From: a virus
Length of the DNA stretch: 64,000 nt
Virus record (IMG/VR): IMGVR_UViG_3300035034_001216
Location: 1-64,000 of that record
Direction: 5' to 3' (one strand)
Shown: positions 1 through 64,000 of the stretch, in pieces
How positions within the stretch are numbered: position 1 is the stretch's first letter
Layout of the letters: each line of letters starts with the position of its first letter
The notes under the pieces: generated by a model
What the model saw: only the letters and a program-made list of their open reading frames with translations
Told to the model about the DNA's origin: nothing
Databases searched by the model: none
Position numbers and translations under genes: made by a program

Positions 1-2
1 CG

Positions 3-86
3 CTAAATATCATATTCACAACGGGAGCATCAGAATCAGTCGAAAATCCCGAGGTGACTTTAACCTGTAAATACACCGCCTCATGA
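3..86 (+). CDS. 3' end of a gene entering from the left edge (partial; possibly tail-related)
   Basis: Open frame LNIIFTTGASESVENPEVTLTCKYTAS* whose TGA overlaps the next ATG (ATGA coupling at 83-86). Confidence 0.5.
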   Translation, partial: LNIIFTTGASESVENPEVTLTCKYTAS

Positions 87-1075
87 TAGTCCTACCAGCG
101 CCATCTACCCCACCAGCTTTTCTCACATCCACTCAGACATTCTTTGGCAATGTAAAATTTTATCAGGATGTAAATCGTGACTATTTTCTCGATTACTATG
201 TTCCGCAAGGTACAAGACCTGTAGGAGGATGGCCATGTGTTATTGCTATTCATGGTGGATCATTTATTAATGGCGACAAAGACTTTATCAATTCTGCTGT
301 GTACGACGATATTTTCAATTCGCTTCTAGATGATGGGATAGCAGTTATCTCAATTCAATACAAATTATTAGATGCGGTTTATGACGCAATAGGTATTCCA
401 AAATGTATTAGCAGTGCTTTTAAAAACATATTGCAAATTAAATCTAATGCGTCAATTTTTGAAATTGATAAAACAAAAATGGCATATTTTGGTGTATCTG
501 CGGGAGGGTATATTTCTCAGCTTTTATCCATGAAAGAATTTGCGAACAAAGGAGCAAGTAAAGGACTTTTTACTGAAAGTAATCTACCAGTGTGTACAAT
601 GAGCTATCTTCCTAATGTGACACTAGATGTTTTTGAACAACAAGCGTTAGGATTGTGGGCTAATGGAGTAACAATAAATGATCTTTTAAATGCAAATGCA
701 ACATTTAAAGCTAACTGCAAAAGATGGTTCAGCATAATGGGTGATGTGGACACGGTGGAAGATTTGAATAATACAAAATCTCGACGTATTATGAATCAGA
801 TCAGTATGCTTTCACGAAGATTATATCTTCCTTCTAATAAACCCTTGTACTTGATTCACGACAAAGAGTACATTAAAGGAGATGGAAGCGACATTGAAAA
901 GTTGGTTCACCCTGCATACGCACTTGAAGAAATAAAAACTCGGTATGATTCAAATGGAGTAGAATGTTGGGTTTTTGGTGTAAATGCTCTAGCCGCAAAT
1001 GATAATCCAGTCCCTAGTACTCCTGGTATATCAATGCCCGATGCTTGGATGAAGGATAAATTAAACGTAACTTAA
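83..1075 (+). CDS. Alpha/beta hydrolase (HSL-like esterase / carbohydrate-esterase-like)
   Basis: HGGSF oxyanion motif, ISIQYKL strand, nucleophile elbow GVSAGG, late His (VHP). Confidence 0.85.
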   Translation: MIVLPAPSTPPAFLTSTQTFFGNVKFYQDVNRDYFLDYYVPQGTRPVGGWPCVIAIHGGSFINGDKDFINSAVYDDIFNSLLDDGIAVISIQYKLLDAVYDAIGIPKCISSAFKNILQIKSNASIFEIDKTKMAYFGVSAGGYISQLLSMKEFANKGASKGLFTESNLPVCTMSYLPNVTLDVFEQQALGLWANGVTINDLLNANATFKANCKRWFSIMGDVDTVEDLNNTKSRRIMNQISMLSRRLYLPSNKPLYLIHDKEYIKGDGSDIEKLVHPAYALEEIKTRYDSNGVECWVFGVNALAANDNPVPSTPGISMPDAWMKDKLNVT

Positions 1076-1089
1076 AAACAAAAAAAAGT

Positions 1090-2283
1090 ATGTTAATATT
1101 AAATAGTAGAATTTTTCAATTTAATGCGTCTGTAATTACAGAGTTACCAGCGATCTTTACTCATATACGTGGGTATGCTGCTGACTTTAATAGTGAATTA
1201 CCAGATGGTATGTATAACAGAGTATCAGAAACTGTATGGAAAGAGTGGGCTGACTTTGTAATAGCTAATGATCTTAAGGTTGTATGGACATTGTATATGA
1301 CAATAGACCGTACACTTGATGATGAAATAGCATTTGTACAAGATCTTGTAGATTATGGTGTAGAGATTTCACACTTCCAGTATGGTGGTGAGTTTTGGCT
1401 TGCTAAATATGCATTAGGAGATCTTAGTAAAAAAGGAGTTGTAGAGCAGGTAACTATTCAAACATATTTAGATATGTTAGACGAATGGATTCCAGCTGTA
1501 GAAGCTGCTTTTCCTGATGTTAAAACAATGCTATTAGGATGCTCACATGAATATACAGAAAGTGAAGTAACTCAAATAACAAATAAGTGGGAAAGTGATA
1601 ATAGAGAATTATCTTCAATTAAAAAGGCGGCATTTTATAGACCTATTTTTAATTACGAAGTGCTAAAATATATCAATGATAATACTTTAGATGCTGGTAT
1701 AACTGTACATTATTATGCTGGAGCTAAACCTGATGAACAACCTGCTAACGGCGAGGATGCAATTTTTGAAGGTATTAATTGGAATCCTTTTATAGACCAG
1801 TTTAGAAAGGCAGTTCCTAATATAGATGTTATAGTTCCCGAGTCTGGATGGTATAGGTCTGATAATAGTACACTCCAATTTGATAAAATGGGAGAGTTCT
1901 ATGAAGCTGGTGCTGAAGCTATTGGTGATAATGGTATAATGGGATTACATATACTACAAGCTAATGGTGGAATTCTAGGATGGTATACTCTTAACGGTAT
2001 AACTAATGTTGGTGAATACTTTTTAGATTACTTTATAGAGAATGTAGCACCACCAGAGCTCGGTGAAGAGGCTGTGTTAGTTAGTTTTTGGGAAAATGTA
2101 TATCCCGGATTTCTTGCTAATTTAAACTTTTCATATGGAACAACTTATTCACAAGGGTTATGGTTTTCAGATGGGTCGTTTCATTTTAATACTGCAAGAC
2201 AGCTAAGAAAACTACAAGGGTACAGAGTTGTGAACGAAGATTTAGGTAAACCAAAAAGTTACTTTTTAAATAAAATAAGCTAA
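1090..2283 (+). CDS. Putative clan GH-A-like TIM-barrel glycoside hydrolase
   Basis: FQYGGEFW (acid/base-like, cf. GNE), TVHYY and VPESGW (nucleophile-like) in the order expected for GH-A; family not assignable by eye. Confidence 0.5.
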   Translation: MLILNSRIFQFNASVITELPAIFTHIRGYAADFNSELPDGMYNRVSETVWKEWADFVIANDLKVVWTLYMTIDRTLDDEIAFVQDLVDYGVEISHFQYGGEFWLAKYALGDLSKKGVVEQVTIQTYLDMLDEWIPAVEAAFPDVKTMLLGCSHEYTESEVTQITNKWESDNRELSSIKKAAFYRPIFNYEVLKYINDNTLDAGITVHYYAGAKPDEQPANGEDAIFEGINWNPFIDQFRKAVPNIDVIVPESGWYRSDNSTLQFDKMGEFYEAGAEAIGDNGIMGLHILQANGGILGWYTLNGITNVGEYFLDYFIENVAPPELGEEAVLVSFWENVYPGFLANLNFSYGTTYSQGLWFSDGSFHFNTARQLRKLQGYRVVNEDLGKPKSYFLNKIS

Positions 2284-2284
2284 T

Positions 2285-4120
2285 ATGAAAAAATTAATCT
2301 CCTTAATACTAATACTAGTACTAGTAGCCATAACGTATGTAATACATGCGGATTACTCTCATGAGGATATAGCTCCTACTTGTGCGCAAGATAATGTTAA
2401 TACTAAAGAACAAATAGAATTAACTAATAAATCTATAGAAGGAAAGACATTTAACGATACTTTACAAGTGCTAAAGATACCAATGGTCTTTCATGTATAC
2501 TACTACACACAATATAATCAAGATGGTGATTCTATAGGATTAGATGGTGATGTGTCAATATACCAAATACATAGTGCTATTCATGAGCTTAACCAAACTT
2601 ATGATGGTACTTATGGTACTAAAGAAACGGGCGTTGATTGGAATATAGAATTCTACTTAATGAATATGTTTGAAGGTGAAAGGTTTGATGGTATAATTTA
2701 TCATAACATAGATACCGTTCCTTGGTTAACTGCTTCTGAAAGAGAAGAGTTTAGAACTCAAGGGGCATCTGCATCTACTTCTTCTGGATTAAGCTATGTT
2801 CAATTTGCTCCTGACACGCGCATAAATGATGAAGAAATTTTAAATTATCACATTGTCACAGAGTTTGACAATAACAACGGTGGTGGTGGAGTACAAGGTT
2901 ATGCCTATATAGGAAATAACGGTATTGTACAAGTAGATAACGCTACAGGAACATATCGTATAGGAGCTTATGATTTAGATAATAATGAAGAATTATCATC
3001 TAATGAAACAGCATTACGATTTCTTAAAACATATACTAATAAGAATGCTACTACAAGTCATGAGGTAGGTCACAATATAGGATTGTTTCATACATTTCAA
3101 AGTACAAATGATTGTGATGAAGGTAGTTGTAATATACAAGGAGACCGAGTATGTGATACTCCTCCTACTGTAATAGAACAATCATGTAGTAATTTCACAT
3201 GTCCTGATGCTCCTAATGATAATTATATGGGCTATACTTCAGAAAACTGTAAAACAAAATTTACAGCTGGACAAAGAGATAGAGGTAGACTTGTATTAGC
3301 ACAGGGTAGTAGGTCTGGTTATGATGAGCATTTTGACGAGTACTATGAAGATAGGCTTACAGATATAGTATTAGATATTAATTTACCTGCCACTCAATGT
3401 GAAAATGGTAATGATGTAAATATTAAAATTCGTAATGTAGGTGATGAAACTCTTGCTAATGTAAAACTTATATATGGCAGTAGTTATGAAGAAGCAGACA
3501 CTATTGATTTAATAATGTCTGTACTCCCATTTACATATGCTAACTTTGTACTTCCTAATCAAGGAGTATCTAAAAAGAACTTCGGAGTTCAGGTTATTGA
3601 GATTAACAATATAGAGGTTGATCTTGCAGCTCAAATTGAACAGGCACCCATAGGATCAATTACAATAGGTATAGAGACAACTTTAGACGTGCTAGGAGGT
3701 CAGAACTACTGGGAACTAATTAGACTGTCAGATGATAGCTTAATAGCAACCGCAGGACCATTCCCTAATTTCCAATCAGGAACTACAGTGATAAGTGAAT
3801 TTTGTATTAATCCCGCATGTTATAAGTTTGTCTTTTACGATATAGTTGGTAATGGATTTCAAAGCAACGGTTCTGGAATACCAGCTGGTGTAAAAATTAT
3901 TAAAGACGGAGTTGAATATGCAAGTCTTCCTGTTGATTTTCTAGATGAATGGGAGATAAGCAATTGTCCTAATCAATTAGTGTTTGAAACTAAAGATGAA
4001 ATAGTCGAGTACTACAATATGGATGGTGTAAAATTAAATGAAAAACCATTAGGAATTACGCATATTATTTTGTATCCTAGAACAGGCTTCTCTTATAAAG
4101 AGTTAAGAAAACCAAATTAA
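2285..4120 (+). CDS. Secreted M43 (pappalysin/ulilysin-like) zinc metalloprotease with T9SS-CTD-like tail
   Basis: N-terminal signal peptide; IPMVFHV; HEVGHNIGLFH zinc motif; DRVCDTPP; NYMGY Met-turn; FTAGQRDR; C-terminal YYNMDG...G.THII...K. Confidence 0.88.
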   Translation: MKKLISLILILVLVAITYVIHADYSHEDIAPTCAQDNVNTKEQIELTNKSIEGKTFNDTLQVLKIPMVFHVYYYTQYNQDGDSIGLDGDVSIYQIHSAIHELNQTYDGTYGTKETGVDWNIEFYLMNMFEGERFDGIIYHNIDTVPWLTASEREEFRTQGASASTSSGLSYVQFAPDTRINDEEILNYHIVTEFDNNNGGGGVQGYAYIGNNGIVQVDNATGTYRIGAYDLDNNEELSSNETALRFLKTYTNKNATTSHEVGHNIGLFHTFQSTNDCDEGSCNIQGDRVCDTPPTVIEQSCSNFTCPDAPNDNYMGYTSENCKTKFTAGQRDRGRLVLAQGSRSGYDEHFDEYYEDRLTDIVLDINLPATQCENGNDVNIKIRNVGDETLANVKLIYGSSYEEADTIDLIMSVLPFTYANFVLPNQGVSKKNFGVQVIEINNIEVDLAAQIEQAPIGSITIGIETTLDVLGGQNYWELIRLSDDSLIATAGPFPNFQSGTTVISEFCINPACYKFVFYDIVGNGFQSNGSGIPAGVKIIKDGVEYASLPVDFLDEWEISNCPNQLVFETKDEIVEYYNMDGVKLNEKPLGITHIILYPRTGFSYKELRKPN

Positions 4121-4121
4121 T

Positions 4122-4466
4122 ATGATTAGTGAAGAACTAAGATATAAAAAAGCTAAGGCTTACGAAAGTAAGAGATTCATACTAACAGGGATAGGAATGT
4201 TCCTGTTAGTATTAGCTTCTTTATTCCCAATGAATGTTATATATAAAGCTGCTGATAAAGATCAGTTTGATATGACAGCTGCGTGGACAGCTTGGGGAAG
4301 TGTAGTATCTTCATTAGTATTAATAATAGGTAATTACGTAATTAAGGAAAGTAATAAGCCTTCACTTATAGGTTTTGGTGGAATGGGAATTAACATACCG
4401 AAGCCTAAATATAAAGAACTCAAAAATCATGAGGACGAATCTGACCCAGAAGACATGCCTTTTTAA
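4122..4466 (+). CDS. Small two-TM membrane protein, holin candidate
   Basis: Two hydrophobic helices, charged C-terminus, upstream of the endolysin. Confidence 0.55.
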   Translation: MISEELRYKKAKAYESKRFILTGIGMFLLVLASLFPMNVIYKAADKDQFDMTAAWTAWGSVVSSLVLIIGNYVIKESNKPSLIGFGGMGINIPKPKYKELKNHEDESDPEDMPF

Positions 4467-4477
4467 TAACGAATTAT

Positions 4478-4804
4478 ATGAAACTACTTACAACATTATC
4501 ATTTTTAGCACCTTTAGATGCTAGTGGAATAATTGCTGCACTAGTGATGATAGGAGCTATGATTGGTTTATATATTAAACAAGTTAAAGATATAGCTGAA
4601 ATAAAACTTACAATGAAACATGATAAGAATGAAACCGATAAAGAACTCGCTTTACTAAAGCTCCAAATAGAATCACAAGGTAAAAAGGATGAAGAAATAA
4701 TTGGTATTCTTTCTGATATAAAAACTACAATTGCTGTGTCAGACGAAAGAATGGCTAACTATCTTTCAAGAGAAGATAAAAGACAGGGTCAAATTAATAA
4801 CTAA
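4478..4804 (+). CDS. Single-TM coiled-coil protein, holin/antiholin candidate
   Basis: One N-terminal TM then coiled coil; TAATG-coupled to the amidase. Confidence 0.55.
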   Translation: MKLLTTLSFLAPLDASGIIAALVMIGAMIGLYIKQVKDIAEIKLTMKHDKNETDKELALLKLQIESQGKKDEEIIGILSDIKTTIAVSDERMANYLSREDKRQGQINN

Positions 4805-5280
4805 TGAATATTAAATACGGTAGGCAAATAGATAATATTATCATACATTGTACAGCAAGTACACAACAAGCTACCGTGCAACAAATATTAGATTACTGGT
4901 ATAACGATTTAGAATGGAGACATCCCGGTTATCATTACATAATCGAACCTAATGGTAATACTACTGTATTAGCAGAACTTAACCAAGTCACTAACGGTGT
5001 TAAAGGTTATAACTGGAACTCAGTACACATATCATATATAGGCGGTAAAGGTGGTATAGATAATAGAACAGATGCTCAAAAGATTAAGATGGAGAGTATA
5101 GTAAAGAATTTAATTACAACTAATTACTTAGGTCCCGAAGTGCGCATCGCAGGTCACAGGGATTATTCACCCGACAAGAACGGTGATGGCATAGTTTCTC
5201 CTAATGAATGGTTGAAGCTATGCCCATCGTTTTCTGTATCACAATGGTTACAAGAAATAAATCTACCACAGTATGCCTGA
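4804..5280 (+). CDS. Endolysin, N-acetylmuramoyl-L-alanine amidase (Amidase_2, T7-lysozyme-like)
   Basis: IIIHCTA, GYHYII, NGVKGYNWNSVHISYIGG, GHRD, KLCPSF zinc-amidase motifs. Confidence 0.95.
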   Translation: MNIKYGRQIDNIIIHCTASTQQATVQQILDYWYNDLEWRHPGYHYIIEPNGNTTVLAELNQVTNGVKGYNWNSVHISYIGGKGGIDNRTDAQKIKMESIVKNLITTNYLGPEVRIAGHRDYSPDKNGDGIVSPNEWLKLCPSFSVSQWLQEINLPQYA

Positions 5281-6199
5281 TCCTATACAAAAACCAAAAC
5301 CATTTATTACTAATGATCCTAATCATGTAAGATTTCAACAATATAGTGATAGTTTAAATTTATATAATAGTCATAAATATTTATTACAAGATCTTTCGAA
5401 TGCGCATAATGTACAAACCGGAATAGGAGAATATAAAACAATTACTAATAGTTTTAATAGTAGTTTAAATTTTGATGATTTATTAAGTAGATCTAAAACT
5501 AGACCTAATAGTGGGTATGAGATTGATAAAGTATCAAACGAGCGATATAATCAAGGAACTAATCAAACATCTTTACATTCAATTAATGATTTTTTTCCAA
5601 GTGTAGTAAATGAACTTGTAGGTAGTCAATTATATTCTAATGAAATAAAACCACAAGGAGTACAATTTTTTGAAAGTGATATGAATTCAAATGTTGATAA
5701 AGCTAGTACACCTACAATTTTTAAATGGGATAAAAATAATGATGATTTTGTACCATTAAAAGATAATTTAAGTTTTTTACAAAAAATGAATGTAAGTCCT
5801 ATTGGAGATGTAAGAGGTGTTGCTGATTATTCTAATGTTGAACCACAGCAAGAAGTTATTTATAAACCCGATGATGTGGAAGAAGTAGGTAATAACTTAG
5901 CAAAAAATGATAAACCTGTTAGAGGTAAGCAAATGAATAGGATGCCTGTATTAAGCGGATTATTACATAGTGGTACATTAGATAAAGATTTAGCAGATGT
6001 AGTAATGAATCCTTTATTTAATAAAAGAAAAACACAAACAATGTATGCTACAGACCCTCAAGGAACAAAAGGTCAATATCCAATAGGGGAAAGAGTTTAT
6101 AGAGATGGTCAGTGGAAAGATAGACCTTGGTCAAAAGAAGATCAAAAAATATCAATGCAATTATTACGAAAAAATTATATACCCAAAATTAGTTTATAA
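5273..6199 (+). CDS. Hypothetical protein (MPDP N-terminus) inside the lysis cassette
   Basis: 308-aa ORF overlapping both neighbours; no catalytic motif recognised. Confidence 0.75.
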   Translation: MPDPIQKPKPFITNDPNHVRFQQYSDSLNLYNSHKYLLQDLSNAHNVQTGIGEYKTITNSFNSSLNFDDLLSRSKTRPNSGYEIDKVSNERYNQGTNQTSLHSINDFFPSVVNELVGSQLYSNEIKPQGVQFFESDMNSNVDKASTPTIFKWDKNNDDFVPLKDNLSFLQKMNVSPIGDVRGVADYSNVEPQQEVIYKPDDVEEVGNNLAKNDKPVRGKQMNRMPVLSGLLHSGTLDKDLADVVMNPLFNKRKTQTMYATDPQGTKGQYPIGERVYRDGQWKDRPWSKEDQKISMQLLRKNYIPKISL

Positions 6200-6528
6200 T
6201 GAATAGAATATTATACGGAGTACTGATAGCAGTAATAGCTGCTTTAGCATGGAAAGTATATACAGATGAATCAAGGTATGAGGAAGATATTAAAAGGCTT
6301 GATGAGAGTTTAAATAGATCTAGAGTTCTTGTTGACTCATTAAGACAAAGAGATATCAGGCATACTGAAAAGATTAATGAGCTTACTATTATTTATAACG
6401 AACAACCTACGGATGAAATTATTAAAAAGAAATATGAAATCGTTATTAGTGACATTGACAATTCTGATTGGAATGAGCTTGACAGCATTCTCACAGCCGA
6501 AGGAATCATCCAGACTAGTAGTGATTGA
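6199..6528 (+). CDS. i-spanin-like protein
   Basis: N-terminal TM followed by coiled coil, downstream of the endolysin, overlapped by a +1-frame gene. Confidence 0.6.
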   Translation: MNRILYGVLIAVIAALAWKVYTDESRYEEDIKRLDESLNRSRVLVDSLRQRDIRHTEKINELTIIYNEQPTDEIIKKKYEIVISDIDNSDWNELDSILTAEGIIQTSSD

Positions 6529-6880
6529 TGGTGATACTTTAATGACATTCACTAAGGTAGAAGTTAGAGGTATTGCTAAAAAGGTTATAGAGGCTAAGCA
6601 ACTTAAAGAAAGAGTTACTAGCTGTATTGATAGAGAACGAATACTACTAAATATTAATGCAGAGCAAGAATTAAGATATCGAAACCTAAAGTTTGAATTG
6701 GTAGAGCAAGAATCACAAATTAAGATATGGGAAGATAAGTTCTTTTTAGCTGCTGATGAAATATTAGATGTTGCTGAGAAAGGAGATCAAAGAGCAAAGA
6801 AAAAGTTCTGGGATGGAGTACTGATAGGAGGAGGAATCACAATTGTAGGAATGGCTGGTATATTAATACTTGCCAATTAA
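6434..6880 (+). CDS. Spanin-partner-like protein (signal peptide, coiled coil, C-terminal TM)
   Basis: Likely start ATG 6434 (MKSLLVTLTILIGMSLTAFS-Q); overlaps the i-spanin 3' end; ends KKKFWDGVLIGGGITIVGMAGILILAN. Confidence 0.55.
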   Translation: MKSLLVTLTILIGMSLTAFSQPKESSRLVVIDGDTLMTFTKVEVRGIAKKVIEAKQLKERVTSCIDRERILLNINAEQELRYRNLKFELVEQESQIKIWEDKFFLAADEILDVAEKGDQRAKKKFWDGVLIGGGITIVGMAGILILAN

Positions 6881-6912
6881 TTTGCTTAAATAAATAATTT
6901 TCATTATATTAG
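6881..6912 (+). promoter_or_regulatory. Bacteroidota primary-sigma-type promoter
   Basis: TTTG (6881-6884), 20 nt, TATATTAG (6905-6912); one mismatch to the TTTG/TAnnTTTG consensus, in an intergenic gap. Confidence 0.6.
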
Positions 6913-6934
6913 TAAACATTTATAATTTTTAAAG

Positions 6935-8131
6935 ATGACTATAAGTAATATAAAAAGTTATTTAAAAGAAAGAACTGGATATCTTAAGAAAGGAGCTTCT
7001 GCTCTTAAAGACATTCTAGAAGCACAAGGGTTCGAGGTAACAGAAGATGACTGTTCAATAGCTCTTACTGAAACTCGACAGGAGTTTAAAGATGCATCAG
7101 TAGCTGAGACTACTACAAACTATTACCAAGTGTCGGGAGAAGACCAGAAACACATGCCTTCTTTTGATCTTAACGAATACAAGCCTTTAAAGATATGGGG
7201 TAAAGCTGGAAACTGGTCAGCGTCTTATGAACTTAAGAGTGATGATGAAGACGAAGAGCTAAAGAAATTTACAACAGAAACGATTGCCAAGCTTAAAGAT
7301 TACGTAGACAATAGACCTAAACCTAAAAAAGCAGAAGCTGAAGGAAAGGAAATAGGACATGTTGTTATTACAGATCTACACATTGGTGCGCAAGTTGGAA
7401 AACTTGTTAATGATACTGAGAACTACTCAATCGAAAAAGTAGTAGAATACTTGGACGAAGTTGCTAAACAAATAAATGACGAAAACTATGGTGAAGTACA
7501 TATTTCTATACTGGGAGATTTAATAGAATCATTTACTGGGACTAATCACCCTGCAACATGGAAAGAACTTTCTAATGTTGGTTATGGCTCTAATGTTTTA
7601 ATTATAGCCTACGAGATTCTAAACGCATTTCTATCATCTATCAACAATCTAAACACTGTTTATATGGTAGGTGGTAATCATGATAGGATTACACAAAAGA
7701 ATAATGAAGATCCTGAGTTAGGGGTTGCACATACTATTGCTCACTTCTTAAATTCTAAGCTAGATGCAAATGTATTTTATAATCATATGATACTCTCAGC
7801 TACAATTGATGGTATTGATTATATACTTACACACGGACATCTTCCTTTGATTAAAAAGAATCCCGAGTACTTAGTATTGAATTACGGAAAGAACAGAGAT
7901 AACTTTACAATGATATTATCAGGACATCTACACAGTAGAGGTAAAGTAGATCAAGTACGAACTAATACATCTACAGTTGTAGCAGACAATAAGAAGTATA
8001 GAGCATTAGTTTGTCCTAGTATATTTACTGGTAACTTCTATTCAGAGTCTATGGGATTCTCATGTTCACCGGGATTTGTAACATTTGAAACTAAAAATGG
8101 AAAACCAAGAGTAATAGATACTACTCTATAA
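6935..8131 (+). CDS. Calcineurin-like metallophosphoesterase
   Basis: TDLHIG, LGDLIE, GGNHD, THGH, SGHLHS motifs. Confidence 0.9.
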   Translation: MTISNIKSYLKERTGYLKKGASALKDILEAQGFEVTEDDCSIALTETRQEFKDASVAETTTNYYQVSGEDQKHMPSFDLNEYKPLKIWGKAGNWSASYELKSDDEDEELKKFTTETIAKLKDYVDNRPKPKKAEAEGKEIGHVVITDLHIGAQVGKLVNDTENYSIEKVVEYLDEVAKQINDENYGEVHISILGDLIESFTGTNHPATWKELSNVGYGSNVLIIAYEILNAFLSSINNLNTVYMVGGNHDRITQKNNEDPELGVAHTIAHFLNSKLDANVFYNHMILSATIDGIDYILTHGHLPLIKKNPEYLVLNYGKNRDNFTMILSGHLHSRGKVDQVRTNTSTVVADNKKYRALVCPSIFTGNFYSESMGFSCSPGFVTFETKNGKPRVIDTTL

Positions 8132-8141
8132 AGATTAAATA

Positions 8142-8825
8142 ATGGATACATTAAATCAGATAGCACAAGATATTTTAGGTATAGTCAAAGCCAAACGGGT
8201 TGATGATTATAATGTATCCGCTGCTCAAGTTAAACGATGGATTAATTATTCACGAGCGCAGTTTATAAAGAATGAATTAAATAAAAAGAGAGCAATCGAC
8301 GAAGACTTTATACAAGATCTTGGTTGTGTGGATTTAGAAAAAGTTCCTGATGCAGAATGTGGACCATCCTGTATTACTTTAAGAACTTGTAAAGAGATTC
8401 CTGCTCCTATAATTACAAACTTAGGTCTGGCAATAACAAGAGTGGGCCCTGTGAAGATTCTTTCACGGGCTTTCTCTTTTGTTCCATATAGACAAGCACA
8501 ATGGTCAGGTAATGGTAGGTTTGCTAACAAGCAAATATTTGCTTACTACTTAAATGGTTATATTTATATTAGAATTACTAAAGATCATACTTTAGCTAAA
8601 GCTCTTAAAGTTATAAACATACGAGGTGTATTCGAAGATCCTGAATCAGTTAATGAGTTTGACGATTGTGGTGGGTCATTATGTTATGATAGCGGTACTA
8701 AATACCCTGTAAAGAAATGGATGATTAACTCTATAATTAATCAAGTGCTTGAAGAAAGATTTGGTATTGTTGAGCGAGCTACATTAGATAATAAAAACGA
8801 TGAGGGAGACACAATGGAAGTATAA
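8142..8825 (+). CDS. crAss-type tail ring protein
   Basis: Position before IHF-like, tubular and stabilisation genes; YYLNGYIY and IRGVFEDP...YP pattern typical of crAss ring proteins. Confidence 0.7.
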   Translation: MDTLNQIAQDILGIVKAKRVDDYNVSAAQVKRWINYSRAQFIKNELNKKRAIDEDFIQDLGCVDLEKVPDAECGPSCITLRTCKEIPAPIITNLGLAITRVGPVKILSRAFSFVPYRQAQWSGNGRFANKQIFAYYLNGYIYIRITKDHTLAKALKVINIRGVFEDPESVNEFDDCGGSLCYDSGTKYPVKKWMINSIINQVLEERFGIVERATLDNKNDEGDTMEV

Positions 8826-9387
8826 TCAGGATGTAAGTATAACAGATATATATGATTATTATTGTCATATGTATTTTAAAGAAAAGTTTATAAAAAAGAA
8901 TGGTGAAGTATCTAAGAAATCAATAGTACATAAAGACAGTAAGTATAATATACCTATAACTGTCTACAATACCATTTTAAAGGACTTTCACCTAATGATG
9001 TGTGAAAGTATATTAAAAGGAAAAGATTTTACCTTATTCGAACGCTTAGGCATTATTGGGATAAGGAAGAATAAGATTAGTATTAAAGTTAATGAAAAAG
9101 GTGAGGTTCTAACTAATGCTGCTATTGATTTTAAATCCACTCTAGAATTGTGGGATCAGAATAAAGAAGCAAAGGAAAAGAAAACATTAGTAAGACACAT
9201 TAACAATCATACTCAAAAATATGTTCATAGATGGTATTGGAATAAAGGAGATGCTAATTTTAGAAATAAAACTGCATATTCATTTATACCATCAAGAGCT
9301 AATAAAAGATTACTTGCTAAGATATTAAAAGATGAAGATAGTGACGTAGATTTTTATACAAGATTTAACCGAAGAAAAAAGTTTTAA
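8800..9387 (+). CDS. IHF/HU-like basic protein of the crAss tail module
   Basis: Basic; LFERLGIIGIRK and YSFIPSRANKR resemble HU/IHF segments; conserved crAss gene position. Confidence 0.6.
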   Translation: MRETQWKYNQDVSITDIYDYYCHMYFKEKFIKKNGEVSKKSIVHKDSKYNIPITVYNTILKDFHLMMCESILKGKDFTLFERLGIIGIRKNKISIKVNEKGEVLTNAAIDFKSTLELWDQNKEAKEKKTLVRHINNHTQKYVHRWYWNKGDANFRNKTAYSFIPSRANKRLLAKILKDEDSDVDFYTRFNRRKKF

Positions 9388-9389
9388 TT

Positions 9390-10112
9390 ATGTTAAACGG
9401 AAATTATTTATCAATGGAGTTTATAGTTGAAAGGCTATTTAGAAACTCTATTATATTTCAAAAATCTAATGCTAGTGAATATGACCTTGCTGAATATATC
9501 GGTGAGGCATTGTTGCTTATAGGAGCTAAGCCTCAGTTTCAAGACAACTTCGCTAAAGTAACTATCAACTCTTATAGAGGTAAACTTCCTTGCAGTCCTA
9601 CAAGTATAGAAGCAATACGTATGTTTGATTCAGGAGAAGGTCTTAGAACCTCTACCAATGATTTCTCTGGTTCACCTAATAAGGTATCAGGTCAAGACAC
9701 ATATCTTGGCATACATGAGTATACTATTAAAGGACAGATCCTTCACATAGATACATTAAAACAAGGAGAAGTTGAAGTTAAGTTTCAATCGTTAGTAACT
9801 GACGACAATGGTTATCCTATGATTCCTGACAACGAACGTTATGCTAAAGCTATAGAAGCTTATGTTAAGTACATGGTATATAGACCTATGTGGGAGATAG
9901 GAGAGATTAGAGATAGAGTCTATTTAGCGGCGGAACAAGATTGGTTATTCTATGTTACCTCTGCTAAAACAGGTGCTCTTATGCCTAATGTAGATGGTAT
10001 GGAATCTATAAAAAATTCTATGGTTAAACTATTAAGAGACTTTAACACAAGAAGTAATACAGGTCGTGGTGTGGGTCAATCAGAGCAACGTAAAGGATAT
10101 AATATTAAGTAA
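9390..10112 (+). CDS. Tail tubular/ring protein (P22 gp4-like, crAss Ttub)
   Basis: YIGEALLLIG and TDDNGYPMIPD motifs; directly upstream of the stabilisation protein. Confidence 0.75.
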   Translation: MLNGNYLSMEFIVERLFRNSIIFQKSNASEYDLAEYIGEALLLIGAKPQFQDNFAKVTINSYRGKLPCSPTSIEAIRMFDSGEGLRTSTNDFSGSPNKVSGQDTYLGIHEYTIKGQILHIDTLKQGEVEVKFQSLVTDDNGYPMIPDNERYAKAIEAYVKYMVYRPMWEIGEIRDRVYLAAEQDWLFYVTSAKTGALMPNVDGMESIKNSMVKLLRDFNTRSNTGRGVGQSEQRKGYNIK

Positions 10113-13100
10113 TGGCAAAAGATACTCAAGTAAACACATGGGAAGGTGGAATGAATAAGGACATAGCTCCTCATAAGATGCCACCTAATACATACTTTGA
10201 ACTTAGAGAAGGTAAGGTAATTACATCTGAACAAGGTAATAGTTATGGTATATCTCCAGTCAAAGGTAATAAGAAAGTCTTTGGTATTCCGAGGATCCCA
10301 GCAACATTTATACTAGGACAAACTGAACAAGAGTTTGCTACTGTCTCAGTAATATTTGTAGATTCAAATGGTGTTACACAATTTGTTATTGCATTTCAGT
10401 TACCAGAACAACCTTTAGAATCATTATATTTAGCTCTACTTGAACAGACACCTATCTCAGATGGTATAGCAGATGGTTCATTAAGTATTCAATATTCTGA
10501 AGATTATAATACTATATATATAACATTAAATAATGAAGACCCTGTCAACCAAGTTACTGTTCAAACAGGAGGTACTGTTACAGTTATAAGTCAAGAACCT
10601 CATTCACCTGAGATTATAGGTGGTGGTGATTTCAATGATGACTTTGTTATTTTTACTACATCTGAAAATACATGGGGACAAATATGGTTAGCTCTATATG
10701 ATGAAACTAGTGAGACTATAACTAATGTAGACGGTGACGGTAATTTACTATTAGATCAAAGTACTCTTAAATACAATGGTCCTTTAAACTTATCTAAAAA
10801 TACTCCTATAAGAAGAGTTAAGTCTGTTATAGAAGTTCCTAATGAGTATGGCTCTATCTATTGGACTGATGCTTTAAATCCCATTAGAGTATTAAATCTT
10901 TATGATGATAAGTCTTTAAATATTCCTATAGGTCAGTTATCATTACAGACTAGTACTACTTTTGGTAATCTACAGATTAATAAAATATTATCTACTGGAA
11001 CTTTACCATCAGGATCTACTGTACAATTTACTTATAGACTTGTATCAGAATCAGGAGCGAAAACTCAATACGCACCTTTAACAGGATTAGTTCCTTTAAC
11101 TGATAGTAATTCTTATCAAATTGGTGATGAATACGAAGGTACAACTCAAGATGAAAATACTCTTGTTAATAAATCAGTAAGTCTTGATATATCTAATCTT
11201 GACACTAGTTATTCAAGAATAGATATAGCAGCAGTAGTATATAGATTCCAAGGTATACCTGAAGTATTTTTAGATGTAGATATAGCTATTCCTGGTAATA
11301 GTAATATTAATTATACATTTACAGGAAACAACAGTTCTAATATAGATGTATTAGAACTTAATAATAGTTCAGCTCAAATAGTATCTGCAAATGATTTGGC
11401 AGTTAAAGATAATAGATTAATAGCATTTGGTATTAAAACAAGACCTGATGATTTAGATTTTGAAACTAGAGCTTTATCTTTCAGAAGAGCTACTACTGGT
11501 GAATTTACTAATGAATGGGTTAGTAGTGTATACAATAATATATCACAAGAAGGTATAGGTACATTTGATTATACTTCATTAAACAATGGTACATTAGATA
11601 TGCCATCAGAAACTTCGGATTGTATTAATCCATCATGGATTACTAAAAAAGATAATCTAATAGGAGGCTTTAATGATGAAGGTACTGTTAACTTTTCTGA
11701 TGAAGGTATACAATGCTTTAATCCATTTAATTCTGTTCAAGGAGGATGGGGACCTAATATAAGCTTCAATTTAATAGGTGCAGAATTAATAGCATTCCCT
11801 ACTCTTAATAGTTTTAATAATAATCCTGGAACTTTTAATGGAGAATTAGAATTGCATGAAAATGAAATTGTTAATTTTTCAGGGGAAATAGCTAATTTTA
11901 AATCACCAAAAGTATCTGCATATCTTAAAGGATATAAGCGTGGGGAAACTTATAGATTTGGTATTAAATTTTTTGATAAATATGGAGTACCATATCCTGT
12001 TAAATGGATATGTGATTATAGATTTCCAGATCAATTTAATAGGGGTGATTTAGACGAAGTACAATTTAGAACTAGACTTTTATATAGTCCTGGAAATGAA
12101 ACGGTAGTAACACCAAATACATTTGATATTACAAATAATGATTTTTCTAACCAAAAATCTAATTTAGAATCATTTGGTATTAAATTTGAAATAAACAATT
12201 TAGATCAAATACGAGATAAAATTTCAGGCTTTACAATAGTTAGAGCCGAGAGGGATATTAATGATAGATCAATATTAGCAAGTGGGTTATTAAACCCTTC
12301 TGTAGAAAGAGATGGATTTAATGGTGATAAGGATATAATAGTACCTACCAGTCCTGACTTAACAACTTTATATGCAATGGATGGAGGAGGAAGTGATCCT
12401 ATTACTATTAATAAAAGAAATCTTAATTTCACAACACCATTATCTCATAATTTAAATGAAGATATTAATTATTCTGAAGGTGATTATCTAGTAGTTACCA
12501 ATCGTATTAGTTCGTTATTAACGGCTTCAGATGATACAGATGGCTTTACATTACAGACAAGTACGTTATATGGATTTTCTACTAATAGTATATCTGCATA
12601 TCAAATATTACCTTTAAGAAAATCTAGATTCAAATCATTTGATGATGTTTCTACTTTTAATCCTAATACATCCTCTCCTAGTAATCATATAATATTTCCT
12701 AATAAAAATGAATTACCATTACCACAAACAACTAGTGGTTCAGGTAACGTAGGGTATGTAGCCAATATTTTAGGATATGGAATGACAGCTGCTGATGAAG
12801 TTTTCAGAGTTACTTATAATTCAACTACAAATAAACATTGGTTAAATATTGATGATGATGAAGATGGTTTAGTAGTATCTAATGAACTTAACGCTGATAG
12901 AGGTTTATATTTCGCAGAATATTGCAGAGATATATACGATACCCAATATGGGGGGTACACTTATCAATCTAGACAAAACAATACTTCTTACATAGATTGT
13001 AGTTCTTTTGTAAATGCAAATAAAGATCAAGTTGAAGTTAAAGTATTTGGAGGGGATACAACAGTACATGCATGGGATGTTTATTGGGGTGCTTTCAATT

Positions 13101-14443
13101 ATATTAAATTTGACGCAAGTCAAGAAGTATGTCATGGCGTAAAACTCATATTACCAATAGAGTCTTCTTACAACTTAGAATATAGATCTGAAGCAAGAGC
13201 TATTTATGATTATGACGATCATAGAAATGCTCAAAATAATCCCTATGGATTGGGAAGAGGTATTGATCCTATAAAGTTTTCCCTGATAGAAGATTATAAT
13301 TACAATAACGCATATGCTCAATCTAATATAATTAATCAATCAATTGCTAAAAGCACTATTAGTAAAACAACTAATAATCTTCCATCTTCTATATGGGCAT
13401 CAGAACCTAAAATACTAGGAGAAGTAGTAGACTCATGGAGAACTTTCTTACCTAATAACTTATATGATCTAGATGCTATTTACGGCCCTATTAACAGAGC
13501 TGAAATACTTCAGAATAACATTATAACTATACAGGATGAAGCTGTGGCTATAGTACCTATAAATGAACGTGTGATGATTAATGATGAAACTTCTACAGCA
13601 CTTACATTAGGTACAGGAGATGTTATAGGGAGACATAATTATATAACTACTACATCAGGATCTAAACAGCCATTTTCAGTTGTACAATCTGATCGTGGTA
13701 TATATTATTTTGATACTCGTAATAAAAAACTTAATAGAATTAATCAGGGTAAAGAACCGTTGTCTGTATTCAAAGGCATGGACTCATACTTTAGAGATGC
13801 TGTATCTGATTCTTTAATTATAAACGAATTCAATCCTCTCAATAATATAGGTATCGTTTCTGAAATAGATAGGGAAACTGATAGAGTACATATTTCATTG
13901 CTTGGAATTAATAAGGAGGAAGTATTATTAAACGGTGAGACAGTAGTCTTTAATGAAAGGTCTGATACGTTTGAGTATCTATCTAAACATGCTCCTAGAT
14001 TAATTCTCTCCAATAGTTCTATATTGATTAGCCCTGATCCTTCAGATTTATCACAAGGATACCTTGAAAATAAAGGTGCTTATTCTCAGTACTATGAGAA
14101 TGTTGATTTAGATAATCCTTATAAGACAGAGATGTATTTTTACATTAACAAAAATGCTCCTTTGTCTAAAACATTTAATAATATTCAATACCACTTAGAA
14201 GGTAATGATAATATTACAAGAATTAATGTAAATACTATTGATCAAAGTTCTGATAATAATGTTGATATAAGAAAAAGATTTAGAATATATAGACATACTA
14301 TTGGTAGAAACCAAGGAACTAAAGAACGTATGATGGGTCCGTGGGCCTTGGTACGACTACAAGCTGATAATACTTTTAGAGAATATTTTCTACTCCATGA
14401 TGTAGTTTCTTACTTCGATATTTACAATCTTGGAGCACAATAA
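10112..14443 (+). CDS. Tail stabilisation/muzzle protein (P22 gp10-like, crAss Tstab)
   Basis: NTWEGGMNKD N-terminus, IYWTDALNPIRVLN, KGYKRGETYRFGI, DSWRTF...LDAIYGPI, KTFNNI; 1443 aa beta-rich. Confidence 0.85.
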   Translation: MAKDTQVNTWEGGMNKDIAPHKMPPNTYFELREGKVITSEQGNSYGISPVKGNKKVFGIPRIPATFILGQTEQEFATVSVIFVDSNGVTQFVIAFQLPEQPLESLYLALLEQTPISDGIADGSLSIQYSEDYNTIYITLNNEDPVNQVTVQTGGTVTVISQEPHSPEIIGGGDFNDDFVIFTTSENTWGQIWLALYDETSETITNVDGDGNLLLDQSTLKYNGPLNLSKNTPIRRVKSVIEVPNEYGSIYWTDALNPIRVLNLYDDKSLNIPIGQLSLQTSTTFGNLQINKILSTGTLPSGSTVQFTYRLVSESGAKTQYAPLTGLVPLTDSNSYQIGDEYEGTTQDENTLVNKSVSLDISNLDTSYSRIDIAAVVYRFQGIPEVFLDVDIAIPGNSNINYTFTGNNSSNIDVLELNNSSAQIVSANDLAVKDNRLIAFGIKTRPDDLDFETRALSFRRATTGEFTNEWVSSVYNNISQEGIGTFDYTSLNNGTLDMPSETSDCINPSWITKKDNLIGGFNDEGTVNFSDEGIQCFNPFNSVQGGWGPNISFNLIGAELIAFPTLNSFNNNPGTFNGELELHENEIVNFSGEIANFKSPKVSAYLKGYKRGETYRFGIKFFDKYGVPYPVKWICDYRFPDQFNRGDLDEVQFRTRLLYSPGNETVVTPNTFDITNNDFSNQKSNLESFGIKFEINNLDQIRDKISGFTIVRAERDINDRSILASGLLNPSVERDGFNGDKDIIVPTSPDLTTLYAMDGGGSDPITINKRNLNFTTPLSHNLNEDINYSEGDYLVVTNRISSLLTASDDTDGFTLQTSTLYGFSTNSISAYQILPLRKSRFKSFDDVSTFNPNTSSPSNHIIFPNKNELPLPQTTSGSGNVGYVANILGYGMTAADEVFRVTYNSTTNKHWLNIDDDEDGLVVSNELNADRGLYFAEYCRDIYDTQYGGYTYQSRQNNTSYIDCSSFVNANKDQVEVKVFGGDTTVHAWDVYWGAFNYIKFDASQEVCHGVKLILPIESSYNLEYRSEARAIYDYDDHRNAQNNPYGLGRGIDPIKFSLIEDYNYNNAYAQSNIINQSIAKSTISKTTNNLPSSIWASEPKILGEVVDSWRTFLPNNLYDLDAIYGPINRAEILQNNIITIQDEAVAIVPINERVMINDETSTALTLGTGDVIGRHNYITTTSGSKQPFSVVQSDRGIYYFDTRNKKLNRINQGKEPLSVFKGMDSYFRDAVSDSLIINEFNPLNNIGIVSEIDRETDRVHISLLGINKEEVLLNGETVVFNERSDTFEYLSKHAPRLILSNSSILISPDPSDLSQGYLENKGAYSQYYENVDLDNPYKTEMYFYINKNAPLSKTFNNIQYHLEGNDNITRINVNTIDQSSDNNVDIRKRFRIYRHTIGRNQGTKERMMGPWALVRLQADNTFREYFLLHDVVSYFDIYNLGAQ

Positions 14444-14465
14444 CTTTAAAGTTTATATTAAAATA

Positions 14466-14498
14466 TTTGGAAATATAAAAAATAATTTGTTAATTTAA
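14466..14498 (+). promoter_or_regulatory. Possible second Bacteroidota-type promoter before the ejection-protein genes
   Basis: TTTG (14466-14469), 21 nt, TAATTTAA; two mismatches in the -7 box, AT-rich gap. Confidence 0.35.
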
Positions 14499-14511
14499 TA
14501 AAATACTAACT

Positions 14512-15720
14512 ATGCCTAATCCTAATGACCCTAGAACATATAGAACAACTAACCAACAATCTCCTATATTAAGTAATAATTTATTTGGTGGAACTCAAAT
14601 GGGTTTCGGTCAAGATTCCGGTGGCCTTAAAAATGCATTAATGCAAGGAGGCGGTGTAGGTGATGGAAGTTTTATGTTTGGTCAACCACCCAAAAACGTA
14701 CAAGGAATAATACCCCCTCTTAATCCATTTTCATCTGGTACTAATAAGATGATGTATAACAAAGCAATACTTGGTGACGGTGTTACTATGGATGAAGCTA
14801 GAGAAGGTGCTATGAAAAGCATGGACTTTGGTGTTTCTCAACAAGCTAACCCCAATCCTCAAATGGGAGATCTAAGTTCTCTCATGGGAGGTGGCGGTCC
14901 TGAGAATGTATTTTCAGATTCTCAGTTTGGAAGTTTTATGAATGATAGAAAATTTGGTGATAAGTCTGAACAAATCTTTGGTCCTAATTCTATGGGTAAA
15001 TTTGGTAATGATGGTAATCCTATACTTGCTAATGAATACAACATGCCTCCTACCGGTGATCCTAAAGGAGGACAAGTGGAAGCACCTAAACCATCACCAT
15101 TAGGTATGTTACCAGCAGTTGGTAATGCTATATCATTAGCTCAAGGATTAATAGAAGGTCCTCAAAAGACTCAACTAGATAGAGTTGATTTTGAAAACGT
15201 AGATTACAATCCTATAATGGCTGCTAACAATTCTGCTATTCAACGTGGAACTAATACTACTAATAAAAACATACGTGGTAATGCAAGGACATTTGGTCAG
15301 TTAAGTGGTGGTATGTCTGCTGCCAATCTTAGAGGCTCTCAAGCACAAGGAGAGAATAATGCTAGACTAGGAGCAATGCAGCGTAATACCAATGCTGAAA
15401 TTAACAATCAAGAGAGTCAAATTAATACAGGCCTTGCTAATCAAGAGACTATGATTAATGAGCAAAACCAAGCTGTTCATCAGAATAGAATGATTGGTGA
15501 TGTAATAGGTATAGGAACTAGTATTGCAGGATTTGGTGCTGATAAAGCAATGATGGCAGCCGACTTTGCTAAAAATAATAACTTTTTAGAAGCGCAGAAA
15601 TATATGTCTCCTATGTTTGCTGCAATGTTTGACGGAAAGAATTTAGGTATGGATACTACATACGCACAAGGTAAGGGTAAACCAATGTATGACCCCTACA
15701 CAGGTAAAAAAATAAATTAA
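14512..15720 (+). CDS. Putative internal virion/cargo protein (Gly/Met/Asn/Gln-rich)
   Basis: Low-complexity N-half, Q/N-rich helical C-half, hydrophobic GDVIGIGTSIAGFG segment; follows Tstab as crAss cargo genes do. Confidence 0.65.
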   Translation: MPNPNDPRTYRTTNQQSPILSNNLFGGTQMGFGQDSGGLKNALMQGGGVGDGSFMFGQPPKNVQGIIPPLNPFSSGTNKMMYNKAILGDGVTMDEAREGAMKSMDFGVSQQANPNPQMGDLSSLMGGGGPENVFSDSQFGSFMNDRKFGDKSEQIFGPNSMGKFGNDGNPILANEYNMPPTGDPKGGQVEAPKPSPLGMLPAVGNAISLAQGLIEGPQKTQLDRVDFENVDYNPIMAANNSAIQRGTNTTNKNIRGNARTFGQLSGGMSAANLRGSQAQGENNARLGAMQRNTNAEINNQESQINTGLANQETMINEQNQAVHQNRMIGDVIGIGTSIAGFGADKAMMAADFAKNNNFLEAQKYMSPMFAAMFDGKNLGMDTTYAQGKGKPMYDPYTGKKIN

Positions 15721-15721
15721 G

Positions 15722-18121
15722 ATGGCTAAAGTAAATAGATATTTTCAACAAGCACAAGCTCCGTATATTTCACAGTATGCGGATTACAAGCTTCCATACG
15801 AAGCAGTACAGAATGCTGTCATGCAACGTCAAGGAACGTTTGATAAGAATCAGGCTATGCTTGCTAATGCTGCTAATAAGTATGGACAGATTGCATCAAG
15901 AGGAGTGGACGCTGAAGGTAAAGCTAACGCAATAGATAAGTACTTAGGTGACGTAAACGAAACTGTTAATAACAAATACAACGGTGACTTCTCATTAGCT
16001 GCTGGCGATATCTTTGATAAGACTGCTAGGTTTACTGCTGATCCTATGTGGGATAAAATGAGAAGTTCATTGGAAGATGAAAAGGCTTATAAAGCAATGC
16101 AAGATCAAGCTAAACTAAACGGCATAAGTGTATATGAAACATCTAATTTCTCAGGAGAAAAATCTATATTCGCAGAGGATGGTGGATATAATGATGTCAA
16201 TTATGATTATATACCTGACAGTCCTGAAAGATATCAAGGTATATTAAAAGAATTCTTTAACGATTTTGATTCTAGTAAAACAACAGGGCTAAATGTTGAT
16301 GCTTTAAATGAAGCCGCTAAAGGTGGTGAGAATGCATTTGTAGGATATTTAGATAGGGAATATAAAAAGTTTAATGATCCATACTTAAAAGGTGTTATGG
16401 AACAATACAAAAACTTAAACCCTCAAAAATATCAAATATACAAAGATCAAGATGCTCGTAATGGAACAAATTTAGCAGATGGAAAAGCAATTAGTGATAT
16501 TTTAAGTGCGTCTAAAGAATTTGAATTTAATAGAATGACTGGTAAAGCTTTGCAAAATCCTACTGAACCGGAAGATACATTGAAGGACGACTTACCCCCT
16601 TTAGTTGAAATAGTTCCTATTGATTCAAATACTTCTACTATAATAGGACCTTCTAAAGAAAGTCAAGACGGTCATATAGATGAGCTATCAGAATGGAACG
16701 AAGGTAGAGATGCATCTATTACTGCGAACGATAGTATAACTACTGCTGTATATGACGAGATTGATAACTTGGCAGCAAGTGCTCTTGAAGCAGAAGCAGT
16801 TCCCGGTCAACCTCATGTTACAACTCATAACAAAAACTTTCAAAATGCATTAGTAGAAGAAGCCGAAGTTATTGTAGATGGTTTAATGCGTAGTTTAGAA
16901 ACTAGACTAGAGTTTAAAGATAAAAAAGGTAGAGATCTTGCTAGAGAGTTTATATTAAAAAGTTTAAATCCAAATAATGAAACAGATAAAGGATTTTGGA
17001 CAGATGTTCAGCGAGACTTGGGAACGGCTTTTGACTTTGCAGTAGGTCCCACTGATATGCACAGGATTACAACCTTAGTTCAAAACGCAGCTGAAACTCA
17101 ACAAGATAGGTTAAAAAAGTTAAAGGGTTATAATGGCAGTAAAGATGTTTATAAGAATTTAACAATGGCGTTAAATAGAATGACGGAAAACCCGGAACTG
17201 ATAGGTGCTGAAAAATTGGATTTGGGATTTGATCCATATGAAAGACCTATTGGTAAAAACCATGATATGGAACCCCAAACATATGAAGCTATAGAAAGAC
17301 TAGATGATTATAGAAAAAATTATCAAAATTATTATTTACCTGAGCTTCAAAAGAAAAGGAATGATATGAATAAAACAACAAGGCAAACAATAGTGCCTTC
17401 TTCATTATCTCCTGATTTCCAAAACACATTAAAACGTAGTGTTGCTTTATCTAATGCACGAGTATATGATTTCTTAAAAGATTCTGAGTTGTTTAGTAGA
17501 ATTGATGATGACGGCAAGAATGCTATTAGAAATAAGTATGATAAGAACAATATGACAATGGGTAATATTTTTGAATTTGGAACTATAGATCAAAATTATG
17601 GTACTGGTAATTATGAATTATACTTACCTATTCCCACTAAAGCAGACGGTACAAAACTTGCTGATATAGATGAGTTAGATGCTTATGATGGAAAAATTAG
17701 ACTTATTCCTAATAAAGAGTTACAAGGAAAGTTAAGGGAAGTCTTCGATGCAAATGGCGATAAATTTCAAAGGTATGATATTTCCGTAGCTAATAGAAAA
17801 CGAATGGCAGCTTTACTACCAGAGGGTTCTGATTTAACAGTAGGTACTTACATGAGAGATGATGAGGGTGTAGACGCATTTGGCGGTAACAGAGTTTTAA
17901 CTGTAAATAAACCTGATGGAGAACCTCTTACCTTTGAAGATGTAAATAATTTTGCATACCAACAAATAAGTCTTGGTGGAGAAATGAATCCTGATGTTGA
18001 AAGATTGCTTAAAAAAGCTATTGATAGATTTGGTAAAGAAGAACTAAAAAATATACCTATAACTCCTGAATTGGTTGGAAGAATTAAACCATTATTAGAC
18101 TACGCATATGGGAAATATTAA
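15722..18121 (+). CDS. Putative internal virion/ejection protein
   Basis: 799 aa; NRYFQ..PYISQY..LPYE N-terminus resembles crAss cargo proteins; position in the cargo cluster. Confidence 0.65.
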   Translation: MAKVNRYFQQAQAPYISQYADYKLPYEAVQNAVMQRQGTFDKNQAMLANAANKYGQIASRGVDAEGKANAIDKYLGDVNETVNNKYNGDFSLAAGDIFDKTARFTADPMWDKMRSSLEDEKAYKAMQDQAKLNGISVYETSNFSGEKSIFAEDGGYNDVNYDYIPDSPERYQGILKEFFNDFDSSKTTGLNVDALNEAAKGGENAFVGYLDREYKKFNDPYLKGVMEQYKNLNPQKYQIYKDQDARNGTNLADGKAISDILSASKEFEFNRMTGKALQNPTEPEDTLKDDLPPLVEIVPIDSNTSTIIGPSKESQDGHIDELSEWNEGRDASITANDSITTAVYDEIDNLAASALEAEAVPGQPHVTTHNKNFQNALVEEAEVIVDGLMRSLETRLEFKDKKGRDLAREFILKSLNPNNETDKGFWTDVQRDLGTAFDFAVGPTDMHRITTLVQNAAETQQDRLKKLKGYNGSKDVYKNLTMALNRMTENPELIGAEKLDLGFDPYERPIGKNHDMEPQTYEAIERLDDYRKNYQNYYLPELQKKRNDMNKTTRQTIVPSSLSPDFQNTLKRSVALSNARVYDFLKDSELFSRIDDDGKNAIRNKYDKNNMTMGNIFEFGTIDQNYGTGNYELYLPIPTKADGTKLADIDELDAYDGKIRLIPNKELQGKLREVFDANGDKFQRYDISVANRKRMAALLPEGSDLTVGTYMRDDEGVDAFGGNRVLTVNKPDGEPLTFEDVNNFAYQQISLGGEMNPDVERLLKKAIDRFGKEELKNIPITPELVGRIKPLLDYAYGKY

Positions 18122-21100
18122 ATTTTTTGATCAAGATGATTTAAGTTATTTCGACGAAGGAACTACGAATTATGATCAAGAACCAAGAAGAAAAAATCCT
18201 TCTCAGTTATTAGGACAGAATGTTGTTCCCGGACAAGGACTTGGTTCGCCGTATGTATTTTCTTTTCAAGGAGAAGCGTTAGATGCATTCACACCTTATC
18301 TTGGTAAAAATATTAGGCCTGACAGTGATCCCGTTGAAGATAGAGCTCAAGCTCAAAGCGCAGGTGAAAGATGGTTAAATGCAGCAGGTAGATTTGCTCC
18401 AGCAGTTGTTGGTAAAACATTACAATCTGCCGGTAACATATTAGGGCTACCTGCAATTGCTGTTACTGGTGATATTAACACAATGATTGACAATCCTATT
18501 GTTAATCTTGGTAGAGCTATGGAAAATTATATGGATGAGTCGCTCCCCATATATCAGAAAAAAGTTTATACACAAGGATCGTTTACTGAAAAATTAGGAA
18601 CATCAGAGTTCTGGACTATTGACTTCATGGATGGTCTGGAATTTCTTACGTCTGCTTACGCTACATCTTTAGGTGTTGGAGCAGCAGTTAAAGGTATTGG
18701 TACTAAAGCTTTGCAAAATAGTATTACTAATATTAATAAAGTACATAAGACTCGTTTAGCTGAAAAACTTATACAGCAAAAGGTAACTGATGCTGCTCAG
18801 ATAGCTTATATGACCGAGTTTGGTTTAACAACTGCTTTGAATACCGTAGGAGAAGCAGGTATTGAAGCTCGGGAAATGAGAGATCAATTGCTTCAACAAG
18901 GAGCTAGTATGGAAGTAGCTACTAAAGCTGCTTCAAATGTCGCTATTCAAAACGTAGGGGCATTGTTATTATCTAATGCATGGCAGAGTAGATTGTTCAT
19001 GGGTAGTCCTATAAGTAAAGCATCGCGTTTGAAAGAAATGCAGAAAGCTTTTAACAAAACAGCTGGTAAGAAAGCTGGGGAAATGGTAACTTTACAACAG
19101 TTACAAAAAGGTGCCGAAGGAATTAAAACAAATTTAGGTAGAGAGTTTTTAAAACAAGGATCTATATCTGCAGTTACAGAAGGTGTATGGGAAGAGAATG
19201 TACAGACTGCTATTCAGATAGTAAATGAAGATAACGCTTTACATAATCCCGATTATTTAAATCAGAACGCGGTAAACCTGATGGGTAACATTGCTCATCA
19301 GATGGTTGATAACTTTACAGAAACAGAAGGTCAGTCTTCTATATTTCTAGGAGCAATGTTAGGTTTATTTGGTGCTGCAGGTTCTTCTATTAGAGACACT
19401 CGCAATTTAAAAAATGTAGATCAAAAGGTTTTAGAATCAATTGCAAGCGCAGAGTCTATGAATTGGGGGAACTTATCTTCATTCTTAAAAACTAAAAAAG
19501 ATGAGAAAGGTAATACTATTTTTGATACAGATGAAAACGGAGATGTAATTGCAGATCCATTCAATGCTGCTTTATTAACCTTTAAGCTTTTAGAAGACAA
19601 GTCTCTTTATGATTCTAATATGGCAGCCATTGCTCAAGAAGATGAAACTGCTCATAGAATATTAAGTCAAATGACATTGGCTAGAGATTTTTTCAGACAC
19701 TCAGGAGATAAAAGTGATATAGATTTTTTTAACGCTAAAAAAGATATACTAACCGTTGGGGAAGAAGAAGGGTATGAAGGTCAGATTAGAGAATTTCAAA
19801 GAAAATATTTACCTAAGTTAGCGAAATTAGCTGCTATTACAAAAGATATGGCTCCTATTAAAGGCGTATCTGAGGATGTAAATAAAACTATACAGGCAGC
19901 TACTTACTATCAAGGCGCAATGCAGTTTATAATAGATGAACTCATAGCAGAACAAAGTAAACTTGTATCCAATACAGGTACTCCATTAGATGAAGAATAT
20001 AATTCTAAAGTTAATAAGCGTTTAGAATTCTTAAAAACATTAAAAGAAGACAGTGAAAATAGATTTGAAAAGCTTACAGATCAAGATGTAATTAGAGATC
20101 TTGATAAAAAAGGTGCTTTTGATAGAAGAGCTCTTGACACAAGAATGAAAGAAATAGAAGAGCTTGAAACTAAACTTGGTCAAACTACAGATTTAAAAGA
20201 AAAGCTTAAACTTGAAGAAGAGTTAGAACAAAAACGTAGTACCTTTAATTATGAGTCTTACTTAGAATCTCAAAAGTACGGAATACTTTTTGGAAGAAAT
20301 AAAGAAAAACAAATAATCACAAGTGCAAAGCCACCTATCTTTTTTGATATAAATGTTGATGAGGCTAAACAAGCAAGACAAAATGAGGGAGGAATAAGTT
20401 CAAGCGGACTATCTAAAGTAGAGATGGCTATGTTTGAAGTTGGTACATCATACGCTTTAAGAGAGGAAATTGATGAGAATTTAAAAAAGATAACAGAAGA
20501 TGAGTCATCCTCGCTGGCTGAAAAAATGTCTAAGATAGATGCATTTCTTACAACTGTTGAAGGTTATGTTAGTTCTAAAAATTCTAATTACTTTGGTGAC
20601 CCCACAGGACAAATTGATTCTATCAGAGCTTTAAAGAATGATATAAAAGAAATTGAAGATGAGATCAATAATATTATTCTTCAACTAAATAAAGCAAAAC
20701 AAGCTGTCCTTCAGAATGATGATCCTATTATAGTTACACAGGAACTGACAGGTATAGATCAAGAAGGTAACATTGTAGATGAGGAAAGGGTGGCTTCTAT
20801 AGAAAGAGTTACATCTAAACCAACAACTGAATTAAAGCAAGCATTAGATGAAGCTTTCGAACAAGAAGATATTGAGGGTTATGCGAAGACTATAGATAAT
20901 GTAATTAAAGGTATTACTATATTCAATAATATTCCTATTAAAATAAATCAGTTAAATAATAAAGTTGATAACGTAACTGATGCATATGTAGAGAGTGTTC
21001 AACGAATTCAAGATTATACTGGTCAAAAAACTAAATTAGTTCAAGGAGATATTTACGGTTATGATAATTACTTTGATGCTATTATAACTGAAGAAGAGAT

Positions 21101-24100
21101 TAGTTCTTTAGAAACTAAAGCTGAAAACTATAAAGATCCTAATAAAGTTAATAGAGTATCAGATGTAGAAAAAGACATTAATATAGTAAAAGGAGGTATA
21201 GGTTATTATGTTAATAGATCTGCACAAGAATCCTCTAATCAAGAAGACAATAACAGGTTTTTAAAAGAATTTAAAGAACTGTTAAAAGAGCTTGAAAAAG
21301 GACTTAAAGTAGTTGAGGATAATGAAGAAAAGAATAAAGCAAAGCTTCTAAGAATTAAAGAAGACATTGCTGAAGAGAAATGGAATGGTCTTGGAAGAGA
21401 TAAGGATGGTAAAGTCGTAGATAAAGATATTGATGCTTGGTTAAGTAAAAATCTACCAGAAGAAGAAGGTAAATTATCATATGTTGATATTGTAGCTAAA
21501 GCAGAAAAAGATAATTGGAATCCTATTTATGCATCCTATATTTACTCTGAGATAAACAAAAGAAAGAAGCAAACTGGATTTAAGAAACTTTTAAATAAGA
21601 AATTAAACCAAGCAACTAATAATGCTTTAAATGAATTAAGAAGTTTAGGTGAGGAAGCTTATAACGGCGTATGGGAAGTATTAAACTATCAGGGTGATCA
21701 ATTACTACCTGCTTATAGAAAGAACCCCAGATCAACTCTCTATTCGCTATTTAAAGTTACGGATTTCTTCTTAGATGTGTATCCTTTAGATGCACCCGGC
21801 AATAGTAATGTAAGTAATTATTTAACTTCTAATTCTGTTAGTGACTTTGACATTAACAATAGTGATAAAAAATTAAAAGGATTAATAACAAATCATTTAA
21901 AAGGAGTTGCTTATGCAGAAGCTATAAATTTAGTGTCTTCTAATCAAAACTTAGTAAGTAGAATTAATACTGAAAAAGCTCTTACGGAGCTATTAGATAG
22001 AAATGATTTTGCTCCTACTCCAAACCAAGTAGATGCTATTAGATCCGCTTATTCATTCTTTTTAGCTGATAACAAGAAAGGACTATTTGGTAACACAGCA
22101 GTGTTGGGTGGGGTAACAGGTTCTGGTAAAACAAAAGTATTTGTAGATTGGGTTAAGAATTTATTAACAATAGACAACGATAATATATTTGCTTTAGGTC
22201 ATACAGAGAATAGTACTATGACTATTAATGCTGAAGTTCCTAATGCAAATAAGGAGGGACGAAGTATTATGGATTTTGTTCCACCAAACGTTCTTGATGG
22301 AAGTGATAACTTAACACCTCAGCAAGTAACTGAGATAGCAAAAACATTTCCTGAGAATATTGAGTTGTTTATAATGGATGAGGCATTTGCTTTGACTGCT
22401 ACTGCAATGCTAAGTTTTTCAAGACTTACTACTGAGTACAATAGATTAAATGAAAGTAAGGCTAAATTTGTAGTATTAGGAGATCCCTCTCAGCTTACTA
22501 TTGAAGCATTAGATTCTATATCAGGAATAGGTAGTAAGGGTAGCACTTCTAATTTCTTAGAAGACTCTGGCTTACGAGCAGAAGATGTTTCAAAAGGATT
22601 TATCAATCTTACATTTTTACCGTTCCTATCTATAAATTATAGAAGTAATAACTTTGCAATTGCAAATGCTCAAACGCAATATGTAGGAAAACAAAGTATA
22701 CCTGAGAACTTAAGCTTTCAGTCCTCTGACAAACCTCTTACCTCAAAAGCTCCTTATGGAGCACACTCTGTTGATACTAAAGATCAAGTCTTACAAGTAT
22801 TAGCTAACAACTTAGGGAATGGTAGGACAAAGTTAGTTATAACAGAAACTACGGGTGATGCTCAGAGAATAGTTGATGACCTTGGTAAGAGTCAAATGGC
22901 TAAGAAGGTTGGTAAGGAATTTGAAGTTAGAGTAATGGCGGCTATTGATGCGCAAGGAGATGAGGCTCAAGAAGTTTATATTCTTGTTAGTCCTGATGCA
23001 GCAGTTAACTCAAAAACTTATAATAAACCAATTCCTTTATCAGTAAGGAAAGTGATCAGAAATACTGGTGGTAAAAAAGAACTTACATACGGAGCATATA
23101 ATACTATTATGTATATGTTAATAGGTCGTGCTATGGATTATGTAGTACTACCTGCTGTAGCAAAAGGAACTATTAAACAAAAAGTCACTGACAATGCTGC
23201 CACTAATATACAGCAATTTAAAATAGGTATAAAAGAAAACAAAGATGAATATGTTGCTCAACTAAACGAAGAAGGTAGAATACTAGAAAGTTTAACGGGT
23301 TTAAAAAGTAAGCCAATAAATGTAAATACTAAATCATCAACTGAAACTACTAATAACCCGGAAGAAACGGAAGAAACGGAAGAGTCTCAAGAAGGTGCTA
23401 AATCTTACAAAAAAGAAGACACTGTTCTAGAGGAGCAATTAGGTGAGGATGATGATATAGAAGAAGGTACTACTGTGATTGTTGGAGAACAATCTCTTGC
23501 GAAACCCGGGGAAGAAAGTAGGAATGAAGAGTTCTCAGATCAAACCGAAACTAAAGAGGAAGGTAGAGCTGTAATGCTTGCTGACAATGAAAAGTCAGAA
23601 ACAGAAGAAGGTAATGAAAGTACTATACAAGAAGTACCAAACACATTAGTTAATATTGATTCTGAGAAAGGACCTTGGGATATGAAAATAGAACACCCTG
23701 TTTCTTTAAATATAAAGCAAATAGAAGAGTTACAACTACAGGGTGAAGAACTTGAAGGTAAACAGGTTTATTTTGCAAAGATAGCTACTGGTAAGAAAAA
23801 TGGCTTTGCAATAAAAGTTTATTATCCTATTAGACCTGTAAGTGGTAAAGGAAGTAGAGATAATGAGTTTCTTGAAATTGGTGAGATTAGTGCCGAGACT
23901 TTTAAATCTATTGCAGGTCAACATTTAAATAAAAACTTAAAAGTTAATAAACGTTCTACAGGACGAGGTAAAAATATTATATTTGATAGCATAGATAATC
24001 TGATTCCCGCTACTGTTAACTATGCATCTACGGCTAGAATTTTTTATCAAGACAAACCTATAGATCCAAATCCAAAAGTAGCGTTAAGAACAACATTGGA

Positions 24101-26462
24101 TATAATTCAAAATACATTCTTTAAACGAGAGCAAGTAGATAATAAAGAAATTGAGAGTGAGATAGTAATTGCAACTCAAAAAAATACTGATAGTCAAAAG
24201 AATACACATCCTGCTTTTGAAGTAAAACGTAATTACCAATTAGGTGCTCCTTATTTGTACATAAGTGCTGGTAACTCTAAATTCGTTGCAAGACTTAGTA
24301 TGCAAGCTCTAACTAGTACAGACCCTGAATCTAAAATTTTATTAGACTACTTAGATAATGTAGATCAATTAGAGGCTAGAGCTAAAGATGCTGGATTTGA
24401 TATTCAGATGGGAACTAAAGAATTCTCTACATTAGTTAAAATTGCAAGAACTTGGAACAGTATATCTGTAAGACCAAAGAAAGAACATTATGATGATGAT
24501 AACAATAGTAAGTATTATATTAGAAGGTTTAGAGGCTGGAAAGATAACATAGATTTAAAAGATAGTAAAAAAGCTGGTGTATCCGAAGAGTTTGTAATGA
24601 ATAATTTAGAGCTTATAAATAAATTATATATTGCTACACACTCCGTTTCTGTTTTTAATAAAGTTGTTACTCGTGAAGAATATGAAGACAAGTTTAGAGA
24701 TAAATGGGATGCGGTAGAAAGAGGTGATGGTAAGTTTACTCTTACAAGAACTGATAGTTCAACAGGACATATAGATCACTATATGGAGTTTAGAAAAACT
24801 CAAGTTAAATCTTCTGCTCTATCTGCTTTATATAAATTAGTTGTAGCAAATCAATTTGAAAATGAAGATGACATAGATGAAAAGACTGGGGAGGTTACTA
24901 AATCTAAACAAGCTAATGATTTTATAAAAGCCGTTAGATATAAAGTTAAAAATAGAGCTTCAAGAAAAGCTTTCAATCCATCAGGACTTTTACCTCAATC
25001 TCTTTTAAATTCCGAAAACATTCTATACAAAATTATAAGAGATAGATTTTTTAGATTAAAAAAGAAAAGCGGTTTTGGAGGATTACCTGATATTTCTAAT
25101 GATGAAATTGACGAGAATAATTATAAAGACTATATTAAAATTCTTGAAGACTTTGTAAAGAAATATAAAAACTTAGATACTGCTGAAATTACTAAGTCTA
25201 TAAATGATATAAAAAAGTACGAAGAAGACTACCCTCAAACAAAAATGACATCTCAAAATTTAAGAGATCTTTTACAGTTTGATGAGAATGGTATATCTAG
25301 TTTCGGTGACGGTACTTATTTAAGAAAACCTTTATTTATAAGAACAGTTGATTATTGGAGTGATAAAGATAAAACACAAAACTTTGAAGATTTAATAGAC
25401 AAAGCTTCTAAAGTTTTAACATCAAACGTCAGTGGTGCTCAAGCTACAGAACTTTATGTACGTATCAGTCCTGACAATACTACACAAACAGAAACGCAGC
25501 CTACAGAGACAGAAACTACGGAAGAGGATGATACTGGCCAAGATGATATTCCTGATAGCTTTGATGGCTTTCTTGATGATGATGATAATACAGAAAGAGG
25601 GTTTACTGAAGAAGTTACTAACCCTAGTCAAATTAGTATGGAGCAAGCTAAGGCAATTGCTCAAAGAATCATACCGGGAATTACAGACTCACAATTAGAG
25701 TTTGTACAGATGCATTTATTAAATTCTAAGATGGATTATAACGGTGCTAACAAAAGACTTGGAATGATGAAAGGTAATATGATTAAGCTAGGTCTTGTAG
25801 AAAGTACGGAGAAAGATCCTAAAGTTTATGAGCAAGTAGCTTATCATGAACTTATGCACTTGTTATGGAACTATTACATACCTTATAGCACTAAGAAAAA
25901 AGTTATTGCTTGGATGGCAAATGAGTATCCTGAAACACAGTCAATGAACCATATTGATCTCGATGAGTTCATTTCTAGAAAGTTTCAAGACTATAGACCT
26001 GAAGAAAAAGAACAAGGTAATTTGTTACAAAGACTATTTGATAAATTTATTTCTTGGTTTAATCTTTTGAATACTAAAGAAAAATCGTTATATTCGTTAT
26101 TCGAAGAAATACATCAGGGCAAATATTCAACAAGAAAAGATTATTCTTCGTCTGAGTTTAAGCAAATAACTAAAGAGTATAACACAAAAATTACTCAGAA
26201 GTTAAATGAACTTGTAAAAGAAAAAGAAATTGATAAAGAATGTAAAGGTGGTATTGGAGGTATATTTAAAGCTAAAGATGGTTTCTCTAATGGATTAACT
26301 AAAGGTGGTAAATGGAAAGTATTAAAAAGATTTAAAGGTAAGTCACATGAACAAGGAGGAATAGATATCACAGTAAGCAAAAGCGGAATAAAGATGAGTA
26401 AGTCTGAGGGCCTAATAGAAGCTAAGTATGGTCTTGTAATACCAAACAAAAGTTATGATTAA
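18108..26462 (+). CDS. Giant polyvalent virion protein with SF1 helicase-like and zincin-like domains
   Basis: TEGVWEENVQ ejection-protein motif; GVTGSGKT, IMDEAF, LGDPSQL, SINYRS, AQGDE, IGRAMD (SF1 motifs); HELMH near the C-terminus. Confidence 0.8.
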   Translation: MGNIKFFDQDDLSYFDEGTTNYDQEPRRKNPSQLLGQNVVPGQGLGSPYVFSFQGEALDAFTPYLGKNIRPDSDPVEDRAQAQSAGERWLNAAGRFAPAVVGKTLQSAGNILGLPAIAVTGDINTMIDNPIVNLGRAMENYMDESLPIYQKKVYTQGSFTEKLGTSEFWTIDFMDGLEFLTSAYATSLGVGAAVKGIGTKALQNSITNINKVHKTRLAEKLIQQKVTDAAQIAYMTEFGLTTALNTVGEAGIEAREMRDQLLQQGASMEVATKAASNVAIQNVGALLLSNAWQSRLFMGSPISKASRLKEMQKAFNKTAGKKAGEMVTLQQLQKGAEGIKTNLGREFLKQGSISAVTEGVWEENVQTAIQIVNEDNALHNPDYLNQNAVNLMGNIAHQMVDNFTETEGQSSIFLGAMLGLFGAAGSSIRDTRNLKNVDQKVLESIASAESMNWGNLSSFLKTKKDEKGNTIFDTDENGDVIADPFNAALLTFKLLEDKSLYDSNMAAIAQEDETAHRILSQMTLARDFFRHSGDKSDIDFFNAKKDILTVGEEEGYEGQIREFQRKYLPKLAKLAAITKDMAPIKGVSEDVNKTIQAATYYQGAMQFIIDELIAEQSKLVSNTGTPLDEEYNSKVNKRLEFLKTLKEDSENRFEKLTDQDVIRDLDKKGAFDRRALDTRMKEIEELETKLGQTTDLKEKLKLEEELEQKRSTFNYESYLESQKYGILFGRNKEKQIITSAKPPIFFDINVDEAKQARQNEGGISSSGLSKVEMAMFEVGTSYALREEIDENLKKITEDESSSLAEKMSKIDAFLTTVEGYVSSKNSNYFGDPTGQIDSIRALKNDIKEIEDEINNIILQLNKAKQAVLQNDDPIIVTQELTGIDQEGNIVDEERVASIERVTSKPTTELKQALDEAFEQEDIEGYAKTIDNVIKGITIFNNIPIKINQLNNKVDNVTDAYVESVQRIQDYTGQKTKLVQGDIYGYDNYFDAIITEEEISSLETKAENYKDPNKVNRVSDVEKDINIVKGGIGYYVNRSAQESSNQEDNNRFLKEFKELLKELEKGLKVVEDNEEKNKAKLLRIKEDIAEEKWNGLGRDKDGKVVDKDIDAWLSKNLPEEEGKLSYVDIVAKAEKDNWNPIYASYIYSEINKRKKQTGFKKLLNKKLNQATNNALNELRSLGEEAYNGVWEVLNYQGDQLLPAYRKNPRSTLYSLFKVTDFFLDVYPLDAPGNSNVSNYLTSNSVSDFDINNSDKKLKGLITNHLKGVAYAEAINLVSSNQNLVSRINTEKALTELLDRNDFAPTPNQVDAIRSAYSFFLADNKKGLFGNTAVLGGVTGSGKTKVFVDWVKNLLTIDNDNIFALGHTENSTMTINAEVPNANKEGRSIMDFVPPNVLDGSDNLTPQQVTEIAKTFPENIELFIMDEAFALTATAMLSFSRLTTEYNRLNESKAKFVVLGDPSQLTIEALDSISGIGSKGSTSNFLEDSGLRAEDVSKGFINLTFLPFLSINYRSNNFAIANAQTQYVGKQSIPENLSFQSSDKPLTSKAPYGAHSVDTKDQVLQVLANNLGNGRTKLVITETTGDAQRIVDDLGKSQMAKKVGKEFEVRVMAAIDAQGDEAQEVYILVSPDAAVNSKTYNKPIPLSVRKVIRNTGGKKELTYGAYNTIMYMLIGRAMDYVVLPAVAKGTIKQKVTDNAATNIQQFKIGIKENKDEYVAQLNEEGRILESLTGLKSKPINVNTKSSTETTNNPEETEETEESQEGAKSYKKEDTVLEEQLGEDDDIEEGTTVIVGEQSLAKPGEESRNEEFSDQTETKEEGRAVMLADNEKSETEEGNESTIQEVPNTLVNIDSEKGPWDMKIEHPVSLNIKQIEELQLQGEELEGKQVYFAKIATGKKNGFAIKVYYPIRPVSGKGSRDNEFLEIGEISAETFKSIAGQHLNKNLKVNKRSTGRGKNIIFDSIDNLIPATVNYASTARIFYQDKPIDPNPKVALRTTLDIIQNTFFKREQVDNKEIESEIVIATQKNTDSQKNTHPAFEVKRNYQLGAPYLYISAGNSKFVARLSMQALTSTDPESKILLDYLDNVDQLEARAKDAGFDIQMGTKEFSTLVKIARTWNSISVRPKKEHYDDDNNSKYYIRRFRGWKDNIDLKDSKKAGVSEEFVMNNLELINKLYIATHSVSVFNKVVTREEYEDKFRDKWDAVERGDGKFTLTRTDSSTGHIDHYMEFRKTQVKSSALSALYKLVVANQFENEDDIDEKTGEVTKSKQANDFIKAVRYKVKNRASRKAFNPSGLLPQSLLNSENILYKIIRDRFFRLKKKSGFGGLPDISNDEIDENNYKDYIKILEDFVKKYKNLDTAEITKSINDIKKYEEDYPQTKMTSQNLRDLLQFDENGISSFGDGTYLRKPLFIRTVDYWSDKDKTQNFEDLIDKASKVLTSNVSGAQATELYVRISPDNTTQTETQPTETETTEEDDTGQDDIPDSFDGFLDDDDNTERGFTEEVTNPSQISMEQAKAIAQRIIPGITDSQLEFVQMHLLNSKMDYNGANKRLGMMKGNMIKLGLVESTEKDPKVYEQVAYHELMHLLWNYYIPYSTKKKVIAWMANEYPETQSMNHIDLDEFISRKFQDYRPEEKEQGNLLQRLFDKFISWFNLLNTKEKSLYSLFEEIHQGKYSTRKDYSSSEFKQITKEYNTKITQKLNELVKEKEIDKECKGGIGGIFKAKDGFSNGLTKGGKWKVLKRFKGKSHEQGGIDITVSKSGIKMSKSEGLIEAKYGLVIPNKSYD

Positions 26463-28389
26463 GATAGAAGTAGAAGGGTCCGAACTAGCTCTTCAAAATT
26501 CAAATGGAGATGTGGCTATCATACCTAAAAAATATAGGAGAGAAGCTGAAGACATGCTTAAAGAAGGATGTTACGATTGTCTTGACGATCTAATCAGTAC
26601 GTTGCCCGGAGCTAGTAATTATGCTCAGGACGGTACTCTTATAACTGATCCTCCACCTGTTAATCAAAATAACCCTGTAAACTTATCGCCAGTAGATATC
26701 GTTGCTGATAAGAATACTAAACAAGATCTACCTTTCTATTCAGATTTAAGTGAAGAAGAAAAACGTATGATGCCTCAGGATAATGTAATAGGTAGAGGTA
26801 TACGTCATAAAGCTCGTGAAGGTAAAGGTTTAGATGGTCAAGACATGGTAGACTTTACTAAAGGAATGATGTTTGGTGCTTTTAATAATGCAGGTCAGAT
26901 ACTTCAAACGCCACAATCATTAATGGTTGAAGGTATAGAACAAGCTAGAGGGAATGCCTATGATTATAATGTAGCATTACCAAACATTGGTAGCTATGAT
27001 TCTAATCAAAGAGTACCTTCTGATACTTTCTTAAAAGACGAACCCGGAGCTATTCAATTTGCTGGTGATATGTTATTAGATCCTACAGCCGCTGTAGGTG
27101 GAGCACTTGGAGCTCTTTCTAAAACTAGTAAAGCATCTAAAGCTACTAGGCTAGTAGATGATATAATACCTGAAGGTAAAGCTTCTAAAGTTATATCACC
27201 TGACCCAGATAAAGAGTTATTAAAAGCGATGCCCGAAGAAGGAGTGGTAAAGGAATTACAGAAAGATGATTATGGAAATACAAATGCTGAGTTTCAAAAA
27301 ACACTGAATGTAGATAAAGTTTTAGATGTGGATAATGTCAATATTGAAAAAGTAAGTGATCAGCTTAATAAAAAATATAATTTAGATCTTTATGGTGGTA
27401 AACAAGACTTTAAACCAATGAAACCAGAAGATATTCAAGACGCTTTAGAATTAAAGTATAAAGATAAAACCGCTAAAATAATAAAGAAAATTAGTTTAGA
27501 TGATCTCCCAACGGTTGATGAAAATTTTAAATTTGTTAGTAAACCTAAAAACAAGAGTAGTGAAAGGTTTAATTTAGATGAGGAATATTTTACAAATCTA
27601 AAAGAAAAATATAGAAAAGAATTTGAAAAAGTAATAGGTGTTGAAGATAAAACGACTAGACCAAATAATACAGATAAAGCAGAAGATTTCGAAACTAATT
27701 ATTCTGAAAAAGATTTAGGGTTATATGTAAAGTTTAAAGAAGCAGAAAATTTAGAAACGCTAGAAATGATTAGATCTAAAAAGCTTGAAAAAATTAATAA
27801 AGCTTTTATTGACAAACATAAGTTAGATAGTAATTTTTCTAAAGAAGAAGAAATATTAATAGACTCATATACTAGAGGGTATGACACTCAAATAAATAAC
27901 AGATATGATCATTTAAAAGGGTCTAATGTTCAAACTAATTTTTATAATAAAATGGTTGCTCCGAAATTAGAAGCTGTTATTAAAAAAAATCAATTAAAAG
28001 CTGAAGAGATTTTTAAAAGAAGTCTTGGTAATCATAAAACAGTTATAGAAAGAAATGGCAAACTTATTGAAGGTCGATTTAATGATCTTCAAGTTGGAGA
28101 TATTTACAATCCTGACAGTTTTACTTCAGCAGCTTTAGAGGAAGGTAATTATAACGGATCAAGTGCACGTGAATTAGAAATAGTAGCTCCTAAAGGTCAA
28201 TCAGTTTTGTTTCCAAACTCAAGCGGTGTTAAAAATTATGAGCAGGAATTAGAAATTATTTTACCTCAAAAATTAAAGTATGAAGTTATTGAAAAAAATG
28301 GCAACAATATCAAAACTAAAATAATAAATCCTTATGTATTATTACCACTTATAGCAGGTCCCGGCGCTGCTGAAATGTTAAACGAATAA
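26455..28389 (+). CDS. Virion cargo protein with C-terminal ADP-ribosyltransferase (VIP2/Alt-like, R-S-E class)
   Basis: SYTRGYDTQINN, IFKRS (R), SFTSAA (S), EIVAPKG, EQELEIILP (ExE), KYEV in the canonical order. Confidence 0.8.
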   Translation: MIKIEVEGSELALQNSNGDVAIIPKKYRREAEDMLKEGCYDCLDDLISTLPGASNYAQDGTLITDPPPVNQNNPVNLSPVDIVADKNTKQDLPFYSDLSEEEKRMMPQDNVIGRGIRHKAREGKGLDGQDMVDFTKGMMFGAFNNAGQILQTPQSLMVEGIEQARGNAYDYNVALPNIGSYDSNQRVPSDTFLKDEPGAIQFAGDMLLDPTAAVGGALGALSKTSKASKATRLVDDIIPEGKASKVISPDPDKELLKAMPEEGVVKELQKDDYGNTNAEFQKTLNVDKVLDVDNVNIEKVSDQLNKKYNLDLYGGKQDFKPMKPEDIQDALELKYKDKTAKIIKKISLDDLPTVDENFKFVSKPKNKSSERFNLDEEYFTNLKEKYRKEFEKVIGVEDKTTRPNNTDKAEDFETNYSEKDLGLYVKFKEAENLETLEMIRSKKLEKINKAFIDKHKLDSNFSKEEEILIDSYTRGYDTQINNRYDHLKGSNVQTNFYNKMVAPKLEAVIKKNQLKAEEIFKRSLGNHKTVIERNGKLIEGRFNDLQVGDIYNPDSFTSAALEEGNYNGSSARELEIVAPKGQSVLFPNSSGVKNYEQELEIILPQKLKYEVIEKNGNNIKTKIINPYVLLPLIAGPGAAEMLNE

Positions 28390-28392
28390 AAT

Positions 28393-31300
28393 ATGATTTG
28401 TAAATATAGATATAAAGGTCAAATGTATTCTGAAGACGAGATTAGAAATCTTCTCGGTAATGAGTTCTTTGAAAAGGAACAATTTAATATTAAAGAATAC
28501 GAAGGTGCAGGAGCAGGTATGACTACTTACTCTCCTATTAGACTTGTTACTCTTAATGAGATTTTTGGTAGTGATACAGAAAGCCTTATACGTGCTCAGG
28601 ACATTATTACTAAGCGTATGGGAGAAATAGTCTATATAGGTAACGTGGGTGAAAATAAGACCCGAGGTGTAAGAAATGAAGATGGCACATTAAAAGAAGA
28701 GCAGAGTTATATATTCAAATTAAATAAAAAAGTTCAAGAGGGAAGATCTTTATTAGGACCTATACCCAAAAGAAGTTTATATGTCCCCGAAACTTTAGAA
28801 AGAGCAAGTGAAACAATGTACCAAAACATTGTAAGATATTTGAGACTTGTTGAAGATATGCAAAAGAAAAGGCCTTTGACTGAAAAGGAAGAAGCTAAAT
28901 TTTTACCATTGTATACATCACTTTCTAAGCTTGAAGACAAAAATAATTTTAAACACTTTTTGTCTACAATGTATCCAGAAGGTAGAAATACTATTAACAG
29001 TTCTAATTTAAATACTTTAGATCCATTAAGTGATCAAGATATACAAACTATATATGTTGACATTCAAGACAATATAAAGAAAGATCAAGAAAAAAGTCAG
29101 TCTAAACATATAAAGTTTCTTACAAATTTTATTGAGTACCAAACCCTTTCCCCTGAAGGTAAAGAAGTTATGAAGATTATTAGACAGCCTAAGTTTTCAT
29201 ATCTTGTTCTATTAGAAACTTTATCGGGTTCTTTTAATAGTAGGAATTTATTGTATGAACTAGATAGAACCTTTAAAAATTTAATGGGTATTTCTCCAGA
29301 TACTGATATATCAAATCTTACTGAAAAACAACAAAAGATAAAAGGTATATATATAAAGCTGACTGAGTTAATTACATATCAATTAGAAACAGGTCTTGAA
29401 ATACAAGAAGATAATATCCTAAACTCAATAAAGTTTGAAGGAGAAGACAATTTAATATTTGATAATACTTTTAAATTAAATCTTCATAAAACTTTTAATA
29501 GTAAAATAAACAAAGACTCTAATAAAATAATAACAAGAACTAGAATTAAAGGTGGTAAGAAAGGAGTAGAAACTACCTATGATTTTTTAGAAAGAATGGT
29601 TAAAGTTATAAATAGTCAAATTTTAGCAAACCCTAATCTTTCAGAAAAAGATTTAGTAGGTATAAAAGATTTAGCTAAAGCATGGACTTATCACTATAAT
29701 AAACTAACCCTTCAAGATTTATTTTCATTACTATCTTCTCAAAGAAATTCTCATCCTGAAATTACAGGTATAAGCGGTAAATATGGAAGTATAGTATTCA
29801 CGACAAGACCTATTACTAAGGGATCTCATGCTTATGATTTGCGTACTATATTTAGTGACAAGCTTATAAGAATGTTTAATACCAAGTCAGCAGTTGATGA
29901 ATTTAAAAAGAAACCTTATTACAAAGAAATATTAAAACTTTCTGATCCTAAAAAGAAAAGTTTAGATGATAAAACAAAAGCTATTAATTTATTTACACGT
30001 AATTTATTAGGAAAAAATAATATCAAGATTACAAATAATGATGATCTACGTATTATATCAAGGCAAATTAATTATTTTTTTACAGAGCTTGATAAAATAA
30101 CTATTACTCAAGAAGACTTAGATCACCTTTCTGCTAGAATATTAGCTGGGGATCAAACTGTGGAAGATGAGATTGAAAACACTCCTTTAGCAGATGCTAT
30201 AATAGAAGGCTCAGCTAACACAATTGTTAGTAAATTAGCTGAGTATTATGATGAAGTAGGTACTAGATCTCAAAAAGCTGTGGGGGTTTCTGCAGACGGA
30301 ACTCCGTTTTATGTATATCATTTATCATCTTATATAGAAAAATTACATGATTATGTTGCTGAAGCAGAAGGATTTAATCAAGTAAGACGAGTCAAAAATA
30401 AGATAAGTAATGCAGAGAGATTTGATATGCATCCCGAGTTGGTTAAAAAATACACGTCAAGAAATCCTATTGGTAAAAGAACATCTATTGGTAATATAAA
30501 ATTAGATAGAGGTACAAAAAATTATGGATTTCCTGTTATGTACAATCGTGAAAAAACTAATGATTGGTTTAAGCGTGAATTTTCTACAGGGTTTATAACA
30601 GCGGTTAAAAATTCTTCTAATGATGTTATTTATTATAATCACTATTACGCTCCTATTTCAAATAAACCTAATGCAAAAATGGTTGAGTTAGAGGTATTAA
30701 GTAGTGCTAATTTAAGAGCTAATATCAAAGATATAATTAGTATTATAGAAGATAGACCTGAAGATTTAAATGGACTAATAAAAAATTATAATAGCGAGGA
30801 TACATTACTATTTAGAGTTCTAAATGAAGTTGATCGTAGCAAGTCTAGAGATGATGTTGTTAGTCAAATATATGATAAGTTATTAGATATTGCAATTGAA
30901 GAAGCTCAAGAGTTTGTTGTAGATAATGAGCTATATATTTCAAAAGAAATTAGAGATGTAGAAGCAAAGCTTAGAGGTAATGGTAAAATTGGAGAAGAAC
31001 ATGATAATAGATTACTTAAAGCATTAAAAAGAGCAAAAATCATAAGTGAAAAAGATCAGACAATAAATAAAAGTCCTGATTTTTCTTATGGTAGTAAAAC
31101 ATTAAGTGATAATAATACTAGCATTAAAAACTATGATAATAAAGTTCAAGAGTTTATAGAAGTATATTCCTATTTTTTTGTAAATCATTATGTAAACTCA
31201 TTCCTATTAGGTGACTTATTTGTAGGGGACGCAGCCTTCTTTAAAGATGAAAACGATTACATAAAAAGATTATCTATACCTTTCTCTCCCGGAGTTAGTA

Positions 31301-34300
31301 TGTTTGTTCAATCTGAAATGGGAGCACTACCTTCCTTTAGAATGGCAGTACTTAGAGAATATGATACTAGTGGTCCTGAAATAATGAAAGAGTTATTTGA
31401 TAGACTTTTATCAGAGGCTACAACTGCTGACGAAAAAAATTATATAATTAAAATGTTTGATGATTTTGATAGAGCGGACGCACAGGGTTTTGCAATGCCA
31501 TCAAGATTAGATGATATACGAGAAGGAGCAGGTCAATCTTTCTCACAGGGTACTGCAATTAAGGGGGTTATTTACACTAAAAGAATTCAATCCTTAGATA
31601 GTATTAATGAAAACGGTAAAATACAAAGTGAAGAAAGACTAATTCCTACTGCTGTTAAATATTCTACATTTGTATTAACAGATGGGTTATTACAATTTAA
31701 GACAGTTATTGATGAAAAAACAAAAAAACCTATACGTAAATATAAATATCCCGCTGCTGCAAAATTAGCTGAATGGATGACTGCTAATAAAATAGATGAG
31801 GTAGTTTTTCAATCAGGAGTTAAAGTTGGTTCAGCTACTCCGGAGCATTTATATAGTTTAGAAGATATAGTAGCTCTTGATCGTAAACTGGATAAAGATG
31901 AATACTCTTCATTAAGTTCTGGAAATTATAATAAATCTAGTGCTGAGTACTATAAAGAAAGAATAGCAGCTATTGAATCAAAAGGTGATGATAATTATAC
32001 AGAACAAGATATAGAAGATCTTAAAGTGTTAAGAAAAAGTCAGAGAGTAAATAATGTTAAACTTTCTGTAATGGAAATTAACAACTCTGATTTTAGATTA
32101 CAGCAAAATCCTACTAGTAATAAAGAGTTTAACAAGGAAAGTGCTACTCCCTCACAGCTTGTTTATGTTATGAATATAGCAGCTTCTTCTTTAATGAAAG
32201 ATGAAGTAACAGGTATATATGATAAGTTTTCTCAAATCATGAAGGTTCAGGGTAAAGAGTTAATGGATCAATTAATAAATCCTGATAATGTTAGTGCTGA
32301 ATATTTCAAAAAAGTAATAGCTGATAAAATGAAAGGTCCCGGTAATGAAGGATTTGCTGAAGCTTTATCTGCGGGAGTTAATATTAATTTTCCTTCAATG
32401 ATGCAAAAATTAGGAATTCAATTTTCTTCTTTCATATCAAATGAAGTATTGGCAACTAAGTTTCCCGGAGGAAAATTTCAACTAGTATCTGATGTTATAT
32501 ACAATCATCCTGTAACAGGAAAACCATTGACTATTGTTAAGAATGAAGATGGTACGGCTGTGTATGCGGAGGTATTAGTTCCTAAAAGATTTGCTGATAG
32601 ATTACCTATAGATACAATGTTAGGAATAGACGGAGTTACTATACGTATACCTACATCAGGGCTTCACTCTACACTTCCATTTAAAGTAGTGGGTTATACT
32701 GATGAAGACTCTGATATCTTCGTAGGACCGCAACATATGACACCCGTTCAAGGTAGTGACTTTGATGCTGATGCTGTGTTTATAATTAGAGATATAACTT
32801 GGCAAGATTTTGAAAAAATATTCTTTCAAGAATTTAAATTAAGCAATGAATTAAAAAGTGATATAAGAAAGTATATTGCTAAAAATCATAATAAAAAAAC
32901 TGAAGACTTAAATGGTGATCCTAAAATTTCATCTACCGTTGTGGAAGAAAAAGACTTGGAAAACTTTTTATCTGAGTTTATTAATTCTGAAGAAATTGAT
33001 TTAAAAAAGTTTCAGAAGTTACAAAAAATGACTAACCTTAGACAAGGTATTATACGTCATATAAAGAAAATTCTTTCTGACCCTTCTGATCATAATGTAA
33101 AAGAAATGTTTTCCCCTATATATATGGGCCTTATTAATTCAAAAGAAGGTAACAGTGTGTACAACTGGTTAGCGAAAATGAGAGAAGTTAATTTTGATGA
33201 TCTATTAAAAAATCTAGATATATCCAGACCTCAATATAAAAACGCTTATTATCACAGGAATTTTGATGGTAATGCATTAACAGGTATTTTTGCTAACTTG
33301 TTTAAAGCATTGTCTTATATGGAAAAGGCAGGTATTAATGGTGAAAGACCTATGCTTAAGGAAAAGTTTTCTAAACAAAAGGATGAAAATGGTAAGTCTA
33401 TCAAAGTTAAAAACACAACATCTGATATTATAATTGGAGATGTCACTTACAATCAAATGCAAGAGAACACTACATTTCTTGACAATAATGTTAGTGTAAG
33501 AATGATAATGGATATCTTTATCAACTTGGCTATTGATAACGTAAAAGAGCAAGGTCTTCCTACTATTAATGCTTCCACTCAAACGGCAGCTCCTTATGTA
33601 TTAGGGCTATCACTAGGTATACCGTTAGAACAAATGGTAGGTCTTATGACTTCTCCTATGGCTATGAAAATAAGTTACTTTAAAAAGAGATCTGCTCCTT
33701 CTATGGTTAGAAATGTTATTCAGGAGCTTTATGATCAAGAAGACTTAATGGACAAAGCATCTGAAATTGAAATCACTAAAGAACTATTAGAGAAGCAAAC
33801 TCTTTATGACGGTAAACAATTGAAGAATTTAACAAAAGAAGAGCTTATAGAGCAATACGCACTTCTTAATTTCTTTGAAAAATTAAATACTCCTTCTGAG
33901 GAGTTGAATGATATATCTATGAACTTGAGTGTTATACAAAATATGCAAGTTAACTTCAAAGATATTGAAAAACTAGTTAACTACTTTAAAACTAAGCTTA
34001 AACTGTCTAAAGAAACGCTTGATAAACAAGGAGACCAAAATGAAATTAACTTTCTGGGTAGTTTAAATTCCGAAGAAGTAGAATATAATTCAAATAACTT
34101 TTCTATGCCTGAGTTATTTAAATCTGCTCCTCATATTTATCAATCAATTATTCATCAAAGAGCAATGCATGAGTATATTTCAAAATCATTACACATATAT
34201 ACACAGCAAGATCATTTTAAAACGTTTTTGAAAAAGTTACAAGTTAACATTAGTGAGGGATTTAATCAAGAAGATAGAGAAGATTTTTTAAGAAAAGAAG

Positions 34301-35640
34301 TTTTACACTTTTTTGCATCTTCTTTACCCAAAGTAAAAGAAATAAGAGAGCATCCTAGGAATGCGACACATCCATCCTATAGTTTTATTACAATGTCTAA
34401 TATAGATACATGGCAATACGAATTTGCAGAACAAGTAAAAGTATTAAAAGATAAGTTTCCAACTAATACATTTTTAGCAGGGTTGCAAATAGTTTACAAT
34501 AAAGGCGCAGGAAGAGCATTCATATCTTTAAGTAGTGGTAGAGCTTTAGATCCTATTTACATGTATGAAATGCAAAATGATTTTAAACAGCTTCCTAAAA
34601 GTGTACAAGAAGAATTTGTTAAGTATGTGATAATGTTTTACGGGGGTAAGTTTGGTTCAGCAAATTTTGTTATGACCATTCCCGGAGAAAGATATGTTGA
34701 CTATTCTAATGATATAGCAGATCTATTAAAAGAAGTAATTGATAAAAATGTATCTGAAAAATTTGATGTTGTAAAAGACCTTCTTGAAATACAAGTGATG
34801 ATCAACTCTCATGCTAAACTGTTTACATTTAATAAAAAATCAGTTGTAAGAGTTGAAAATGCTTCTTTTGAATTAGATAATAAGGATAAAGACCCTATAT
34901 ATTTTGATATGTATCATTCAAAAAGTATTGAAGCTGAAGGATTTCAATCTGATGAAAACAATAAAGACGAAGACCAAGACGATACAGAAGACGATATTAA
35001 TGAAACACAAGTAGAGTTAGAGGATGATAGACTTAAAAGCGCTAAGAAAAAATATATATCATTTGCTTTTAGAAAGAAAGGAAAAAACGCTTCTTATTTT
35101 TATTCAGTTTATAGAAGAATTGATTTACCAACTGAGTTAATGCCAAAAGATTGGAAAGATAAAGATATATATAAATATATAGGTACTTTAAGAAACAGTA
35201 AGAGTTATACATTTGATTCGGAAACACTTGATGGGCAAACTATTGATTCTCGATCATACAAAATAGAAGAAAGATTTAATCCTTTTTTACCAAGCAGAGG
35301 TATAGATAAAAAAAGTTTTGATGAAGGAAAATATACTCAATCAGTAGTTACTAGTGATATGAAGGAAGGTATGAACATTATAATGTATCCTTCTCAAGAT
35401 TTTTCTAGACAAAATGCTAAGCTGTTTAAAGTAGATTCTGTAATTACAACTACTGAAGATGATGTGATTGTTAAAAAAATTACGTATATTGAAGTAGATA
35501 GTCAAGTACCTTTTGTAAAAGAAGTAGATACTAATTACGGAACTTACTCAGGTGTTGAATCTAAATTAAGTAAAGAAGAGCAGGCTATGTATTTAAAGTA
35601 CCTGACCGAACTAAAGAATACTGAAAACATTTGTGATTAG
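28393..35640 (+). CDS. Virion-packaged DNA-dependent RNA polymerase (crAss/phi14:2 gp66-like, two-barrel)
   Basis: DYIKRL, ADAQGF, SGVKVG, RIPTSGLHS, catalytic GSDFDADA, TGIFAN, AIDNVKE; 2415 aa. Confidence 0.9.
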   Translation: MICKYRYKGQMYSEDEIRNLLGNEFFEKEQFNIKEYEGAGAGMTTYSPIRLVTLNEIFGSDTESLIRAQDIITKRMGEIVYIGNVGENKTRGVRNEDGTLKEEQSYIFKLNKKVQEGRSLLGPIPKRSLYVPETLERASETMYQNIVRYLRLVEDMQKKRPLTEKEEAKFLPLYTSLSKLEDKNNFKHFLSTMYPEGRNTINSSNLNTLDPLSDQDIQTIYVDIQDNIKKDQEKSQSKHIKFLTNFIEYQTLSPEGKEVMKIIRQPKFSYLVLLETLSGSFNSRNLLYELDRTFKNLMGISPDTDISNLTEKQQKIKGIYIKLTELITYQLETGLEIQEDNILNSIKFEGEDNLIFDNTFKLNLHKTFNSKINKDSNKIITRTRIKGGKKGVETTYDFLERMVKVINSQILANPNLSEKDLVGIKDLAKAWTYHYNKLTLQDLFSLLSSQRNSHPEITGISGKYGSIVFTTRPITKGSHAYDLRTIFSDKLIRMFNTKSAVDEFKKKPYYKEILKLSDPKKKSLDDKTKAINLFTRNLLGKNNIKITNNDDLRIISRQINYFFTELDKITITQEDLDHLSARILAGDQTVEDEIENTPLADAIIEGSANTIVSKLAEYYDEVGTRSQKAVGVSADGTPFYVYHLSSYIEKLHDYVAEAEGFNQVRRVKNKISNAERFDMHPELVKKYTSRNPIGKRTSIGNIKLDRGTKNYGFPVMYNREKTNDWFKREFSTGFITAVKNSSNDVIYYNHYYAPISNKPNAKMVELEVLSSANLRANIKDIISIIEDRPEDLNGLIKNYNSEDTLLFRVLNEVDRSKSRDDVVSQIYDKLLDIAIEEAQEFVVDNELYISKEIRDVEAKLRGNGKIGEEHDNRLLKALKRAKIISEKDQTINKSPDFSYGSKTLSDNNTSIKNYDNKVQEFIEVYSYFFVNHYVNSFLLGDLFVGDAAFFKDENDYIKRLSIPFSPGVSMFVQSEMGALPSFRMAVLREYDTSGPEIMKELFDRLLSEATTADEKNYIIKMFDDFDRADAQGFAMPSRLDDIREGAGQSFSQGTAIKGVIYTKRIQSLDSINENGKIQSEERLIPTAVKYSTFVLTDGLLQFKTVIDEKTKKPIRKYKYPAAAKLAEWMTANKIDEVVFQSGVKVGSATPEHLYSLEDIVALDRKLDKDEYSSLSSGNYNKSSAEYYKERIAAIESKGDDNYTEQDIEDLKVLRKSQRVNNVKLSVMEINNSDFRLQQNPTSNKEFNKESATPSQLVYVMNIAASSLMKDEVTGIYDKFSQIMKVQGKELMDQLINPDNVSAEYFKKVIADKMKGPGNEGFAEALSAGVNINFPSMMQKLGIQFSSFISNEVLATKFPGGKFQLVSDVIYNHPVTGKPLTIVKNEDGTAVYAEVLVPKRFADRLPIDTMLGIDGVTIRIPTSGLHSTLPFKVVGYTDEDSDIFVGPQHMTPVQGSDFDADAVFIIRDITWQDFEKIFFQEFKLSNELKSDIRKYIAKNHNKKTEDLNGDPKISSTVVEEKDLENFLSEFINSEEIDLKKFQKLQKMTNLRQGIIRHIKKILSDPSDHNVKEMFSPIYMGLINSKEGNSVYNWLAKMREVNFDDLLKNLDISRPQYKNAYYHRNFDGNALTGIFANLFKALSYMEKAGINGERPMLKEKFSKQKDENGKSIKVKNTTSDIIIGDVTYNQMQENTTFLDNNVSVRMIMDIFINLAIDNVKEQGLPTINASTQTAAPYVLGLSLGIPLEQMVGLMTSPMAMKISYFKKRSAPSMVRNVIQELYDQEDLMDKASEIEITKELLEKQTLYDGKQLKNLTKEELIEQYALLNFFEKLNTPSEELNDISMNLSVIQNMQVNFKDIEKLVNYFKTKLKLSKETLDKQGDQNEINFLGSLNSEEVEYNSNNFSMPELFKSAPHIYQSIIHQRAMHEYISKSLHIYTQQDHFKTFLKKLQVNISEGFNQEDREDFLRKEVLHFFASSLPKVKEIREHPRNATHPSYSFITMSNIDTWQYEFAEQVKVLKDKFPTNTFLAGLQIVYNKGAGRAFISLSSGRALDPIYMYEMQNDFKQLPKSVQEEFVKYVIMFYGGKFGSANFVMTIPGERYVDYSNDIADLLKEVIDKNVSEKFDVVKDLLEIQVMINSHAKLFTFNKKSVVRVENASFELDNKDKDPIYFDMYHSKSIEAEGFQSDENNKDEDQDDTEDDINETQVELEDDRLKSAKKKYISFAFRKKGKNASYFYSVYRRIDLPTELMPKDWKDKDIYKYIGTLRNSKSYTFDSETLDGQTIDSRSYKIEERFNPFLPSRGIDKKSFDEGKYTQSVVTSDMKEGMNIIMYPSQDFSRQNAKLFKVDSVITTTEDDVIVKKITYIEVDSQVPFVKEVDTNYGTYSGVESKLSKEEQAMYLKYLTELKNTENICD

Positions 35641-35646
35641 AAAATT

Positions 35647-38600
35647 ATGGCATGTAAAGTAATATATAGAGGACAGGAATATAATGAAGACGTATTTCTA
35701 TCAAGAGTTGAAAATAACTTAATACCAGAAATTGAGTTTATTAATGCTATGGCTAACAAAACAGTTGGTTACGTTTTTAACAAACACAGTGATGTTTTTT
35801 ATAAAGACGTTTCTGATTTAGATCTAAATAAAAAGTCTTTTGAATCCAAAGTTTTACCCAAATTATCAGAAGCTTCTGGAACAATATATGATATTATTAA
35901 ACATAAAATCCCCGAAGATTTAAAGATACTGAGTGTTGATGAAATAGGGTACAATAAAAGCAGAAGAGTTCTTGGCAATTATAACTATAATGAAAGAGAA
36001 ATAAAAATATTTGATCATGACGGTTATGAAGACAGTAAAGAACAAACTCTTATCCATGAGCTATTTCACAGTGCATTTGACGCTTTTATAGAAGCAGATG
36101 CTAGTCAGCTAACTTCAGAACAAAATAGTGCTATAACAGAGCTTAAAGGGCTTTTTGAAGAATACCACGTTAATATTCCTGAAGGTGCAATTAATTTCAA
36201 AGAGGAATCTGATAATGTAAAAACTCAATTAAAAGAATTTATCAACGAGGCAATTACAAATCCTAAATTTTTAGAACAGTTAAACAAGATAAATATTAAT
36301 AAATCTAGCAATGAAAATAACCTTAATAAATGGGTACAAGCGTTTATAGATATTATTAATAAGTTATTTGGATTAACTGAGGGAAGCATGGCTTCAAGTC
36401 TTATGAGTAATGTTATTTTTTTAATGAATACTCCTAAGCCTGAGGTCTCTTATAAAGTTGCTATTGCAAACAGAGAGGCTCCTGATATATCAAAAGTTGA
36501 TGAAGACGTTTTCGAAAATCAAAAAAAGTGGCAATCCATTATTGAAAAACATATGGATGATTTTAAAGAATTAAGCCACTTTGTAGATGATAAAGGAGAA
36601 GAACAAAATTATTATATGTGGCTTGGTCGTCGTTATGACGGTCTTACTTCTGTTATTAAAAATGACATTAGAGGTTTTCAAGAAGAGTTTGATTGGATAC
36701 AAAATTTAGCTGATTATGAATGGGATCAAGCGGGGTATAGTCCTAGCGTGATGCTCAACATAGTTGGTATGAAAGATAAAGTTGATAAAGCTGAGTTTAT
36801 AAAAAGAAAAAGATATGAGTTAGAAACTAATATGGCTAAAGGTAGATTAATTCACTACCAATTTCAGATACATATTGGTAATGGAAATAGACAGGCTATT
36901 GAAAAAAAGATGGAAGACATTCGAGATGAATACAGTCTTAGAATGGAAAGCACATCATGGGTAGAAGGATTATATGAATTTTATAAAAATAATATGTCCT
37001 ATACTAATAGGACTAAAGATTATTCAGAAGTACCATTAGCTAGTGATGAATTAGGAATAGCTACTACAATTGACCATATGATTCTTTATGATGATGGTCA
37101 AGTAGGTATAAATGATTGGAAATCTGGTAAGTCATTTGAGAATAAGGTCACCACTAATATGATGAAGTATGGTGATGTGCCGGGGATTGATATTGAAAAT
37201 ACTCCTATAAATGCTGCTAAACTCCAAGTAATGCTGGGAGCAGTTCTTTGGAAAATGAAACATCCAGAAGCACAATTTAAAAAACTAACAGTTCAATGGG
37301 TTAATAGATCAAATGAAACTAAGAGATATAGACCTACATCTGATGTAGATGTTGAAAGTTATTTGAAATTGGTAGAAGAATGGATGTTAGACAATCATCC
37401 TGAAGTTCATAAAAAATATCAAAACACTGGTCTTTTTACTAAATCATCTTATACTGGTTATCATAATTACACAACTACTGAGATGTTAAGAAGGGGTGTT
37501 GAGCCTAGTAAATATGAACAATTATTAGAAACTGACATTCTTAAAATAGCTCAATCAAAAGGATTTAGTGCTAGAAAAATAGCAGATCAGCAAGGTAGAG
37601 TTGGTTTGTCTGAAAGAGAGGAGTTAGCAGCAACAGCTAGAACATTACTAGAACTATCTGCAGGTGATGACCAATTTGATTCAAGAGGTGATAATCAGAT
37701 AGCCAGAGACTTACACCCTATAAAAAGGTGGATAGCTTCTTATGAAGATATAGATAACCCTTATTTGAACGAATTTAAAAAAATACTTGATAGAAAATCT
37801 AACTTAGCTAGAAGAGAAATAAATAAAAAACGTTTAGAATTTGAATCCCTGATGCTTCCTATTTATAAAACATGGATAGCTGCTCAAGGTAAAACGTTTT
37901 CACAAGCAGCATTTAAAGGTAGATTAACATCAGTTAGTCCTTGGAATGAAAAAGGAACAGGTTTATTTCAGTTTGCATGGATTAATGAAGAAATAGAGAA
38001 AGGATATAACAAAGATGTTCTTGTACATCCTGAAAAACATCCTGAAACTTGGAAAACTCTAAGTAATGACCAGCAAAAACTTTTAAATTTCTTTCATGAT
38101 ACTTTACATAGTTATTGGGATCCAAAAAATCCTGAGTCATTAATGAATAAAGTTGTTGGTACAGATGCTAGAAATAGACCTATAACTAATTATGATAAAG
38201 TAAAAGGTAAGTTTGCTAACTTTGGTAATAAAATATATGAATACGAAAAGGGAATGACTCCTCGTTATCATATGGGAAGTAAAGAAGTTATAGATAGATT
38301 TAAGTTTGGCGGTAAAACTATGCAATATATCTTCAATAAATACTTTACATTTAGGCTGGAAAATAACTGGGAGGAGTGGCAAAATGAAGAAGAAATAATC
38401 CCTGTAAAAGGTATTGAAAACGATCATAATACTCAAGATGATATGTATACACGTAATGTGGAAATCATGTTTGACCGTATGGTTCGTAATATGGAACTCA
38501 AAGACAAGCTGGATTATGTATATGCATTAGGACAAGGTATACGTACTTACTTACGTTTAAAAGATGATGGTCAAGGAGCTAATATGTATAAAAATACTAT

Positions 38601-40131
38601 TGACTTTTTAGAAGATCAATTACTAATGGATATACTCAATCAAGTTAAAACTAGTAATTTCTCCAATAAAATGTTTAAGACACTAACATTAAAGTTTCCA
38701 ACTAAGTTCGTAGGTAACGATGATAAAAAAGACCAAAGAAAAAATGAAACAGGATTTCAAGTAACAGCTATATCTTTTCATAAGATAATTCAATCTATGA
38801 AACATTTAGCATCGGCATCTATTATGTGGTTACAACCTATTAATGGTACTCGTAACGGTATATTTGTTAGTATTGTAAACGCTAAAGATGCCATTAGAAA
38901 CTCTATAGTTGAAAGAACTCTGGATGGTATTGATGAGAATTTTATAGATTTTACAGTTAAAGACATGGCATTTGCTCATAAAGAGGTTATGAAAATGTAT
39001 CGTGATTCTATGGTAGGAGATGTTAGAAAAAATAAAGTATATATACTCGCCAAAAGACTTGATTATTTACCAGATAACTTTGATTGGGCTACTTCAGAAA
39101 ATGAGCTTATTAGTGGTAATATGACATTAGTGCAGGAAAGTACTATGTATATGTTTCACACTATACCTGAGGAATTTAATGCACTTGCTATCATGGTAGC
39201 ACAGTTAAACAAAATGAAGAATAGATCTACTGGTAAAACTATATATGAGTCATATTCAGAACCTAAAGATATTGGAAATGGCGTATATGATGTAGAATGG
39301 ACTGGTGGTGTAAGAGGTATTGTTAAAAGAGGTCAGATAGAAGAGGAATTAACTGAATTAGATGGTCTTGAAGTACGTAAAATGAAGAGAGTATACCAGC
39401 GTATGCATGGTAACTATAGACGTGAAGAACGAGCAGCTATGGAAGCTTATATTATAGGTCAAGTATTTATACAGTTTAGAAAATACTTACCCTCTATTAT
39501 TATAGGTTCGTTTGGAGGGTTACGTAAAGATCAAACATTAGGGTATTATAAATTTACCGGAGATAAGAAGGATGGTAAAGAAGTAATGGAATGGACTGCT
39601 AGGCAAATTGAAGGTAGGTTTAGAGTCTTTGGTAGATTTTTAATGAATTTTTTAAGTTCAGAGAAAACATTATGGGATAACATGAAGACTGATCAAAAAG
39701 CACAAGTTATTGACTTTGGTGTTACAATGAGTTTTATGCTAATGATGTTGGCAGCTATGGCAGCAATCTTTGACGACGATGATGAAAAAGATTCATTCAA
39801 ACTTTGGTTAGATGTAATTAGACAAAACTCTACACAACACTGGAACTTCATGGATCAAATACGGTCATTACAACAACCTCCTGCTACGATTAAAAAACAA
39901 TTTGATTTGGCATTAGGTCTTGGTGAATTAACAGCATCTTTATATTTATTGACAATAGGTGATTCTGAAGGAGCATTAACTAGAGATGGTAGAATTAAAG
40001 GTATGGCTCAAACACAAAAGTCTTTACCGTTTGCATCTTCTATATATACAGCAAGACGTTTTGTAAATAACACTGACTTTTTAGGAGATAAAAATGAAAA
40101 CTTGGGAGTCTACTTGTGGAGAACTCGATAA
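35647..40131 (+). CDS. Large virion protein with zincin-like and PD-(D/E)xK nuclease-like domains
   Basis: TLIHELFH...KEFINEAITNP (zincin); KGRLIH...SEVPL...IATTIDHM...INDWKSGK (Cas4/AddB-like nuclease); MHGNY and QFRKY C-terminal ejection-protein motifs. Confidence 0.78.
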   Translation: MACKVIYRGQEYNEDVFLSRVENNLIPEIEFINAMANKTVGYVFNKHSDVFYKDVSDLDLNKKSFESKVLPKLSEASGTIYDIIKHKIPEDLKILSVDEIGYNKSRRVLGNYNYNEREIKIFDHDGYEDSKEQTLIHELFHSAFDAFIEADASQLTSEQNSAITELKGLFEEYHVNIPEGAINFKEESDNVKTQLKEFINEAITNPKFLEQLNKININKSSNENNLNKWVQAFIDIINKLFGLTEGSMASSLMSNVIFLMNTPKPEVSYKVAIANREAPDISKVDEDVFENQKKWQSIIEKHMDDFKELSHFVDDKGEEQNYYMWLGRRYDGLTSVIKNDIRGFQEEFDWIQNLADYEWDQAGYSPSVMLNIVGMKDKVDKAEFIKRKRYELETNMAKGRLIHYQFQIHIGNGNRQAIEKKMEDIRDEYSLRMESTSWVEGLYEFYKNNMSYTNRTKDYSEVPLASDELGIATTIDHMILYDDGQVGINDWKSGKSFENKVTTNMMKYGDVPGIDIENTPINAAKLQVMLGAVLWKMKHPEAQFKKLTVQWVNRSNETKRYRPTSDVDVESYLKLVEEWMLDNHPEVHKKYQNTGLFTKSSYTGYHNYTTTEMLRRGVEPSKYEQLLETDILKIAQSKGFSARKIADQQGRVGLSEREELAATARTLLELSAGDDQFDSRGDNQIARDLHPIKRWIASYEDIDNPYLNEFKKILDRKSNLARREINKKRLEFESLMLPIYKTWIAAQGKTFSQAAFKGRLTSVSPWNEKGTGLFQFAWINEEIEKGYNKDVLVHPEKHPETWKTLSNDQQKLLNFFHDTLHSYWDPKNPESLMNKVVGTDARNRPITNYDKVKGKFANFGNKIYEYEKGMTPRYHMGSKEVIDRFKFGGKTMQYIFNKYFTFRLENNWEEWQNEEEIIPVKGIENDHNTQDDMYTRNVEIMFDRMVRNMELKDKLDYVYALGQGIRTYLRLKDDGQGANMYKNTIDFLEDQLLMDILNQVKTSNFSNKMFKTLTLKFPTKFVGNDDKKDQRKNETGFQVTAISFHKIIQSMKHLASASIMWLQPINGTRNGIFVSIVNAKDAIRNSIVERTLDGIDENFIDFTVKDMAFAHKEVMKMYRDSMVGDVRKNKVYILAKRLDYLPDNFDWATSENELISGNMTLVQESTMYMFHTIPEEFNALAIMVAQLNKMKNRSTGKTIYESYSEPKDIGNGVYDVEWTGGVRGIVKRGQIEEELTELDGLEVRKMKRVYQRMHGNYRREERAAMEAYIIGQVFIQFRKYLPSIIIGSFGGLRKDQTLGYYKFTGDKKDGKEVMEWTARQIEGRFRVFGRFLMNFLSSEKTLWDNMKTDQKAQVIDFGVTMSFMLMMLAAMAAIFDDDDEKDSFKLWLDVIRQNSTQHWNFMDQIRSLQQPPATIKKQFDLALGLGELTASLYLLTIGDSEGALTRDGRIKGMAQTQKSLPFASSIYTARRFVNNTDFLGDKNENLGVYLWRTR

Positions 40132-40151
40132 CAGACCAGACCTGAGCAACT

Positions 40152-40190
40152 AAAAAAAGGGGATATACCGTTATGGCATATCCCCTTTTA
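40152..40190. terminator. Bidirectional rho-independent terminator between the convergent arms
   Basis: AAAAGGGGATAT-acc-gttat-ggc-ATATCCCCTTTT inverted repeat with A and T tracts on either side. Confidence 0.9.
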
Positions 40191-40209
40191 CTTTTACTAA
40201 CTAACCTTT

Positions 40210-40605
40210 TTAATACTTCTTACCATGTTTATGTTCTCTCAATCTATTATAACGCATCTTAGCGTTAATTTGAGCAAGCATATTTATTCCCTCTCCTGCT
40301 GCTAAATCAAAAATACGTATAAGAGCATCAGCTAGCTCATTCTCATACGTATCCTTAATATTTTTCCTCATATACTCCTTGAATTGTTCATCATCTTCAA
40401 TTTGTACTGCTTTAATTGCTTGTTCGTTTTTACTATGTTGTCCTTTTCTATGACATTCAAGGGCTTCTGAAACTTCAGCATGAATTAAGGCCAGTAGTTC
40501 ACCGCGATTACGCTTTTCACCATCTTCCCAAAATCCTTTCTCTATTGCTGTTGCATGTGCTTTATCTAAAAGCTTTTTAAAATCAGTTTCAAATTCCATT
40601 ATCAT
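40210..40605 (-). CDS. MazG-like NTP pyrophosphohydrolase
   Basis: LALIHAEVSEALE and ELADALIRIFD, C-terminal KMRYN..R..KHGKKY. Confidence 0.85.
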   Translation of the reverse strand: MIMEFETDFKKLLDKAHATAIEKGFWEDGEKRNRGELLALIHAEVSEALECHRKGQHSKNEQAIKAVQIEDDEQFKEYMRKNIKDTYENELADALIRIFDLAAGEGINMLAQINAKMRYNRLREHKHGKKY

Positions 40606-40608
40606 ATA

Positions 40609-40890
40609 TTATATTTTATAAGATTTACCGCAGACACATGTTATCTTTGACGGTCTTATTCTAAACATACTACCTCTTAACTCTTCCAGCTCTTTTCTCT
40701 CAGCAGTAATTTGCTTACGAATTTTAACTATATAATTAAGAGCATCCCCAAGCTCTTCTTGGAGATGTAGTAAGTAATCATCTTTATTGTTCTCTTCTAG
40801 TGTTGTACCATATTTTTTAATACCTACATCACTTCTATCTTTCAGAAACTTCATAGCTTCTGTAACTATTGGATCTTTACTTTTTTTCAT
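40609..40890 (-). CDS. Small all-alpha NTP-pyrophosphatase-like protein
   Basis: RSDVGIKKYGTTL...HLQEELGDALNY motif. Confidence 0.7.
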   Translation of the reverse strand: MKKSKDPIVTEAMKFLKDRSDVGIKKYGTTLEENNKDDYLLHLQEELGDALNYIVKIRKQITAERKELEELRGSMFRIRPSKITCVCGKSYKI

Positions 40891-41008
40891 TTATTTCATC
40901 CCACTTCTTAAACATTTCAAATAGCATATAAACTGCTACTCCTACACATGTAGTTAATACTCCAAAGTATATTATTGTTATTAATAATAGATTTGTTGTT
41001 GTTATCAT
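40877..41008 (-). CDS. Small single-TM protein (43 aa, not in ORF track)
   Basis: Hand translation MITTTNLLLITIIYFGVLTTCVGVAVYMLFEMFKKWDEINEKK*; fills the gap between genes. Confidence 0.5.
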   Translation of the reverse strand: MITTTNLLLITIIYFGVLTTCVGVAVYMLFEMFKKWDEINEKK

Positions 41009-41026
41009 TTTTGTCTTTTTTTATTA

Positions 41027-42907
41027 TTAGTATGTTATTTCACAAGCTCCTCCTGCGCATGCAAGTTCAGCAGCCTGATCTGTGTTATCTTCATCTTCAA
41101 TAATAAGAGTTAGATCAATAGGATGGTTTTTAATATATTCCATCTTAGCATCATACTCTTCTTTTGTACATATTTGAAATGGCGCATCTTTATATGTACC
41201 GTTGTCGTATGGCAATACAGACATACCATTAAAGTTATGCTTGTTATTCCACATCCATTCTCCTACACTATCCCATTCATCTTCTCTCACATTACAAGTA
41301 GCTGACACATTATTAGTATTAGGACCTGTTCTATGACCTTCCTTAACCCAATCTAGGTTAAATTGTTTTACTCGTTCTAAGAATTCTAAAGCTGTTTCAT
41401 TATCCCTAAGTGTTGCTGTATCAGGAGCCATTTGAGGCATACCTATTACCGCATCTTTAGGTTGATAGTCCATAACTTTAATTAACTCAGGATGATTCTC
41501 ACTAAAGAATTTATGAAGATCATCTCCAACTGCACACTGCATATTACGTATATAGAATTTATCATGCCACGCGTGTATACCAGAACTTGTTCCTAATACA
41601 CATGAGGTTGTACCACTAGGTTTAATAGTAGTAGTCCTTGCAGCCTCATTAATTCCTAAACGTTTTGCAGTTTTAGCATTCATACGTTTAACGTAATCAA
41701 CTGCTTGTTTAAGATCTAATCCTTCTAAGTTACTATTAGCAATTCCAGTAATACCAACACCTATAAGACTATCTTTCTCGGTATTTGTTTTCCATACAGA
41801 TCTTAAATAATGAAAGTCAGTTATAGATGCTTGTAATGTACCAAAGAACGCTGCAACTGTAGCTCTAGCATTGAAATCATCTTGATCTTGAATTGTACCC
41901 GCATTAATCTCTGTAAGATTACAGAAAGTATACGGACGTAAACTAATTTCGCAACAAGGATTTGTTCCATAATCAGGATCATTGGTAAAATATATACCCG
42001 GTTCTCCTGACTTAGAATCAACTGTTACTTGCCATAGCTTACCAAAGTCATCAATAGAAGCTCTGTTCCGTAACACAACTGCTGAGTTATTTGCTCTGCC
42101 GAGCTCAGGGAACATTTCCCACCACTTACCATGTTTACACGTAGCCATTTCTGTATCGTCCATACTAAAGAGAGCAATAAGCGCTGCTCTTCTAATTCCA
42201 CCTGCGAGGACAGCATCCGCGATAAGGCAATTAATTCTGTGGACTTCAAATGGAGATAACTTGTGTCCATCCTCTTTTTCATTGAGTAAACTTTCTATTT
42301 TTGTTAAACATATTCTAAGAGGTTCTGGTCCCGGGGCTTTACCACCAGCTGTTACCAGCCTAGCTCCTTTTGATCTAATGTCTGTATAATCAAATCTTGG
42401 TTTGGTCTTAATTACACCAAAATAAGATTTCATTAATTGTTTTACAGCATCTGCCCAACCTTCAATACTATCTCCTATAAGGAATTTAGCTTCTTTTAAA
42501 GGTTTTTGGATTTCTGGCAATTGTTCTATATGTTTATATTGTACTGAATAGCCTACACCAGTACCACCTAACAATAGGAACATGAGTTCTGAAAACCCTT
42601 TGTAATGTTCCATTGGTAAATAAGCACAGTTATAACCTCTACTTTCATTTTTAGTCATAGCAGCTCCAGCGAACTGAAGTGCTCTCATAGACGGTAGTAC
42701 TTTCTTATCGTAAATATGATCCTTCATTGAATCTATCATTACGATGATAGCATTATCATCTTTAAATCTTTCTTTCATCATGCCGATATATCTATCGACA
42801 ATTTCTCTCCATGATTCTCTTCGTTTTAATTCTGGTATATATTTTGCATATTTAGTATATACAGCTACATTCGATAGTAATCTATTACTTTCATTCATAT
42901 TAATCAA
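41027..42907 (-). CDS. nrdJ: Class II (adenosylcobalamin-dependent) ribonucleotide reductase
   Basis: PSMRAL, YNCAY, GTGVGYS, GGIRRAA, TNPCCEI, TIKPSGT, C-terminal ACAGGACE; no beta-subunit gene nearby. Confidence 0.92.
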   Translation of the reverse strand: MINMNESNRLLSNVAVYTKYAKYIPELKRRESWREIVDRYIGMMKERFKDDNAIIVMIDSMKDHIYDKKVLPSMRALQFAGAAMTKNESRGYNCAYLPMEHYKGFSELMFLLLGGTGVGYSVQYKHIEQLPEIQKPLKEAKFLIGDSIEGWADAVKQLMKSYFGVIKTKPRFDYTDIRSKGARLVTAGGKAPGPEPLRICLTKIESLLNEKEDGHKLSPFEVHRINCLIADAVLAGGIRRAALIALFSMDDTEMATCKHGKWWEMFPELGRANNSAVVLRNRASIDDFGKLWQVTVDSKSGEPGIYFTNDPDYGTNPCCEISLRPYTFCNLTEINAGTIQDQDDFNARATVAAFFGTLQASITDFHYLRSVWKTNTEKDSLIGVGITGIANSNLEGLDLKQAVDYVKRMNAKTAKRLGINEAARTTTIKPSGTTSCVLGTSSGIHAWHDKFYIRNMQCAVGDDLHKFFSENHPELIKVMDYQPKDAVIGMPQMAPDTATLRDNETALEFLERVKQFNLDWVKEGHRTGPNTNNVSATCNVREDEWDSVGEWMWNNKHNFNGMSVLPYDNGTYKDAPFQICTKEEYDAKMEYIKNHPIDLTLIIEDEDNTDQAAELACAGGACEITY

Positions 42908-43469
42908 ATATTACAGTTTGTTTATTATTAGGTTTTAAATCTATTTTTTTCTTGTGACATTCTAAACTTAAATCAATAAGATCACCGATCTCTTGATCCC
43001 TATCTATATGTGCACAATTTAACTCTATTTCCCTCTCAATATATAAAGATTCATCTTTGTATAAAACCTTAGATATTTTATGATCTAATGTCTTATTATG
43101 AAACTTTAATATATGTCTTTTATAAGAATCACTCACTAGTGAATACTTACTTGCTTTAATATTATCTAAATCTTTTTTGTAAGGTGTAGATATTTTAAAA
43201 CAATACACAAATACATCATCCTCTTCCGTTTCGTACTTATCTATAAAGTTGTTGGTACTTTCAAGCCATAAATAAAATTGCTTTAAGTAATCAACTTCTT
43301 TGTACTCAATAAATAAATGCTCTTTATGGTCTGGCATATATTCACTTGTAAAATAAGTATTGCGTAAGATTATATCAGATGTATCTTTAGGGTTCTTTTT
43401 AACAAACTGTAAATACGATTCACCTAACATAGGTAGCGCGTATATATAACTTCTATTATATTTCCTCAT
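42900..43469 (-). CDS. Conserved phage hypothetical protein
   Basis: YIYALPML N-terminus and SKYS motif; overlaps both neighbours. Confidence 0.7.
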   Translation of the reverse strand: MRKYNRSYIYALPMLGESYLQFVKKNPKDTSDIILRNTYFTSEYMPDHKEHLFIEYKEVDYLKQFYLWLESTNNFIDKYETEEDDVFVYCFKISTPYKKDLDNIKASKYSLVSDSYKRHILKFHNKTLDHKISKVLYKDESLYIEREIELNCAHIDRDQEIGDLIDLSLECHKKKIDLKPNNKQTVIFD

Positions 43470-44196
43470 TCCTTTTAACAGTATTTAACTGCTCAGGGAT
43501 TTCAAGTTGATTTATTTCAAAATCTTCGTTGGTTCGTAATATGTATAATTGTTTATAATTTTTGTAAAACATTTCTATTCCATTGCTCATTCCAAACTGC
43601 TCAATATACTTAGATAATACCATCTGTTCATTAGTGACGATGGCCCTTCCTTTTATTCGATCAAGTTCTAATTCTTCTATTAATTTACTAGAAGTTTTAT
43701 CACCACAACCGGGAATTCCTTGTATACTGTCAGTACTATCACCCATTAGCATTTGTTTCCAAAAGAAAGTATTGATCTCTTCAATACTCTTCTCTACTAA
43801 TTCGTTCTTATTGTAATTGTAACACCTATCATTGGTGTTGATTACGTCTTTATCCGGACTACATACTATGCTGTCCTCTATTTTATTATTCCAATATGTA
43901 ACTAAATCATCAGCCTCAAGTTCTCTTTGAAATATGGCGTTTAATTGAGTTCTCATATATTCTTGTATATAATAAAATACAGGTTCTTTTCTTTGTTTAG
44001 GTCTGGACTTCTTATATCCTTCTGTCTTATTATGTCTAAATGTTCTTCCTATAGTTAGGAATAAAGCGTATTCATTAGATTCTGTTGCTTCAAGTATATC
44101 ATCTATTCTACCAGTCAAATAAAGGACAGCTTCATCAGGTGTCCTTTTATGAGCAGCAGCATAAATTAAACTGTCAGCATCTATTAACGCTATCAT
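43456..44196 (-). CDS. 5'-3' exonuclease/RNase H (T7 gp6/FEN-like)
   Basis: ALIDADS, LEADD, SPDKD, QMLMGDSTDSIQGIPGCG. Confidence 0.9.
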   Translation of the reverse strand: MIALIDADSLIYAAAHKRTPDEAVLYLTGRIDDILEATESNEYALFLTIGRTFRHNKTEGYKKSRPKQRKEPVFYYIQEYMRTQLNAIFQRELEADDLVTYWNNKIEDSIVCSPDKDVINTNDRCYNYNKNELVEKSIEEINTFFWKQMLMGDSTDSIQGIPGCGDKTSSKLIEELELDRIKGRAIVTNEQMVLSKYIEQFGMSNGIEMFYKNYKQLYILRTNEDFEINQLEIPEQLNTVKRNEEI

Positions 44197-44201
44197 TTTA
44201 T

Positions 44202-44573
44202 TTATTTTTTCATTTGTTTATATGCTTCTTTTAATAACATAAGTTCATAAAAATCTTCTTTTTTCATTGAAACAAACTCATCATCAGTGTAAAACCTAGT
44301 ACCTTTCTTACTAACCTTCTTATGAAAAACTATAATAGGTTTGTCTTGAAAGCGTTCAGGTCTATCATTGTTGATAAGTTCGTCTAGCTTGGGGTATCCT
44401 TTATACACTTTACATTGTATATAATATGGAAAATCCCCAAGCACATCTATTCCCGCATTGTCAGCATTACGAGACTCTGATCTTGCCGTAACAACATCAT
44501 AGTTCATCTTTTTAAGATCATTAACTATATCTCGTTCATACTGATTTCCTGCAGTTCTATTTCTATTTGCCAT
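44202..44573 (-). CDS. PD-(D/E)xK nuclease, Holliday-junction-resolvase-like
   Basis: GNQYER...DNAGIDV...IQCK. Confidence 0.8.
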   Translation of the reverse strand: MANRNRTAGNQYERDIVNDLKKMNYDVVTARSESRNADNAGIDVLGDFPYYIQCKVYKGYPKLDELINNDRPERFQDKPIIVFHKKVSKKGTRFYTDDEFVSMKKEDFYELMLLKEAYKQMKK

Positions 44574-44577
44574 TTAC

Positions 44578-44925
44578 TTAAATTAATTCATCCTCTCCCG
44601 TCCTAAAATATTTAATCATATCAAGTCTATTACCATACTCATCGTAACCGTTAGTAAATCCGTACAAGTCTTCGTCTTGCTTTTTAAGAAACCTCATAAA
44701 ATCAACAGATATAGGAGCTAATGAAGAAGATATATAAGCTCTATATGAACTATCATCTTCTTCTACACCAAACTCATCTTGATATAATTCTATAAAATCA
44801 GTATCTAACGGTATAAAGTTAGTTTTTAATTCTCCTCTAAATTTATTAGGAAGCTTAATAAGTTTCTCATTTATTACAAGAGCACTGGATTCTTCATTAA
44901 ATCCACTTGATTTTTCTTTTGTCAT
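44578..44925 (-). CDS. Hypothetical protein
   Basis: 115-aa ORF in a tightly packed operon. Confidence 0.6.
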   Translation of the reverse strand: MTKEKSSGFNEESSALVINEKLIKLPNKFRGELKTNFIPLDTDFIELYQDEFGVEEDDSSYRAYISSSLAPISVDFMRFLKKQDEDLYGFTNGYDEYGNRLDMIKYFRTGEDELI

Positions 44926-45607
44926 TTTTACTTAGTATTTCGTTAGTTAGTTTAAAGTGGTTGTTTCCTACAAATCCTTTTGCCAATGGGCTAGGATGTG
45001 AAGACTCTAATATGTGGTTATTTTCATCTATAAGTTTTTTATAACCTTTGGCATGATTGCCCCACAATAAATAAACTAAATTAGATTTGTTATAATTAAG
45101 AGTTGAAAATACGAAATTTATGAATGAATTCCAAATTTTTGAGTGGGAATTTGGTTGACCCTCTCTAACAGTGAATGCTGTATTGATTAATAACACCCCT
45201 TGATCAACCCAAGACTTAAGTGTTTTATCAAATTCTTTATCACCCTCAGTTCTTTTTACTTCTTTAATTATATTATGTAAAGAAGGAGCTATTCTAAAAT
45301 CCTTGTTAACGCCAAATGCATAGCCTGTAGCAACACCTTTAGTATAATAAGGATCTTGACCTAGTATAACTACTTTAACGTCTTTAAATGGTACTTTAAA
45401 TGCGTTAAATATTTTATTACTTTCTGGAAATATATTATATCTCTTATTATCTTCTTTGAGATACTCAAAAATTACATCTCCTTCTTCACTACAAAGAAAT
45501 GGTAATAGATATTCATACCAAGATTCATGCATTAAAGGTTTTAATGATTTCATCCGGCCTGAATATTTCTCCATATCTATCGTATCCATGTTCATAAACA
45601 AATTCAT
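44897..45607 (-). CDS. ung: Uracil-DNA glycosylase (family 1); true start probably a downstream Met
   Basis: VVILGQDPY, GYAF, GVLLIN, LLWG, SHPSPL. Confidence 0.95.
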   Translation of the reverse strand: MNLFMNMDTIDMEKYSGRMKSLKPLMHESWYEYLLPFLCSEEGDVIFEYLKEDNKRYNIFPESNKIFNAFKVPFKDVKVVILGQDPYYTKGVATGYAFGVNKDFRIAPSLHNIIKEVKRTEGDKEFDKTLKSWVDQGVLLINTAFTVREGQPNSHSKIWNSFINFVFSTLNYNKSNLVYLLWGNHAKGYKKLIDENNHILESSHPSPLAKGFVGNNHFKLTNEILSKNDKRKIKWI

Positions 45608-46511
45608 TAGTATCTTTTATATTATATTTTAGTGGAATATACCAATATGGTAGTTGATAGAGTTCATTTAATCTTTTAGCTGCAACAATACCCGGCTCAT
45701 CATTATCATATAAAACTATAATATGTTTAAACCTTTTACGAAGCATATCAAATATCTTGAGTTCAGGAAATGTAGTTTCACCGTTAAACGATACGGCTGC
45801 ATATCCCATCTCATAAAGATTCATTACATCCTTATAAGCTTTTGTTATGATCAGATATTCTCCTTCTTCTGGTAATTGTTTCCAGCCTTGTAATATATTC
45901 TTTGGACAGTTACTTCTAAATTTTACTTTCTTATTACCATAAGGTCTATATATCTCCATTATTTCAGGATCTCTTATCAGATATCTGTAAATAGGATCTG
46001 ATGGATGATATGTAAATATCTCTTCAGTTTTAGATATCCAAACTCTATGACAAGATCTAACATCAAAATACTCCAAAGTAGAAATACTAATGCCTCTATC
46101 ACTCCAATACTTAATGTCAAACTTTGTCCAATCCATCGTTTCACATTCAATGCTATTAAATTCTTTTTCAACTTTTACGTGTTTTACTTTATATTTTATT
46201 GGTTTTGCTTTTTGATGAAATCCTTTAGGCTGAAGATTAAGTTGAAAATCTTTATCTATCCTATACAGAATGTCTGGAAAACCCAATTTGGTATTTAACA
46301 TTGCTATTTTAAAACAATCACCGTTGTATTGTTTATAAGCAAAGTCTATAAATAATAATACCCCAGAGTCATAGTGAAAAGAACAGTCGGGATGTCTATC
46401 TTTTCTCATAGCGTTACAAATCTTTTGCTCTAACACTACATCTCCGGGGTAATATTTATCCATGATCTCTTCTTGGGTAATCCTTTCTAAGATCATTTCT
46501 TTTGTTATCAT
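45525..46511 (-). CDS. dnaG: DNA primase (crAss-type Toprim)
   Basis: R.DRHPDCSF N-terminal module, IITKAYKDVM, LYDNDEPG, KD motifs. Confidence 0.85.
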   Translation of the reverse strand: MITKEMILERITQEEIMDKYYPGDVVLEQKICNAMRKDRHPDCSFHYDSGVLLFIDFAYKQYNGDCFKIAMLNTKLGFPDILYRIDKDFQLNLQPKGFHQKAKPIKYKVKHVKVEKEFNSIECETMDWTKFDIKYWSDRGISISTLEYFDVRSCHRVWISKTEEIFTYHPSDPIYRYLIRDPEIMEIYRPYGNKKVKFRSNCPKNILQGWKQLPEEGEYLIITKAYKDVMNLYEMGYAAVSFNGETTFPELKIFDMLRKRFKHIIVLYDNDEPGIVAAKRLNELYQLPYWYIPLKYNIKDTNEFVYEHGYDRYGEIFRPDEIIKTFNA

Positions 46512-46530
46512 TTTATTAATTTTTCTTTCA

Positions 46531-47304
46531 TTATCTTCCTTTTATATCTGGGTATATTTCTTTCATTGAATCACTTTGCCAATATTCTAAAGTATCAACA
46601 TCCATTATTGTAAGTTTACCTCCGAATCCAGCACCAGTATCTACATTAATTACTTCATTTGTAAACATAGGTGTATAAAAGTTCCAATTAATAGTAGGTG
46701 TATGACCTATAAATACTTTATCAAAACGGTTTTTTATTTTAAATGGATATTTATCTTTAGCTAATTGACTTCTAAGATCATTAGATAATGCTTGTAACCA
46801 TAGATCTCTATCCCATATTAATATATCTTTACTCTGACCTGATATATATTCATGTCTATTAAATCCACCATGAACAAAACAGTAATTACGTTTTAAATCT
46901 TCGTAATAGTAATGTTGTTTTTTAAAAAAATCAATATGTGAATCTGGTATATCTGTTTTGGCTAAATTTGTAACTCCTCCAGAATTTACATTACCTTGTA
47001 TTGATATATCTCTATCTGAATATCTAGCATAAGATTGAGCTGTAGCTAAAGCTCCTTGACTCCATTTAAATGGATGTATTCCCATATCTAACCATTCTAT
47101 AAATGTTTCGTCATGATTACCTCTAATGTCTATTCTGTTAGGATATTCTAATAATAATTCTACACATTCATATACAAAAGGCCATCCATCACATATGTCA
47201 CCTATTGTAATTAAAGTATCTTCTTTTGTGATAGGAGATCGCTGAAGCACCTGTTTTAGTGCCTCAGTTCCTCCATGAATATCACCTATTACGTATGTTT
47301 TCAT
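46531..47304 (-). CDS. Ser/Thr protein phosphatase-like metallophosphoesterase
   Basis: GDIHG, GDICD, RGNHD, VHGG, GHTP, VDTGAG. Confidence 0.9.
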   Translation of the reverse strand: MKTYVIGDIHGGTEALKQVLQRSPITKEDTLITIGDICDGWPFVYECVELLLEYPNRIDIRGNHDETFIEWLDMGIHPFKWSQGALATAQSYARYSDRDISIQGNVNSGGVTNLAKTDIPDSHIDFFKKQHYYYEDLKRNYCFVHGGFNRHEYISGQSKDILIWDRDLWLQALSNDLRSQLAKDKYPFKIKNRFDKVFIGHTPTINWNFYTPMFTNEVINVDTGAGFGGKLTIMDVDTLEYWQSDSMKEIYPDIKGR

Positions 47305-47555
47305 TTTGCTTTTTGTACGTTTATATATAATTTATTATAATTCTTCAAAGCTGCTTCTTTTTTCATTTTAAAATAACTTTCAGTTACTTTATTTAGTTCT
47401 ATAAAACTATGGTTTAAGTTTAAAAACTTAGCAGCTTGTTGTTTCGATGGTGCTCTTATGTAACCTATTACAACTCCTTTATCATTAGGACCACCATCAG
47501 TAAATTGTCTTTTTTCAAATATCATCTTCCTTTCTCTTTTTAACTTCATTGTCAT
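47301..47555 (-). CDS. Hypothetical protein (start may be the MIFEK Met)
   Basis: Short ORF with ATGA coupling to the phosphatase gene. Confidence 0.55.
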   Translation of the reverse strand: MTMKLKRERKMIFEKRQFTDGGPNDKGVVIGYIRAPSKQQAAKFLNLNHSFIELNKVTESYFKMKKEAALKNYNKLYINVQKAK

Positions 47556-47640
47556 GTTTCCATGCGTTTCTATACATCATAACATAACCTCCGAACAATA
47601 CAGTAGCTAGTAATATACTATACCATATATGTTGTTTCAT
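47515..47640 (-). CDS. Small single-TM protein (41 aa, not in ORF track)
   Basis: Hand translation MKQHIWYSILLATVLFGGYVMMYRNAWKHDNEVKKRKEDDI*; TAATG-coupled to the upstream gene. Confidence 0.5.
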   Translation of the reverse strand: MKQHIWYSILLATVLFGGYVMMYRNAWKHDNEVKKRKEDDI

Positions 47641-48260
47641 TATTCTAAATTGTTTTTAAACATATTTATTTCTTTTTGTGTAGGATTTTCAAGAAGAATA
47701 TAATATTTTTCATCAATCTCATTTTGATCTAACAAACTTTTAAATTCATAATCAACACGAGCTCCTTCATATTGATAAAAAGAATCTCCCTTTTCATTAA
47801 GTATATACTGATACCTACCTTTAGGAGTACACATTCCTTGCTTTTTAAAATTGGGATTTCCTTTAAAGATTTGCCCTCTTTTAAATTTATGTATTGGTGG
47901 TAATCCCTTTTCAACACGAACTTTACTATAATAATCAATTAAGTTTGCATCATAAATCCACATAAATTCCTTTAAAGGAGTTTTAATAGGTTGTTGAAAA
48001 AATCCATTGTATATAGTTACTACTTTATCTTCTTTAAAATTTACATAGCAATCATAACCACTTACTTTACCTGTTTCTTTATGAAGTACAGTAATATCTT
48101 TTCCCCAATCTTTATAATCAATATCCCGTTTATTAGGAAAAGTATCTTTAAATGAAGATCCATTTTTAAGAATTTCATTCCTTAACCCTTCATTGTGATA
48201 CATTGGGCCTTGTTTGTCAAATAAATTACAAACACATTTTTTCATTTGATTAGTTTTCAT
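47640..48260 (-). CDS. Hypothetical protein
   Basis: 206-aa ORF, coupled to neighbours. Confidence 0.65.
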   Translation of the reverse strand: MKTNQMKKCVCNLFDKQGPMYHNEGLRNEILKNGSSFKDTFPNKRDIDYKDWGKDITVLHKETGKVSGYDCYVNFKEDKVVTIYNGFFQQPIKTPLKEFMWIYDANLIDYYSKVRVEKGLPPIHKFKRGQIFKGNPNFKKQGMCTPKGRYQYILNEKGDSFYQYEGARVDYEFKSLLDQNEIDEKYYILLENPTQKEINMFKNNLE

Positions 48261-48642
48261 TTTTTGATTTTATTAGTTTTAATGATTCAAATAACGCTTT
48301 TTCCAGCGCTTCCTCATATGTTTTTTCCACCACACTTATTTCTTTTTTTTGATACATTTTTAAAGTATCCATATAATATAATTGCCATCCAAAAGATTTA
48401 AAAGCTATTCCATTTTTACAAGTAACTCCTACAACAGCTATTTCAATATGAATTCTATGAGTTTCTCTAATCCATTTTTGAAGTAATGATTGTGTTGATG
48501 CAGAATACAGTTTTCTTTCCTGGTCTCCTATAAAATGTCTTGCCCAGATTTTTCCAGTTTCATTATAGAGTCTGTACCCTATAAAAAATCCTTTTTCTTT
48601 AGCTAATTTAGCTGTTTCAAATGATATTAATTGTTCTTTCAT
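48250..48642 (-). CDS. Bacteroidota-phage conserved hypothetical protein
   Basis: ISFETAKLAKEKGF, TQSLLQKWIRE and TYEEALE pattern common in these phages. Confidence 0.7.
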   Translation of the reverse strand: MKEQLISFETAKLAKEKGFFIGYRLYNETGKIWARHFIGDQERKLYSASTQSLLQKWIRETHRIHIEIAVVGVTCKNGIAFKSFGWQLYYMDTLKMYQKKEISVVEKTYEEALEKALFESLKLIKSKNEN

Positions 48643-48645
48643 ATT

Positions 48646-49731
48646 TTAATTTATAGGTGATAACATTTCTACTGGAATATTAGGATATGATTTGTAATCT
48701 TTTAGTTTAAAATCTGATATTTCAGCTTCATCCAATAAATCATCCAATGAACATGATTCTAAAGAAAAATCTGCTTGTGAAACTATATTTAAAGTAGGTA
48801 ACTCATATTTAAAAGCACTCCTTTTAGTTAACTCTCTGGCAGCATTCCAGCTATTCTCATATAAATGAACATTGCTTAAATCACCAATAAGACGTTTAGG
48901 AAGCATGTTGGTTAGCTTACCTATAATGTGCGCTAAAAGTGCGTAGGATGCTATATTAAAGGGCAAACCAAGGTATGTGTCTACACTACGTTGATGCCAT
49001 TTTAAATCAAATGTATAATAAGGTATATTATTTTCAGTTAAAAATTTAGAAATACTATTTTCTGCATCTGAAACAATACCTTCATTTGTAGTTCCCGGTT
49101 GAAATATTTGAATTCTTTCCAAAGTTGTTAAACGTCTTGGTAATATTTCAAAACTCCAATGACAAGGTGGTAAAGTTGTTTTATGTAATTCTGCTGGATT
49201 CCAAGCTGTTATAACATGTCTTCTGTTAATTGGATAATCAGATTTAAGATTATTAATTAATAATGATATTTGATCTGTATGAACACCTTCATTATTAATT
49301 TCATTTAATTTTCTCCATTGAACACCATAATTTCTACCTACATCTCCATATTTATAATTAATTTTACACTCTTTTCCTGGAAGATCATTTTCTATGATAG
49401 CTATTAAAAATTCTTTAAATTCTAATTGTATCATTTTATTATTAGAATTTTTTAAATACCAGTTATAAGCATCTTTATTCCAAATATTAATATCATTATC
49501 TATTAAATATTTAATGTTTGTATCACCTCTTAGAAACCATAGTAACTCACCAACTACACCTTTCCAGTATAACTTTTTGAGATTAATAGCTGGGAATCCT
49601 TCAGTTAGATCAATGTCTAACGTATGAGATGATATTTGTTTACATTTAACATCTCTTTTTTTATCTGTATACTCATACCCTTCATAGAGTATTTTTTTTA
49701 ATAATAATTTATATTGCTCGTTTACGTTCAT
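48646..49731 (-). CDS. thyA: Thymidylate synthase
   Basis: ELLWFLRG, YGVQWR, LPPCH, HQRSVD..LGLPFNIASY, HLYE. Confidence 0.96.
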   Translation of the reverse strand: MNVNEQYKLLLKKILYEGYEYTDKKRDVKCKQISSHTLDIDLTEGFPAINLKKLYWKGVVGELLWFLRGDTNIKYLIDNDINIWNKDAYNWYLKNSNNKMIQLEFKEFLIAIIENDLPGKECKINYKYGDVGRNYGVQWRKLNEINNEGVHTDQISLLINNLKSDYPINRRHVITAWNPAELHKTTLPPCHWSFEILPRRLTTLERIQIFQPGTTNEGIVSDAENSISKFLTENNIPYYTFDLKWHQRSVDTYLGLPFNIASYALLAHIIGKLTNMLPKRLIGDLSNVHLYENSWNAARELTKRSAFKYELPTLNIVSQADFSLESCSLDDLLDEAEISDFKLKDYKSYPNIPVEMLSPIN

Positions 49732-49757
49732 TTTATTAATTTTTTAGTTTGAGCATA

Positions 49758-49778
49758 GAGGGGGAAACGATCCCCCTC
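49758..49778. other. GC-rich hairpin between the SSB-like gene and thyA
   Basis: GAGGGGGA-AACGA-TCCCCCTC perfect 8-bp stem; no U-tract directly after it on the - strand. Confidence 0.6.
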
Positions 49779-49800
49779 CAAGTTCCAAATATGCTTATAA

Positions 49801-50670
49801 TTAGAATAACTCATTCACTTCTTCTGCACTTTTGTCAGTTGGTTCTGACATATCATCACTCGATGTCGAAACAGGAGCAATAGGACGTACATAAGCTTGT
49901 AATGTAGTGTCATTCTGGAAATCAGCTTTAAATCCGTTATAATCGGAAGTGGCTGACTTTAGAAGATTACCAAATGTTTTTCTAGTACCTCTTTCGAAGT
50001 CATAGGCGTATACTCCTTGGTACTTACCATCTTGTACACCCAACAAAACATTTATTGTTTTATCTTCTTCATTCTTAGCTGCTACAATTTCTTGTAGCTC
50101 AGACATATCACCTGAAAGCATAGCATCGTAATCATTAAATACCAAGTTGGTATCATCATCACGTAGATCTGCATTAATATAGTTAGCAAAAAAGTTAATC
50201 ACTTGATCTTCTCCTTCCTTACATACTCTAATGCTATTCTCTGAGAACCATTTGTTCCCAGCTTTACTTTCATAATTAATAGCTACTTCAGCAGACTCTG
50301 CCCAAGTAGTTTGATTCTTACCATTGATGAACATATTTTTCGTTTCATCCTTGTTAATTCTTTCCTTTTCGGTTAGAAAAATAGCAAGTTTGAAAGGATC
50401 TTTATAGTCCTTCATTGTACTGGTTCCCGAATCAAAATATTTGGTTCCTTCTACAGGCTTCATCCAAATATCTAATCTTACATTAGGGTCACCATTACGG
50501 TTTTGTCCTATGTAAGACGGTTCTTTCATGCTATCAACATCTCTACCAACTATCTCAGCTAGTTCTTCTTTCGAAGGGTTAATACCTACTATAACTGAAT
50601 TACAAACACCTGTTACCAATGTTCGTTCTTGCTGCGTTTGCTCTTTAGCACTTAAAAAGTTATTGCTCAT
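49801..50670 (-). CDS. Putative single-stranded DNA-binding protein (crAss-type)
   Basis: GINPSKEEL, VRLDIW, INGKNQTTW; acidic tail ending in F; lies near the AAA ATPase and DnaB genes. Confidence 0.6.
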   Translation of the reverse strand: MSNNFLSAKEQTQQERTLVTGVCNSVIVGINPSKEELAEIVGRDVDSMKEPSYIGQNRNGDPNVRLDIWMKPVEGTKYFDSGTSTMKDYKDPFKLAIFLTEKERINKDETKNMFINGKNQTTWAESAEVAINYESKAGNKWFSENSIRVCKEGEDQVINFFANYINADLRDDDTNLVFNDYDAMLSGDMSELQEIVAAKNEEDKTINVLLGVQDGKYQGVYAYDFERGTRKTFGNLLKSATSDYNGFKADFQNDTTLQAYVRPIAPVSTSSDDMSEPTDKSAEEVNELF

Positions 50671-50705
50671 ATATATTGTATTATTATTTGTCTATTTATT
50701 ATTAA

Positions 50706-51227
50706 TTAACGAATTGAAACTCTCATTCTACTTCTTTCTCTTGCTCTTCTTCTTTCCGTAATATTCCAATTGTAATTGTCTTTATCCTGAGATAATAAAA
50801 CATCTTCCCCTAATAGAGGTAAAATTTGAAAAATTGAATTACAACAATGTATTTCATTTAACTTATAAACTTTTGGATATTTTTTAATATCATAAGGCAT
50901 AAGTCTCAATCTAATTATATTTTCTACAATTAAATCTTTATTTAAAAGATTACTTCTATGTGAAGTACTCTCTTTCGATCTTCTTATTTCGAATTGTTCG
51001 ATAAGATCATCTTTTAACAAAATGTCAAAAATGAGTTTAGATTCTTCATTACTTTTAAATAATGTATCTGATATTTTTTCTGTGTTCTTAGTACCCGAAT
51101 CTTCTCCTATAAGAGAAAATCCATTTACTTTATCTTCAGTAAAAATTAATGATCTAAACTTCTTCTGATTTTCAACTTCTATATATATGTCTTCATTTTC
51201 TATATCGTAATAAAGATATTTTATCAT
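50706..51227 (-). CDS. Hypothetical protein
   Basis: 173-aa ORF in operon. Confidence 0.6.
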   Translation of the reverse strand: MIKYLYYDIENEDIYIEVENQKKFRSLIFTEDKVNGFSLIGEDSGTKNTEKISDTLFKSNEESKLIFDILLKDDLIEQFEIRRSKESTSHRSNLLNKDLIVENIIRLRLMPYDIKKYPKVYKLNEIHCCNSIFQILPLLGEDVLLSQDKDNYNWNITERRRARERSRMRVSIR

Positions 51228-51228
51228 T

Positions 51229-52002
51229 TTAGTCTATGTATATTTTGTCCCAATTATTAGTAATTAATTTTCTATCCATTCCTACACCGTCAAATTGTAG
51301 TAAAGGAAAGGATTGACCTGCTAAGTGAGGGCTTCTACTTCCACCTTCAATATTTTTACTATCAAAGTTAATCATCAAGTCACCAGTTTTTCTATCTGCA
51401 TAGAGAAACCCAATAGCTTGTGCTCCTGCCGCTGCAATATTAGCAGATTTACCTGTCAAATCAATTGAGTTGATAGGCATTTCTTTTCCTGTCTCATTAA
51501 TATATTTATCTTTGGTGTGACATACCATTATTAGATTTTTAGATATCTTACGAAATCTTTCAATCCAACTTTTGAGGGATTCTCTTGTGTACATATAACC
51601 ACCACCTTGAGGTAAAGAAAGAACAGATTCCCAGTCTCTACGGGCTAATATATTCCCAGCTGCGTCTCTGTTAAATTTCTTACCTATAGTGGTTTTCATA
51701 TAATTCTCAGTAGCTTCCCATTCACACCACTCTTCAAGTTTAGAAAGAGTATCCACAGCTATATAATCATATTTATGTTCTGATTTGTGTATGTCTATAA
51801 CTATTTGTTTCAATTCTTCTAAATTATTTGCATAGACTTTCATGGCTTCTATGCTTTGTGTGCCTCGTTCTAAATCAATAATTAAACAATTATCTAATGC
51901 TGAAAGAGCCGTTGTTTTACCAACTTTTGGTCTTCCAAATAGTATTAATTCAGTTGGACTTAGCTTTTCAGCTTTTGTTTTTGTTGTAGGTAATGTCATC
52001 AT
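51229..52002 (-). CDS. AAA_24/Sak4-like ATPase
   Basis: FGRPKVGKTT, IIDLERG, IAVDT, GGGY, VCH. Confidence 0.85.
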   Translation of the reverse strand: MMTLPTTKTKAEKLSPTELILFGRPKVGKTTALSALDNCLIIDLERGTQSIEAMKVYANNLEELKQIVIDIHKSEHKYDYIAVDTLSKLEEWCEWEATENYMKTTIGKKFNRDAAGNILARRDWESVLSLPQGGGYMYTRESLKSWIERFRKISKNLIMVCHTKDKYINETGKEMPINSIDLTGKSANIAAAGAQAIGFLYADRKTGDLMINFDSKNIEGGSRSPHLAGQSFPLLQFDGVGMDRKLITNNWDKIYID

Positions 52003-52994
52003 TTATATATCATTTCTTTTGGTAAAGGATATTCTTCAAAATATCCTGATTTTCCTATAAATTTTAACCCTACTGCTGCATTATCTTCTCCATCTCTATT
52101 CTTTAGCACATGTAATCCTCTGAATTCTCCTTTTAAATTGTTTATATCGTAATCTTTGTATTTATCTATTCCGTATCTGTATGGTGCAAATAGAGCTAAT
52201 ACAACATTAGCGTCTTCTTGCGTTGAAGAAGTATCCTTAAAATCTGACAGTTGAGGTTCTACCCTTTCTATCTTAAATCTATCAGATGAAGAAATACTTC
52301 TATTAAATTGTGATACCATTACTGGAATAATACCACATTTATTTCTATAATATATCAATCTTTTTGATACATCATCAATGGCTTTCTTTTTATCTCCTGA
52401 AGATATTAAGCCTACGTGATCCATGATAACTATAGTATACTTATTAGGATCATTAGCAACGTAATAACTTTCTCCTTTCTTGTTTTTATACCAAGAACCA
52501 TTATCCTTGACATATTTACTTAAAATTTGATTGATCTTTTCAGGAGTATAACTTTCATCATATATATCAACTACGTCTTCCATAGCTTCAAAATATGTCT
52601 TATATTCGTTTATAAGCTTTCTAACATAGGGAGGTATTTTAAAATTACCCCTTGATAGAATCTCATTTGCGGATATATCTATACCGTGATCAATGTATAA
52701 TCTTCTACATATACCTTTCACTAGTTTGAAATTATATTCAATCTCTAATGAGAAATATATTACTTTTAGACTGATTATATCTTTGTTTTTCATATAGTCA
52801 TAAGGACTATATAAGAATGCATGGTCTGTAAAAGCAGTTTTACCACTACCCGTTTCTCCACCAATTGTATAATAGGTTGATCGCTGTACGTTTGGTATTA
52901 TGCGTTTCAATCTATTAAACCCATGAGGAAGACCTTTATTTCTACCGGCCATCCCGTCATCCACCATTTTAATTATGTCTTCAAATCTACTCAT
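51999..52994 (-). CDS. dnaB: DnaB-like replicative helicase
   Basis: GGETGSGKT, FSLE, IMDHVGL, SQFNR, QEDANVV, LKNRDG. Confidence 0.9.
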   Translation of the reverse strand: MSRFEDIIKMVDDGMAGRNKGLPHGFNRLKRIIPNVQRSTYYTIGGETGSGKTAFTDHAFLYSPYDYMKNKDIISLKVIYFSLEIEYNFKLVKGICRRLYIDHGIDISANEILSRGNFKIPPYVRKLINEYKTYFEAMEDVVDIYDESYTPEKINQILSKYVKDNGSWYKNKKGESYYVANDPNKYTIVIMDHVGLISSGDKKKAIDDVSKRLIYYRNKCGIIPVMVSQFNRSISSSDRFKIERVEPQLSDFKDTSSTQEDANVVLALFAPYRYGIDKYKDYDINNLKGEFRGLHVLKNRDGEDNAAVGLKFIGKSGYFEEYPLPKEMIYK

Positions 52995-53515
52995 ATAAGA
53001 TCCCTCCCACTATTAGACGGATGTTCTTCTTCTACATCTAAATATCCTTCCCATGACTTATTGTTTATATAAGTGGACATTAATTTAGGTGCGGGGAAAA
53101 AATCATCACGTTTGGAAGCTATTGATCTTAGATCTATTTCGCTTTGAAGACCTTTGAGCACCTTCTCATGCACTTTCAAATCTTTCTTAAGTAACCTTAA
53201 ATATTTAGCCTTACAAGGGCTAGGAGAGTCATGTAAACGTCTTGGACCATCTTTCTTGGGATACATATCTTTAAATTGTTCCCAGTAGATGTCTAAGTCT
53301 TCTACTTTATTATCTCCAAATAGTTCGTCTGGTATTTTTATTGTTAAATTTCCATTGGAATCTATATATTGTTTTTCTTTCAGCTTTTCTAGAGCCTTAT
53401 CATAATTGAATTTTGTATCGTTTAGCTTGTTATTCTTTATCAGAAATAGAACTATATATTCATTGGCACTTAATCCGTATTCGTATAAGCTTTCAATGTT
53501 TATAGCTATATTCAT
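52991..53515 (-). CDS. Replisome organiser / replication initiator-like protein
   Basis: HTH-like N-terminus, WEQFKDMYPKK and STYINNKSWE; immediately upstream of dnaB. Confidence 0.65.
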   Translation of the reverse strand: MNIAINIESLYEYGLSANEYIVLFLIKNNKLNDTKFNYDKALEKLKEKQYIDSNGNLTIKIPDELFGDNKVEDLDIYWEQFKDMYPKKDGPRRLHDSPSPCKAKYLRLLKKDLKVHEKVLKGLQSEIDLRSIASKRDDFFPAPKLMSTYINNKSWEGYLDVEEEHPSNSGRDLI

Positions 53516-53516
53516 A

Positions 53517-53696
53517 TTATTTTCTCTTTTTCTTGTTAGGAACTCGTTTATAATTTAAATTACATTCCATGCAGTCTACTATAATTGGCGTATTTCCATA
53601 GCCTATATCAACTACTCCACCACCACCACAATTGCCGCATACAAAACCTTTTTTTATCTTTTTTTTACTATTTTCATCAGGCACATCTTGTATCAT
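53517..53696 (-). CDS. Small zinc-ribbon protein (59 aa, not in ORF track)
   Basis: Hand translation contains CGNCGGGG...CMEC; TAATG-coupled to the SF2 helicase. Confidence 0.55.
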   Translation of the reverse strand: MIQDVPDENSKKKIKKGFVCGNCGGGGVVDIGYGNTPIIVDCMECNLNYKRVPNKKKRK

Positions 53697-54784
53697 TATA
53701 AGTTTTTTTGATTTATATATTCTATGTTTTCAAATGTAGATAGAGCATTATCCACCCATACTTCATCTTGTGTATCTAATACAGATATAATCCATATCAT
53801 AGCTTTGTGATCATCTCTAAGTCTAACTATTCTACCTACTCTTTGTACAAGATCTTTTTCTTTAGAATTAGCTTGTACAATTAAAGCAGCATCTACATTT
53901 GGTATATTTAAACCTTCATTAAGTGCTTTAACACACGACAAACGATTAATTTTACCATCTATAAATGCTTGTAGATCTTTATCATCAGTTTTAGAATGAT
54001 ACCTGTGTTTACAAAGTTCATCTGCTTGTTTAATACTACCACAGAAGATGATTGTGCGTAAATCTTTATCAATATATTGATCTAATATTTTCTTGGCAAG
54101 TTCTGTTTTAGACTCCAAATCATATATAAATCTCATTCTACTCATAGTGGCCCATATAGGATCTTTTCCACCATAACGTAGTATATTAATAAGTCGACTT
54201 AAGTTTTCGTACTTCTTCCGTTCTGTAACATAATAATAATTTCCTTTTTTCCCAGCTTTTACTGATTTATTTTTATGGTCTAAACGAGTTTCTACAACTT
54301 TTATCTCATAAGGTGATACAACTCCGTCTTTTACACCTTCACTTAATGTGTATGTAAATTTTACAGGAGCTATCTTATTAATAATTTCATATTTAATATC
54401 ATCTTCTGGTACAGTTGCTGTTAAACCTATTACTCTTTTAACTTTGTTATTTTTAAAGAATACTACATTATTTTCTGTAATGTTATGTATTTCATCACAT
54501 ATAACTAAATCAAAATCTTCATCTATTACTTTTGCTATGGATGCATAGCAATACCTTTTAATTTTATCATAATATTTTATTGCGTCCCATTTCTCAAACT
54601 CTTCCTTCCAATTATTATCTCTTAATTTAACAGTAGGAACGATAAGAGCTATTGTTTTGGACTTTAATTCTTTTAAAGCCATAATACTGACTCGAGATTT
54701 TCCCGAGCCAGTACACATAGCCAACGTTAATTTATCATTCTCCAGACACTGCTGGAGAGCTTTCTCTTGTACTTCTCTCCTCAT
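53696..54784 (-). CDS. Superfamily 2 helicase (DExH, ResIII/UvsW-like)
   Basis: MCTGSGKS, DEIH, GLTAT, LNEGLNIP, QRVGRIVR. Confidence 0.92.
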   Translation of the reverse strand: MRREVQEKALQQCLENDKLTLAMCTGSGKSRVSIMALKELKSKTIALIVPTVKLRDNNWKEEFEKWDAIKYYDKIKRYCYASIAKVIDEDFDLVICDEIHNITENNVVFFKNNKVKRVIGLTATVPEDDIKYEIINKIAPVKFTYTLSEGVKDGVVSPYEIKVVETRLDHKNKSVKAGKKGNYYYVTERKKYENLSRLINILRYGGKDPIWATMSRMRFIYDLESKTELAKKILDQYIDKDLRTIIFCGSIKQADELCKHRYHSKTDDKDLQAFIDGKINRLSCVKALNEGLNIPNVDAALIVQANSKEKDLVQRVGRIVRLRDDHKAMIWIISVLDTQDEVWVDNALSTFENIEYINQKNL

Positions 54785-56252
54785 TTTCTTTCACTTCTTC
54801 AAGGAGTTTGTTTTTAATATAAGTAACTAACTTTTTAACAACTGTATTTACTTTTACTCTTTGTTCTTCAGCAGCGGGTATAATTTCATAGTCACGTTCT
54901 AGTAATATAGAATCTATAACCCTTCTCGAATCTTGAGACTTTTTATCGTCTATAAACATAAACAATCCTAGTTTTAATTTAGTTTCATGACACGAATTAC
55001 ACGGGATTTTGTTATTAAAACCAATAACTTGTTGTGAAACACAACTTTCACATTCAGTCCAATACCAATCAATCCTCTTTCTAGAATCATCTATTGCTGT
55101 TAGAGTATCGACTACAATTTTACCAAGCTTTGTTTCTTCAGCAAAATCTAAATCAAGATATTCTCTTTTAGAAACAAATTGATAAATTCTTTGTCGTATA
55201 GCCATTGTTGTAAAATCTTGTGCTTTTTCTATTTCTTTACAACAACCTTTACTAATACCACATTGATCTCCGTCAAAAGCACTATTACAATGACATGCAA
55301 ATGGATTAACACTTGTAATTATGTTCTTTTTGTAATAAGAATTTTGTAAAGAAGCAGTTCTATAGAAAAACGTAAAAGCTATACTTCTTATAACATCATT
55401 ATCAGGAAAAATATCAACTTGATGAGAATTTGCTTTTGATGCCCATAAATTGGACATATAAACATTCATATTCCTATGTGCTGAATCATTAATACCAGTA
55501 GTACTAGGAGTGCTACGAACATTAGGATGAGTACTTCCAAAATTAGATTGCCTGGGATTGTTGAATGACTGTTCTCTATGTCCCTGATTCCAATTAGTTG
55601 TAGACCTGTGTTTAGTTGGAAATTCATCTTTAAATGAATCATTTGAAAAGTAATAACCTTTATTTGAATCACTCTGTATAAAATTTCCATGCACAACAGC
55701 AGGTCTTCCCGCTTTTAAAACCACTATCTTATTACTCCACCCCATGTCGTAAAAGTCTCTGAATTCATCATCAAAGTGTTTCTTCATGTACTGCATAAAG
55801 GTAAAATCATTTTCTTTTGATAAAAAATGATCTGTAAATAACAAAGTATCAGAAGTATCTTCTTTAGAATTACTAACTTTCATTCTAAACTTACTTATGT
55901 ACCCATTGTGAAATACAACATTGTTCTTAGTTAATATACGTTTTTGTTTGTTTTCATCTTCATTTGATATTATAGGATGTGTTGTTTTTAAATTACTAGC
56001 AGTTCCGGGAGATGAATTTCTTAAGTGTACAACAATTAATTTATCCTTCAACAACCCTTTTCTGTCAAACCAATTTAATGATTTCAACATAGAAGCTGCT
56101 GTTTTAAATCCCTTCTTTACTAGTATATCTTCTTTGTTTTTTATAGCAAAACCAAACCCCGTATTATTTTTAACACTTGAGTTTTCAACACATTTTGTTA
56201 TAAATTCATGATCATATTCACTCGATTGCTTCTTGTATATTATTAGGCACAT
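54735..56252 (-). CDS. Class II (Ntn) glutamine amidotransferase-like protein with Cys-rich C-terminal extension
   Basis: MCLII N-terminal nucleophile, GFGFA, HLRNS, HP, FHNG, SDT, YFSN. Confidence 0.8.
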   Translation of the reverse strand: MCLIIYKKQSSEYDHEFITKCVENSSVKNNTGFGFAIKNKEDILVKKGFKTAASMLKSLNWFDRKGLLKDKLIVVHLRNSSPGTASNLKTTHPIISNEDENKQKRILTKNNVVFHNGYISKFRMKVSNSKEDTSDTLLFTDHFLSKENDFTFMQYMKKHFDDEFRDFYDMGWSNKIVVLKAGRPAVVHGNFIQSDSNKGYYFSNDSFKDEFPTKHRSTTNWNQGHREQSFNNPRQSNFGSTHPNVRSTPSTTGINDSAHRNMNVYMSNLWASKANSHQVDIFPDNDVIRSIAFTFFYRTASLQNSYYKKNIITSVNPFACHCNSAFDGDQCGISKGCCKEIEKAQDFTTMAIRQRIYQFVSKREYLDLDFAEETKLGKIVVDTLTAIDDSRKRIDWYWTECESCVSQQVIGFNNKIPCNSCHETKLKLGLFMFIDDKKSQDSRRVIDSILLERDYEIIPAAEEQRVKVNTVVKKLVTYIKNKLLEEVKENEERSTRESSPAVSGE

Positions 56253-57816
56253 GTATCTTATTGTTTATTTTGTTTCTATGATTTAAAAATTGAGTAAATG
56301 ATAAATTTTCAGGATAAGTATTTTTTCTACCTATCATTGAAATTCTATTATTCATACGATCGTATAACTCATTGTCATAACTTTCAAGTATTATGTCTTT
56401 AACAGTAATCTTATCGGTTGTTAATATTTTGTATGATTTGTTTACTATAAACTTAACAAATGCTTTACAAAATAAAATCCAATCTTCTATTTCTTGATAA
56501 TCAAGACTAGCTTGATATGGTCTAAATTCAAGAGTAAGATATTTATAAGGATATTCTCCTTTTTTATTACTTACACGACCATTTCTCTGATTGAACGTAC
56601 AACTAATTAAATTTAACCATTTATATCTAAATTGTTGTGGAGTAATTTCACCTCTAAAAGGATCTTGATACCTACCACAATAACGATTTCCGGGATGTGG
56701 ATTCTTTTTATTTTGCAAAGAACCTACAAAGTTTCTATCGTATAGCATTTTATCATATAAATAAGAGTAAAAGAAATTGTCTGACATCTTTTTGTTATTA
56801 AACATCTTGTAAGATTTAACTCCTACATTATAATGTTCTTCAAGTAACAAACCACACATGTTATTATTACTCCTTGACTTGTGTAGAAAACCAAACAATT
56901 CATCTTGAATTTTATATCCAAGTATATATGCTAAATTTGTAAACCTTTTACTAAAAACAGTATTACCTACATGAACATGAATTCCACATGTATCATTAGT
57001 AATACATCTTTGGTTTACAACATCTAGTATGTTGTACAAATCATAAAATCCAGAGTCCTTATTTAAAATGCCAGTAACATATTCTCCACCAGTTATAGAT
57101 CCATCTCTTGAACATTCAACATCTACATTTCTTAGTTTAAATAAGTTTGAACTTATAGATCCCGCAGATGTTTCTATTTCTACTCCAAAAGTTAAATCGT
57201 CTTTTGATATTGAATTAAGATTACTCTCTTTTCTATTAAACTTAGAAACATTACACCTTAGATAATTTCCTTGAAGTGCTTGATCACGTTTAGCCCATTC
57301 TGATTTATATTCAGACATACTGACAATTCTTCCCGGTTCAGATAAAAGCTCTTTAAAACCAAACTTTTCAATTTGATCATGTCTCATTACTATTAATGAA
57401 TTTTTATGAGAAACTTTTATTAAAATACCCATTAATTCAGAAATATAAAATCGATCTTTATTACTGAACTTTTCATTTGAGTAATCATTTTTAAAACTAG
57501 CTTTTATATCATGAAATACTTCATTAATCAACATTTTATCTACAAGAGATACCTTTAAATTACTGGTATGAATTAATTGTTTATTCCCATCTTTGTCTAT
57601 GAACTTTAACAAGCTTAGCCTTTTTGTTTCTTGTTCTTTATCTGTAGCATGATCCATTGTGAACATGCCTTTTTTGTATAATTTATAACCTTCTGATGTT
57701 TTGATTATTCTTTTGTCATCCTTTTTATAAAACGTGCCTTTTATTCTCACATAATCATTGGGATTTTTAAGAATATCATTATTAATATCTAGGTTCCCTA
57801 TGTTGGCAACTTTCAT
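56218..57816 (-). CDS. Putative amidoligase (Amidoligase_2, glutamine-synthetase fold)
   Basis: TFGVEIET, DGSI..GEYVT.IL, CGIHVHV, RY.WLN, LEFR. Confidence 0.85.
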   Translation of the reverse strand: MKVANIGNLDINNDILKNPNDYVRIKGTFYKKDDKRIIKTSEGYKLYKKGMFTMDHATDKEQETKRLSLLKFIDKDGNKQLIHTSNLKVSLVDKMLINEVFHDIKASFKNDYSNEKFSNKDRFYISELMGILIKVSHKNSLIVMRHDQIEKFGFKELLSEPGRIVSMSEYKSEWAKRDQALQGNYLRCNVSKFNRKESNLNSISKDDLTFGVEIETSAGSISSNLFKLRNVDVECSRDGSITGGEYVTGILNKDSGFYDLYNILDVVNQRCITNDTCGIHVHVGNTVFSKRFTNLAYILGYKIQDELFGFLHKSRSNNNMCGLLLEEHYNVGVKSYKMFNNKKMSDNFFYSYLYDKMLYDRNFVGSLQNKKNPHPGNRYCGRYQDPFRGEITPQQFRYKWLNLISCTFNQRNGRVSNKKGEYPYKYLTLEFRPYQASLDYQEIEDWILFCKAFVKFIVNKSYKILTTDKITVKDIILESYDNELYDRMNNRISMIGRKNTYPENLSFTQFLNHRNKINNKIHVPNNIQEAIE

Positions 57817-59720
57817 ACTATTTCTTTTTTCTCTTTTATAGCGAGTAAGGATCGTTCATAAATTGTATTATTCCTTAGTCGCTGGTTATTAATAAAGTTT
57901 AACATTCGATTTAACTTTTCTGATGAAACTGTAGATAAAGAATCTGAAGCAATGTCACTAAGACCGTTTTCTAATTCTTTAAAAAAGCTCTTAAAAGATA
58001 TTCCACCAAATATAGCATCAAGACGTAACTGATGTTCCCAGATAGCATTATCTCTAAAACTATCTAATTCAAACTCATTGTCTAGATTTTCAGCAAAGTT
58101 TTCGTATTCCTCTGTAAGCTTTCTGACATATGCAACGTTTGTAAGCAAATCTTTAGCTGATACATTCATTGTAATATGACGATAATCCAGATGATAAGGA
58201 GTTACAAGAACTTTTCCTGAAGTAAACCTTTTTCTTATTGAACATTTTATGAATTTATCATCAATTAACAAGATACCAGTAGAAAGCTTAGTGGGTTTTA
58301 TTTCCTCACCTTCTTCTTGAAATAATTTTTCAAGTTCTTTTTGTCTTTTCTCCTTTACAAACGGAGATAAGCTTTGTGTAGATTTAAAAGGAATTAAACT
58401 TGTTTGTTTTTTACTAGTCAAATTGTTTTCAATTTCTTTACTAGCTTTTTCATCTAAGAATTTAATAAAACTAGGTGCTATAAATTCTTCAATCTTCAAG
58501 TCTTTACCGCATACACTTTTTATTTCTAATTCAGAAGATGCTTCGGAGATAGTCATTTTATGTTTACGTTCGAAATTCTTAGCAAACGTTTCATCTATTT
58601 TAATAAATATATGTAAATGACTATCTTTTTCATCACCAGTATGAAAATTTAAATATCCTACTAGAACATCTAATTTCTTATCTTGAAATGCAAAGAAATT
58701 GGTAAAATTAAACCTTCTATAATCACTTGTTAAGAAACCTATATGGTCACCGCCTTTTGATTGAGAGAATATAAAACTAACATTGTCTTGATAATTTTTA
58801 ACAAGTCGTTTATGTTCTTCAATCAATTTAAAAGGAATAAATAATTTACTACCTTTAAATTCAGTTTCAATATATTTTTCCCTCGTATTTATTGTTTTTA
58901 CCTCCCCGATTTCTTTTAGTGTAACGGATATTTCTTCCTCCAAGATCAACGCGTCCTGTACCGTCGTATTGTACTGTTTGCTTGTTTCGCTGGACGCGGG
59001 TGACTTTTTTGCTGGTTCAGGCTTTTTCCAAGGACTTCTTGTAATCTTCTGAAAAGAAAGTAATTCTCCATCTTTATAAGTATAAAGCTGATATTTATCA
59101 AGTTCTTTGATATTTTTACAACCTATTGACTGTAACGGATGACCTTCTGAAGAGAAATATAAACCTTCTTCTCGTTCTCCAACATGAAGAGGTCTTCCAT
59201 CATCATGATATACATGAAGAGTTCCATCTTTCTTAATAGCCATCATAGCTATAGCACCTTCATACACTTCAAGAACTTCTTTGAAATCCTCATTATTAAA
59301 TAGTTTGTATAAAAGTCTTGAATCAGATATATCTTTTCCTAAACTATTACGTTTTGGAATGTCAGTATTCTTTTCTGCAAACTTATCATACATATATTCA
59401 TGATTCAACAAAGTACCATTATGTACACCTGATATGTGTTCACCAATAAAAGGATGAGCATTAGCTATTGTATTTTGACCTACTGTTTTGGCTCTTGTAT
59501 GACCTATGAATATATTTCTGTCATCATGTATCTCTGGGTTATTTACGTTATATTGAAAACCTGATATAATGTCTTTATGCATAAAGAAATCGTTATCTTT
59601 TAAAGTTAAGATTCCTGTTGAATCATAACCTCTAGATACATTATATAGGCAAAGTAATTTTAATGCATTACTATTTGCTTGTTTGTCTTTTTTTCCTATG
59701 AAACCATAGATACCACACAT
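57813..59720 (-). CDS. Class II glutamine amidotransferase with long C-terminal extension
   Basis: MCGIYG, RGYDSTG, GHTRAKT, NAHPF, VHNGT, DS, RPL, FSSE. Confidence 0.88.
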   Translation of the reverse strand: MCGIYGFIGKKDKQANSNALKLLCLYNVSRGYDSTGILTLKDNDFFMHKDIISGFQYNVNNPEIHDDRNIFIGHTRAKTVGQNTIANAHPFIGEHISGVHNGTLLNHEYMYDKFAEKNTDIPKRNSLGKDISDSRLLYKLFNNEDFKEVLEVYEGAIAMMAIKKDGTLHVYHDDGRPLHVGEREEGLYFSSEGHPLQSIGCKNIKELDKYQLYTYKDGELLSFQKITRSPWKKPEPAKKSPASSETSKQYNTTVQDALILEEEISVTLKEIGEVKTINTREKYIETEFKGSKLFIPFKLIEEHKRLVKNYQDNVSFIFSQSKGGDHIGFLTSDYRRFNFTNFFAFQDKKLDVLVGYLNFHTGDEKDSHLHIFIKIDETFAKNFERKHKMTISEASSELEIKSVCGKDLKIEEFIAPSFIKFLDEKASKEIENNLTSKKQTSLIPFKSTQSLSPFVKEKRQKELEKLFQEEGEEIKPTKLSTGILLIDDKFIKCSIRKRFTSGKVLVTPYHLDYRHITMNVSAKDLLTNVAYVRKLTEEYENFAENLDNEFELDSFRDNAIWEHQLRLDAIFGGISFKSFFKELENGLSDIASDSLSTVSSEKLNRMLNFINNQRLRNNTIYERSLLAIKEKKEIV

Positions 59721-59738
59721 ATTATGTTATTTTAATTA

Positions 59739-60152
59739 TTAATAATACTTATTTTTGTAATCTGAAAAATCTCCTGTAGGTACTGCATCTCCTTGTATTC
59801 CATTATGGTTTAAGAAATACATCCATGCCTCTTCAACGTCGCCATGTTCACTATCATCGAGGACGATCTGTGTCATCTTACGAGTGTAAAAGTCTGGATG
59901 ACCTTCAAGACCGTCTAAAGGACCTAATAATGTTGATTCTTCTACTTCATATAGTTCTCCAACTATAGTAGAGTCATTACCATCATTCAATTCTTGACTT
60001 ACAAATGGAAAACCACCACTTCTCATATTAAAAGTGCCTACTGTTTTTCCTTTCCCCATAAATTTCAGGTTGGGGGCACCTGCTAAGCAAGCGTTATGAT
60101 TTCCATAACCCTTGCGAAGCGTACCGTATACAAATACTTTTTGTCTACTCAT
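59739..60152 (-). CDS. Gamma-glutamylcyclotransferase (GGCT/AIG2-like)
   Basis: VFVYGTLRKG, GELYEV, LDGLEGHP.FY.R, AWMY. Confidence 0.92.
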   Translation of the reverse strand: MSRQKVFVYGTLRKGYGNHNACLAGAPNLKFMGKGKTVGTFNMRSGGFPFVSQELNDGNDSTIVGELYEVEESTLLGPLDGLEGHPDFYTRKMTQIVLDDSEHGDVEEAWMYFLNHNGIQGDAVPTGDFSDYKNKYY

Positions 60153-60153
60153 A

Positions 60154-61116
60154 TTAAAGTTTACTGTTAATAATTTCTGGCATAGCTTCTACGTATGCCT
60201 TTAGTGTTCCATCACCAAATGAAGGTGATGAGTTAATTTCAACGATAAAGAATTTAGGATCTTTACGTTTGTTTCCTTTGTACATGCTACCTTGAACACG
60301 TACATCTACCGCACCAATATCAAGTCCTACCGCTTTAAGACTTTTCTTAGACTCGTTTACAATCTTATCCCAGTTTACAGGACGATCGAACGCAGGGTTA
60401 TCTTCTGTATACCATACACTATTACTATCATTACGATAGAAACGTTCATCTTCATGTGTATCAGATTTCAACATTTTTCTGTTGGTGTAAATTACACCAT
60501 TTTCAGAAACGTGAATTCTATACTCACGTAAATAGTTATGATACTTTTCAAACAAGTAACCACCAATCCCAATATTAGTATCTTTGATACCCATATCTTC
60601 ATGATCTTTGAATTGTTGGAAGTTGGTACAGAAAGTCTCAAGCTCATCTACTGTTTCAAATAAAACAATACCAAGACCTTTAGAACCTTTACGTACTTTA
60701 CCAATAAATGGTGCTCCAATCTCTTCTAGTTGTTTTTTGGAAAGAAGAGTATCTTTACCTCTAAGATCTGTACTAAGATTGTTAGGATTTGAAGCATTTA
60801 ACTTATGAAAAGTTCCATTTGTAATGTTAAATGTAAATGCTTCCGCAGTAATAACTTTATCTCTGTTGAAACAAGCTTTCATTCTAAACTTATCAGAAGC
60901 ATTATCTGTAGCCTGAACACTGTTAAGAATTAAACGTTTGTGACCATCAGTATATTGATATCTTGATCCAAACATTATGCTTACTCTTTGAGGAAAAGTA
61001 ATACCACTTTTCTTCATTGCATCTTGCAATTGTTTGTTTGAGTTTTTAGATCTTACAACTGGTGCAAATTCTCTATTTTTTCTTACTTTATTATGAATAC
61101 TTTTAAATCTAGTCAT
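60154..61116 (-). CDS. ATP-grasp ligase (phiEco32/RimK-like)
   Basis: NASDK, GSKGLGI, EYRIHV, RN, GLDIGAVDV, EINSSPS. Confidence 0.88.
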   Translation of the reverse strand: MTRFKSIHNKVRKNREFAPVVRSKNSNKQLQDAMKKSGITFPQRVSIMFGSRYQYTDGHKRLILNSVQATDNASDKFRMKACFNRDKVITAEAFTFNITNGTFHKLNASNPNNLSTDLRGKDTLLSKKQLEEIGAPFIGKVRKGSKGLGIVLFETVDELETFCTNFQQFKDHEDMGIKDTNIGIGGYLFEKYHNYLREYRIHVSENGVIYTNRKMLKSDTHEDERFYRNDSNSVWYTEDNPAFDRPVNWDKIVNESKKSLKAVGLDIGAVDVRVQGSMYKGNKRKDPKFFIVEINSSPSFGDGTLKAYVEAMPEIINSKL

Positions 61117-61128
61117 TTTGTTTATTTT

Positions 61129-61905
61129 TTAAGCGTTAATTTCTTGAACTTCTTGGATTGTTGTTTCTTCTTTAACTTGAGTTGTTTGAAAACTATCAAA
61201 TACGATCTTTTCGTATTTTTCTCCCAAGTATTTTTTATAATTGTTTACTACTTCTTGAACAATATCATATACTCTACCCATTTTTACAATATCTTTTAAC
61301 CAAAAGTTAGATAGAGATCTGTATTCAAATCCGTAGTCTTTAAATCTGAATCTTCCGGGTGTACCATAGATATCTTTTCTTGATTGGTTGTTATCTTCTC
61401 TAACTACCATATCTAAAAATAGATAATCCATTGCTTTAACCATATCTACCACCACATCCATATCTTCTGATAATTCGGGTGGTAGCCCTACATGGACATG
61501 CCCACCTGCGTATCTTACACCATCTTTGAATTCAATCTTAGGATTTTCATTCTTAGTGTAAGCTGATAAATCAGGATCACATCCTATTTCCCAGTCATGA
61601 TCTTCTTTTAAGTCTTCTTTCTCAAAAGTCATAGAAGGTACAACTGATAGAAAATCATCTCCAATAATATCTTGCAGCTTTGATTTTCCTACAAGAATAT
61701 TATTTATGAATCCTTTTTTACTAGTAGCAGGTGGTATATTCAATTCTAACATTACATTGTCAGCATGAACAGCATATCCATTTTTTAAATCTTCAACATC
61801 GTCTTTTGTTCCCGGTGTAAAATCTGCTGCTTTTTTTCCTTTCTGTGTATCTCTTCCTAAAATAAAAAATTCAGGATCAGTTCCTATTGTAAAGGATCTA
61901 TTCAT
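61129..61905 (-). CDS. phiEco32-like COOH-NH2 ligase type 2
   Basis: TIGTDPEFF, DNVMLELNIPP, IGCDPD, GGHVHVG, YGTPGRFRFKDYGFEYRSLSNFW. Confidence 0.9.
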   Translation of the reverse strand: MNRSFTIGTDPEFFILGRDTQKGKKAADFTPGTKDDVEDLKNGYAVHADNVMLELNIPPATSKKGFINNILVGKSKLQDIIGDDFLSVVPSMTFEKEDLKEDHDWEIGCDPDLSAYTKNENPKIEFKDGVRYAGGHVHVGLPPELSEDMDVVVDMVKAMDYLFLDMVVREDNNQSRKDIYGTPGRFRFKDYGFEYRSLSNFWLKDIVKMGRVYDIVQEVVNNYKKYLGEKYEKIVFDSFQTTQVKEETTIQEVQEINA

Positions 61906-61924
61906 TATAAATTAAAAATTTAAA

Positions 61925-62688
61925 TTATTTAATAGGGTTAACTATTTTTTCAACTTCATTGATATAATAATTATAATTGACATCATAATCTAAAAAATCA
62001 ACTTGTTGAAAAAATTTATTAAAATAAGTAACAAGATATTTACTTTCTACTTCAAAAGATCTGTCATCTACAAATACACCATCAAATAGCGTATTCTCAT
62101 ATACAGATTCTTTCCCTTCAAGAGGTGGCATTTTCTTTATTAGTTTTTTACCATGATTAGAAATATAATACCTTACTGTTTTACTAGCTTTCTCTACTGT
62201 TTTATCAGAACTTAAAACATCTTTTAAAATGTAATGAGATCCTTTATTAGATTTAACTGCTTTACAAAAGTCATATATGTCGTCACATTCATAAATAGTC
62301 TTTTTATAGTCTATATTATGAACGTAATAATCATATATTGCCTTTGCTACAATTATCATAGAATGATTCTTATGAGGCTCACGGTTATAATCATACCAAC
62401 CTTTAAGTTTCACTCTATCGTCTACTTTTTCATTTCCAGTTTTGATTGCTAGGTAATTATTTACATTACTCATAACAAGTAAGTCATAAAACGTTTCTTC
62501 TAAAACAAATTTCGTTTTATTTTCCCATTGTCTTTGTAATGATCTAAATTCATCTAACCTTTCTTTACTAAATAGTACAACTACACCATCAGTATTAGCA
62601 GATAAAACAGAAAATCCTGATATATCAAGATCTTCTATAAGCATTAACAATGATAATTGACCAATAGTGGTCGTTTGGATTGTTACTA
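61925..62688 (-). CDS. polB: Family B DNA polymerase, 3' exon (C-terminal palm and thumb)
   Basis: VTIQTTTIGQLSLLMLIE...SANTDG...VNNYLA...KLKG, RYYIS match crAss PolB; the frame continues upstream of the track's TTG to the predicted 3' splice site (62689/62688) and hits TAA just beyond it. Confidence 0.88.
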
Positions 62689-62721
62689 CTTACCACACTC
62701 AGTCACCTGAGCATAATAAAA

Positions 62722-63354
62722 TTACGTTAATTTATCAGCAACTGTTTCTCTGTTGAATATCCATATTTTAATGAAATTTCTACTGTTATTATTATAAGCA
62801 GGTTCTGTACATGTTTCGCACATTTCAGTAAGACATCCATCTAATATTGCCCATTCATTTGTCACACCTATCGGTTCATTTTTTGTACTTTGTCCGCCAG
62901 AAGTCATGTTGGTAGATACTAGAGTAAAAGCTGGACATTTTGTTAGTATCCTATCAAGAATCATATTTTGAAAAACCCATTTTATAAGTTTTTCTTCTAT
63001 AAATTCTTTGTTATACAAAACACCTTTAAGTTCAGAAATCATATTAGGTATTAATGTCGCAGATGAGTATTTTAAAGATGGATTATCTCGAGTCCCTTTC
63101 AAAAATGAAACTATTCTGCGAGATTCTCCATAAGCTGAGTTGATACCTGACATTTGGAGAGCACCACATGATATGTCAGTGCCTCCTACTCCTAAATGTT
63201 TATTGCCTGAGTAATTTATTAGTTCTTTAATACGAGATAAAACTTCAGGATTATCTTTTAATGTCTCAGGCGTTAGCTTTGAACTTTTTTTTTCTTCTAC
63301 TTTTAGTACTTTCAATTTGCTCATAATAAATTGTTTTTTTTGTTTTGATTTCAT
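62722..63354 (-). CDS. Intron passenger gene in the P9 region (hypothetical, no homing-endonuclease motif)
   Basis: ATG 63354 (or 63324) after an A-rich leader; SCGALQMSG...NNNSRNFIKIW; no HNH, GIY-YIG or LAGLIDADG signature seen. Confidence 0.75.
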   Translation of the reverse strand: MKSKQKKQFIMSKLKVLKVEEKKSSKLTPETLKDNPEVLSRIKELINYSGNKHLGVGGTDISCGALQMSGINSAYGESRRIVSFLKGTRDNPSLKYSSATLIPNMISELKGVLYNKEFIEEKLIKWVFQNMILDRILTKCPAFTLVSTNMTSGGQSTKNEPIGVTNEWAILDGCLTEMCETCTEPAYNNNSRNFIKIWIFNRETVADKLT

Positions 63355-63385
63355 AATTTTATTATTTGTAGTCTGGACCATCTCA

Positions 63386-63697
63386 TCAACCGCATTCAAT
63401 GTCACATGTAGGACTATTAAGTCCACATTTACATTTAATTTTAGGTTGCTCGTTGTTGGCCTCTACGCCGTTTTCTAATTTTTCACATAAACTAATAACT
63501 TCTTCATCATCACCATAAGCGCATAATGCTTCTAAAATTAATTTAATGTCTTTATTATCAAGTGACGGCACGGGATTGTCAAATTTTTTAAGTACTATTT
63601 TACAAAAGTCTACTTCAAATTGCTTTTGGAGATCTTCTTGAACTGCTTTTATATAATCAGGATTTTCATCTGATTGAAATTGTACTATAATTTTCAT
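63386..63697 (-). CDS. Intron passenger ORF overlapping the ribozyme core (hypothetical, 103 aa)
   Basis: ATG after an A-rich leader in L5; open through P5', P4', P6, P7, P3' and P8; TGA at the P8'/J8-7 junction. Confidence 0.55.
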   Translation of the reverse strand: MKIIVQFQSDENPDYIKAVQEDLQKQFEVDFCKIVLKKFDNPVPSLDNKDIKLILEALCAYGDDEEVISLCEKLENGVEANNEQPKIKCKCGLNSPTCDIECG

Positions 63698-63723
63698 ATT
63701 TTTTTTAAATTTGAGTTTCCCCG

Positions 63724-63896
63724 TTAGCTAATATTAAATTCTGTTAAATATTTACATTCTGATTTTTTACCACCACATTTAATTATCTCATATCTTTTTG
63801 ATAATTTACAATTACATGATGGTGGTCCACAATGTGAACCGGGTATATAACTTCCATTACCACACCCATCATCATAATGTTTACATTTTTTTTCAT
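63724..63896 (-). CDS. Cys-rich intron passenger ORF in a P3.2-like loop (needs A9 rather than A8 after the ATG)
   Basis: ATG-A8, then frame CKHYDDGCGNGSYIPGSHCGPPSCNCKLSKRYEIIKCGGKKSECKYLTEFNIS* with TAA at 63726-63724; as written the ATG frame gives only 37 aa. Confidence 0.45.
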
Positions 63897-64000
63897 AATT
63901 TTAATATTAACCCCTCTTTCGAGGATTCCGAGTTATTCGAAGTACATTACTGTACTAAGCCGCTAGTTTGACTTTATTATTAAATCGTTTTAAGAATATT

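What the first reader, a model, noticed from the sequence alone, without database searches (positions are those of the whole stretch)
62689..64000. Group I intron in polB whose ribozyme core is dispersed among several non-endonuclease passenger genes
Seen: the polB C-terminal frame has no start of its own and is preceded by an in-frame TAA. Upstream on the - strand, the IGS and helices P2-P10 of a group I intron pair in the right order over ~1.3 kb: P2 63956-63941 (GUAA loop); P3 CUCG 63932-63929/CGAG 63452-63449; P4 63724-63719/63575-63570 with AAAC/CAA internal loop (compare T4 td AACGGGGAA and GACAAUCCCGUG); P5 63714-63707/63586-63579; P6 63569-63565/63471-63467; P7 G-A(bulge)-GGCCA 63463-63457/UGGUCC 63380-63375; P8 63448-63444/63391-63387; P9 GUGA hairpin 62712-62697; ACUAC/GUGGU closing stem; terminal G 62689. 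Established: phage group I introns typically carry none or one ORF, a homing endonuclease in one peripheral loop. Here there are at least three reading frames at three positions (P3.2-like loop, L5 through P8, P9) plus a probable fourth in L1, and the three seen in full have no endonuclease motif. Inference: this is an intron acting as a multi-gene carrier, an operon nested within a ribozyme nested within the replicative polymerase gene. I do not know of a described phage example, but cannot exclude one without a search.
Basis: partly seen in the sequence, partly recalled or inferred. Interest (0 to 1): 0.95.

Follow-up and report, generated by a model that had tools for sequence, protein, structure and literature searches.

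The report
Multi-gene group I intron in polB
A phage DNA polymerase gene is interrupted by a 2.5-kb self-splicing-type (group I) intron whose RNA core is cut into short islands by four or five protein genes of unknown function, an unusual layout that recurs in the helicase gene of related phages.

Summary
The window is bases 1-64000 of a 72,521-base virus record. In the extra 8.5 kb I found the missing 5' exon of the family-B polymerase. It ends in the four bases that the internal guide sequence requires.

The intervening sequence is 2,522 nt (65210..62689, minus strand), not about 1.3 kb. Removing it restores a 630-residue polymerase with no gap against the family profile.

In a relative (L086, 76% identical C-part) the ORFs have diverged strongly.

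Rfam does not score this copy. It does score a compact relative of the same core (L095, 68.8 bits). A sequence profile built from seven such cores hits this record once, at P8'-P7'-P9 (E 7e-6).

The same intron family, with homologues of the same ORFs, splits the helicase gene of Cellulophaga phage phi14:2 and of IMG/VR contigs, where it is not annotated.

No ORF matches a known homing-endonuclease family. Their function remains unknown, and they look like a conserved intron-associated module rather than random cargo. Splicing itself is untested.

This is a new variant of a known kind; interest 0.7.

The parts
61925..62688 (-). polB exon 2 (C-terminal 254 codons, carries polymerase motif C). 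Exon 1 lies outside the window at record 66339..65211.
   Evidence: It matches phrog_1252 positions 427-651, and exon 1 matches positions 52-425. It aligns with intact polymerases. The spliced product is 630 aa with no internal stop.
62689..64000 (-). The 3' 1,312 nt of the intron. The whole intron is record 65210..62689 (2,522 nt). The terminal G is at 62689 and the 5' splice site follows the U at 65211.
63960..63967 (-). Internal guide sequence. 63963-63960 pair with the last four bases of exon 1 (65214-65211, U.G at the splice site). 63967-63964 pair with the first four bases of exon 2 (62688-62685, P10).
Evidence: It is identical in L086.
63941..63956 (-). P2 hairpin, 6 bp with a GNRA loop.
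   Evidence: Against L086 there are 3 double compensatory and 2 one-sided changes, and the loop is kept.
63929..63932 (-). P3 5' strand (partner 63452-63449).
   Evidence: It is 4 bp and invariant in L086.
63727..63925 (-). Insertion between P3 and P4, absent from L086. It holds a short GNRA hairpin, then a 12-bp stem (63911-63900 / 63738-63727) that encloses a small Cys-rich frame. That frame is out of register with its ATG by one base in an A8 run.
   Evidence: The coding status is doubtful.
63707..63724 (-). P4 5' strand (63724-63719), J4/5, and P5 5' strand (63714-63707).
   Evidence: P4 is invariant in three phages. P5 occurs in three different sequences that all pair.
63565..63586 (-). 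P5 3' strand (63586-63579), J5/4, P4 3' strand (63575-63570), and P6 5' strand (63569-63565).
   Evidence: It is a conserved island inside ORF-D.
63440..63471 (-). P6 3' strand (63471-63467), J6/7, P7 5' strand with a bulge (63463-63457), P3 3' strand (63452-63449), and P8 5' strand (63448-63444).
63368..63391 (-). P8 3' strand (63391-63387), J8/7, P7 3' strand (63380-63375), and P9 5' strand (63372-63368).
   Evidence: It is the only hit in the record (63394-63348, E 7e-6) to a profile built from 7 related cores.
63386..63697 (-). ORF-D, 103 aa. It starts in L5 and reads through P5', P4', P6, P7, P3' and P8, and ends in a Cys-rich tail.
   Evidence: The frame is kept open in L086 and in phi14:2 g027. 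The spacing between the islands differs by multiples of three.
62722..63354 (-). ORF-E, 210 aa from the ATG at 63354, in the P9 loop. It belongs to a rare family with a conserved Ser-Cys-Gly motif and an Asn-rich C-terminal motif.
62692..62724 (-). P9a 3' strand (62724-62713; partner 63365-63354, 12 bp, closes the ORF-E loop), P9b hairpin (62712-62697, GNRA loop), and P9 3' strand (62696-62692).
   Evidence: P9a has 2 double compensatory changes against L086.
63980..64000 (-). Last 21 nt of ORF-B (262 aa, record 64768..63980). ORF-A (147 aa, record 65198..64755) lies upstream. Both sit in loop L1, between the 5' splice site and the guide sequence.

Best explanation
Record positions 65210..62689 (minus strand) are one 2,522-nt group I intron. 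It interrupts the family-B DNA polymerase gene between motifs B and C.

How it works:
- The guide sequence at 63967-63960 pairs with the last bases of exon 1, placing a U.G pair at the splice site after 65211. It also pairs with the first four bases of exon 2.
- Guanosine-initiated transesterification followed by exon ligation after the terminal G at 62689 would give a continuous 630-residue polymerase.

Layout of the ribozyme core:
- The core is cut into about six short islands. Long-range stems (P1, P5, P6, P8, P9, P9a, and a 12-bp stem in the P3-P4 junction) each close a protein-coding insertion and so bring the islands together.
- ORF-A and ORF-B lie in L1. A doubtful mini-ORF lies between P3 and P4. 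ORF-D starts in L5 and is read straight through the catalytic helices. ORF-E lies in P9.

The intron belongs to a family that also splits the helicase gene of other Bacteroidota-type phages. There it carries homologues of the same ORFs.

Shown: the pairings, their conservation and covariation, restoration of the reading frame, and kinship to a compact copy that Rfam scores as a group I intron.

Inferred: catalysis in vivo, the interplay of translation and folding, and what the ORFs do. My guess is that ORF-E, perhaps with ORF-A, serves intron mobility or maintenance.
For: (1) The polymerase is split cleanly. The N part matches phrog_1252 positions 52-425 and the C part positions 427-651. Of 80 distant IMG/VR polB loci, 75 read straight through this site.

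(2) Exon 1 ends with the four bases that the guide sequence needs, and P10 has 4 bp. In-silico splicing gives 630 aa here and 634 aa in L086, with no internal stop.

(3) The C part has no start codon at the homology boundary.

(4) L086 has the same architecture. Its exons are about 80% identical in DNA and the ORF-B/E regions about 30-55%, yet the islands are 80-97% identical.

(5) Of 75 pair positions compared with L086, 59 are unchanged, 4 changed on one side, 10 changed on both sides with pairing kept (P2 x3, P5 x5, P9a x2), and 2 are broken (outer P8). In register, 148 of 150 cells pair, against 47-61 of 150 when slid.

(6) Phage phi14:2 adds two double changes in P7, one in P8, and a third version of P5.

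(7) Rfam RF00028 scores a compact relative of the core, directly upstream of an ORF-E homologue in L095, at 68.8 bits, E 5e-15. An nhmmer profile of 7 such cores hits this record only at 63394-63348, E 7e-6.

(8) The same family is bounded by U| and G| in the helicase gene of L092 (2,466 nt) and of phi14:2 (2,616 nt). Removing it restores helicases colinear with the intact L097 helicase. The P10 guide differs between the two in step with the start of exon 2.
Against: - Rfam finds no group I match in this copy or in L086, either at gathering score or at E<=10. This includes a 113-nt piece holding P7-P3'-P8-P7'.
- P3 has only 4 bp. The core helices P3, P4, P7 and P9 are invariant between the two closest copies, so they carry no covariation of their own there.
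- A P1 that closes a 1.24-kb loop is unusual. In the helicase copies the guide sits right next to the splice site instead.
- In L086 the C part begins with an in-frame ATG, so separate translation cannot be excluded there.
- Comparative support rests on essentially one close relative (L087 repeats L086) plus one distant one.
- No RNA evidence of splicing exists.
Confidence: 0.85

Rival explanations
1. The polymerase is made as two separate polypeptides that assemble, as in split polymerase genes. The intron-like RNA is then a dead relic or serves another role, such as regulating the inserted genes.
For: The N part ends in its own stop 5 codons after the junction. In L086 and in 3 of 7 close C-part proteins (P0002, P0004, P0005) the C part starts with Met at the junction. 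Ninety-seven C-part-sized proteins exist in the protein collection.
Against: In this record the junction codon is not a start codon, and the first start lies 13 codons inside conserved sequence. The Met at that position is also the residue found in an intact polymerase (Sasha). So a Met there is expected anyway, and gene callers would pick it. The guide sequence, P10 and the core islands are kept nearly invariant while the ORFs diverged strongly. Pairing is kept through 10 double changes. That points to selection on the RNA.
Confidence: 0.07
2. The 2.5 kb is not one intron but a composite. It could be a smaller intron plus an adjacent or nested mobile cassette (ORF-A/ORF-B, or the P3-P4 insertion) with its own excision or none. 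It could also be a twintron.
For: ORF-A-like and ORF-E-like genes also stand outside any ribozyme, next to an intact helicase, in L097. ORF-A homologues stand free near polB in L037 and L038. L095 carries a second Rfam-scored group I core with a GIY-YIG ORF just upstream. The P3-P4 insertion is absent from L086.
Against: Only one region of the record matches the core profile. Rfam finds no second core in the 2.9 kb. The only bases that pair with the guide sequence in the right phase lie at the polB junction, 1.24 kb upstream, and they are identical in L086. The reading frame is restored only if the whole 2,522 nt is removed.
Confidence: 0.07
3. The pairings are chance matches in AT-rich DNA, and the conserved islands reflect protein constraint on ORF-D.
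For: The intron is 71% A+U, so short stems are cheap. Three of the islands lie inside ORF-D and translate to conserved peptides.
Against: The slide control gives 148/150 against 47-61/150. Islands outside any ORF are equally conserved: the guide sequence, the P3 5' strand, the P4 5' strand, P8'-P7'-P9 and the 3' end. Synonymous positions within the islands are invariant while neighbouring codons diverge. The compact relatives keep the same core with no ORF through it, and one of them is scored by Rfam.
Confidence: 0.01

Closest known systems
Phage group I introns with one homing-endonuclease ORF in a peripheral loop (T4 td, nrdB and sunY; the SPO1 and Bastille DNA polymerase introns). The names are recalled. 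The general picture comes from passages of Hausner et al. 2014, PMC3984707.
   Same: It is a self-splicing-type intron in a conserved replication gene of a phage. It has a U.G pair at the 5' splice site, a terminal G, P1-P10 in canonical order, and an ORF in a P9 loop.
   Different: Here there are four or five ORFs at four or five positions. None matches GIY-YIG, HNH, LAGLIDADG, PD-(D/E)xK or EDxHD models. The core is dispersed over 1.3 kb, and P1 spans 1.24 kb.
Group I introns whose ORF extends into core sequences (Hausner et al. 2014, legend of Fig. 2b, seen as a passage).
   Same: ORF-D overlaps ribozyme core helices, so those bases serve as both codons and structure.
   Different: ORF-D reads through most of the catalytic core (P5' to P8) rather than an edge. 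It is not a recognisable endonuclease. It is kept in three diverged copies.
Group I introns of crAss-like phages in PolB, MCP, primase and other core genes (Yutin et al. 2021, PMC7886860, passages).
   Same: These are introns in the core replication genes of Bacteroidota phages. One member of the present family lies in Cellulophaga phage phi14:2, a member of the Crassvirales.
   Different: Those introns were found by their endonuclease domains (stated in the passage), so a family without such a domain would be missed. The phi14:2 helicase intron is not annotated in NC_021806.1. Supplementary files of that paper could not be read and may bear on this.
Typical GIY-YIG insertions in the same polymerase family (L046, L049, L069, L079, L081).
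   Same: The same polB family is involved, and the insertions lie in or next to catalytic motifs.
   Different: Those are about 1-kb insertions at motifs A and B, each with a single GIY-YIG ORF. The present intron sits about 17 codons downstream of motif B and has no such ORF.
Mitochondrial group I introns with two ORFs or with a host gene inside (for example rps3 in the rnl intron). Recalled, not checked here.
   Same: A group I intron that carries more than a single endonuclease gene.
   Different: Those are organellar, with one or two ORFs. No phage case with four or more ORFs appeared in my searches (listings only).

Membership tests
Group I intron | P1 formed by the exon-1 end and an internal guide sequence, with a U.G pair at the 5' splice site | tested here: met
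   65214-65209 pairs with 63965-60 over 6 bp including the U.G pair. It is identical in L086.
Group I intron | Terminal G at the 3' end, with P10 between the guide and exon 2 | tested here: met
   The G is at 62689. P10 is 63967-64 with 62688-85, 4 bp. In the helicase copies the P10 guide changes together with exon 2.
Group I intron | Core helices P3-P9 in canonical order, with the P3/P7 pseudoknot and a bulged P7 | tested here: met
   All helices pair by coordinates. Covariation is seen in P2, P5 and P9a against L086, and in P7, P8 and P5 against phi14:2. P3 is only 4 bp.
Group I intron | Match to the Rfam covariance model RF00028 | tested here: not met
   No hit in this copy or in L086. A compact homologous core in L095 scores 68.8 bits. 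A test with the ORF loops removed could not be run with these tools.
Group I intron | Guanosine-dependent self-splicing | not testable with these tools
Homing-endonuclease-bearing mobile intron | An ORF of a known homing-endonuclease family | tested here: not met
   Pfam, PHROGs, NCBIfam and PDB sequence searches of ORFs A, B, D and E gave no nuclease family. The fold models were too poor to search.
Homing-endonuclease-bearing mobile intron | Presence/absence polymorphism at the same site among relatives | tested here: inconclusive
   75 of 80 distant polB loci lack any insertion at the site. No intron-less allele appeared among near-identical contigs. Close relatives other than L086/L087 could not be fetched.
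Split (two-gene) family-B polymerase | The C-terminal part has its own start codon at the split | tested here: not met
   No ATG, GTG or TTG lies at the boundary in this record. The first is 13 codons in. L086 does have an ATG there.
Intein | An insertion in frame with the host protein and free of stops | tested here: not met
   A stop lies 5 codons after the junction, and the insertion has several frames and stops.

The most novel reading that the evidence does not exclude
The element represents a so-far undescribed class of composite phage introns. In it, a group I ribozyme has become the vehicle of a conserved gene module: ORF-A-like, ORF-B-like and ORF-E-like proteins, plus a small zinc-knuckle protein encoded through the catalytic core. 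The module moves as a unit between replication genes (polB here, the helicase Walker A codons in phi14:2 and in IMG/VR phages). It also exists without a ribozyme next to an intact helicase. ORF-E, alone or with ORF-A, would then be a new kind of homing or maintenance enzyme, and ORF-D a case of sustained dual coding of protein and ribozyme core.
Probability: 0.35. Interest if true: 0.85.

Novelty: new variant of a known kind. Interest (0 to 1): 0.7.

Why it matters
Phage group I introns are textbook examples of a minimal selfish element: one ribozyme and at most one endonuclease gene. This copy shows that the ribozyme can tolerate being cut into about six islands by 2 kb of coding sequence. 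It can have its catalytic helices translated as part of a protein. It can also carry a conserved set of genes that no homing-endonuclease model recognises.

This has three consequences:
- Searches that find introns by endonuclease domains or by Rfam will miss such elements. Replication genes in Bacteroidota phages are then annotated as fragments; the helicase of the cultured phage phi14:2 is an example.
- It offers a tractable system for asking how translation and ribozyme folding coexist on the same bases.
- It points to a candidate new family of intron-associated proteins.

One member sits in a cultured phage with a cultured host, so splicing and ORF function can be tested directly.

Tried and rejected
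- Rfam on the window, on the 2.9-kb region, on L086 and on a 113-nt core piece gave no group I match. Rfam also gave none on five distant polB loci with GIY-YIG insertions. I therefore treat its silence on ORF-laden phage introns as uninformative.
- RNA evidence: no RNA holder is listed for the stretch. Contigs of four lake-water DNA runs laid on the stretch showed no joint and no differences, and parts were without cover. This says nothing either way.
- The search for related loci with the C part alone and with ORF-A found nothing in viral contigs. A 23-nt core pattern had no exact match there. blastn against cultured phages gave only short matches, one of which led to phi14:2.
- The search for homologous proteins with ORF-B found only itself.
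- AlphaFold models of ORF-B and ORF-E, built from 2-sequence alignments, had mean pLDDT of 39.8 and 47.4. They were too poor, so no fold search was run.
- The ESM Atlas gave only low-confidence leads: an iron-regulator-like winged-helix resemblance for ORF-A at TM 0.46-0.48, and unreliable portal-like hits for ORF-E.
- hhalign of phi14:2 g025 and g026 and of the L092 L5 ORF against ORF-B was not significant (E 0.03-0.07). Kinship of those ORFs to ORF-B is therefore only a lead.
- Group II intron and intein readings were rejected by inspection: there is no reverse transcriptase, and the insertion contains stops.
- Literature: searches (listings) and passages of PMC3984707 and PMC7886860 showed no description of a phage group I intron with four or more ORFs or of this family. 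Supplements were closed.
Full report
**Where the window lies.** The window is bases 1-64000 of a 72,521-base IMG/VR virus record. I fetched the remaining 8.5 kb as L002, where L002 coordinate + 60000 equals the record and window numbering. All features discussed are on the minus strand.

**The polymerase is split, and both halves are present.**
- A 384-codon ORF at 66339..65185, outside the window, matches positions 52-425 of the same profile.
- Aligned with intact polymerases of Maribacter phage Panino, Flavobacterium phage FpV4 and Salmonella phage Sasha, the two pieces abut between motifs B and C.
- The C piece is preceded by an in-frame stop. It has no start codon until 13 codons into conserved sequence.
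- Of 80 distant polB loci from IMG/VR, 75 read straight through this site and 2 are cut by a contig end. The other 3 carry a roughly 1.1-kb insertion with a GIY-YIG ORF about 17 codons upstream. Two further loci have such an insertion at motif A.

**The intervening sequence.**
- It holds same-strand ORFs A (147 aa, 65198..64755), B (262 aa, 64768..63980), D (103 aa, 63697..63386) and E (210 aa, 63354..62722).
- It also holds a small Cys-rich frame at about 63896..63724 that is open from its ATG only if an A8 run is read as A9.

- Read by coordinates, every helix pairs as described.
- The guide sequence at 63967-63960 pairs with the last four bases of exon 1, with a U.G pair at the splice site after 65211. 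It also pairs with the first four bases of exon 2.
- An earlier first-stage note (e1-6171519) had predicted the end of the unseen exon from the guide sequence alone. The exon I fetched ends exactly so.
- Joining 65211 to 62688 in silico gives a 630-residue polymerase with no internal stop and no gap against the family profile.

**Comparative evidence.**
- One metagenome scan found L086, a 41,964-nt contig with a C part 76% identical in protein. It also found L087, a shorter contig with the same proteins, which is not independent.
- L086 has the same layout: polB-N, ORF-A (52% identical), ORF-B (29%), ORF-D, ORF-E (28%), polB-C.
- In a DNA alignment the exons are mostly 63-97% identical per 30-column window. 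The ORF-B and ORF-E regions are mostly 30-55% identical. Short islands at 63586-63571, 63478-63451, 63400-63372 and 62733-62688 reach 80-97%.
- The guide sequence, the P3 5' strand and the P4 5' strand are identical as well.
- Of 75 proposed pair positions, 59 are unchanged, 4 changed on one side, 10 changed on both sides with pairing kept (P2 three, P5 five, and the 12-bp stem P9a that closes the ORF-E loop two), and 2 are broken in the outer part of P8.
- In register, 148 of 150 cells pair. With the 3' partner slid by 1-3 bases, 47-61 of 150 pair.
- The registers of P5 and P9a are fixed by invariant flanks, and that of P2 by its conserved GNRA loop, so I had little freedom in choosing them.

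**Link to certified group I introns.**
- Rfam gives no hit on this copy or on L086.
- A profile search with ORF-E found 14 representatives among 1.84 billion proteins. A narrower alignment of six of them (A9) brought in 24 IMG/VR loci.
- In 7 of these 24 (L090-L096), a compact core with the same P4, J4/5, P5, J5/4, J8/7, P7' and P9 sequences lies directly upstream of the ORF-E homologue.
- Rfam RF00028 scores the L095 copy at 68.8 bits, E 5e-15.
- An nhmmer profile built from those seven cores, none of them from this record, hits the 72.5-kb record once. The hit is at 63394-63348 on the minus strand (E 7e-6). The profile also hits the corresponding places of L086 and phi14:2.

**The same family in another gene.**
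- A short blastn match led to Cellulophaga phage phi14:2 (Crassvirales).
- There, g027 is an ORF-D homologue read through the same core islands, and g028 is an ORF-E homologue.
- Its P7 differs from ours by two double compensatory changes and its P8 by one. Its P5 is a third sequence that still pairs.
- The host gene is the replicative helicase. g024 is the helicase N-terminus, 65% identical to residues 7-61 of the intact L097 helicase.
- Removing L089 4151-6766 (NC_021806.1 13150-15765, 2,616 nt, bounded by a U before it and a G at its end) restores a 369-residue helicase. That helicase is colinear with the L097 one.
- The same holds for L092 (2162-4627, 2,466 nt), which carries an ORF-A-like gene, an ORF in L5, the core, an ORF-E homologue and a second ORF-A-like gene.
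- In both helicase copies the guide sequence lies just after the 5' splice site. Its P10 part differs between the two in step with the first bases of exon 2.
- The RefSeq record annotates g024 and g025-g028 as hypothetical proteins and g029 as a 280-residue DnaB, with no join.

**What the ORFs are.**
- None matches any family in Pfam, NCBIfam or PDB sequences at useful significance. PHROGs gives only a weak match of ORF-D to a family of unknown function.
- Five of 15 ORF-E family members carry DUF6501 at the N-terminus.
- The ORF-E family has an invariant Ser-Cys-Gly motif and an Asn-rich C-terminal motif, with no invariant acidic or histidine residue. It therefore does not look like a metal-dependent nuclease, but this is no proof.
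- ORF-D appears to be a real gene. Three diverged copies keep the frame open. The variable spacers between the islands differ by multiples of three (114, 129 and 123 nt). The non-conserved tail keeps paired cysteines. The compact relatives have stops in that frame, so ORF-D is an addition of this subfamily (my reading).
- ORF-A homologues stand free near polB in L037 and L038.
- In L097 an A-like, E-like, A-like trio sits next to an intact helicase with no room for a ribozyme.
- The module therefore exists both inside and outside introns. This pattern fits homing-type selfish genes, and it fits ordinary accessory genes that were captured.

**Assessment.**
- The structure is a group I intron with high probability (0.85 for one active intron).
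- The main residual doubts are the absence of RNA data, the weak 4-bp P3, the unusual 1.24-kb P1 loop, and the small number of independent relatives.
- What is new is not an intron in a phage polymerase, which is well known (passages of PMC3984707 and PMC7886860). Nor is it an ORF overlapping core sequence (legend of Fig. 2b of PMC3984707).
- What is new is the combination: four or five ORFs at four or five positions, none of a known endonuclease family; a protein read through most of the catalytic core; and a family that recurs with the same genes in a second replication gene.
- I found no description of this in three literature searches.

Noticed in passing
L089 4151-6766 (NC_021806.1 13150-15765): The replicative helicase of the cultured Cellulophaga phage phi14:2 is split at its Walker A codons by a 2,616-nt intron of the same family, holding g025-g028. 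The RefSeq record lists g024 as hypothetical and g029 as a short DnaB, with no join.
   Followed up: yes
L092 2162-4627: An IMG/VR phage contig has its helicase gene interrupted by a 2,466-nt member of the family with four ORFs. The guide sequence for P1 and P10 lies immediately after the 5' splice site.
   Followed up: yes
L095 894-1820 and 2339-2555: Two Rfam-scored group I cores (88.5 and 68.8 bits) lie within 1 kb of each other, between the helicase fragments. The first has a GIY-YIG ORF. How the two are arranged (tandem or nested) was not worked out.
   Followed up: partly
L097 3555-6223: An ORF-A-like, ORF-E-like, ORF-A-like gene trio stands directly upstream of an intact 369-aa helicase with no ribozyme between the genes. 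The intron's gene module therefore also exists outside introns.
   Followed up: partly
L046 4933-5685; L081 451-1302; L069 88-939; L049 2728-3432; L079 4946-5722: Distant members of the same polB family carry roughly 1-kb insertions with GIY-YIG ORFs at motif B (first three) or motif A (last two). Rfam gives no group I hit on them at gathering score.
   Followed up: partly
L089 637-3082: The polB of phi14:2 itself is annotated as a two-piece join. Its roughly 470-nt insertion lies near motif A, a different site from the intron studied here.
   Followed up: partly
window 57813-61905 (minus strand): Directly downstream of polB lie a phiEco32-like COOH-NH2 ligase (61129-61905, PF14395), a 320-aa ORF, a 137-aa ORF and a class-II glutamine amidotransferase fusion (57813-59720). 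Together they look like an amidoligase-type modification cluster. L086 and L087 keep the same neighbours.
   Followed up: no
window 63886-63893: An A8 run separates an ATG from a 7-Cys reading frame inside the P3-P4 insertion. Whether this is a sequencing error, programmed slippage or a dead gene is open. L086 lacks the insertion and instead has a Cys-rich N-terminus on its ORF-D.
   Followed up: partly
L049 827-1300: A phage-borne tmRNA gene (Rfam 70.9 bits) followed by a tRNA lies upstream of the polB of an unrelated IMG/VR contig.
   Followed up: no

Follow-up and report, generated by a model that had tools for sequence, protein, structure and literature searches.

The window analysed here is a stretch of 64,000 nt from a virus (IMG/VR record IMGVR_UViG_3300035034_001216, positions 1 to 64,000). 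On its minus strand, a family-B DNA polymerase gene is divided by a 2522-nt insert (genome 65210-62689), the 5' 1210 nt of which (genome 64001-65210), with ORF-A and ORF-B, lie outside the window; features within the window are listed in Table 1. The N and C pieces of the polymerase correspond to positions 52-425 and 427-651 of the PHROG profile phrog_1252, so that profile positions 425 and 427 adjoin at the junction. Removal of the insert restores the reading frame. Removal recreates the peptide YDPL/VTIQTTTIGQ, where the slash marks the junction. This matches intact homologues, which read YDPLVT(M/L)..TT.TGQLSLLML, with YDP(L/M)VT.. across the junction in P0007, P0008 and P0010. Of the 43 related loci with both pieces, 38 have them separated by at most 22 nt. 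The predicted ligated-exon junction is ...GAUCCGU/UAGUAACA..., and no intron-less form or exon joint was found in the contigs of four DNA runs, which match the window without a difference wherever they overlap it. A search for RNA sequencing runs containing this sequence returned none.

Table 1. Coordinates of the intron, its open reading frames and the downstream polymerase exon (window positions)
Feature	Position	Strand	Remarks
Exon 2, family-B DNA polymerase C-terminal piece	61925..62688	(-)	phrog_1252 427-651 matched from residue 3
Terminal G (omega-G); 3' splice site directly after	62689	(-)	sole G restoring YDPL-V-TIQTT in frame
P9.0 (outer P9) 3' strand GUGGU	62692..62696	(-)	pairs with 63372-63368; one compensatory change in L018 (ACAAC/GUUGU)
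P9.2 hairpin GCUCAG-GUGA-CUGAGU, GNRA tetraloop	62697..62712	(-)	pairing probability 0.99-1.0
P9.1 3' arm	62713..62726	(-)	stop codon UAA at 62724-62722
ORF-E, 210 aa, 633 nt with stop, in P9.1 loop	62722..63354	(-)	motifs SCG, STN, NPNSxN.I.W
P9.1 5' arm	63352..63365	(-)	AUG 63354-63352 and 11 nt of A-rich leader
P9.0 5' strand ACUAC	63368..63372	(-)	alternative partner: G62689 and UAGU of exon 2
J8/7 AUGAGAU 63386-63380 and P7 3' strand GGUCC 63379-63375	63375..63386	(-)	unchanged in L036
ORF-D, 103 aa	63386..63697	(-)	frame crosses ribozyme core, P5 loop to P8
P8 CAACC 63448-63444 / GGUUG 63391-63387 and loop	63387..63448	(-)	pairing probability 0.99-1.0; compared across introns
P3 3' strand CGAG 63452-63449, J7/3, P7 5' strand	63449..63463	(-)	
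P6 GCCGU 63569-63565 / ACGGC 63471-63467 and loop; P4 3' strand UCCCGU 63575-63570	63467..63575	(-)	probability 0.9-1.0
P4 5' strand ACGGGG 63724-63719; P5 63714-63707 / 63586-63579 and loop	63579..63724	(-)	
Window-specific P3-P4 insert	63727..63924	(-)	missing from L036
P3 5' strand CUCG 63932-63929, P2 hairpin with GUAA loop 63956-63941, guide	63929..63967	(-)	
Internal guide: P1 strand 63965-63960, P10 strand 63967-63964		(-)	
P1 extension helix 3' arm (63969-63976) and end of ORF-B	63969..64000	(-)	

The group I core and its relatives

The insert contains a group I core with a U-G pair at the 5' splice site, contiguous guide strands for P10 and P1, and a P3/P7 pseudoknot. P1 is CCGUUA/UAGCGG and P10 is UAGU/ACUA, in which the first four bases of exon 2 (62688-62685) pair with the guide. 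The guide changes with the exon, reading GCGG here and GCCC opposite the exon sequence GGGU at a second polB site. In P7, G63463-C63375 is followed by a bulged A63462 and then by G63461-C63376, the start of the GGCC stretch (63461-63458) of the 5' strand; we take the G-C pair beside the bulged nucleotide to mark the G-binding site.

Evidence for the core came from comparison with related loci (designated by L numbers). When 46 modelled pairs were followed through five introns, all 230 cells were canonical, with compensatory changes at 14 pairs and one-sided changes at 6, although these counts lean towards the proposed model because the helices were registered by hand. In the same hand-registered set, the compensatory changes fall in P1, P2, P3, P7, P9.0 and P9.2. 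They include two in P3 of L018 (CUUC/GAAG) and changes in four of the five compared P9.2 pairs, the loop being GNRA in all five introns. P7 has one compensatory and one one-sided change, and its 3' strand covaries with the 5' strand in L016 and L017. P5 shows two compensatory changes relative to L036, and the terminal G is also present in L036, L016, L017 and L018. An ORF occupies the same place as ORF-D in those four loci and has only 23 codons in the compact relative L080. The P3-P4 insert contains a CCUC-GAAA-GAGG hairpin (probability 0.99-1.0) and an arm with an AU-rich helix (63909-63900/63738-63729), and includes a perfect 10-nt inverted repeat; its sole ORF has 37 codons.

Searched with Rfam at E values up to 10, the window shows no group I intron; L036 also gives no match, and neither does the homologous element in 10 further loci. 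Rfam matches in L074 were rejected, as they belong to other introns on that contig. L080 matches the whole RF00028 (Intron_gpI) model with 47.3 bits (E 8.3e-11), 2.7 bits under the gathering cut-off of 50, and RF00028 assigns to it the same helices as our model, including P9 (CUAUAUG-GUGA-CAUAUAG). The P4 and P4'/P6 blocks of L080 (AACGGGGAAAC and AAUCCCGUGCC) are aligned to the RF00028 consensus, as is its block homologous to J8/7-P7 (GAGAUGGUCC), which Rfam places on the consensus J8/7-P7. The element shares the P3-P9 topology of RF00028, but its P3 is short (4 bp), it has large inserts in L1, P3-P4, P5, P6, P8 and P9, and the model misses the window copy. On these comparative grounds the insert is a group I intron in a family-B DNA polymerase gene, with its core and splice junction established, and we infer that it is spliced.

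The P4/P6 18-mer GACAAUCCCGUGCCGUCA is unchanged in 29 IMG/VR loci; earlier exact core patterns had given no IMG/VR match before the search with this 18-mer. At least 31 loci carry a member of the intron family, whose insertion sites include two in polB. P9 is compact and lacks an ORF in 14 loci. The L017 intron has a LAGLIDADG ORF (E 8.6e-33), and members of the family carry up to seven ORFs of at least 50 aa, the number in L017. An exact 17-mer from J8/7-P7 matched GTDB genomes 19 times, 10 of these in Rhodothermales beside tRNA; the number is within estimated chance, no RNA family was found there, and the matches were set aside.

ORF-E and its protein family

ORF-E contains the peptides SCGALQMSG and NNNSRNFIKIW, which the original prediction had quoted as those of what looked like an ordinary passenger protein and not a nuclease. 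ORF-E matched nothing in Pfam, PHROG, NCBIfam, PADLOC or PDB sequences, and in these collections no LAGLIDADG, GIY-YIG, HNH, His-Cys, PD-(D/E)xK or VSR-like nuclease domain was detected in ORF-E or 13 relatives; near-invariant residues of the family are S, C, N, I and W. The absence of a nuclease motif stands, while the description as an ordinary passenger is questionable, since the family recurs in three different intron loops as well as free-standing, and is missing from other members of the intron family. A family HMM matched 13 of the 31 loci, one of them a duplicate and one matching the N-terminal domain only: seven matches are in P9, four elsewhere in the intron and two away from the core. 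L093 and L033 each carry a family member with no intron core motif within 3 kb. Such a distribution, sporadic in homologous introns with additional free-standing copies, resembles that of homing genes, and as judged from sequence it is that of a mobile intron-associated gene rather than a chance passenger.

A word-based protein search with ORF-E returned only ORF-E itself, and a full HMMER search returned P0123; a repeat-protein match in the HMMER search was judged spurious. Locus scans with the polymerase C piece alone, ORF-E alone or the ORF-E alignment gave nothing, and the ESM Atlas held only unnamed clusters for the family. Foldseek against the PDB found nothing at E <= 0.001 with an AlphaFold model built from three sequences (mean pLDDT 52). 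Residues 57-204 of the homologue in Cellulophaga phage phi14:2 show a weak, below-bar structural likeness to GNAT acetyltransferases, which is a lead only. Comparison of the ORF-E family with a "PSGCG" cargo family gave an hhalign probability of 0.2. A proposed similarity of ORF-B to a 254-aa ORF of L016 was withdrawn (BLASTP E 1.2). The gene beside the free-standing ORF-E copy in L093 has no Pfam match and is for that reason not called a helicase.

The helix that closes the P9 insert

The P9.1 arms, AUAAUAAAAUUAUG on the 5' side and CGUAAUUUUAUUAU on the 3' side, form a 14-bp stem of 13 Watson-Crick pairs and one U-G, with the AUG and UAA of ORF-E each inside one arm. An independent repeat search found a perfect 12-nt inverted repeat (62713-62724 and 63354-63365, with 629 nt between the arms), beyond which the two further pairs of the stem are U-G and G-C. 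For comparison, 4000 pairs of 40-nt windows were drawn at random from the same genome at spacings of 300-700 nt; two of them reached 14 contiguous pairs and 19 reached 12. The duplex energy of -16.9 kcal/mol was equalled in 68 of 4000 random pairs, and is unexceptional because the helix is AU-rich. In predicted folds, P9.1 is present in both the MFE and the centroid structures; a 703-nt context gives it a probability of 0.85-0.95 and a 1287-nt context one of 0.15, and in the latter a competing fold about 5 kcal/mol lower lengthens the GUGA hairpin using the P9.1 3' arm. The 716-nt fold as a whole has a z-score of only -1.59. P9.1 is a side branch of the P9 domain that loops ORF-E out.

The original prediction had described this stem at the same minus-strand coordinates and with the same pairs, as part of an intron, looping the gene out exactly and bringing P7 beside the GUGA hairpin and the terminal G. 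These features agree with what was found: both codons of ORF-E lie within the arms, P9.1 is flanked by P9.0 and P9.2, the P7 3' strand, the hairpin and the terminal G occupy the expected positions, and the group I core and the restored polymerase frame bear out the intron reading. The stem is also conserved, with covariation in relatives and equivalent helices in other introns. The further proposal that the initiation site is hidden in the folded state fits the pairing of the AUG and its A-rich leader in a phage without Shine-Dalgarno (SD) sites.

Equivalent AU-rich helices of 9-14 bp and unrelated sequence close the P9 ORF in nine distinct introns (the window, L036, L016, L017, L018, L075, L088, L090 and L091). 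The tally omits L078, L083, L093, L097 and L099, whose 3' ends failed or were wrong on automated assignment, and counts L075, L088, L090 and L091 on the helix alone, which is clear in each. In eight of the nine introns no more than 6 nt separate the AUG from the distal end of the helix, or composite helix, and in seven the stop codon is in or overlaps the 3' arm. In L036, the closest relative, 12 P9.1 pairs are retained, with two compensatory changes and one wobble change. The AUG of L036 is 24 nt past the homologous helix, and two further helices carry the pairing to within 6 nt of it.

We consider that P9.1 is best explained as an intron closing helix with both an architectural and a gating role, and put the probability of this reading as a whole at roughly 60%. 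The first role would be architectural: with 630 nt looped out, outer P9 (ACUAC/GUGGU), the GNRA-capped P9.2 and the terminal G would be held a few nucleotides from P7, a geometry that exon ligation should require. Because the ORF fills the loop completely, the arms consist of ORF-E's own leader and AUG and of its stop region. SD-like 4-mers accompany only 2 of 45 long ORFs in this phage, the leaders of which are 42-69% A. Given the lack of SD sites, initiation should require an unpaired leader, and the buried A-rich leader and AUG would therefore probably block it. The predicted unpaired probability from -15 to +5 around the ORF-E AUG is 0.34, a value undercut by only 1 of 22 other ORFs. The splicing-competent, folded P9 would close ORF-E to translation; conversely, a ribosome completing ORF-E would have to open the helix. 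ORF-E could then be expressed only until the 3' arm has been made and has paired, and the excised, folded intron would be translationally silent. We give translational gating by P9.1 about even odds. Against it, transcription reaches the 5' arm about 630 nt ahead of the 3' arm, so that the AUG is free for a while, and ORF-E has another in-frame AUG (63324) that the helix does not include. A scan for sigma-70-type promoters found 13 sites, close to the 9.1 expected.

A serious, if lesser, possibility is that the helix is structural only, closing the insert and restoring P9 with a buried AUG of no regulatory consequence, so that ORF-E is translated co-transcriptionally or hardly at all, whatever the helix does. 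Closing helices are the general way in which introns tolerate ORFs, and each further insert here, namely the P1 extension, P5 and the one between P3 and P4, is closed by a like helix. An AUG and stop codon near the helix are expected of any ORF that fills its loop, and may simply reflect tight packing of the insert. The weak energy of the helix, the late synthesis of its 3' arm, and the AUGs of L036 and L091, which stand 22-24 nt clear of the first helix, also fit. While these observations are consistent with a purely structural helix, pairing covers the upstream half of the ribosome-binding region in eight of the nine introns, and the phage depends on A-rich unpaired leaders. Moreover, the account of T4 I-TevI in PMC3073962 has translation from within the intron impairing splicing.

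It is very improbable that the arms are instead a DNA-level feature, namely inverted repeats at the ends of a mobile ORF cassette, with no selected RNA helix. Inverted repeats do bound each insert, and the ORF-E cassette has moved, given the presence of its family in three different loops and free-standing. However, cassettes of one and the same family (window, L036, L088, L090 and L091) have arms that are alike in AU-richness only, while equivalent helices are also found where another cargo gene occupies the P9 site. The register of the arms, directly beside P9.0 and P9.2, is fixed, the G-U pairs of the closing helices form on the sense strand only and would be mismatches in DNA, and no transposase is present.

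Slightly more improbable again is a genuinely split polymerase, made as two polypeptides with no splicing, in which the stem would be a local feature of the ORF-E mRNA. Some T4-like phages do have split polymerase genes, and Rfam calls no intron in the window. Against this, starting at the first start codon in the C piece would cost 13 conserved residues, and the reading frame is open back to the stop at 62692-62690. Joining the pieces gives the exact consensus across the junction, and the core is backed by covariation and by the L080 Rfam match. Chance complementarity, the least probable account of all, could draw on a genome of 31% G+C and an unexceptional duplex energy, but is already contradicted by comparative sequence data, with compensatory changes in L036 and equivalent helices in eight other introns; random pairs also very rarely reach 14 bp.

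Comparison with known systems

Among T4 intron ORFs, that of I-TevII is located in P9.1. The ORF-E arrangement resembles that of T4 I-TevI, in that the ORF is in a peripheral loop of a phage group I intron and its start region is paired, here by prediction. For the T4 intron ORFs, PMC2988022 and PMC3073962 describe RNA structure that conceals the translation start, and disturbance of splicing by early translation of I-TevI. In T4, a local hairpin within the loop covers the SD site, and a late promoter gives a shorter, open transcript. In the intron described here, by contrast, the leader and AUG are joined to the stop region by a long-range closing helix of the ribozyme, its arms 629 nt apart; an SD is lacking, and an internal promoter would have no way of freeing the AUG. 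Whereas the T4 ORFs encode GIY-YIG or HNH nucleases, ORF-E matches no nuclease family.

A stem of this kind is expected of a group I intron that tolerates an ORF, and hiding of the start in RNA structure is familiar from T4. Less ordinary is that the proposed hiding helix belongs to the P9 of the ribozyme and is made of the ORF's start and stop regions, and we propose that translation and the splicing-competent fold are directly and mutually exclusive for that reason, in a phage that lacks SD sites. The overlap of ORFs with the ribozyme is like that of "core creep" ORFs, since ORF-D runs through P5'-P4'-P6-P7-P3'-P8 and the start and stop of ORF-E lie in P9.1. The core-creep overlaps quoted in Table 1 of PMC3073962 include 9, 56 and 81 nt, whereas ORF-D overlaps essentially the entire 3' half of the core.

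The polymerase introns of SPO1, Bastille and other Bastillevirinae are self-splicing introns at a conserved site in a phage DNA polymerase gene, as is proposed for this one. The Bastillevirinae introns, as summarized in PMC11878797, have a mean length of 802 +/- 342 nt and mostly one CDS or none, the CDS being an endonuclease. The intron in this window is 2522 nt long with four ORFs of at least 100 aa, relatives reach 3.9 kb, and a recognisable endonuclease is found among those relatives only in L017. Loaded introns of this kind escape the standard Rfam model, and polymerase and other replication genes of such phages will be mis-annotated as fragments. The protein in the loop represents a recurrent uncharacterised family with a mobile-gene distribution and no nuclease signature.

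More tentatively, and with the odds against it, these loci may represent an undescribed, cargo-rich family of group I introns in phages with Bacteroidota-type hosts, in which loops are slots for exchangeable genes, cargo is gated by folding, and ORF-E is a new mobile gene. If so, the slots would be L1, P3-P4, P5-P8 and P9, loaded forms would be invisible to Rfam, and the closing helix formed by start and stop regions would gate the expression of each cargo. The ORF-E family, often with an N-terminal DUF6501, would then be either a homing enzyme of new fold or a non-nuclease accessory rider of the intron. The literature consulted gave no description of the intron family, DUF6501 or multi-gene phage group I introns, although the supplements of PMC11878797 and PMC7886860 may list similar elements.

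Cellulophaga phage phi14:2 (NC_021806; probably L091) carries the same intron family, with the 18-mer core block, at g026-g028, upstream of the DnaB gene g029. Because this phage is cultured, bench tests of splicing, gating and protein function are possible. The candidate intron differs from that of the window in lying beside DnaB rather than polB, and in an ORF with an N-terminal DUF6501. The existing annotation lists g026-g028 as hypothetical genes and marks no intron there; g028 is a member of the ORF-E family within a 13-bp P9 helix.

An ORF closed by its own ends

The original prediction of a stem pairing the start region of a passenger gene with its stop region was confirmed on inspection of the minus strand. 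The arms, AUAAUAAAAUUAUG and CGUAAUUUUAUUAU, form 13 Watson-Crick pairs and one U-G pair, and contain the AUG and the UAA, respectively, of a 210-aa ORF (ORF-E). An inverted-repeat search recovered the perfect 12-nt core of the stem, with arms 629 nt apart. Fourteen contiguous pairs were reached by only 2 of 4000 random pairs of 40-nt windows from the same genome, whereas the duplex energy of −16.9 kcal/mol was equalled by 68 of 4000, since the helix is AU-rich.

Coordinates of features in the genome and in related loci
Feature	Record	Position (strand)
Polymerase N piece, 384 aa	genome	66339-65185
Insert, 2522 nt	genome	65210-62689
Stem, 5' arm	window	63365-63352 (−)
Stem, 3' arm	window	62726-62713 (−)
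ORF-E AUG	window	63354-63352 (−)
ORF-E UAA	window	62724-62722 (−)
ACUAC	window	63368-63372
G|UAGU	window	62685-62689
ORF-D, 103 aa	window	63386-63697 (−)
P3-P4 module	window	63727-63924 (−)
AU closing helix of its arm	window	63909-63900 / 63738-63729
P1 loop	genome	63969-65210 (−)
P1-loop closing helix	genome	65197-65190 / 63969-63976
Motif-B interruption	L033	4897-6987
RF00028 matches	L074	7002-7233, 8177-8325 (−)
Core and P9 ORF, phi14:2	L103, NC_021806	14323-15735
LAGLIDADG_2 gene	L017	10378-11076
PSGCG family	L016	5403-5909
PSGCG family	L017	11121-11678
PSGCG family	L018	3840-4367
PSGCG family	L033	7729-8313
Twister-P1-like match	genome	72334-72385
Same match	L002	12334-12385 (−)

The interrupted DNA polymerase and the group I core of its insert

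The stem lies in an insert that interrupts a family-B-type DNA polymerase; the window covers the first 64 kb of the 72.5-kb virus record. The N-terminal piece covers phrog_1252 positions 52-425, and the open frame beginning at 62689 covers positions 427-651. Joining ...CCGU (U65211) to UAGUAACA... (from 62688) gives YDPLVTIQTTTIGQ; uninterrupted homologues read YDP(L/M)VT(M/L)..TT.TGQLSLLML. Initiation of the C-terminal piece at its first start codon would cost 13 conserved residues. The two pieces are at most 22 nt apart in 38 of the 43 related loci that contain both, and among these 43 only L036 has an equally long gap at the same site. This close relative, with a 78% identical polymerase, carries the same insert. 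L016 (= L035), L017 and L018, with polymerases about 40% identical, carry the same core at another polymerase site, FGTG|GIHG. A further interruption, within motif B (...LNGG|), occurs in relatives P0044, P0045 and P0058 and in locus L033, where the gap contains an ORF that is GIY-YIG-like by eye only.

Rfam returned no match for the window, so the intron model was built by comparison, with helices registered by hand. A U-G pair marks the splice site in P1, and P10 forms on the contiguous guide sequence. P2 is capped by a GUAA loop and is followed by P3, P4, P5 and P6; P7 has a bulged A adjoining a G-C pair, and the 3' part comprises P8, J8/7 (AUGAGAU), an outer P9 (P9.0), the P9.2 tip with its GNRA cap, and a terminal G. 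For these hand-registered helices, all 230 cells of 46 pairs in five introns are canonical; 14 pairs show compensatory changes, 6 one-sided changes and 26 are invariant. The guide sequence tracks the exon (GCGG with CCGU; GCCC with GGGU).

Three further observations independently support the core. When the 1287-nt 3' part was folded without constraints, P2, P4, P5, P6, P8 and P9.2 were recovered at 0.75-1.0 (outermost P2 pair, 0.47). The L017 insert contains a LAGLIDADG gene (E 8.6e-33), which lies between the P7 5' strand and P3'. Finally, an 18-mer of P5'/P4'/P6 recovered 29 IMG/VR loci, including the compact member L080, which matches RF00028, the Rfam group I intron model, over its full length (47.3 bits, gathering 50, E 8.3e-11) with the same helix assignments, P9 being CUAUAUG-GUGA-CAUAUAG. 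As judged by sequence comparison, the insert is a group I intron of a family whose loaded forms escape the Rfam model. RF00028 directly recognizes two introns in L074 (55.2 and 45.3 bits), an IMG/VR contig that also has a member of the window's intron family. A weak twister-P1-like ribozyme match lies outside the window (30.8 bits, well short of the 67.2 gathering threshold; E 0.0024).

The stem as a P9 side branch

Compact members (14 of 29 loci) have a plain P9 hairpin directly after P7. The window has an arm inserted into the 5' strand of that hairpin, giving the order P7'-AG-ACUAC-AA-[5' arm ... ORF ... 3' arm]-GCUCAG GUGA CUGAGU-GUGGU-AAG. The stem is thus a P9 side branch, P9.1, and its three-way junction with P9.0 and P9.2 is predicted in both MFE and centroid structures. 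Twelve pairs are retained in L036, two through compensatory changes (U-A to C-G and A-U to U-A) and one through a wobble change, and two more helices (6 and 9 bp) prolong the stem toward the AUG. Equivalent ORF-closing helices of unrelated sequence occur in nine distinct introns (L078, L083, L093, L097 and L099 were excluded from this tally), and in 7 of the 9, all but L017 and L075, the 3' arm includes all or part of the stop codon. ACUAC also pairs perfectly with the terminal G and first four exon-2 bases (G|UAGU) rather than GUGGU, a pairing present in the MFE once exon bases are included and impossible in L016, L017 and L018.

ORF-closing P9 helices, with AUG offsets counted from the distal end of the (composite) helix
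Intron	Helix (bp)	AUG offset (nt)
Window	14	−3
L036	12 (+6+9)	+6
L016	13	+3
L017	9 (+10)	+4
L018	13	−1
L075	11	−2
L088	13	+1
L090	14	+4
L091	13	+22

Two roles can be proposed for the stem. From its anatomy and what is known of group I introns, the helix would spare P7 and P9.0 a 630-nt separation from P9.2 and the terminal G. The second role is translational. An SD-like 4-mer precedes 2 of 45 long ORFs of the genome, compared with 6.5% of random 15-mers, and leaders are A-rich; initiation would therefore need an open leader, and the leader of ORF-E is one strand of the helix. Modelled accessibility of its start is 0.34, with a lower value in only 1 of 22 other ORFs. The original prediction is partly supported: it stands as to an ORF-closing P9 helix of a group I intron, and hiding of the initiation site is suggested by SD scarcity, A-rich leaders and modelled accessibility. 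Gating is complicated by transcription of the 5' arm well ahead of the 3' arm, and by a second AUG (63324) outside the helix. In the 1287-nt context the predicted helix probability drops to 0.15; there the 3' arm is paired with GUGGUAA in an alternative fold some 5 kcal/mol more stable.

The stem adds a further example of a known principle, for which T4 offers the precedent; here, however, the helix that would hide the start belongs to the ribozyme itself, and an internal promoter cannot bypass this helix. Less ordinary are a helix made of the ORF's own ends and belonging to P9, a many-ORF intron family, and a recurrent, uncharacterized ORF-E family; literature searches returned no description of any of the three. 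In contrast to this family, Bastillevirinae introns are short (mean 802 ± 342 nt) and as a rule carry at most one endonuclease gene (PMC11878797).

ORF-E and other cargo

Searches of Pfam, PHROGs, NCBIfam, PADLOC and PDB sequences found no match for ORF-E, which is 26% identical to its L036 counterpart. A full HMMER search added one relative, P0123, with an N-terminal DUF6501. By tblastn and HMM, the family occurs in 13 of 31 loci (one a duplicate contig, one matching the N-terminal domain only): P9 houses it in 7, other parts of the intron in 4, and in 2 it lies apart from any core motif. The members in L093 and L033 look free-standing. One member, g028, comes from Cellulophaga phage phi14:2 (crAss-like, with a flavobacterial host), where it lies just upstream of DnaB. 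In phi14:2, the intron-family core and P9 ORF coincide with g026, g027 and g028, annotated as hypothetical, the next gene being DnaB (g029); no intron is annotated there, yet PolB is given as a joined CDS. The claim that ORF-E is not a nuclease agrees with the family, which has no nuclease signature and in which S-C, N, I and W hardly vary. The sole structural lead is a weak GNAT-like resemblance; an AlphaFold model from 3 sequences was poor (pLDDT 52).

The window's intron has four ORFs of at least 100 aa, and the 3.9-kb L017 intron seven of at least 50 aa. The P1 loop, mostly past the window end, holds ORF-A (147 aa) and ORF-B (291 aa as listed) and is closed by an 8-bp helix between the ORF-A start region and the sequence just after the ORF-B stop; a different 7-bp helix closes the equivalent loop in L036. 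An extra P3-P4 module, absent in L036, consists of a CCUC-GAAA-GAGG hairpin and an arm with a 10-12 bp AU closing helix; at this site L016 and L017 have a small module lacking an ORF, and L018 has two ORFs. A second recurrent cargo family (168-194 aa, motif PSGCG ... AGFKE), without a match in a Pfam search, occupies P9.1 in L016 and L017; its hhalign comparison with the ORF-E family, at a probability of 0.2, gave no sign of kinship. ORF-D reads through the ribozyme core (P5', P4', P6, P7, P3' and P8); the ORF at its position has 142 aa in L036, 116 in L016, 134 in L018 and 69 in L017, and is down to 23 codons in compact L080. Its peptides DNPVPS and (L/Q)NGVE come from the RNA blocks that are conserved best.

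What the first reader, a model, noticed from the sequence alone, without database searches (positions are those of the whole stretch)
63386..63697. A 103-codon ORF read straight through the catalytic helices of the ribozyme (dual-coding RNA)
Seen: the ORF starts in L5 after an A-rich leader and stays open through the Q element (GAC AAU CCC GUG CCG = DNPVP), a ~90-nt L6 (LDNKDIKLILEALCAYGDDEEVISLCEKLE), the R element/P7 (GGC GUA GAG GCC AAC = GVEAN), P3' and P8, and stops at P8'/J8-7. L5 and L6 are enlarged with sequence that reads like amphipathic helices. A 312-nt stop-free frame is unlikely by chance in such AT-rich DNA. Inference: ribosomes on this ORF would unfold the G-binding site, so its translation and splicing should be mutually exclusive, a possible switch on DNA polymerase production.
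Basis: partly seen in the sequence, partly recalled or inferred. Interest (0 to 1): 0.85.

Follow-up and report, generated by a model that had tools for sequence, protein, structure and literature searches.

The report
Small gene threaded through a ribozyme
A self-splicing intron in a lake phage's DNA polymerase gene carries a small protein-coding frame that runs straight through the ribozyme's catalytic helices, and about thirty related phage introns keep that frame open, so the same RNA is both enzyme and message.

Summary
ORF 63386..63697 (-), 103 codons, exists. It lies in a 2,522-nt group I intron (contig 65210..62689, minus strand) that splits a phage DNA polymerase gene. I defined the intron by P1 (CCGU/GCGG), omega-G, P10 and helices P2-P9, all with compensatory changes in relatives. 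Rfam's model does not detect it.

The ORF starts in L5.

- In 34 related phage introns the P6-to-P6' distance (11-182 nt) is 2 mod 3 in 34 of 34.
- The frame has no stop across L6 in 33 of 34.
- In 22 unrelated L6 sequence clusters, stops number 1, 88 and 158 in the three frames.
- 26 of 28 stay open through L8.

The loops also fold better than shuffles, so they are under two constraints at once.

The product is a fast-evolving modular peptide, often with a Cys-rich tail and no known family. Conflict between translation and splicing is physically implied and has a precedent (I-TevI/td). A switch on polymerase production is not shown.

ORF/core overlap is already known for homing endonucleases, so this is a new variant of a known kind.

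The parts
61925..62688 (-). DNA polymerase exon 2. It starts at 62688 (UAGUAACAAUCC...). The C-terminal fragment matches phrog_1252 positions 438-651.
   Evidence: In-silico joining at 65211|62688 reads ...KYSWMYDPLVTIQTTTIGQLSLLMLIED in frame. The DPL-3 residues-Q spacing equals that of the uninterrupted Maribacter phage Panino polymerase.
62689..62711 (-). 3' end of the intron: hairpin CUCAG-GUGA-CUGAG (62711-62698), then UGUGGUAAG ending in omega-G at 62689.
   Evidence: The same 23 nt are found in the orthologous intron L196, directly before UAGUAAC.
62713..63365 (-). P9 stem (5' strand 63365-63355, 3' strand 62723-62713) closing L9. L9 holds a 210-aa ORF (63354..62722) of no known family.
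   Evidence: The stem covaries in L196. The Atlas gives only hypothetical-protein clusters.
63376..63392 (-). P8 3' strand CGGUUG (63392-63387), J8/7 AUGAGA (63386-63381) and P7 3' strand UGGUC (63380-63376). The ORF's stop UGA is at 63388-63386.
   Evidence: In relatives this stretch carries stops in all three frames, and 24 of 28 ORFs end inside it.
63386..63697 (-). The 103-codon ORF of the finding. It runs from L5 to P8'/J8-7.
63393..63442 (-). L8, 50 nt. It encodes the Cys-rich tail KIKCKCGLNSPTCDIEC and also folds as a hairpin.
   Evidence: (z -2.84). The same tail occurs in P0006 together with a minimal L6.
63443..63471 (-). P8 5' strand CAACCU (63448-63443), P3 3' strand CGAG (63452-63449), P7 5' strand GGCCA (63461-63457), J6/7 GUAGA (63466-63462) and P6 3' strand ACGGC (63471-63467). 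Together these encode NGVEANNEQP.
63472..63564 (-). L6, 93 nt. It encodes the helical module LDNKDIKLILEALCAYGDDEEVISLCEKLE and also folds as an extended hairpin.
   Evidence: z -2.40; against L003: pS 0.309, pN 0.095; the same module in P0002-P0005.
63565..63586 (-). P6 5' strand GCCGU (63569-63565), P4 3' strand UCCCGU (63575-63570) and P5 3' strand AAAUUUGA (63586-63579). Together these encode (F)DNPVPS.
   Evidence: In an Rfam-recognised intron (L103) the same 14-mer aligns to P4'/P6.
63587..63706 (-). L5, with the A-rich leader, the ATG at 63697 and the N-terminal module of the ORF.
   Evidence: The module is conserved at protein level in L046 and L122.
63707..63724 (-). P5 5' strand UCAAAUUU (63714-63707) and P4 5' strand ACGGGG (63724-63719).
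63725..63928 (-). Insertion between P3 and P4. It contains the hairpin GAAUCCUC-GAAA-GAGGGGUU (63928-63909) and about 180 nt with a 37-codon ORF.
   Evidence: The insertion is absent from the ortholog L196, where P3 is followed directly by GAAUAACGGGG.
63929..63967 (-). P3 5' strand CUCG (63932-63929), P2 AGUACA-GUAA-UGUACU (63956-63941), internal guide GCGG (63963-63960) and P10 strand ACUA (63967-63964).
63968..64000 (-). Last part of L1, the loop of P1. L1 runs on beyond the window to contig position 65210. It holds ORFs of 291 aa (63980..64855) and 147 aa (64755..65198). The 5' splice site is GAUCCGU|UAAC at 65211|65210.
   Evidence: The same layout is found in L196.

Best explanation
The ORF is a real, selected coding frame inside a group I self-splicing intron that interrupts the phage's DNA polymerase gene.

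Anatomy. The intron is 2,522 nt. Its loops L1, L5, L6, L8 and L9 are enlarged. Three of them (L5, L6, L8) are read as one frame that starts at an exposed AUG in L5. The ribozyme strands between those loops (P5', P4', P6, P6', J6/7, P7, P3', P8) serve as fixed peptide linkers: DNPVPS and NGVE[AT]NxEQP. The frame ends in the P8'/J8-7/P7' stretch, which carries stops in all three frames. The loop inserts must meet two demands. They stay in frame and free of stops, and they still pair as extensions of P6 and P8.

Product. It is a small, fast-evolving modular peptide. In this window it has a beta-alpha-beta module, a helical hairpin and a Cys-rich tail. It is not a recognisable homing endonuclease.

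Consequence. A ribosome on this frame must open most of the P4-P6 domain, together with P7, P3 and P8. One RNA molecule therefore cannot be translated here and be catalytically folded at the same time. The peptide is most simply made from the excised intron, or from transcripts that have not yet folded.

What is shown: the anatomy, frame conservation, covariation and dual constraint. What is inferred: that the peptide is made and has a function, the order of splicing and translation, and any regulatory effect on polymerase output.
For: Intron identity:
- The polymerase is split at phrog_1252 positions 425|438.
- Removing 65210..62689 restores the frame, with the same spacing as the Panino polymerase.
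- P1 CCGU/GCGG has a U.G pair at the splice site and covaries in relatives (GGGU/GCCC, GGAU/GUCC).
- P3: 10 of 12 relatives with a located 5' part have 4/4 pairs, as seven different pair types.
- P8: 13 distinct strand pairs, 0 of 2000 permutations reach the observed pairing.
- P7: 3 types, all fully paired.
- P2, P5 and P9 show compensatory changes.
- A relative carries a LAGLIDADG_2 gene (E 3e-38).
- Rfam recognises L103, where the same 14-mer forms P4'/P6.

Coding:
- 34 of 34 relatives have a P6-to-P6' distance of 2 mod 3, and 33 of 34 have no stop in this frame.
- The 38 other 15-mer matches are not family members.
- 22 L6 clusters with no detectable similarity to each other all have lengths that are multiples of 3. 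Stops in their representatives are 1/848, 88/826 and 158/826 codons in frames 0, +1 and +2.
- 26 of 28 are open through L8.
- 31 of 33 distinct ORFs begin with an in-frame ATG; the other 2 are cut by contig ends.
- pN is below pS in most alignable loop pairs, for example window-L003 L6 0.095 against 0.309.
- The ortholog L196 has nearly identical core nucleotides, but its loops have diverged and differ by 15 nt. Its ORF of 142 aa is still open.
- Modules recombine: P0006 has a minimal L6 with the window's L8 tail.

Dual constraint: L6 mean z is -2.26 (n=30) and L8 mean z is -2.33 (n=23) against dinucleotide shuffles.
Against: - Rfam RF00028 does not detect the intron in the window, L003 or L077, even at E<=10.
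- No expression data exist: no RNA run holds the locus.
- The peptide has no family. Pfam gives nothing for it and nothing shared across 35 members. PHROG gives only a weak unnamed hit (E 0.009). The Atlas gives nothing.
- The AlphaFold model is poor (mean pLDDT 57.5).
- Purifying selection is only moderate and uneven (pN/pS roughly 0.3-0.7, near 1 for L146-L163, above 1 for L016-L117). These pairs were also chosen by protein similarity, which biases pN down.
- Loop cargo is heterogeneous (a GNAT domain in L053, zinc-ribbon-like tails, unrelated helices). That also fits selection for ribosome transit rather than for a product.
- Exceptions: L184 has a stop in L6 and L151 stops early in L8. In L016, L187 and L188 the frame ends just after P7, where another gene is inserted.
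Confidence: 0.62

Rival explanations
1. Ribosome transit is what is selected, not the peptide. An AUG in L5 loads ribosomes. They must be able to run to the fixed stops at P8'/J8-7. The benefit could be protecting AU-rich loop RNA from decay or termination, chaperoning or timing the folding of a 2.5-kb intron, or handing ribosomes on to the L9 gene that starts 32 nt downstream. The amino-acid sequence would be largely free to vary.
For: Loop cargo falls into 22 (L6) and 23 (L8) mutually unrelated clusters. No shared protein family is found. The model has low confidence. pN/pS is only moderately below 1, and at or above 1 in some pairs. Stops in all three frames are clustered at P8'-J8/7-P7'. 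ORFs follow closely in L9 in the window and in several relatives. Translation of upstream sequence acting as a folding aid is described for T4 introns (passages of PMC3073962 and PMC3984707).
Against: CxC...CxxC-type tails recur in non-homologous L8 inserts. pN is below pS in most alignable pairs. The same L6 module is kept at 66-76% amino-acid identity in five different introns. A complete GNAT domain is fused in frame in L053.
Confidence: 0.22
2. The overlap is passive 'core creep'. An ORF that once sat in one loop extended by loss of its stop or start until the next in-frame stop. The present frame would then be an unselected by-product, or an annotation artefact.
For: This is the published general explanation for ORF/core overlaps, with the warning that many are mis-called ORF ends (PMC3073962, passages read). 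The bare core of L077 is open for 26 codons in this frame without any insert. Such a frame could arise by chance.
Against: Creep does not predict that three separate loops stay in frame. All 22 independent L6 inserts are multiples of 3, and the selected frame has 1 stop against 88 and 158 in the others. Every complete member has its own ATG, including those where a separate large ORF fills L5 and a new ATG lies only a few codons (at most about 20) before DNPVPS.
Confidence: 0.06
3. There is no ribozyme. The polymerase is simply encoded by two genes with unrelated genes between them. DNPVPS and NGVET would be conserved protein motifs of a small mobile gene.
For: Rfam finds no group I intron here. 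Splicing has not been observed.
Against: The conserved blocks are fixed at synonymous sites while the paired strands change together. Conserved blocks also lie outside any ORF: P2 with a GNRA loop, the guide sequence and the 3' hairpin. The exon ends pair with the guide sequence in three different host-gene contexts. Excision restores the polymerase frame exactly.
Confidence: 0.05

Closest known systems
Synechococcus LSU rDNA L1917 group I intron with a LAGLIDADG ORF (Haugen et al. 2007, PMC1995217; passages read)
   Same: The ORF starts in P6, continues through P7, P3 and P8 and stops in P9. The authors note the double role of these nucleotides as ribozyme core and coding sequence.
   Different: That ORF is a homing endonuclease whose body sits in one loop. 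Here the ORF is not a recognisable nuclease. It begins further upstream (L5) and also reads P5', P4' and both strands of P6. It uses three loops as coding segments. It is kept in frame across about 30 introns in several host genes.
Phage T4 td intron and I-TevI, and the 'core creep' model (Edgell, Chalamcharla and Belfort 2011, PMC3073962, passages read; Gibb and Edgell 2010 seen only as a reference in PMC3984707)
   Same: A phage group I intron in a DNA-metabolism gene. The ORF overlaps core helices (20 nt of P6a/P7 in td). Ribosome occupancy of core sequence impairs splicing, so translation of the intron ORF has to be kept apart from splicing.
   Different: In td the overlap is a short 3' tail of a 245-aa endonuclease, and its ribosome-binding site is sequestered. 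Here about 70 nt of core strands lie inside the ORF, and the AUG sits in an open A-rich loop. No regulatory hairpin or internal promoter was identified.
[quoted passage not shown]
   Same: Reading frames that run through intron structural elements.
   Different: Those ORFs are fused to the host exon and encode LAGLIDADG or GIY-YIG proteins or maturases. Here the exon frame stops 26 nt into the intron, and the ORF has its own start in L5.

Membership tests
Group I self-splicing intron | P1 helix between the 5' exon end and an internal guide sequence, with U.G at the splice site | tested here: met
   Exon ...GAUCCGU| pairs with GCGG (63963-63960). L003 and L122 have the same pair in a helicase gene. 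Other host sites give GGGU/GCCC and GGAU/GUCC.
Group I self-splicing intron | Terminal G (omega-G) at the 3' splice site, and P10 pairing with the 3' exon | tested here: met
   G at 62689. Exon 2 UAGU is complementary to ACUA, which lies directly 5' of the guide sequence. The 3' end is identical in ortholog L196. This rests on sequence only.
Group I self-splicing intron | Core helices P3-P9 in canonical order (P3, P4, P5, P5', P4', P6, P6', P7, P3', P8, P8', P7', P9), supported by covariation | tested here: met
   One oddity: a hairpin plus insert lies between P3 and P4 in the window. It is absent in L196.
Group I self-splicing intron | Match to the curated covariance model Rfam RF00028 | tested here: not met
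   No hit in the window or for this element in L003, L077, L117 and L023. The model did hit L103 (72.8 bits), where the same 14-mer is aligned as P4'/P6. Large loop inserts and the model's limited reach may explain the miss: it hit introns in only 2 of the 14 loci given.
Group I self-splicing intron | Precise removal restores the host reading frame | tested here: met
   The joined exons read ...WMYDPLVTIQTTTIGQLSLLMLIED. The spacing equals that of the Panino polymerase.
Group I self-splicing intron | GTP-dependent self-splicing | not testable with these tools
   No RNA run holds the locus.
Intron-encoded homing endonuclease with core overlap | The ORF encodes a LAGLIDADG, GIY-YIG, HNH, His-Cys box or PD-(D/E)XK nuclease | tested here: not met
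   Pfam gives 0 families for the 103-aa ORF and no nuclease family among 35 relatives. PHROG gives one weak HNH hit (E 0.0074) in 1 of 35.
Intron-encoded homing endonuclease with core overlap | The ORF shares nucleotides with ribozyme core helices | tested here: met
   Strands of P5, P4, P6 (both), P7, P3 and P8 (both) lie inside the ORF.

The most novel reading that the evidence does not exclude
This intron family may be an expression platform in which ribozyme core strands act as fixed in-frame peptide linkers. On this reading L5, L6 and L8 behave like exchangeable 'protein exons'. They accept diverse cargo: helical hairpins, zinc-ribbon-like tails, a GNAT domain, and a module seen in L8 of one intron and L5 of others. 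Ribosome loading at the L5 AUG competes with folding of P4-P6 and P3-P8. Cargo synthesis and splicing of essential replication genes (DNA polymerase, DnaB-type helicase) would then be inversely coupled, giving the phage or the intron a translational toggle on replication timing.
Probability: 0.15. Interest if true: 0.85.

Novelty: new variant of a known kind. Interest (0 to 1): 0.62.

Why it matters
Overlap of an intron ORF with ribozyme core has been treated as a short and often doubtful by-product of endonuclease invasion. Here a frame crosses almost the whole catalytic core and uses three loops as coding segments. It is kept in frame in about 30 phage introns, and the same loop sequences still fold as helices.

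That gives a natural and well-replicated case of RNA that is constrained as enzyme and as message at once. It can be used to measure how the two constraints trade off.

It also makes the old question of how translation and splicing are kept apart in bacteria directly testable. A cultured, harmless phage (Cellulophaga phage phi14:2) carries an unannotated family member in its DnaB gene.

A practical point: Rfam misses this intron family. Split polymerase and helicase genes in Bacteroidota phages are therefore likely to be annotated as fragments plus 'hypothetical proteins'.

Tried and rejected
What led nowhere:
- **Rfam** on the window, on 61500-64000 at E<=10, on L002 1500-6500 and on L077 10500-11500 gave no group I hit. 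In the window, L002 and L077 the only matches were chance-level. One search gave only a tRNA and a different intron elsewhere in L016.
- **Pfam and PHROG** on the 103-aa ORF gave nothing useful. The only hit was phrog_22222, unnamed, E 0.009.
- **tblastn** of the ORF against 50,697 phage records gave only phi14:2 at E 0.2.
- **The Atlas** gave no usable hit for the ORF and only hypothetical clusters for the 210-aa ORF.
- **The AlphaFold2 model** has mean pLDDT 57.5. That is too poor for a fold search, so none was run.
- **Sequencing runs**: 4 DNA holders (lake-water metagenomes), no RNA holder listed. Laying their contigs showed identical pieces. There were no joints, so no intron-less DNA form was seen, and no differences. 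This says nothing about expression or splicing.
- **A mini-exon or two tandem introns** between 65211 and 63968 was considered. I rejected it because the guide sequence GCGG pairs with CCGU at 65214-65211, the ortholog L196 has the same layout, and the Panino spacing leaves no room for extra residues.
- **The hairpin at 63928-63909 as P2.1** was rejected. L196 lacks the hairpin, and there P3 abuts P4.
- **A Bacteroidota-type promoter** upstream of the ATG was looked for only by eye. None was seen, and no tool was run.
- **Supplementary files** of papers were not consulted. Table 1 of PMC3073962 was seen in the main text.
- **Literature searches** for a described core-spanning non-endonuclease ORF found none. 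This covers only the held library.
Full report
**Observation.** The window is the first 64,000 bases of a 72,521-base viral contig. I fetched the rest as L002; window coordinate = L002 coordinate + 60000.

**The host gene is a split DNA polymerase.**
- The ORF at contig 65185..66339 (-) matches PHROG phrog_1252 (DNA polymerase) over profile positions 52-425.
- The ORF at 61925..62650 (-) matches positions 438-651.
- The 12 codons upstream of the second ORF fill the gap.
- Against the uninterrupted polymerase of Maribacter phage Panino, the N-fragment aligns to ...DPLAK(593) and the C-fragment aligns from Q(595).

About 2.5 kb therefore intervene at one point of the gene.

**It is a group I-type intron, but Rfam does not see it.** RF00028 gave no hit in the window at the gathering threshold. 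It gave none at E<=10 on 61500-64000 or on L002 1500-6500. I therefore built the case from relatives.

*First relative.* A tblastn-confirmed relative of the ORF (L003) lies inside a split DnaB-like helicase gene. It shares three collinear nucleotide blocks of 79-86% identity with the window, separated by unrelated inserts of different length.

*Family collection.*
- A 14-mer from the conserved block found many phage introns.
- A 15-mer found 82 stretches, 73 of them distinct.
- Of the 73, 35 have the P6'/J6-7 motif downstream. One of these (L138, GC-rich) is a chance hit, leaving 34 family members including the window.
- The other 38 lack the family's flanks. They are GC-rich coding DNA or a different intron type. 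No family member was dropped.

*Helices in the window* (coordinates checked):

| Element | Sequence | Coordinates |
|---|---|---|
| P1 | exon CCGU with guide GCGG | last exon base 65211; guide 63963-63960 |
| P10 | exon 2 UAGU with ACUA | ACUA 63967-63964 |
| P2 | AGUACA-GUAA-UGUACU | 63956-63941 |
| P3 | CUCG/CGAG | 63932-63929 / 63452-63449 |
| P4 | ACGGGG/UCCCGU | 63724-63719 / 63575-63570 |
| P5 | UCAAAUUU/AAAUUUGA | 63714-63707 / 63586-63579 |
| P6 | GCCGU/ACGGC | 63569-63565 / 63471-63467 |
| P7 | GGCCA/UGGUC | 63461-63457 / 63380-63376 |
| P8 | CAACCU/CGGUUG | 63448-63443 / 63392-63387 |
| P9 | 11-bp stem closing a 210-aa ORF | 63365-63355 / 62723-62713 |
| terminal hairpin | CUCAG-GUGA-CUGAG | 62711-62698 |
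| omega-G | G | 62689 |

*Covariation.*
- P1 occurs as CCGU/GCGG, GGGU/GCCC and GGAU/GUCC at different host sites.
- P3 has 4/4 pairs in 10 of the 12 relatives where the 5' part could be located, as seven pair types. One of the two exceptions (L016) has a gene inserted after P7, which displaces P3'.
- P8 has 13 distinct strand pairs, and 0 of 2000 permutations reach the observed pairing.
- P7 has three fully paired types.
- P2, P5 and P9 show compensatory changes.

*Bridging evidence.* Rfam does recognise L103 (72.8 bits). Its alignment places the same 14-mer at P4'/P6. A relative (L016) carries a LAGLIDADG_2 gene (E 3e-38).

*Effect of excision.* Joining 65211 to 62688 reads ...KYSWMYDPLVTIQTTTIGQLSLLMLIED in frame. 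It has exactly three residues between DPL and Q, as in Panino.

*Size and L1.* The intron is 2,522 nt. Its P1 loop is about 1.2 kb and holds ORFs of 147 and 291 aa. ORFs in P1 are listed for other introns in Table 1 of PMC3073962.

**An orthologous intron.** L196, from a metagenome, carries the same polymerase gene, similarly split into a 384-aa and a 255-aa ORF. It has the same 5' splice site, the same guide sequence and the same 3' end. It also has homologues of the 147-aa and 291-aa ORFs. There P3 (CUCG) is followed directly by GAAUAACGGGG. The hairpin and insert between P3 and P4 in the window are therefore an addition.

By my reading of the alignment:
- the 18 nt GACAAU...GUCA are identical;
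- the stretch from UUAGAAAACGG to CCUAAA differs at one position;
- the stretch GGUUGAUGAGAUGGUCCAGACUACAAAUAA is identical.

L5, L6 and L8, by contrast, are strongly diverged. L6 differs in length by 15 nt. The ORF (142 aa) is still open.

- *L6 length.* In the 34 members the distance between P6 and P6' ranges from 11 to 182 nt and is 2 mod 3 in 34 of 34.
- *Stops across L6.* The frame GAC AAU CCC has no stop across L6 in 33 of 34; L184 has one. The other two frames have 1-10 stops each.
- *Independence.* L6 inserts of 30 nt or more fall into 22 clusters without detectable similarity to each other. All have lengths that are multiples of 3. Their representatives carry 1, 88 and 158 stops in about 830 codons in frames 0, +1 and +2.
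- *L8.* P8' and P7' could be located in 28 members. In 26 the frame stays open through L8 (4-187 nt). The stop lies at the L8/P8' boundary (UAG or UAA, 18 cases), 4 nt into P8' (4 cases, the window among them), at +12 (2 cases), or at +24 and +38 (1 each). L151 and L184 stop earlier. Six members could not be scored: L102 and L174 are cut by contig ends, P8'/P7' was not located in L171, and L016, L187 and L188 have a gene inserted just after P7, where their frame ends.
- *Start codons.* 31 of 33 distinct ORFs start with an in-frame ATG, and the other two are cut by contig ends. Where L5 is filled by a separate large ORF, a new ATG lies only a few codons (at most about 20) before DNPVPS.
- *Substitution pattern.* In loop pairs alignable at protein level, pN is mostly below pS. 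Examples: window-L003 L6 0.095 against 0.309; L046-L113 0.156 against 0.496; window-L046 L5 0.283 against 0.422. L146-L163 is near 1 and L016-L117 is above 1. The pairs were picked by protein similarity, which favours low pN.

**Dual constraint.** The window's P6-L6-P6' folds as one long hairpin (z -2.40), and so does its L8 region (z -2.84). Across the family, loop-only sequences give a mean z of -2.26 for L6 (30 distinct sequences, 19 below -1.64). For L8 the mean is -2.33 (23 distinct sequences, 18 below -1.64), against dinucleotide shuffles. The inserts are therefore both coding and structured.

**The product.** No Pfam family matches the 103-aa ORF, and none is shared by 35 relatives. Single members hit GNAT (L053, 2e-6) or small zinc-finger models.

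A search of 5.8 billion proteins found six, including the query itself. Three of the other five, plus L003's ORF, carry the window's L6 module with different tails. Two of those tails are CxxC...CxxC ribbons. One protein (P0006) has a minimal L6 with the window's own Cys-rich tail.

Modules thus come and go independently while the frame is kept. By eye, a module in L8 of L003 resembles one in L5 of L113 and L117; this was not tested.

AlphaFold2 on a 14-row alignment gave mean pLDDT 57.5. It shows a beta-alpha-beta unit (residues 3-37) and two helices (48-61 and 65-75). The core-encoded linkers score below 50. The Atlas gave nothing usable.

**How it most likely works.**
- *Shown:* the anatomy, the frame conservation and the double constraint.
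- *Inferred:* ribosomes start at the AUG exposed in L5 behind an A-rich leader, which recurs in the family. They must then open P5, P4, P6, P7, P3 and P8, and they leave at the stop-rich P8'-J8/7-P7' stretch. On one molecule this excludes a folded core.

The simplest order is to splice first and translate the excised intron afterwards. Alternatively, early ribosomes delay folding.

The conflict has experimental precedent. [quoted passage not shown] Nothing here shows that this controls polymerase output.

**Comparison with what is known.**
[quoted passage not shown] Table 1 of the latter lists overlaps of up to 81 nt and proposes 'core creep'.
- Haugen et al. describe a Synechococcus intron whose LAGLIDADG ORF starts in P6, runs through P7, P3 and P8, and stops in P9 (PMC1995217, passage read).
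- What differs here: the ORF is not a recognisable endonuclease. It starts in L5 and also reads P5', P4' and both P6 strands. Three loops are coding. The arrangement is conserved across a family that sits in polymerase, helicase and other genes.
- Four full-text searches found no description of such a family. This covers only the held library, and supplements were not seen.
- In the cultured crAss-like Cellulophaga phage phi14:2, a family member lies between g025 and the DnaB gene g029. It is annotated only as hypothetical proteins g026-g028.

**Verdict.**
- The dual-coding reading is supported by comparative evidence.
- The regulatory switch is an untested inference.
- Novelty: a new variant of a known kind.

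**Limits.** There are no RNA data. Rfam is negative.

Noticed in passing
L002 3968-5210 (contig 63968-65210), minus strand: The loop of P1 is about 1.2 kb and holds ORFs of 147 and 291 aa of no known family. The 147-aa ORF's AUG lies 13 nt after the 5' splice site. It overlaps the exon-frame stop (UAA, 26 nt into the intron), which would allow termination-reinitiation. Both ORFs have homologues at the same place in L196 (53% and 29% identity).
   Followed up: partly
window 62722-63354 (-): A 210-aa ORF fills L9, closed by an 11-bp P9 stem. Its AUG follows the stem directly, and its stop overlaps the 3' strand. No Pfam or PHROG family matches. The Atlas gives only hypothetical-protein clusters from viruses and Bacteroidota. 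L196 has a 219-aa ORF in the same position that looks related by eye.
   Followed up: partly
window 63909-63928 (-): The hairpin inserted between P3 and P4 (GAAUCCUC-GAAA-GAGGGGUU) has arms that resemble the two strands of P4. In principle it could pair with them instead. It is present in several relatives but absent in the ortholog L196.
   Followed up: no
Most of these loci carry canonical-looking group I cores around the shared 14-mer, so the model misses much of this phage intron diversity.
   Followed up: partly
L198 = NC_021806.1 12322-17489 (Cellulophaga phage phi14:2): A family member sits between g025 and the annotated DnaB helicase gene g029. Its ORFs are annotated as hypothetical proteins g026-g028, and no intron is annotated. 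g027 is the core-spanning ORF.
   Followed up: partly
L053 883-1548 (+): In this relative a GNAT acetyltransferase domain (Pfam Acetyltransf_1, E 2e-6) fills L5. It is fused in frame to the core-spanning ORF.
   Followed up: partly
L016 1653-2276 (-); also L187, L188: A LAGLIDADG_2 endonuclease gene (confirmed by Pfam in L016 only) is inserted directly after the P7 5' strand. The core-spanning ORF then ends at NGVETK. L187 and L188 end their ORFs just after NGVET in the same way, and L188's downstream sequence resembles L016's.
   Followed up: partly
L003 6150-6282 (+), L117 and L113 N-terminal parts: A roughly 35-aa module (LHKFNKL...YC..GI.YN) appears in L8 of one intron and in L5 of two others. 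This suggests modules move between loops while keeping the frame. It was judged by eye only.
   Followed up: no
window 59739-61905 (-): Downstream of the polymerase lie three genes: a phiEco32-like COOH-NH2 ligase (PF14395, phrog_3815), a protein matching the PHROG for ribosomal protein S6 glutaminyl transferase, and a 137-aa ORF that looks like a gamma-glutamyl cyclotransferase by recalled motif (not tested).
   Followed up: no
L002 2400-5500: Contigs of four lake-water DNA runs from four studies hold pieces of this stretch. Most are identical; each of three runs also holds one short piece of under 90% identity (34 nt with 4 differences, L002 3333-3366). One run may be the source sample.
   Followed up: partly

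Follow-up and report, generated by a model that had tools for sequence, protein, structure and literature searches.

[quoted passage not shown]

Introns of the type found in the phages T4, Twort, SPO1 and Bastille (subgroup IA-like) reside in replication genes of virulent phages at highly conserved insertion sites and share the P, Q, R and S core elements, GNRA-capped hairpins at P2 and in the P9 region, an early in-frame stop and a terminal G. The polymerases of Bastille and SPO1 belong to family A. An essential phage gene can also be interrupted in the absence of any ribozyme, as in Aeromonas phage Aeh1, whose nrdA became a gene in pieces by insertion of a free-standing endonuclease and is not restored by splicing. 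Group I introns have been described in the polymerase genes of Bastille and SPO1, and a survey of 45 phage introns reports for the Bastillevirinae a mean length of 802 ± 342 nt, most of them having no internal CDS or a single one (PMC11878797). Group I introns are likewise reported from uncultured crAss-like phages, in PolB as well as in further core genes; in that account they were recognised via endonuclease domains (Yutin et al. 2021, PMC7886860). Outside the phages, inserts in the P1 loop have been described for fungal mitochondrial group I introns, such as cox3-i2 of Hypomyces aurantius (PMC4964425) and cob of Ophiostoma (PMC7902536).

The stretch of DNA analysed here (the window, 64,000 nucleotides) comprises positions 1-64000 of a 72,521-nt virus contig; the 5' exon discussed below was read from the sequence past position 64000. 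As judged from sequence comparison, the family-B DNA polymerase gene (polB) of this uncultured lake-water phage is probably interrupted by a 2522-nt group I intron (contig positions 65210-62689, minus strand; Table 1). Group I introns in phage polymerase genes are already known as a kind; this one differs from them in scale and content, and it stretches the anatomy in three ways: the guide lies 1.25 kb off the splice site, four or five ORFs are present, and none of them is a recognisable homing endonuclease. All the shared features of the T4, Twort, SPO1 and Bastille type listed above recur at this locus; in contrast to that type, our copy carries no HNH, GIY-YIG or LAGLIDADG gene, and its host gene encodes a family-B polymerase. 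It also departs from the Bastillevirinae introns, as characterised in the 45-intron survey, in its length, its number of ORFs and the 1247 nt between guide and splice site, and from the crAss-like PolB introns, as reported, in that endonuclease domains do not reveal it. With the fungal mitochondrial introns it shares a long coding insertion in L1 that separates the 5' splice site from the guide. The insertions described there are LAGLIDADG genes or whole introns in organelles, whereas members of our lineage hold two to four L1 genes that belong to no known family, in a phage setting where, unlike in organelles, transcription and translation are coupled. Like Aeh1 nrdA, an essential phage enzyme gene is cut by intervening genes, but our interruption comes with a guide, a terminal G and a complete core that covaries. 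A narrow literature search of main texts yielded no phage group I intron with a kilobase-scale L1 or with at least four ORFs.

The interrupted polymerase gene

Both parts of polB match the DNA polymerase family phrog_1252 of PHROGs, the 5' exon at profile positions 52-425 (E 1.5e-82) and the 3' exon at positions 438-651 (E 5.3e-51). The interruption falls in the stretch separating polymerase motifs B and C and splits the Leu codon directly downstream of YDP behind its first base. A sequence-only reading confined to the window had predicted from the guide that the unseen 5' exon would end in YDP with the phase CCG-U, and the adjacent sequence bears this out: it reads tat gat ccg t↓taactaaaac (the arrow marks the splice site here and below), with the last exon base at 65211. 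The 3' exon begins with UAGU (62688-62685) directly after the G at 62689, as read on the minus strand. The in-frame ligation proposed in the same reading holds as well, since joining 65211 to 62688 in silico gives a single open frame of 630 codons. Aligned with six uninterrupted homologues, the resulting 630-aa polymerase is free of gaps within 30 columns on each side of the junction; its identity to the closest of the six, the 626-aa P0007, is 52.5%. The expectation that the intron would start with bases complementary to CAAACUA was not borne out, as the intron start reads UAACUAAAAC and only its first two bases, UA, extend P1. Read from the 5' exon, an in-frame stop is reached 9 codons into the intron; such early stops are described as common in phage group I introns (PMC3984707).

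The sequence-only reading had likened the ligated segment to a region of crAss PolB. Of 762 polymerase matches among named phages, the best 30, which share about 34% identity with our protein, belong to Sashavirus, Proteus, Vibrio, Rheinheimera and Maribacter phages, and none of these 30 is crAss-like. Several metagenomic homologues of the polymerase come from contigs roughly 100 kb long.

In all 29 fetched loci with adjacent halves, the two polB halves are exactly two codons apart (tblastn), a collinear set that includes several duplicate records of one contig. The split itself is conserved, because the five closest proteins in a 5.8-billion-protein collection (64-79% identity, 378-385 aa) all end in YDPL plus 0-8 residues. 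Past the splice site, the residues of the relatives P0003-P0006 differ. The sole close split-polB relative compared as DNA is L002 (78% identity), together with two short duplicates. It contains a syntenic insert of 2495 nt with the same part order, guide and core segments, and its ORFs have diverged yet stayed open (53%, 29%, 38% and 23% identity to ours). A homologous (paralogous) intron occupies another polB site, FGTG↓GIHG, in L032 and L033, where the upstream exon ends in GGGU↓ and the 3' exon starts with GGU(AU) opposite ACU. Four lake-water DNA runs carry our stretch as contigs of identical sequence, with no joined form.

That the split has been inherited stably down to 64% protein identity speaks for an alternative in which only a decayed relic of the ribozyme is left and splicing does not occur. 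The polymerase would then assemble from a 384-aa N-terminal and an approximately 240-aa C-terminal fragment, and the four or five intervening genes would be ordinary phage genes. Functional split genes that arose by insertion of endonuclease genes are indeed known from T4-like phages, for example the ribonucleotide reductase of Aeh1. Moreover, in L002 an in-frame AUG is available close to where the 3' part begins, and our own copy has no Rfam match (see below). In our 3' part, however, the first in-frame start is a UUG whose use would cost 14 conserved residues, and in L002 the codons upstream of the AUG still spell LVT from the predicted splice site, with a synonymous change from ACA to ACC. 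Furthermore, our copy retains intact core helices, an intact guide, the terminal G and the complements of both exons, and these covary between insertion sites. Since a relic would not keep its core, guide, terminal G and exon complements, we consider this alternative unlikely and favour an intron that would be removed by RNA splicing, as its sequence suggests.

Table 1. Polymerase exons, intron elements and ORFs of the locus, in contig coordinates.
Feature	Position	Strand	Remarks
Upstream 384-codon ORF	66339-65185	minus	tail ...SWMYDPLTKTNDFR, then stop
polB 5' exon	66339-65211	minus	376 aa through ...SWMYDP, plus first base of Leu codon
5' splice site and P1 5' strand, CCGU↓UA	65214-65209	minus	U 65211 predicted to form U·G pair with G 63963
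L1 ORF 1	64755-65198	minus	147 aa; AUG 12 nt past 5' splice site
L1 ORF 2	63980-64768	minus	262 aa from AUG overlapping the ORF 1 stop; 291 aa from upstream AUG
Internal guide, ACUA-G-CGG	63960-63967	minus	CGG and G complement exon CCGU (putative P1); ACUA complements UAGU (putative P10)
P2 hairpin	63941-63956	minus	GUAA tetraloop; folds in all four close relatives with differing stem sequences
Proposed P3 5' strand, CUCG	63929-63932	minus	within conserved ACUCGGAAU; complement of CGAG 63452-63449
Peripheral insert between P3 and P4	63724-63924	minus	hairpin CCUC-GAAA-GAGG (63924-63913) and stem UUAAUAUU/AAUAUUAG (63910-63903 with 63735-63728)
P4 5' strand, ACGGGG (P element)	63719-63724	minus	pairs with UCCCGU 63575-63570; Rfam aligns the L050 copy as P4
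103-aa ORF	63386-63697	minus	runs from L5 through P4', P6, P7, P3' and P8; UGA stop inside P8 3' strand
P4 3' strand, UCCCGU (Q element), and P6 5' strand, GCCGU	63565-63575	minus	
R element region	63444-63471	minus	P6 3' ACGGC, J6/7 GUAGA, P7 5' GGCCA, ACAA, P3 3' CGAG, P8 5' CAACC
S element	63376-63391	minus	P8 3' GGUUG, J8/7 AUGAGA, P7 3' UGGUC
P9-like 12-bp stem	62713-63365	minus	63365-63354 with 62724-62713; encloses an ORF
P9-loop ORF	within 62713-63365	minus	210 aa from AUG at 63354; 234 aa from upstream GUG
Terminal hairpin CUCAG-GUGA-CUGAG, tail UGUGGUAA and terminal G	62689-62711	minus	terminal G 62689 at 3' splice site
polB 3' exon	61925-62688	minus	UA completes the Leu codon, then VTIQTTTIGQL...SANTDG...

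A group I core with inserted genes

From P2 to P9, the catalytic core lies in the 3' half of the intron. Our own copy gave no match to the Rfam model Intron_gpI at E<=10, whether a 4-kb search, the whole contig or a 401-nt core window was used, and thus fails the gathering threshold of RF00028 (50 bits); nowhere on the contig is the gathering score of any Rfam family attained. The likely cause of the sub-threshold scores are the ORFs inserted in L1, from L5 to L8, and in L9. Because the copy itself has no Rfam match, the case for its group I identity is a comparative one. For L050, a compact family member devoid of ORFs, the full-length alignment to RF00028 scores 47.3 bits (E 1e-10), 2.7 bits short of the 50-bit cut-off, and none of 13 other family loci reaches this cut-off. 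A blastn search with L050 gave matches to its J8/7-P7-P9 part in 29 named phage genomes (18 of Staphylococcus, 9 of Bacillus and 2 of Cellulophaga), each match spanning only 24-28% of the query. Among them are Twort-like Staphylococcus phages and Bastille-like Bacillus phages, with phage Bastille itself among the latter, and in one record the matching spot carries the annotation Intron_gpI.

A 16-nt Q-element motif was found in 35 viral contigs, of which 29 are AT-rich with a shared layout and 6 are GC-rich chance matches; it is absent from 185,579 species-representative prokaryote genomes. Two further patterns extended the family no further: GAGATGGTCCAGACTAC hit three stretches, two by chance in GC-rich coding DNA and one in a tRNA-gene intron, and of 39 stretches with AACTCGGAATCC..GGGG only three, already known, belong to the family. 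AATCCCGTG recurs on the contig itself at 55008, where it lies within a gene and matches by chance.

For the comparison of pairings, 25 distinct members were retained in which the R and S elements could be located without using P7 complementarity; identical duplicates (L040, L056, L073, L066 and L077), eight loci without a parsable R and two without an S were dropped. P7 pairs at five of five positions in every one of the 25, in three versions: GACUA/UAGUC (n=14), GACUG/CAGUC (n=8) and GGCCA/UGGUC (n=3; our copy, L002 and L054). Similarly, P8 pairs at all five positions in 23 of 25 members, with C-G, A-U or G-C as its first pair. Of the two P8 exceptions, one can be traced to an inserted endonuclease gene that misled the parsing.

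Between our copy and L002, the segments P4 (ACGGGG/UCCCGU), P6 (GCCGU/ACGGC), J6/7-P7 (GUAGA-GGCCA), P3' (CGAG), P8 (CAACC/GGUUG) and J8/7-P7' (AUGAGA-UGGUC) are conserved. The strands of P4 and of P6 are complementary, and in our copy ACAA alone separates P7 from P3'. The putative P3 pairing of CUCG with CGAG is invariant in our copy, L002, L032 and L033 and therefore lies beyond a covariation test. P2, in contrast, keeps its fold while its stem sequence differs among the relatives, and covariation extends to the other end of the intron. Here, the P9-like stem shows a compensatory change from U-A to C-G in L002, and the terminal hairpin covaries from CUCAG/CUGAG in our copy to CUUAG/CUAAG in L032 and ACUUG/CAAGU in L033, always with a GNRA loop. 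The introns of all four relatives end in ...GUGGUA(A)G↓, with the terminal G of our copy at 62689.

Our copy has an insert of about 200 nt that separates P3 from P4, which is an unusual location. The stem UUAAUAUU/AAUAUUAG in this region encloses a Cys-rich frame of about 56 codons that has no start codon; a nearby AUG (63896-63894) is out of frame across a run of eight A. At the same spot, L032 and L033 have two hairpins and L002 has none.

A guide sequence 1.25 kb from the splice site

The guide, ACUAGCGG, directly precedes P2 on its 5' side and lies 1247 nt downstream of the 5' splice site, its G being intron nucleotide 1248. The bases on which the sequence-only reading had built its proposal, ACUA (63967-63964), G 63963, CGG (63962-63960) and a TAG at 63957-63955, are all present; the P10 match of ACUA to UAGU comprises four Watson-Crick pairs, and L1 is long and carries ORFs, as that reading had anticipated. 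Opposite GCGG, the exon end CCGU offers the pairs U·G, G-C, C-G and C-G, so that P1 would be short, with four exon pairs and two intron pairs.

The complementarity between guide and exon could, in principle, be coincidental, with the true guide elsewhere or a different 5' splice site. Under loose rules, which accept any U-A or U·G and permit G·U everywhere, 8 of 1430 eligible intron positions score at least as well as the guide site, and the pairing as such is thus not exceptional. A strict rule demands a G opposite the last U of the exon, at least three Watson-Crick pairs in P1 and at least three pairs in P10. It leaves two of 2512 positions in our intron and one each in L002 (of 2485), L032 (of 2677) and L033 (of 3840). 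The additional candidate in our copy, at intron position 2314, falls inside the P9-loop ORF, away from P2, and has no counterpart in L002, whereas the proposed site is the sole strict candidate in each of the three relatives. In all four introns, this site lies 29-30 nt 5' of ACUCGGAAU, directly before P2. At that same structural position, L032 and L033 present G-CCC against the exon end GGGU↓ where our copy has G-CGG. P10 pairings change as well, from ACUA/UAGU in our copy and L002 to ACU/GGU in L032 and AUACU/GGUAU in L033. Hence, the guide shifts with the exon at a fixed structural position, which is the behaviour expected of a working internal guide sequence; this covariation is drawn from two insertion sites, with the YDP-site lineage represented by our copy and L002, which share one guide. 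Since, in addition, only the proposed splice site restores a gap-free polymerase, we regard a coincidental match as extremely improbable.

A further alternative is that L1 represents a mobile element in its own right, be it another intron or a cassette, whose prior excision would bring the 5' splice site to the guide ahead of the group I reaction. ACUA is found twice, once at intron positions 3-6 and once immediately 5' of the guide G, conceivably as a remnant of an insertion, and ACU occupies the same two places in L032 and L033; nested introns in P1 loops have a reported precedent in fungal mitochondria (PMC7902536). Yet neither L1 nor the rest of the contig holds a second set of core motifs, the contig-wide absence of any Rfam family at gathering score applies to L1 as well, and two overlapping ORFs fill L1 almost wholly. 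Such a two-step removal therefore appears very improbable.

The preferred reading is consequently that of a single intron whose P1 would have to form across 1.25 kb, as deduced from the sequence. In this process, CCGU↓UA would pair with UAGCGG over 1247 nt, placing the U·G wobble at the cleavage site, where an external guanosine would attack. ACUA would then form P10 with the four bases that open the 3' exon while the terminal G 62689 occupies the G site, and ligation of the exons would yield the mRNA for the 630-aa polymerase. A local fold pairs GGCUU of the guide with AAGUC just upstream and could compete with P1. The setting is unfavourable for the formation of P1, given that guide and splice site are 1.25 kb apart, a distance that ribosomes probably traverse.

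Genes within the intron

Two overlapping ORFs take up nearly all of L1. The sequence-only reading had postulated a further ORF in L1 that enters from the window edge, runs through the guide and ends at 63955, and had suggested that it could encode the homing endonuclease. ORFs are indeed present in L1, although they are two in number (147 and 262 aa), use other frames and both end before the guide. The frame IFLKRFNNKVKLAA that reads through the guide meets a stop 17 codons upstream of its TAG, and it is not a gene, because it is open for only these 17 codons. What enters from the window edge, in another frame, is the end of L1 ORF 2 (...NILKTI), of which the window holds the last seven codons (63980-64000) with the TAA at 63982-63980, 13 nt before ACUA. 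As to the suggested function, neither L1 ORF carries a homing endonuclease signature in Pfam, PHROGs or NCBIfam. More generally, the ORFs of 147, 262/291, 103 and 234 aa have no Pfam match at E<=0.1 and nothing convincing in PHROGs or NCBIfam, with LAGLIDADG, GIY-YIG, HNH, His-Cys, PD-(D/E)xK and EDxHD families having been sought, and sequence profiles of the PDB gave nothing significant for the intron ORFs. Leads from the Atlas stayed below the level that counts (Rep-like features, 0.88; a FUR-like fold at TM 0.46-0.54 for the 147-aa ORF).

The two L1 ORFs differ in their relationships. For ORF 1, which shares 53% identity with its syntenic counterpart in L002, 431 homologues were retrieved at E<=0.001; in many cases they form the C-terminal domain of a longer protein of about 280 aa. 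These longer homologues match no Pfam or PHROG family except for one SWIB fusion. For ORF 2, which is 29% identical to a 265-aa ORF of L002 and forms a family alignment with ORFs of L032 and L033, the search found only itself, and its family profile added one protein. While L002 has the same two ORFs as our copy, L1 extends to 1655 nt with three ORFs in L032 and to 2211 nt with four in L033, and the guide is separated from the splice site by 1.7-2.2 kb in this paralogous intron. In all four introns, the exon frame stops 4-9 codons past the splice site and the first L1 ORF starts 12-17 nt past it; in our copy, the AUG of ORF 1 overlaps the tail of the unspliced exon frame. As the L1 start codons overlap preceding stop regions, ribosomes coming from exon 1 probably translate the L1 ORFs on the unspliced pre-mRNA, and expression of these ORFs would depend on translational coupling.

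Within the core, the frame of the 103-aa ORF ends close to P8 in other members too, its stop lying -2 to +23 nt from the P8 3' strand in 22 of 25. The P9-loop ORF has homologues in the same loop of L002, L032, L033, L058, L061, L062 and L072, and paralogues in L1 of L032 and L033. If any of these proteins serves in mobility or splicing, this recurrent P9-loop protein, which has no known motif, may be a better candidate than the L1 genes. Recognisable endonuclease genes do occur in the family: L033 has a LAGLIDADG_2 gene (E 8.6e-33) between P7 and P3', and L044 a LAGLIDADG gene at the same spot.

Introns of this kind escape Rfam-based annotation. Since our intron gave no Rfam match at all, split phage polymerases in metagenomes may be mis-called as truncated. 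Conceivably, though we hold this only tentatively and with some doubt, the family could constitute an undescribed class of gene-carrying group I introns of aquatic phages. Its members would have an ORF obligatorily threaded from L5 to P8, a recurrent cargo gene in L9 and, in the polB lineage, an L1 of 1.2-2.2 kb with two to four coupled genes. Translation of the intron genes and the long-range P1 would then be mutually exclusive, which could provide a switch that partitions the pre-mRNA between intron genes and polymerase. If the intron is spliced, P1 can form across a translated, kilobase-scale loop in a bacterial system under coupled transcription and translation, and the proteins encoded by the intron would be new intron-associated families and candidates for endonucleases or maturases.

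Reading frames within the ribozyme core

The predicted group I intron in polB harbors a reading frame that is threaded through the core helices of its own ribozyme. In 22 of the 25 members of the intron family (distinct loci with R and S elements), this frame stops at, or adjoining, the 3' strand of P8, and the peptide predicted from it displays the motifs DNPVPS[LI]D and NGVE[TA][ND]N across the family. This peptide may have a function of its own, or the RNA may simply tolerate the frame. The frame is still present in the compact member L050 (197 nt), where it comprises 26 codons.

A second, Cys-rich frame between P3 and P4 is without a start codon. An AUG is found at 63896-63894, which is offset by one base, with a run of eight A residues (63893-63886) in between, and a single added A in this run would place the AUG in frame with the Cys-rich codons. 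Sequencing error in the homopolymer, slippage at this site or decay of the gene could account for the offset. In L002, a relative with a syntenic polB intron, a comparable Cys-rich N-terminus is fused to the core-threaded ORF of that locus.

Positions of the frames, genes and repeats in the intron and on related viral loci
Feature	Location	Strand	Remarks
Core-threaded reading frame	window 63386-63697; loci L044-L078		path P4', P6, P7, P3', P8
Cys-rich frame	window 63724-63896	minus	~56 codons (KCKHYDDGCGNG...); fills hairpin loop, P3-P4 interval
ACUA repeat	contig 65205-65208 (beyond window) and window 63964-63967		intron nt 3-6 = P10 part of guide
147-aa L1 protein gene	contig 64755-65198 (beyond window)
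Homologous intron, second polB site	L032 3243-5929; L033 7921-11770		site FGTG/GIHG
Free-standing paralogue of an L1 ORF	L033 12785-13378		directly downstream of polB
tmRNA	L010 5359-5690; L026 6599-6930; L060 9765-10142; L074 708-1042		Rfam
Permuted tmRNA	L002 4115-4381		Rfam, 56.7 bits; ~3.7 kb upstream of polB
tRNA gene with apparent intron	L043, about 1970-2720 (reverse-complement coordinates)	minus	180-kb phage contig

RNA genes and polymerase interruptions on related contigs

Several related phage contigs encode tmRNA genes (Rfam, 58-107 bits), and a permuted tmRNA is located on L002; an Rfam search of the whole contig of the window phage returned no family at gathering score. On L043, the putative intron of a tRNA gene features the same S element as the polB intron family, together with a GNRA hairpin and the ...UGUGGUAG/ tail, and it contains an ORF of ~165 aa.

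The same polymerase family is broken at additional sites (L010/L025/L026, L036-L038; proteins P0044, P0045, P0058 and P0096). In the 3' part, ~900 nt separate residue 75 from residue 76; another interruption, of ~1.2 kb, falls near residue 262-306, and there are truncations within motif B (..LNGG/). The interruptions may be introns or inteins.

[quoted passage not shown]

The 147-aa protein encoded in L1 is part of a large family of uncharacterised proteins, with 431 representatives at E<=0.001, in which the motif RRSLGDIY..KYYYP is conserved. Its domain mostly constitutes the C-terminal half of ~280-aa proteins and is, in one member, fused to a SWIB domain. In the homologous introns at the second polB site, L1 is 1.7-2.2 kb long and holds three or four ORFs. 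The intron of L033 additionally carries a LAGLIDADG_2 gene (E 8.6e-33) in the P7-P3' interval, and a paralogue of an L1 ORF stands free on the same locus.

[quoted passage not shown] The corresponding nucleotides likewise repeat this part of the guide in L002, L032 and L033, as ACU in the latter two. The ACUA repeat may be a coincidence, or it may be a trace of the expansion of L1.
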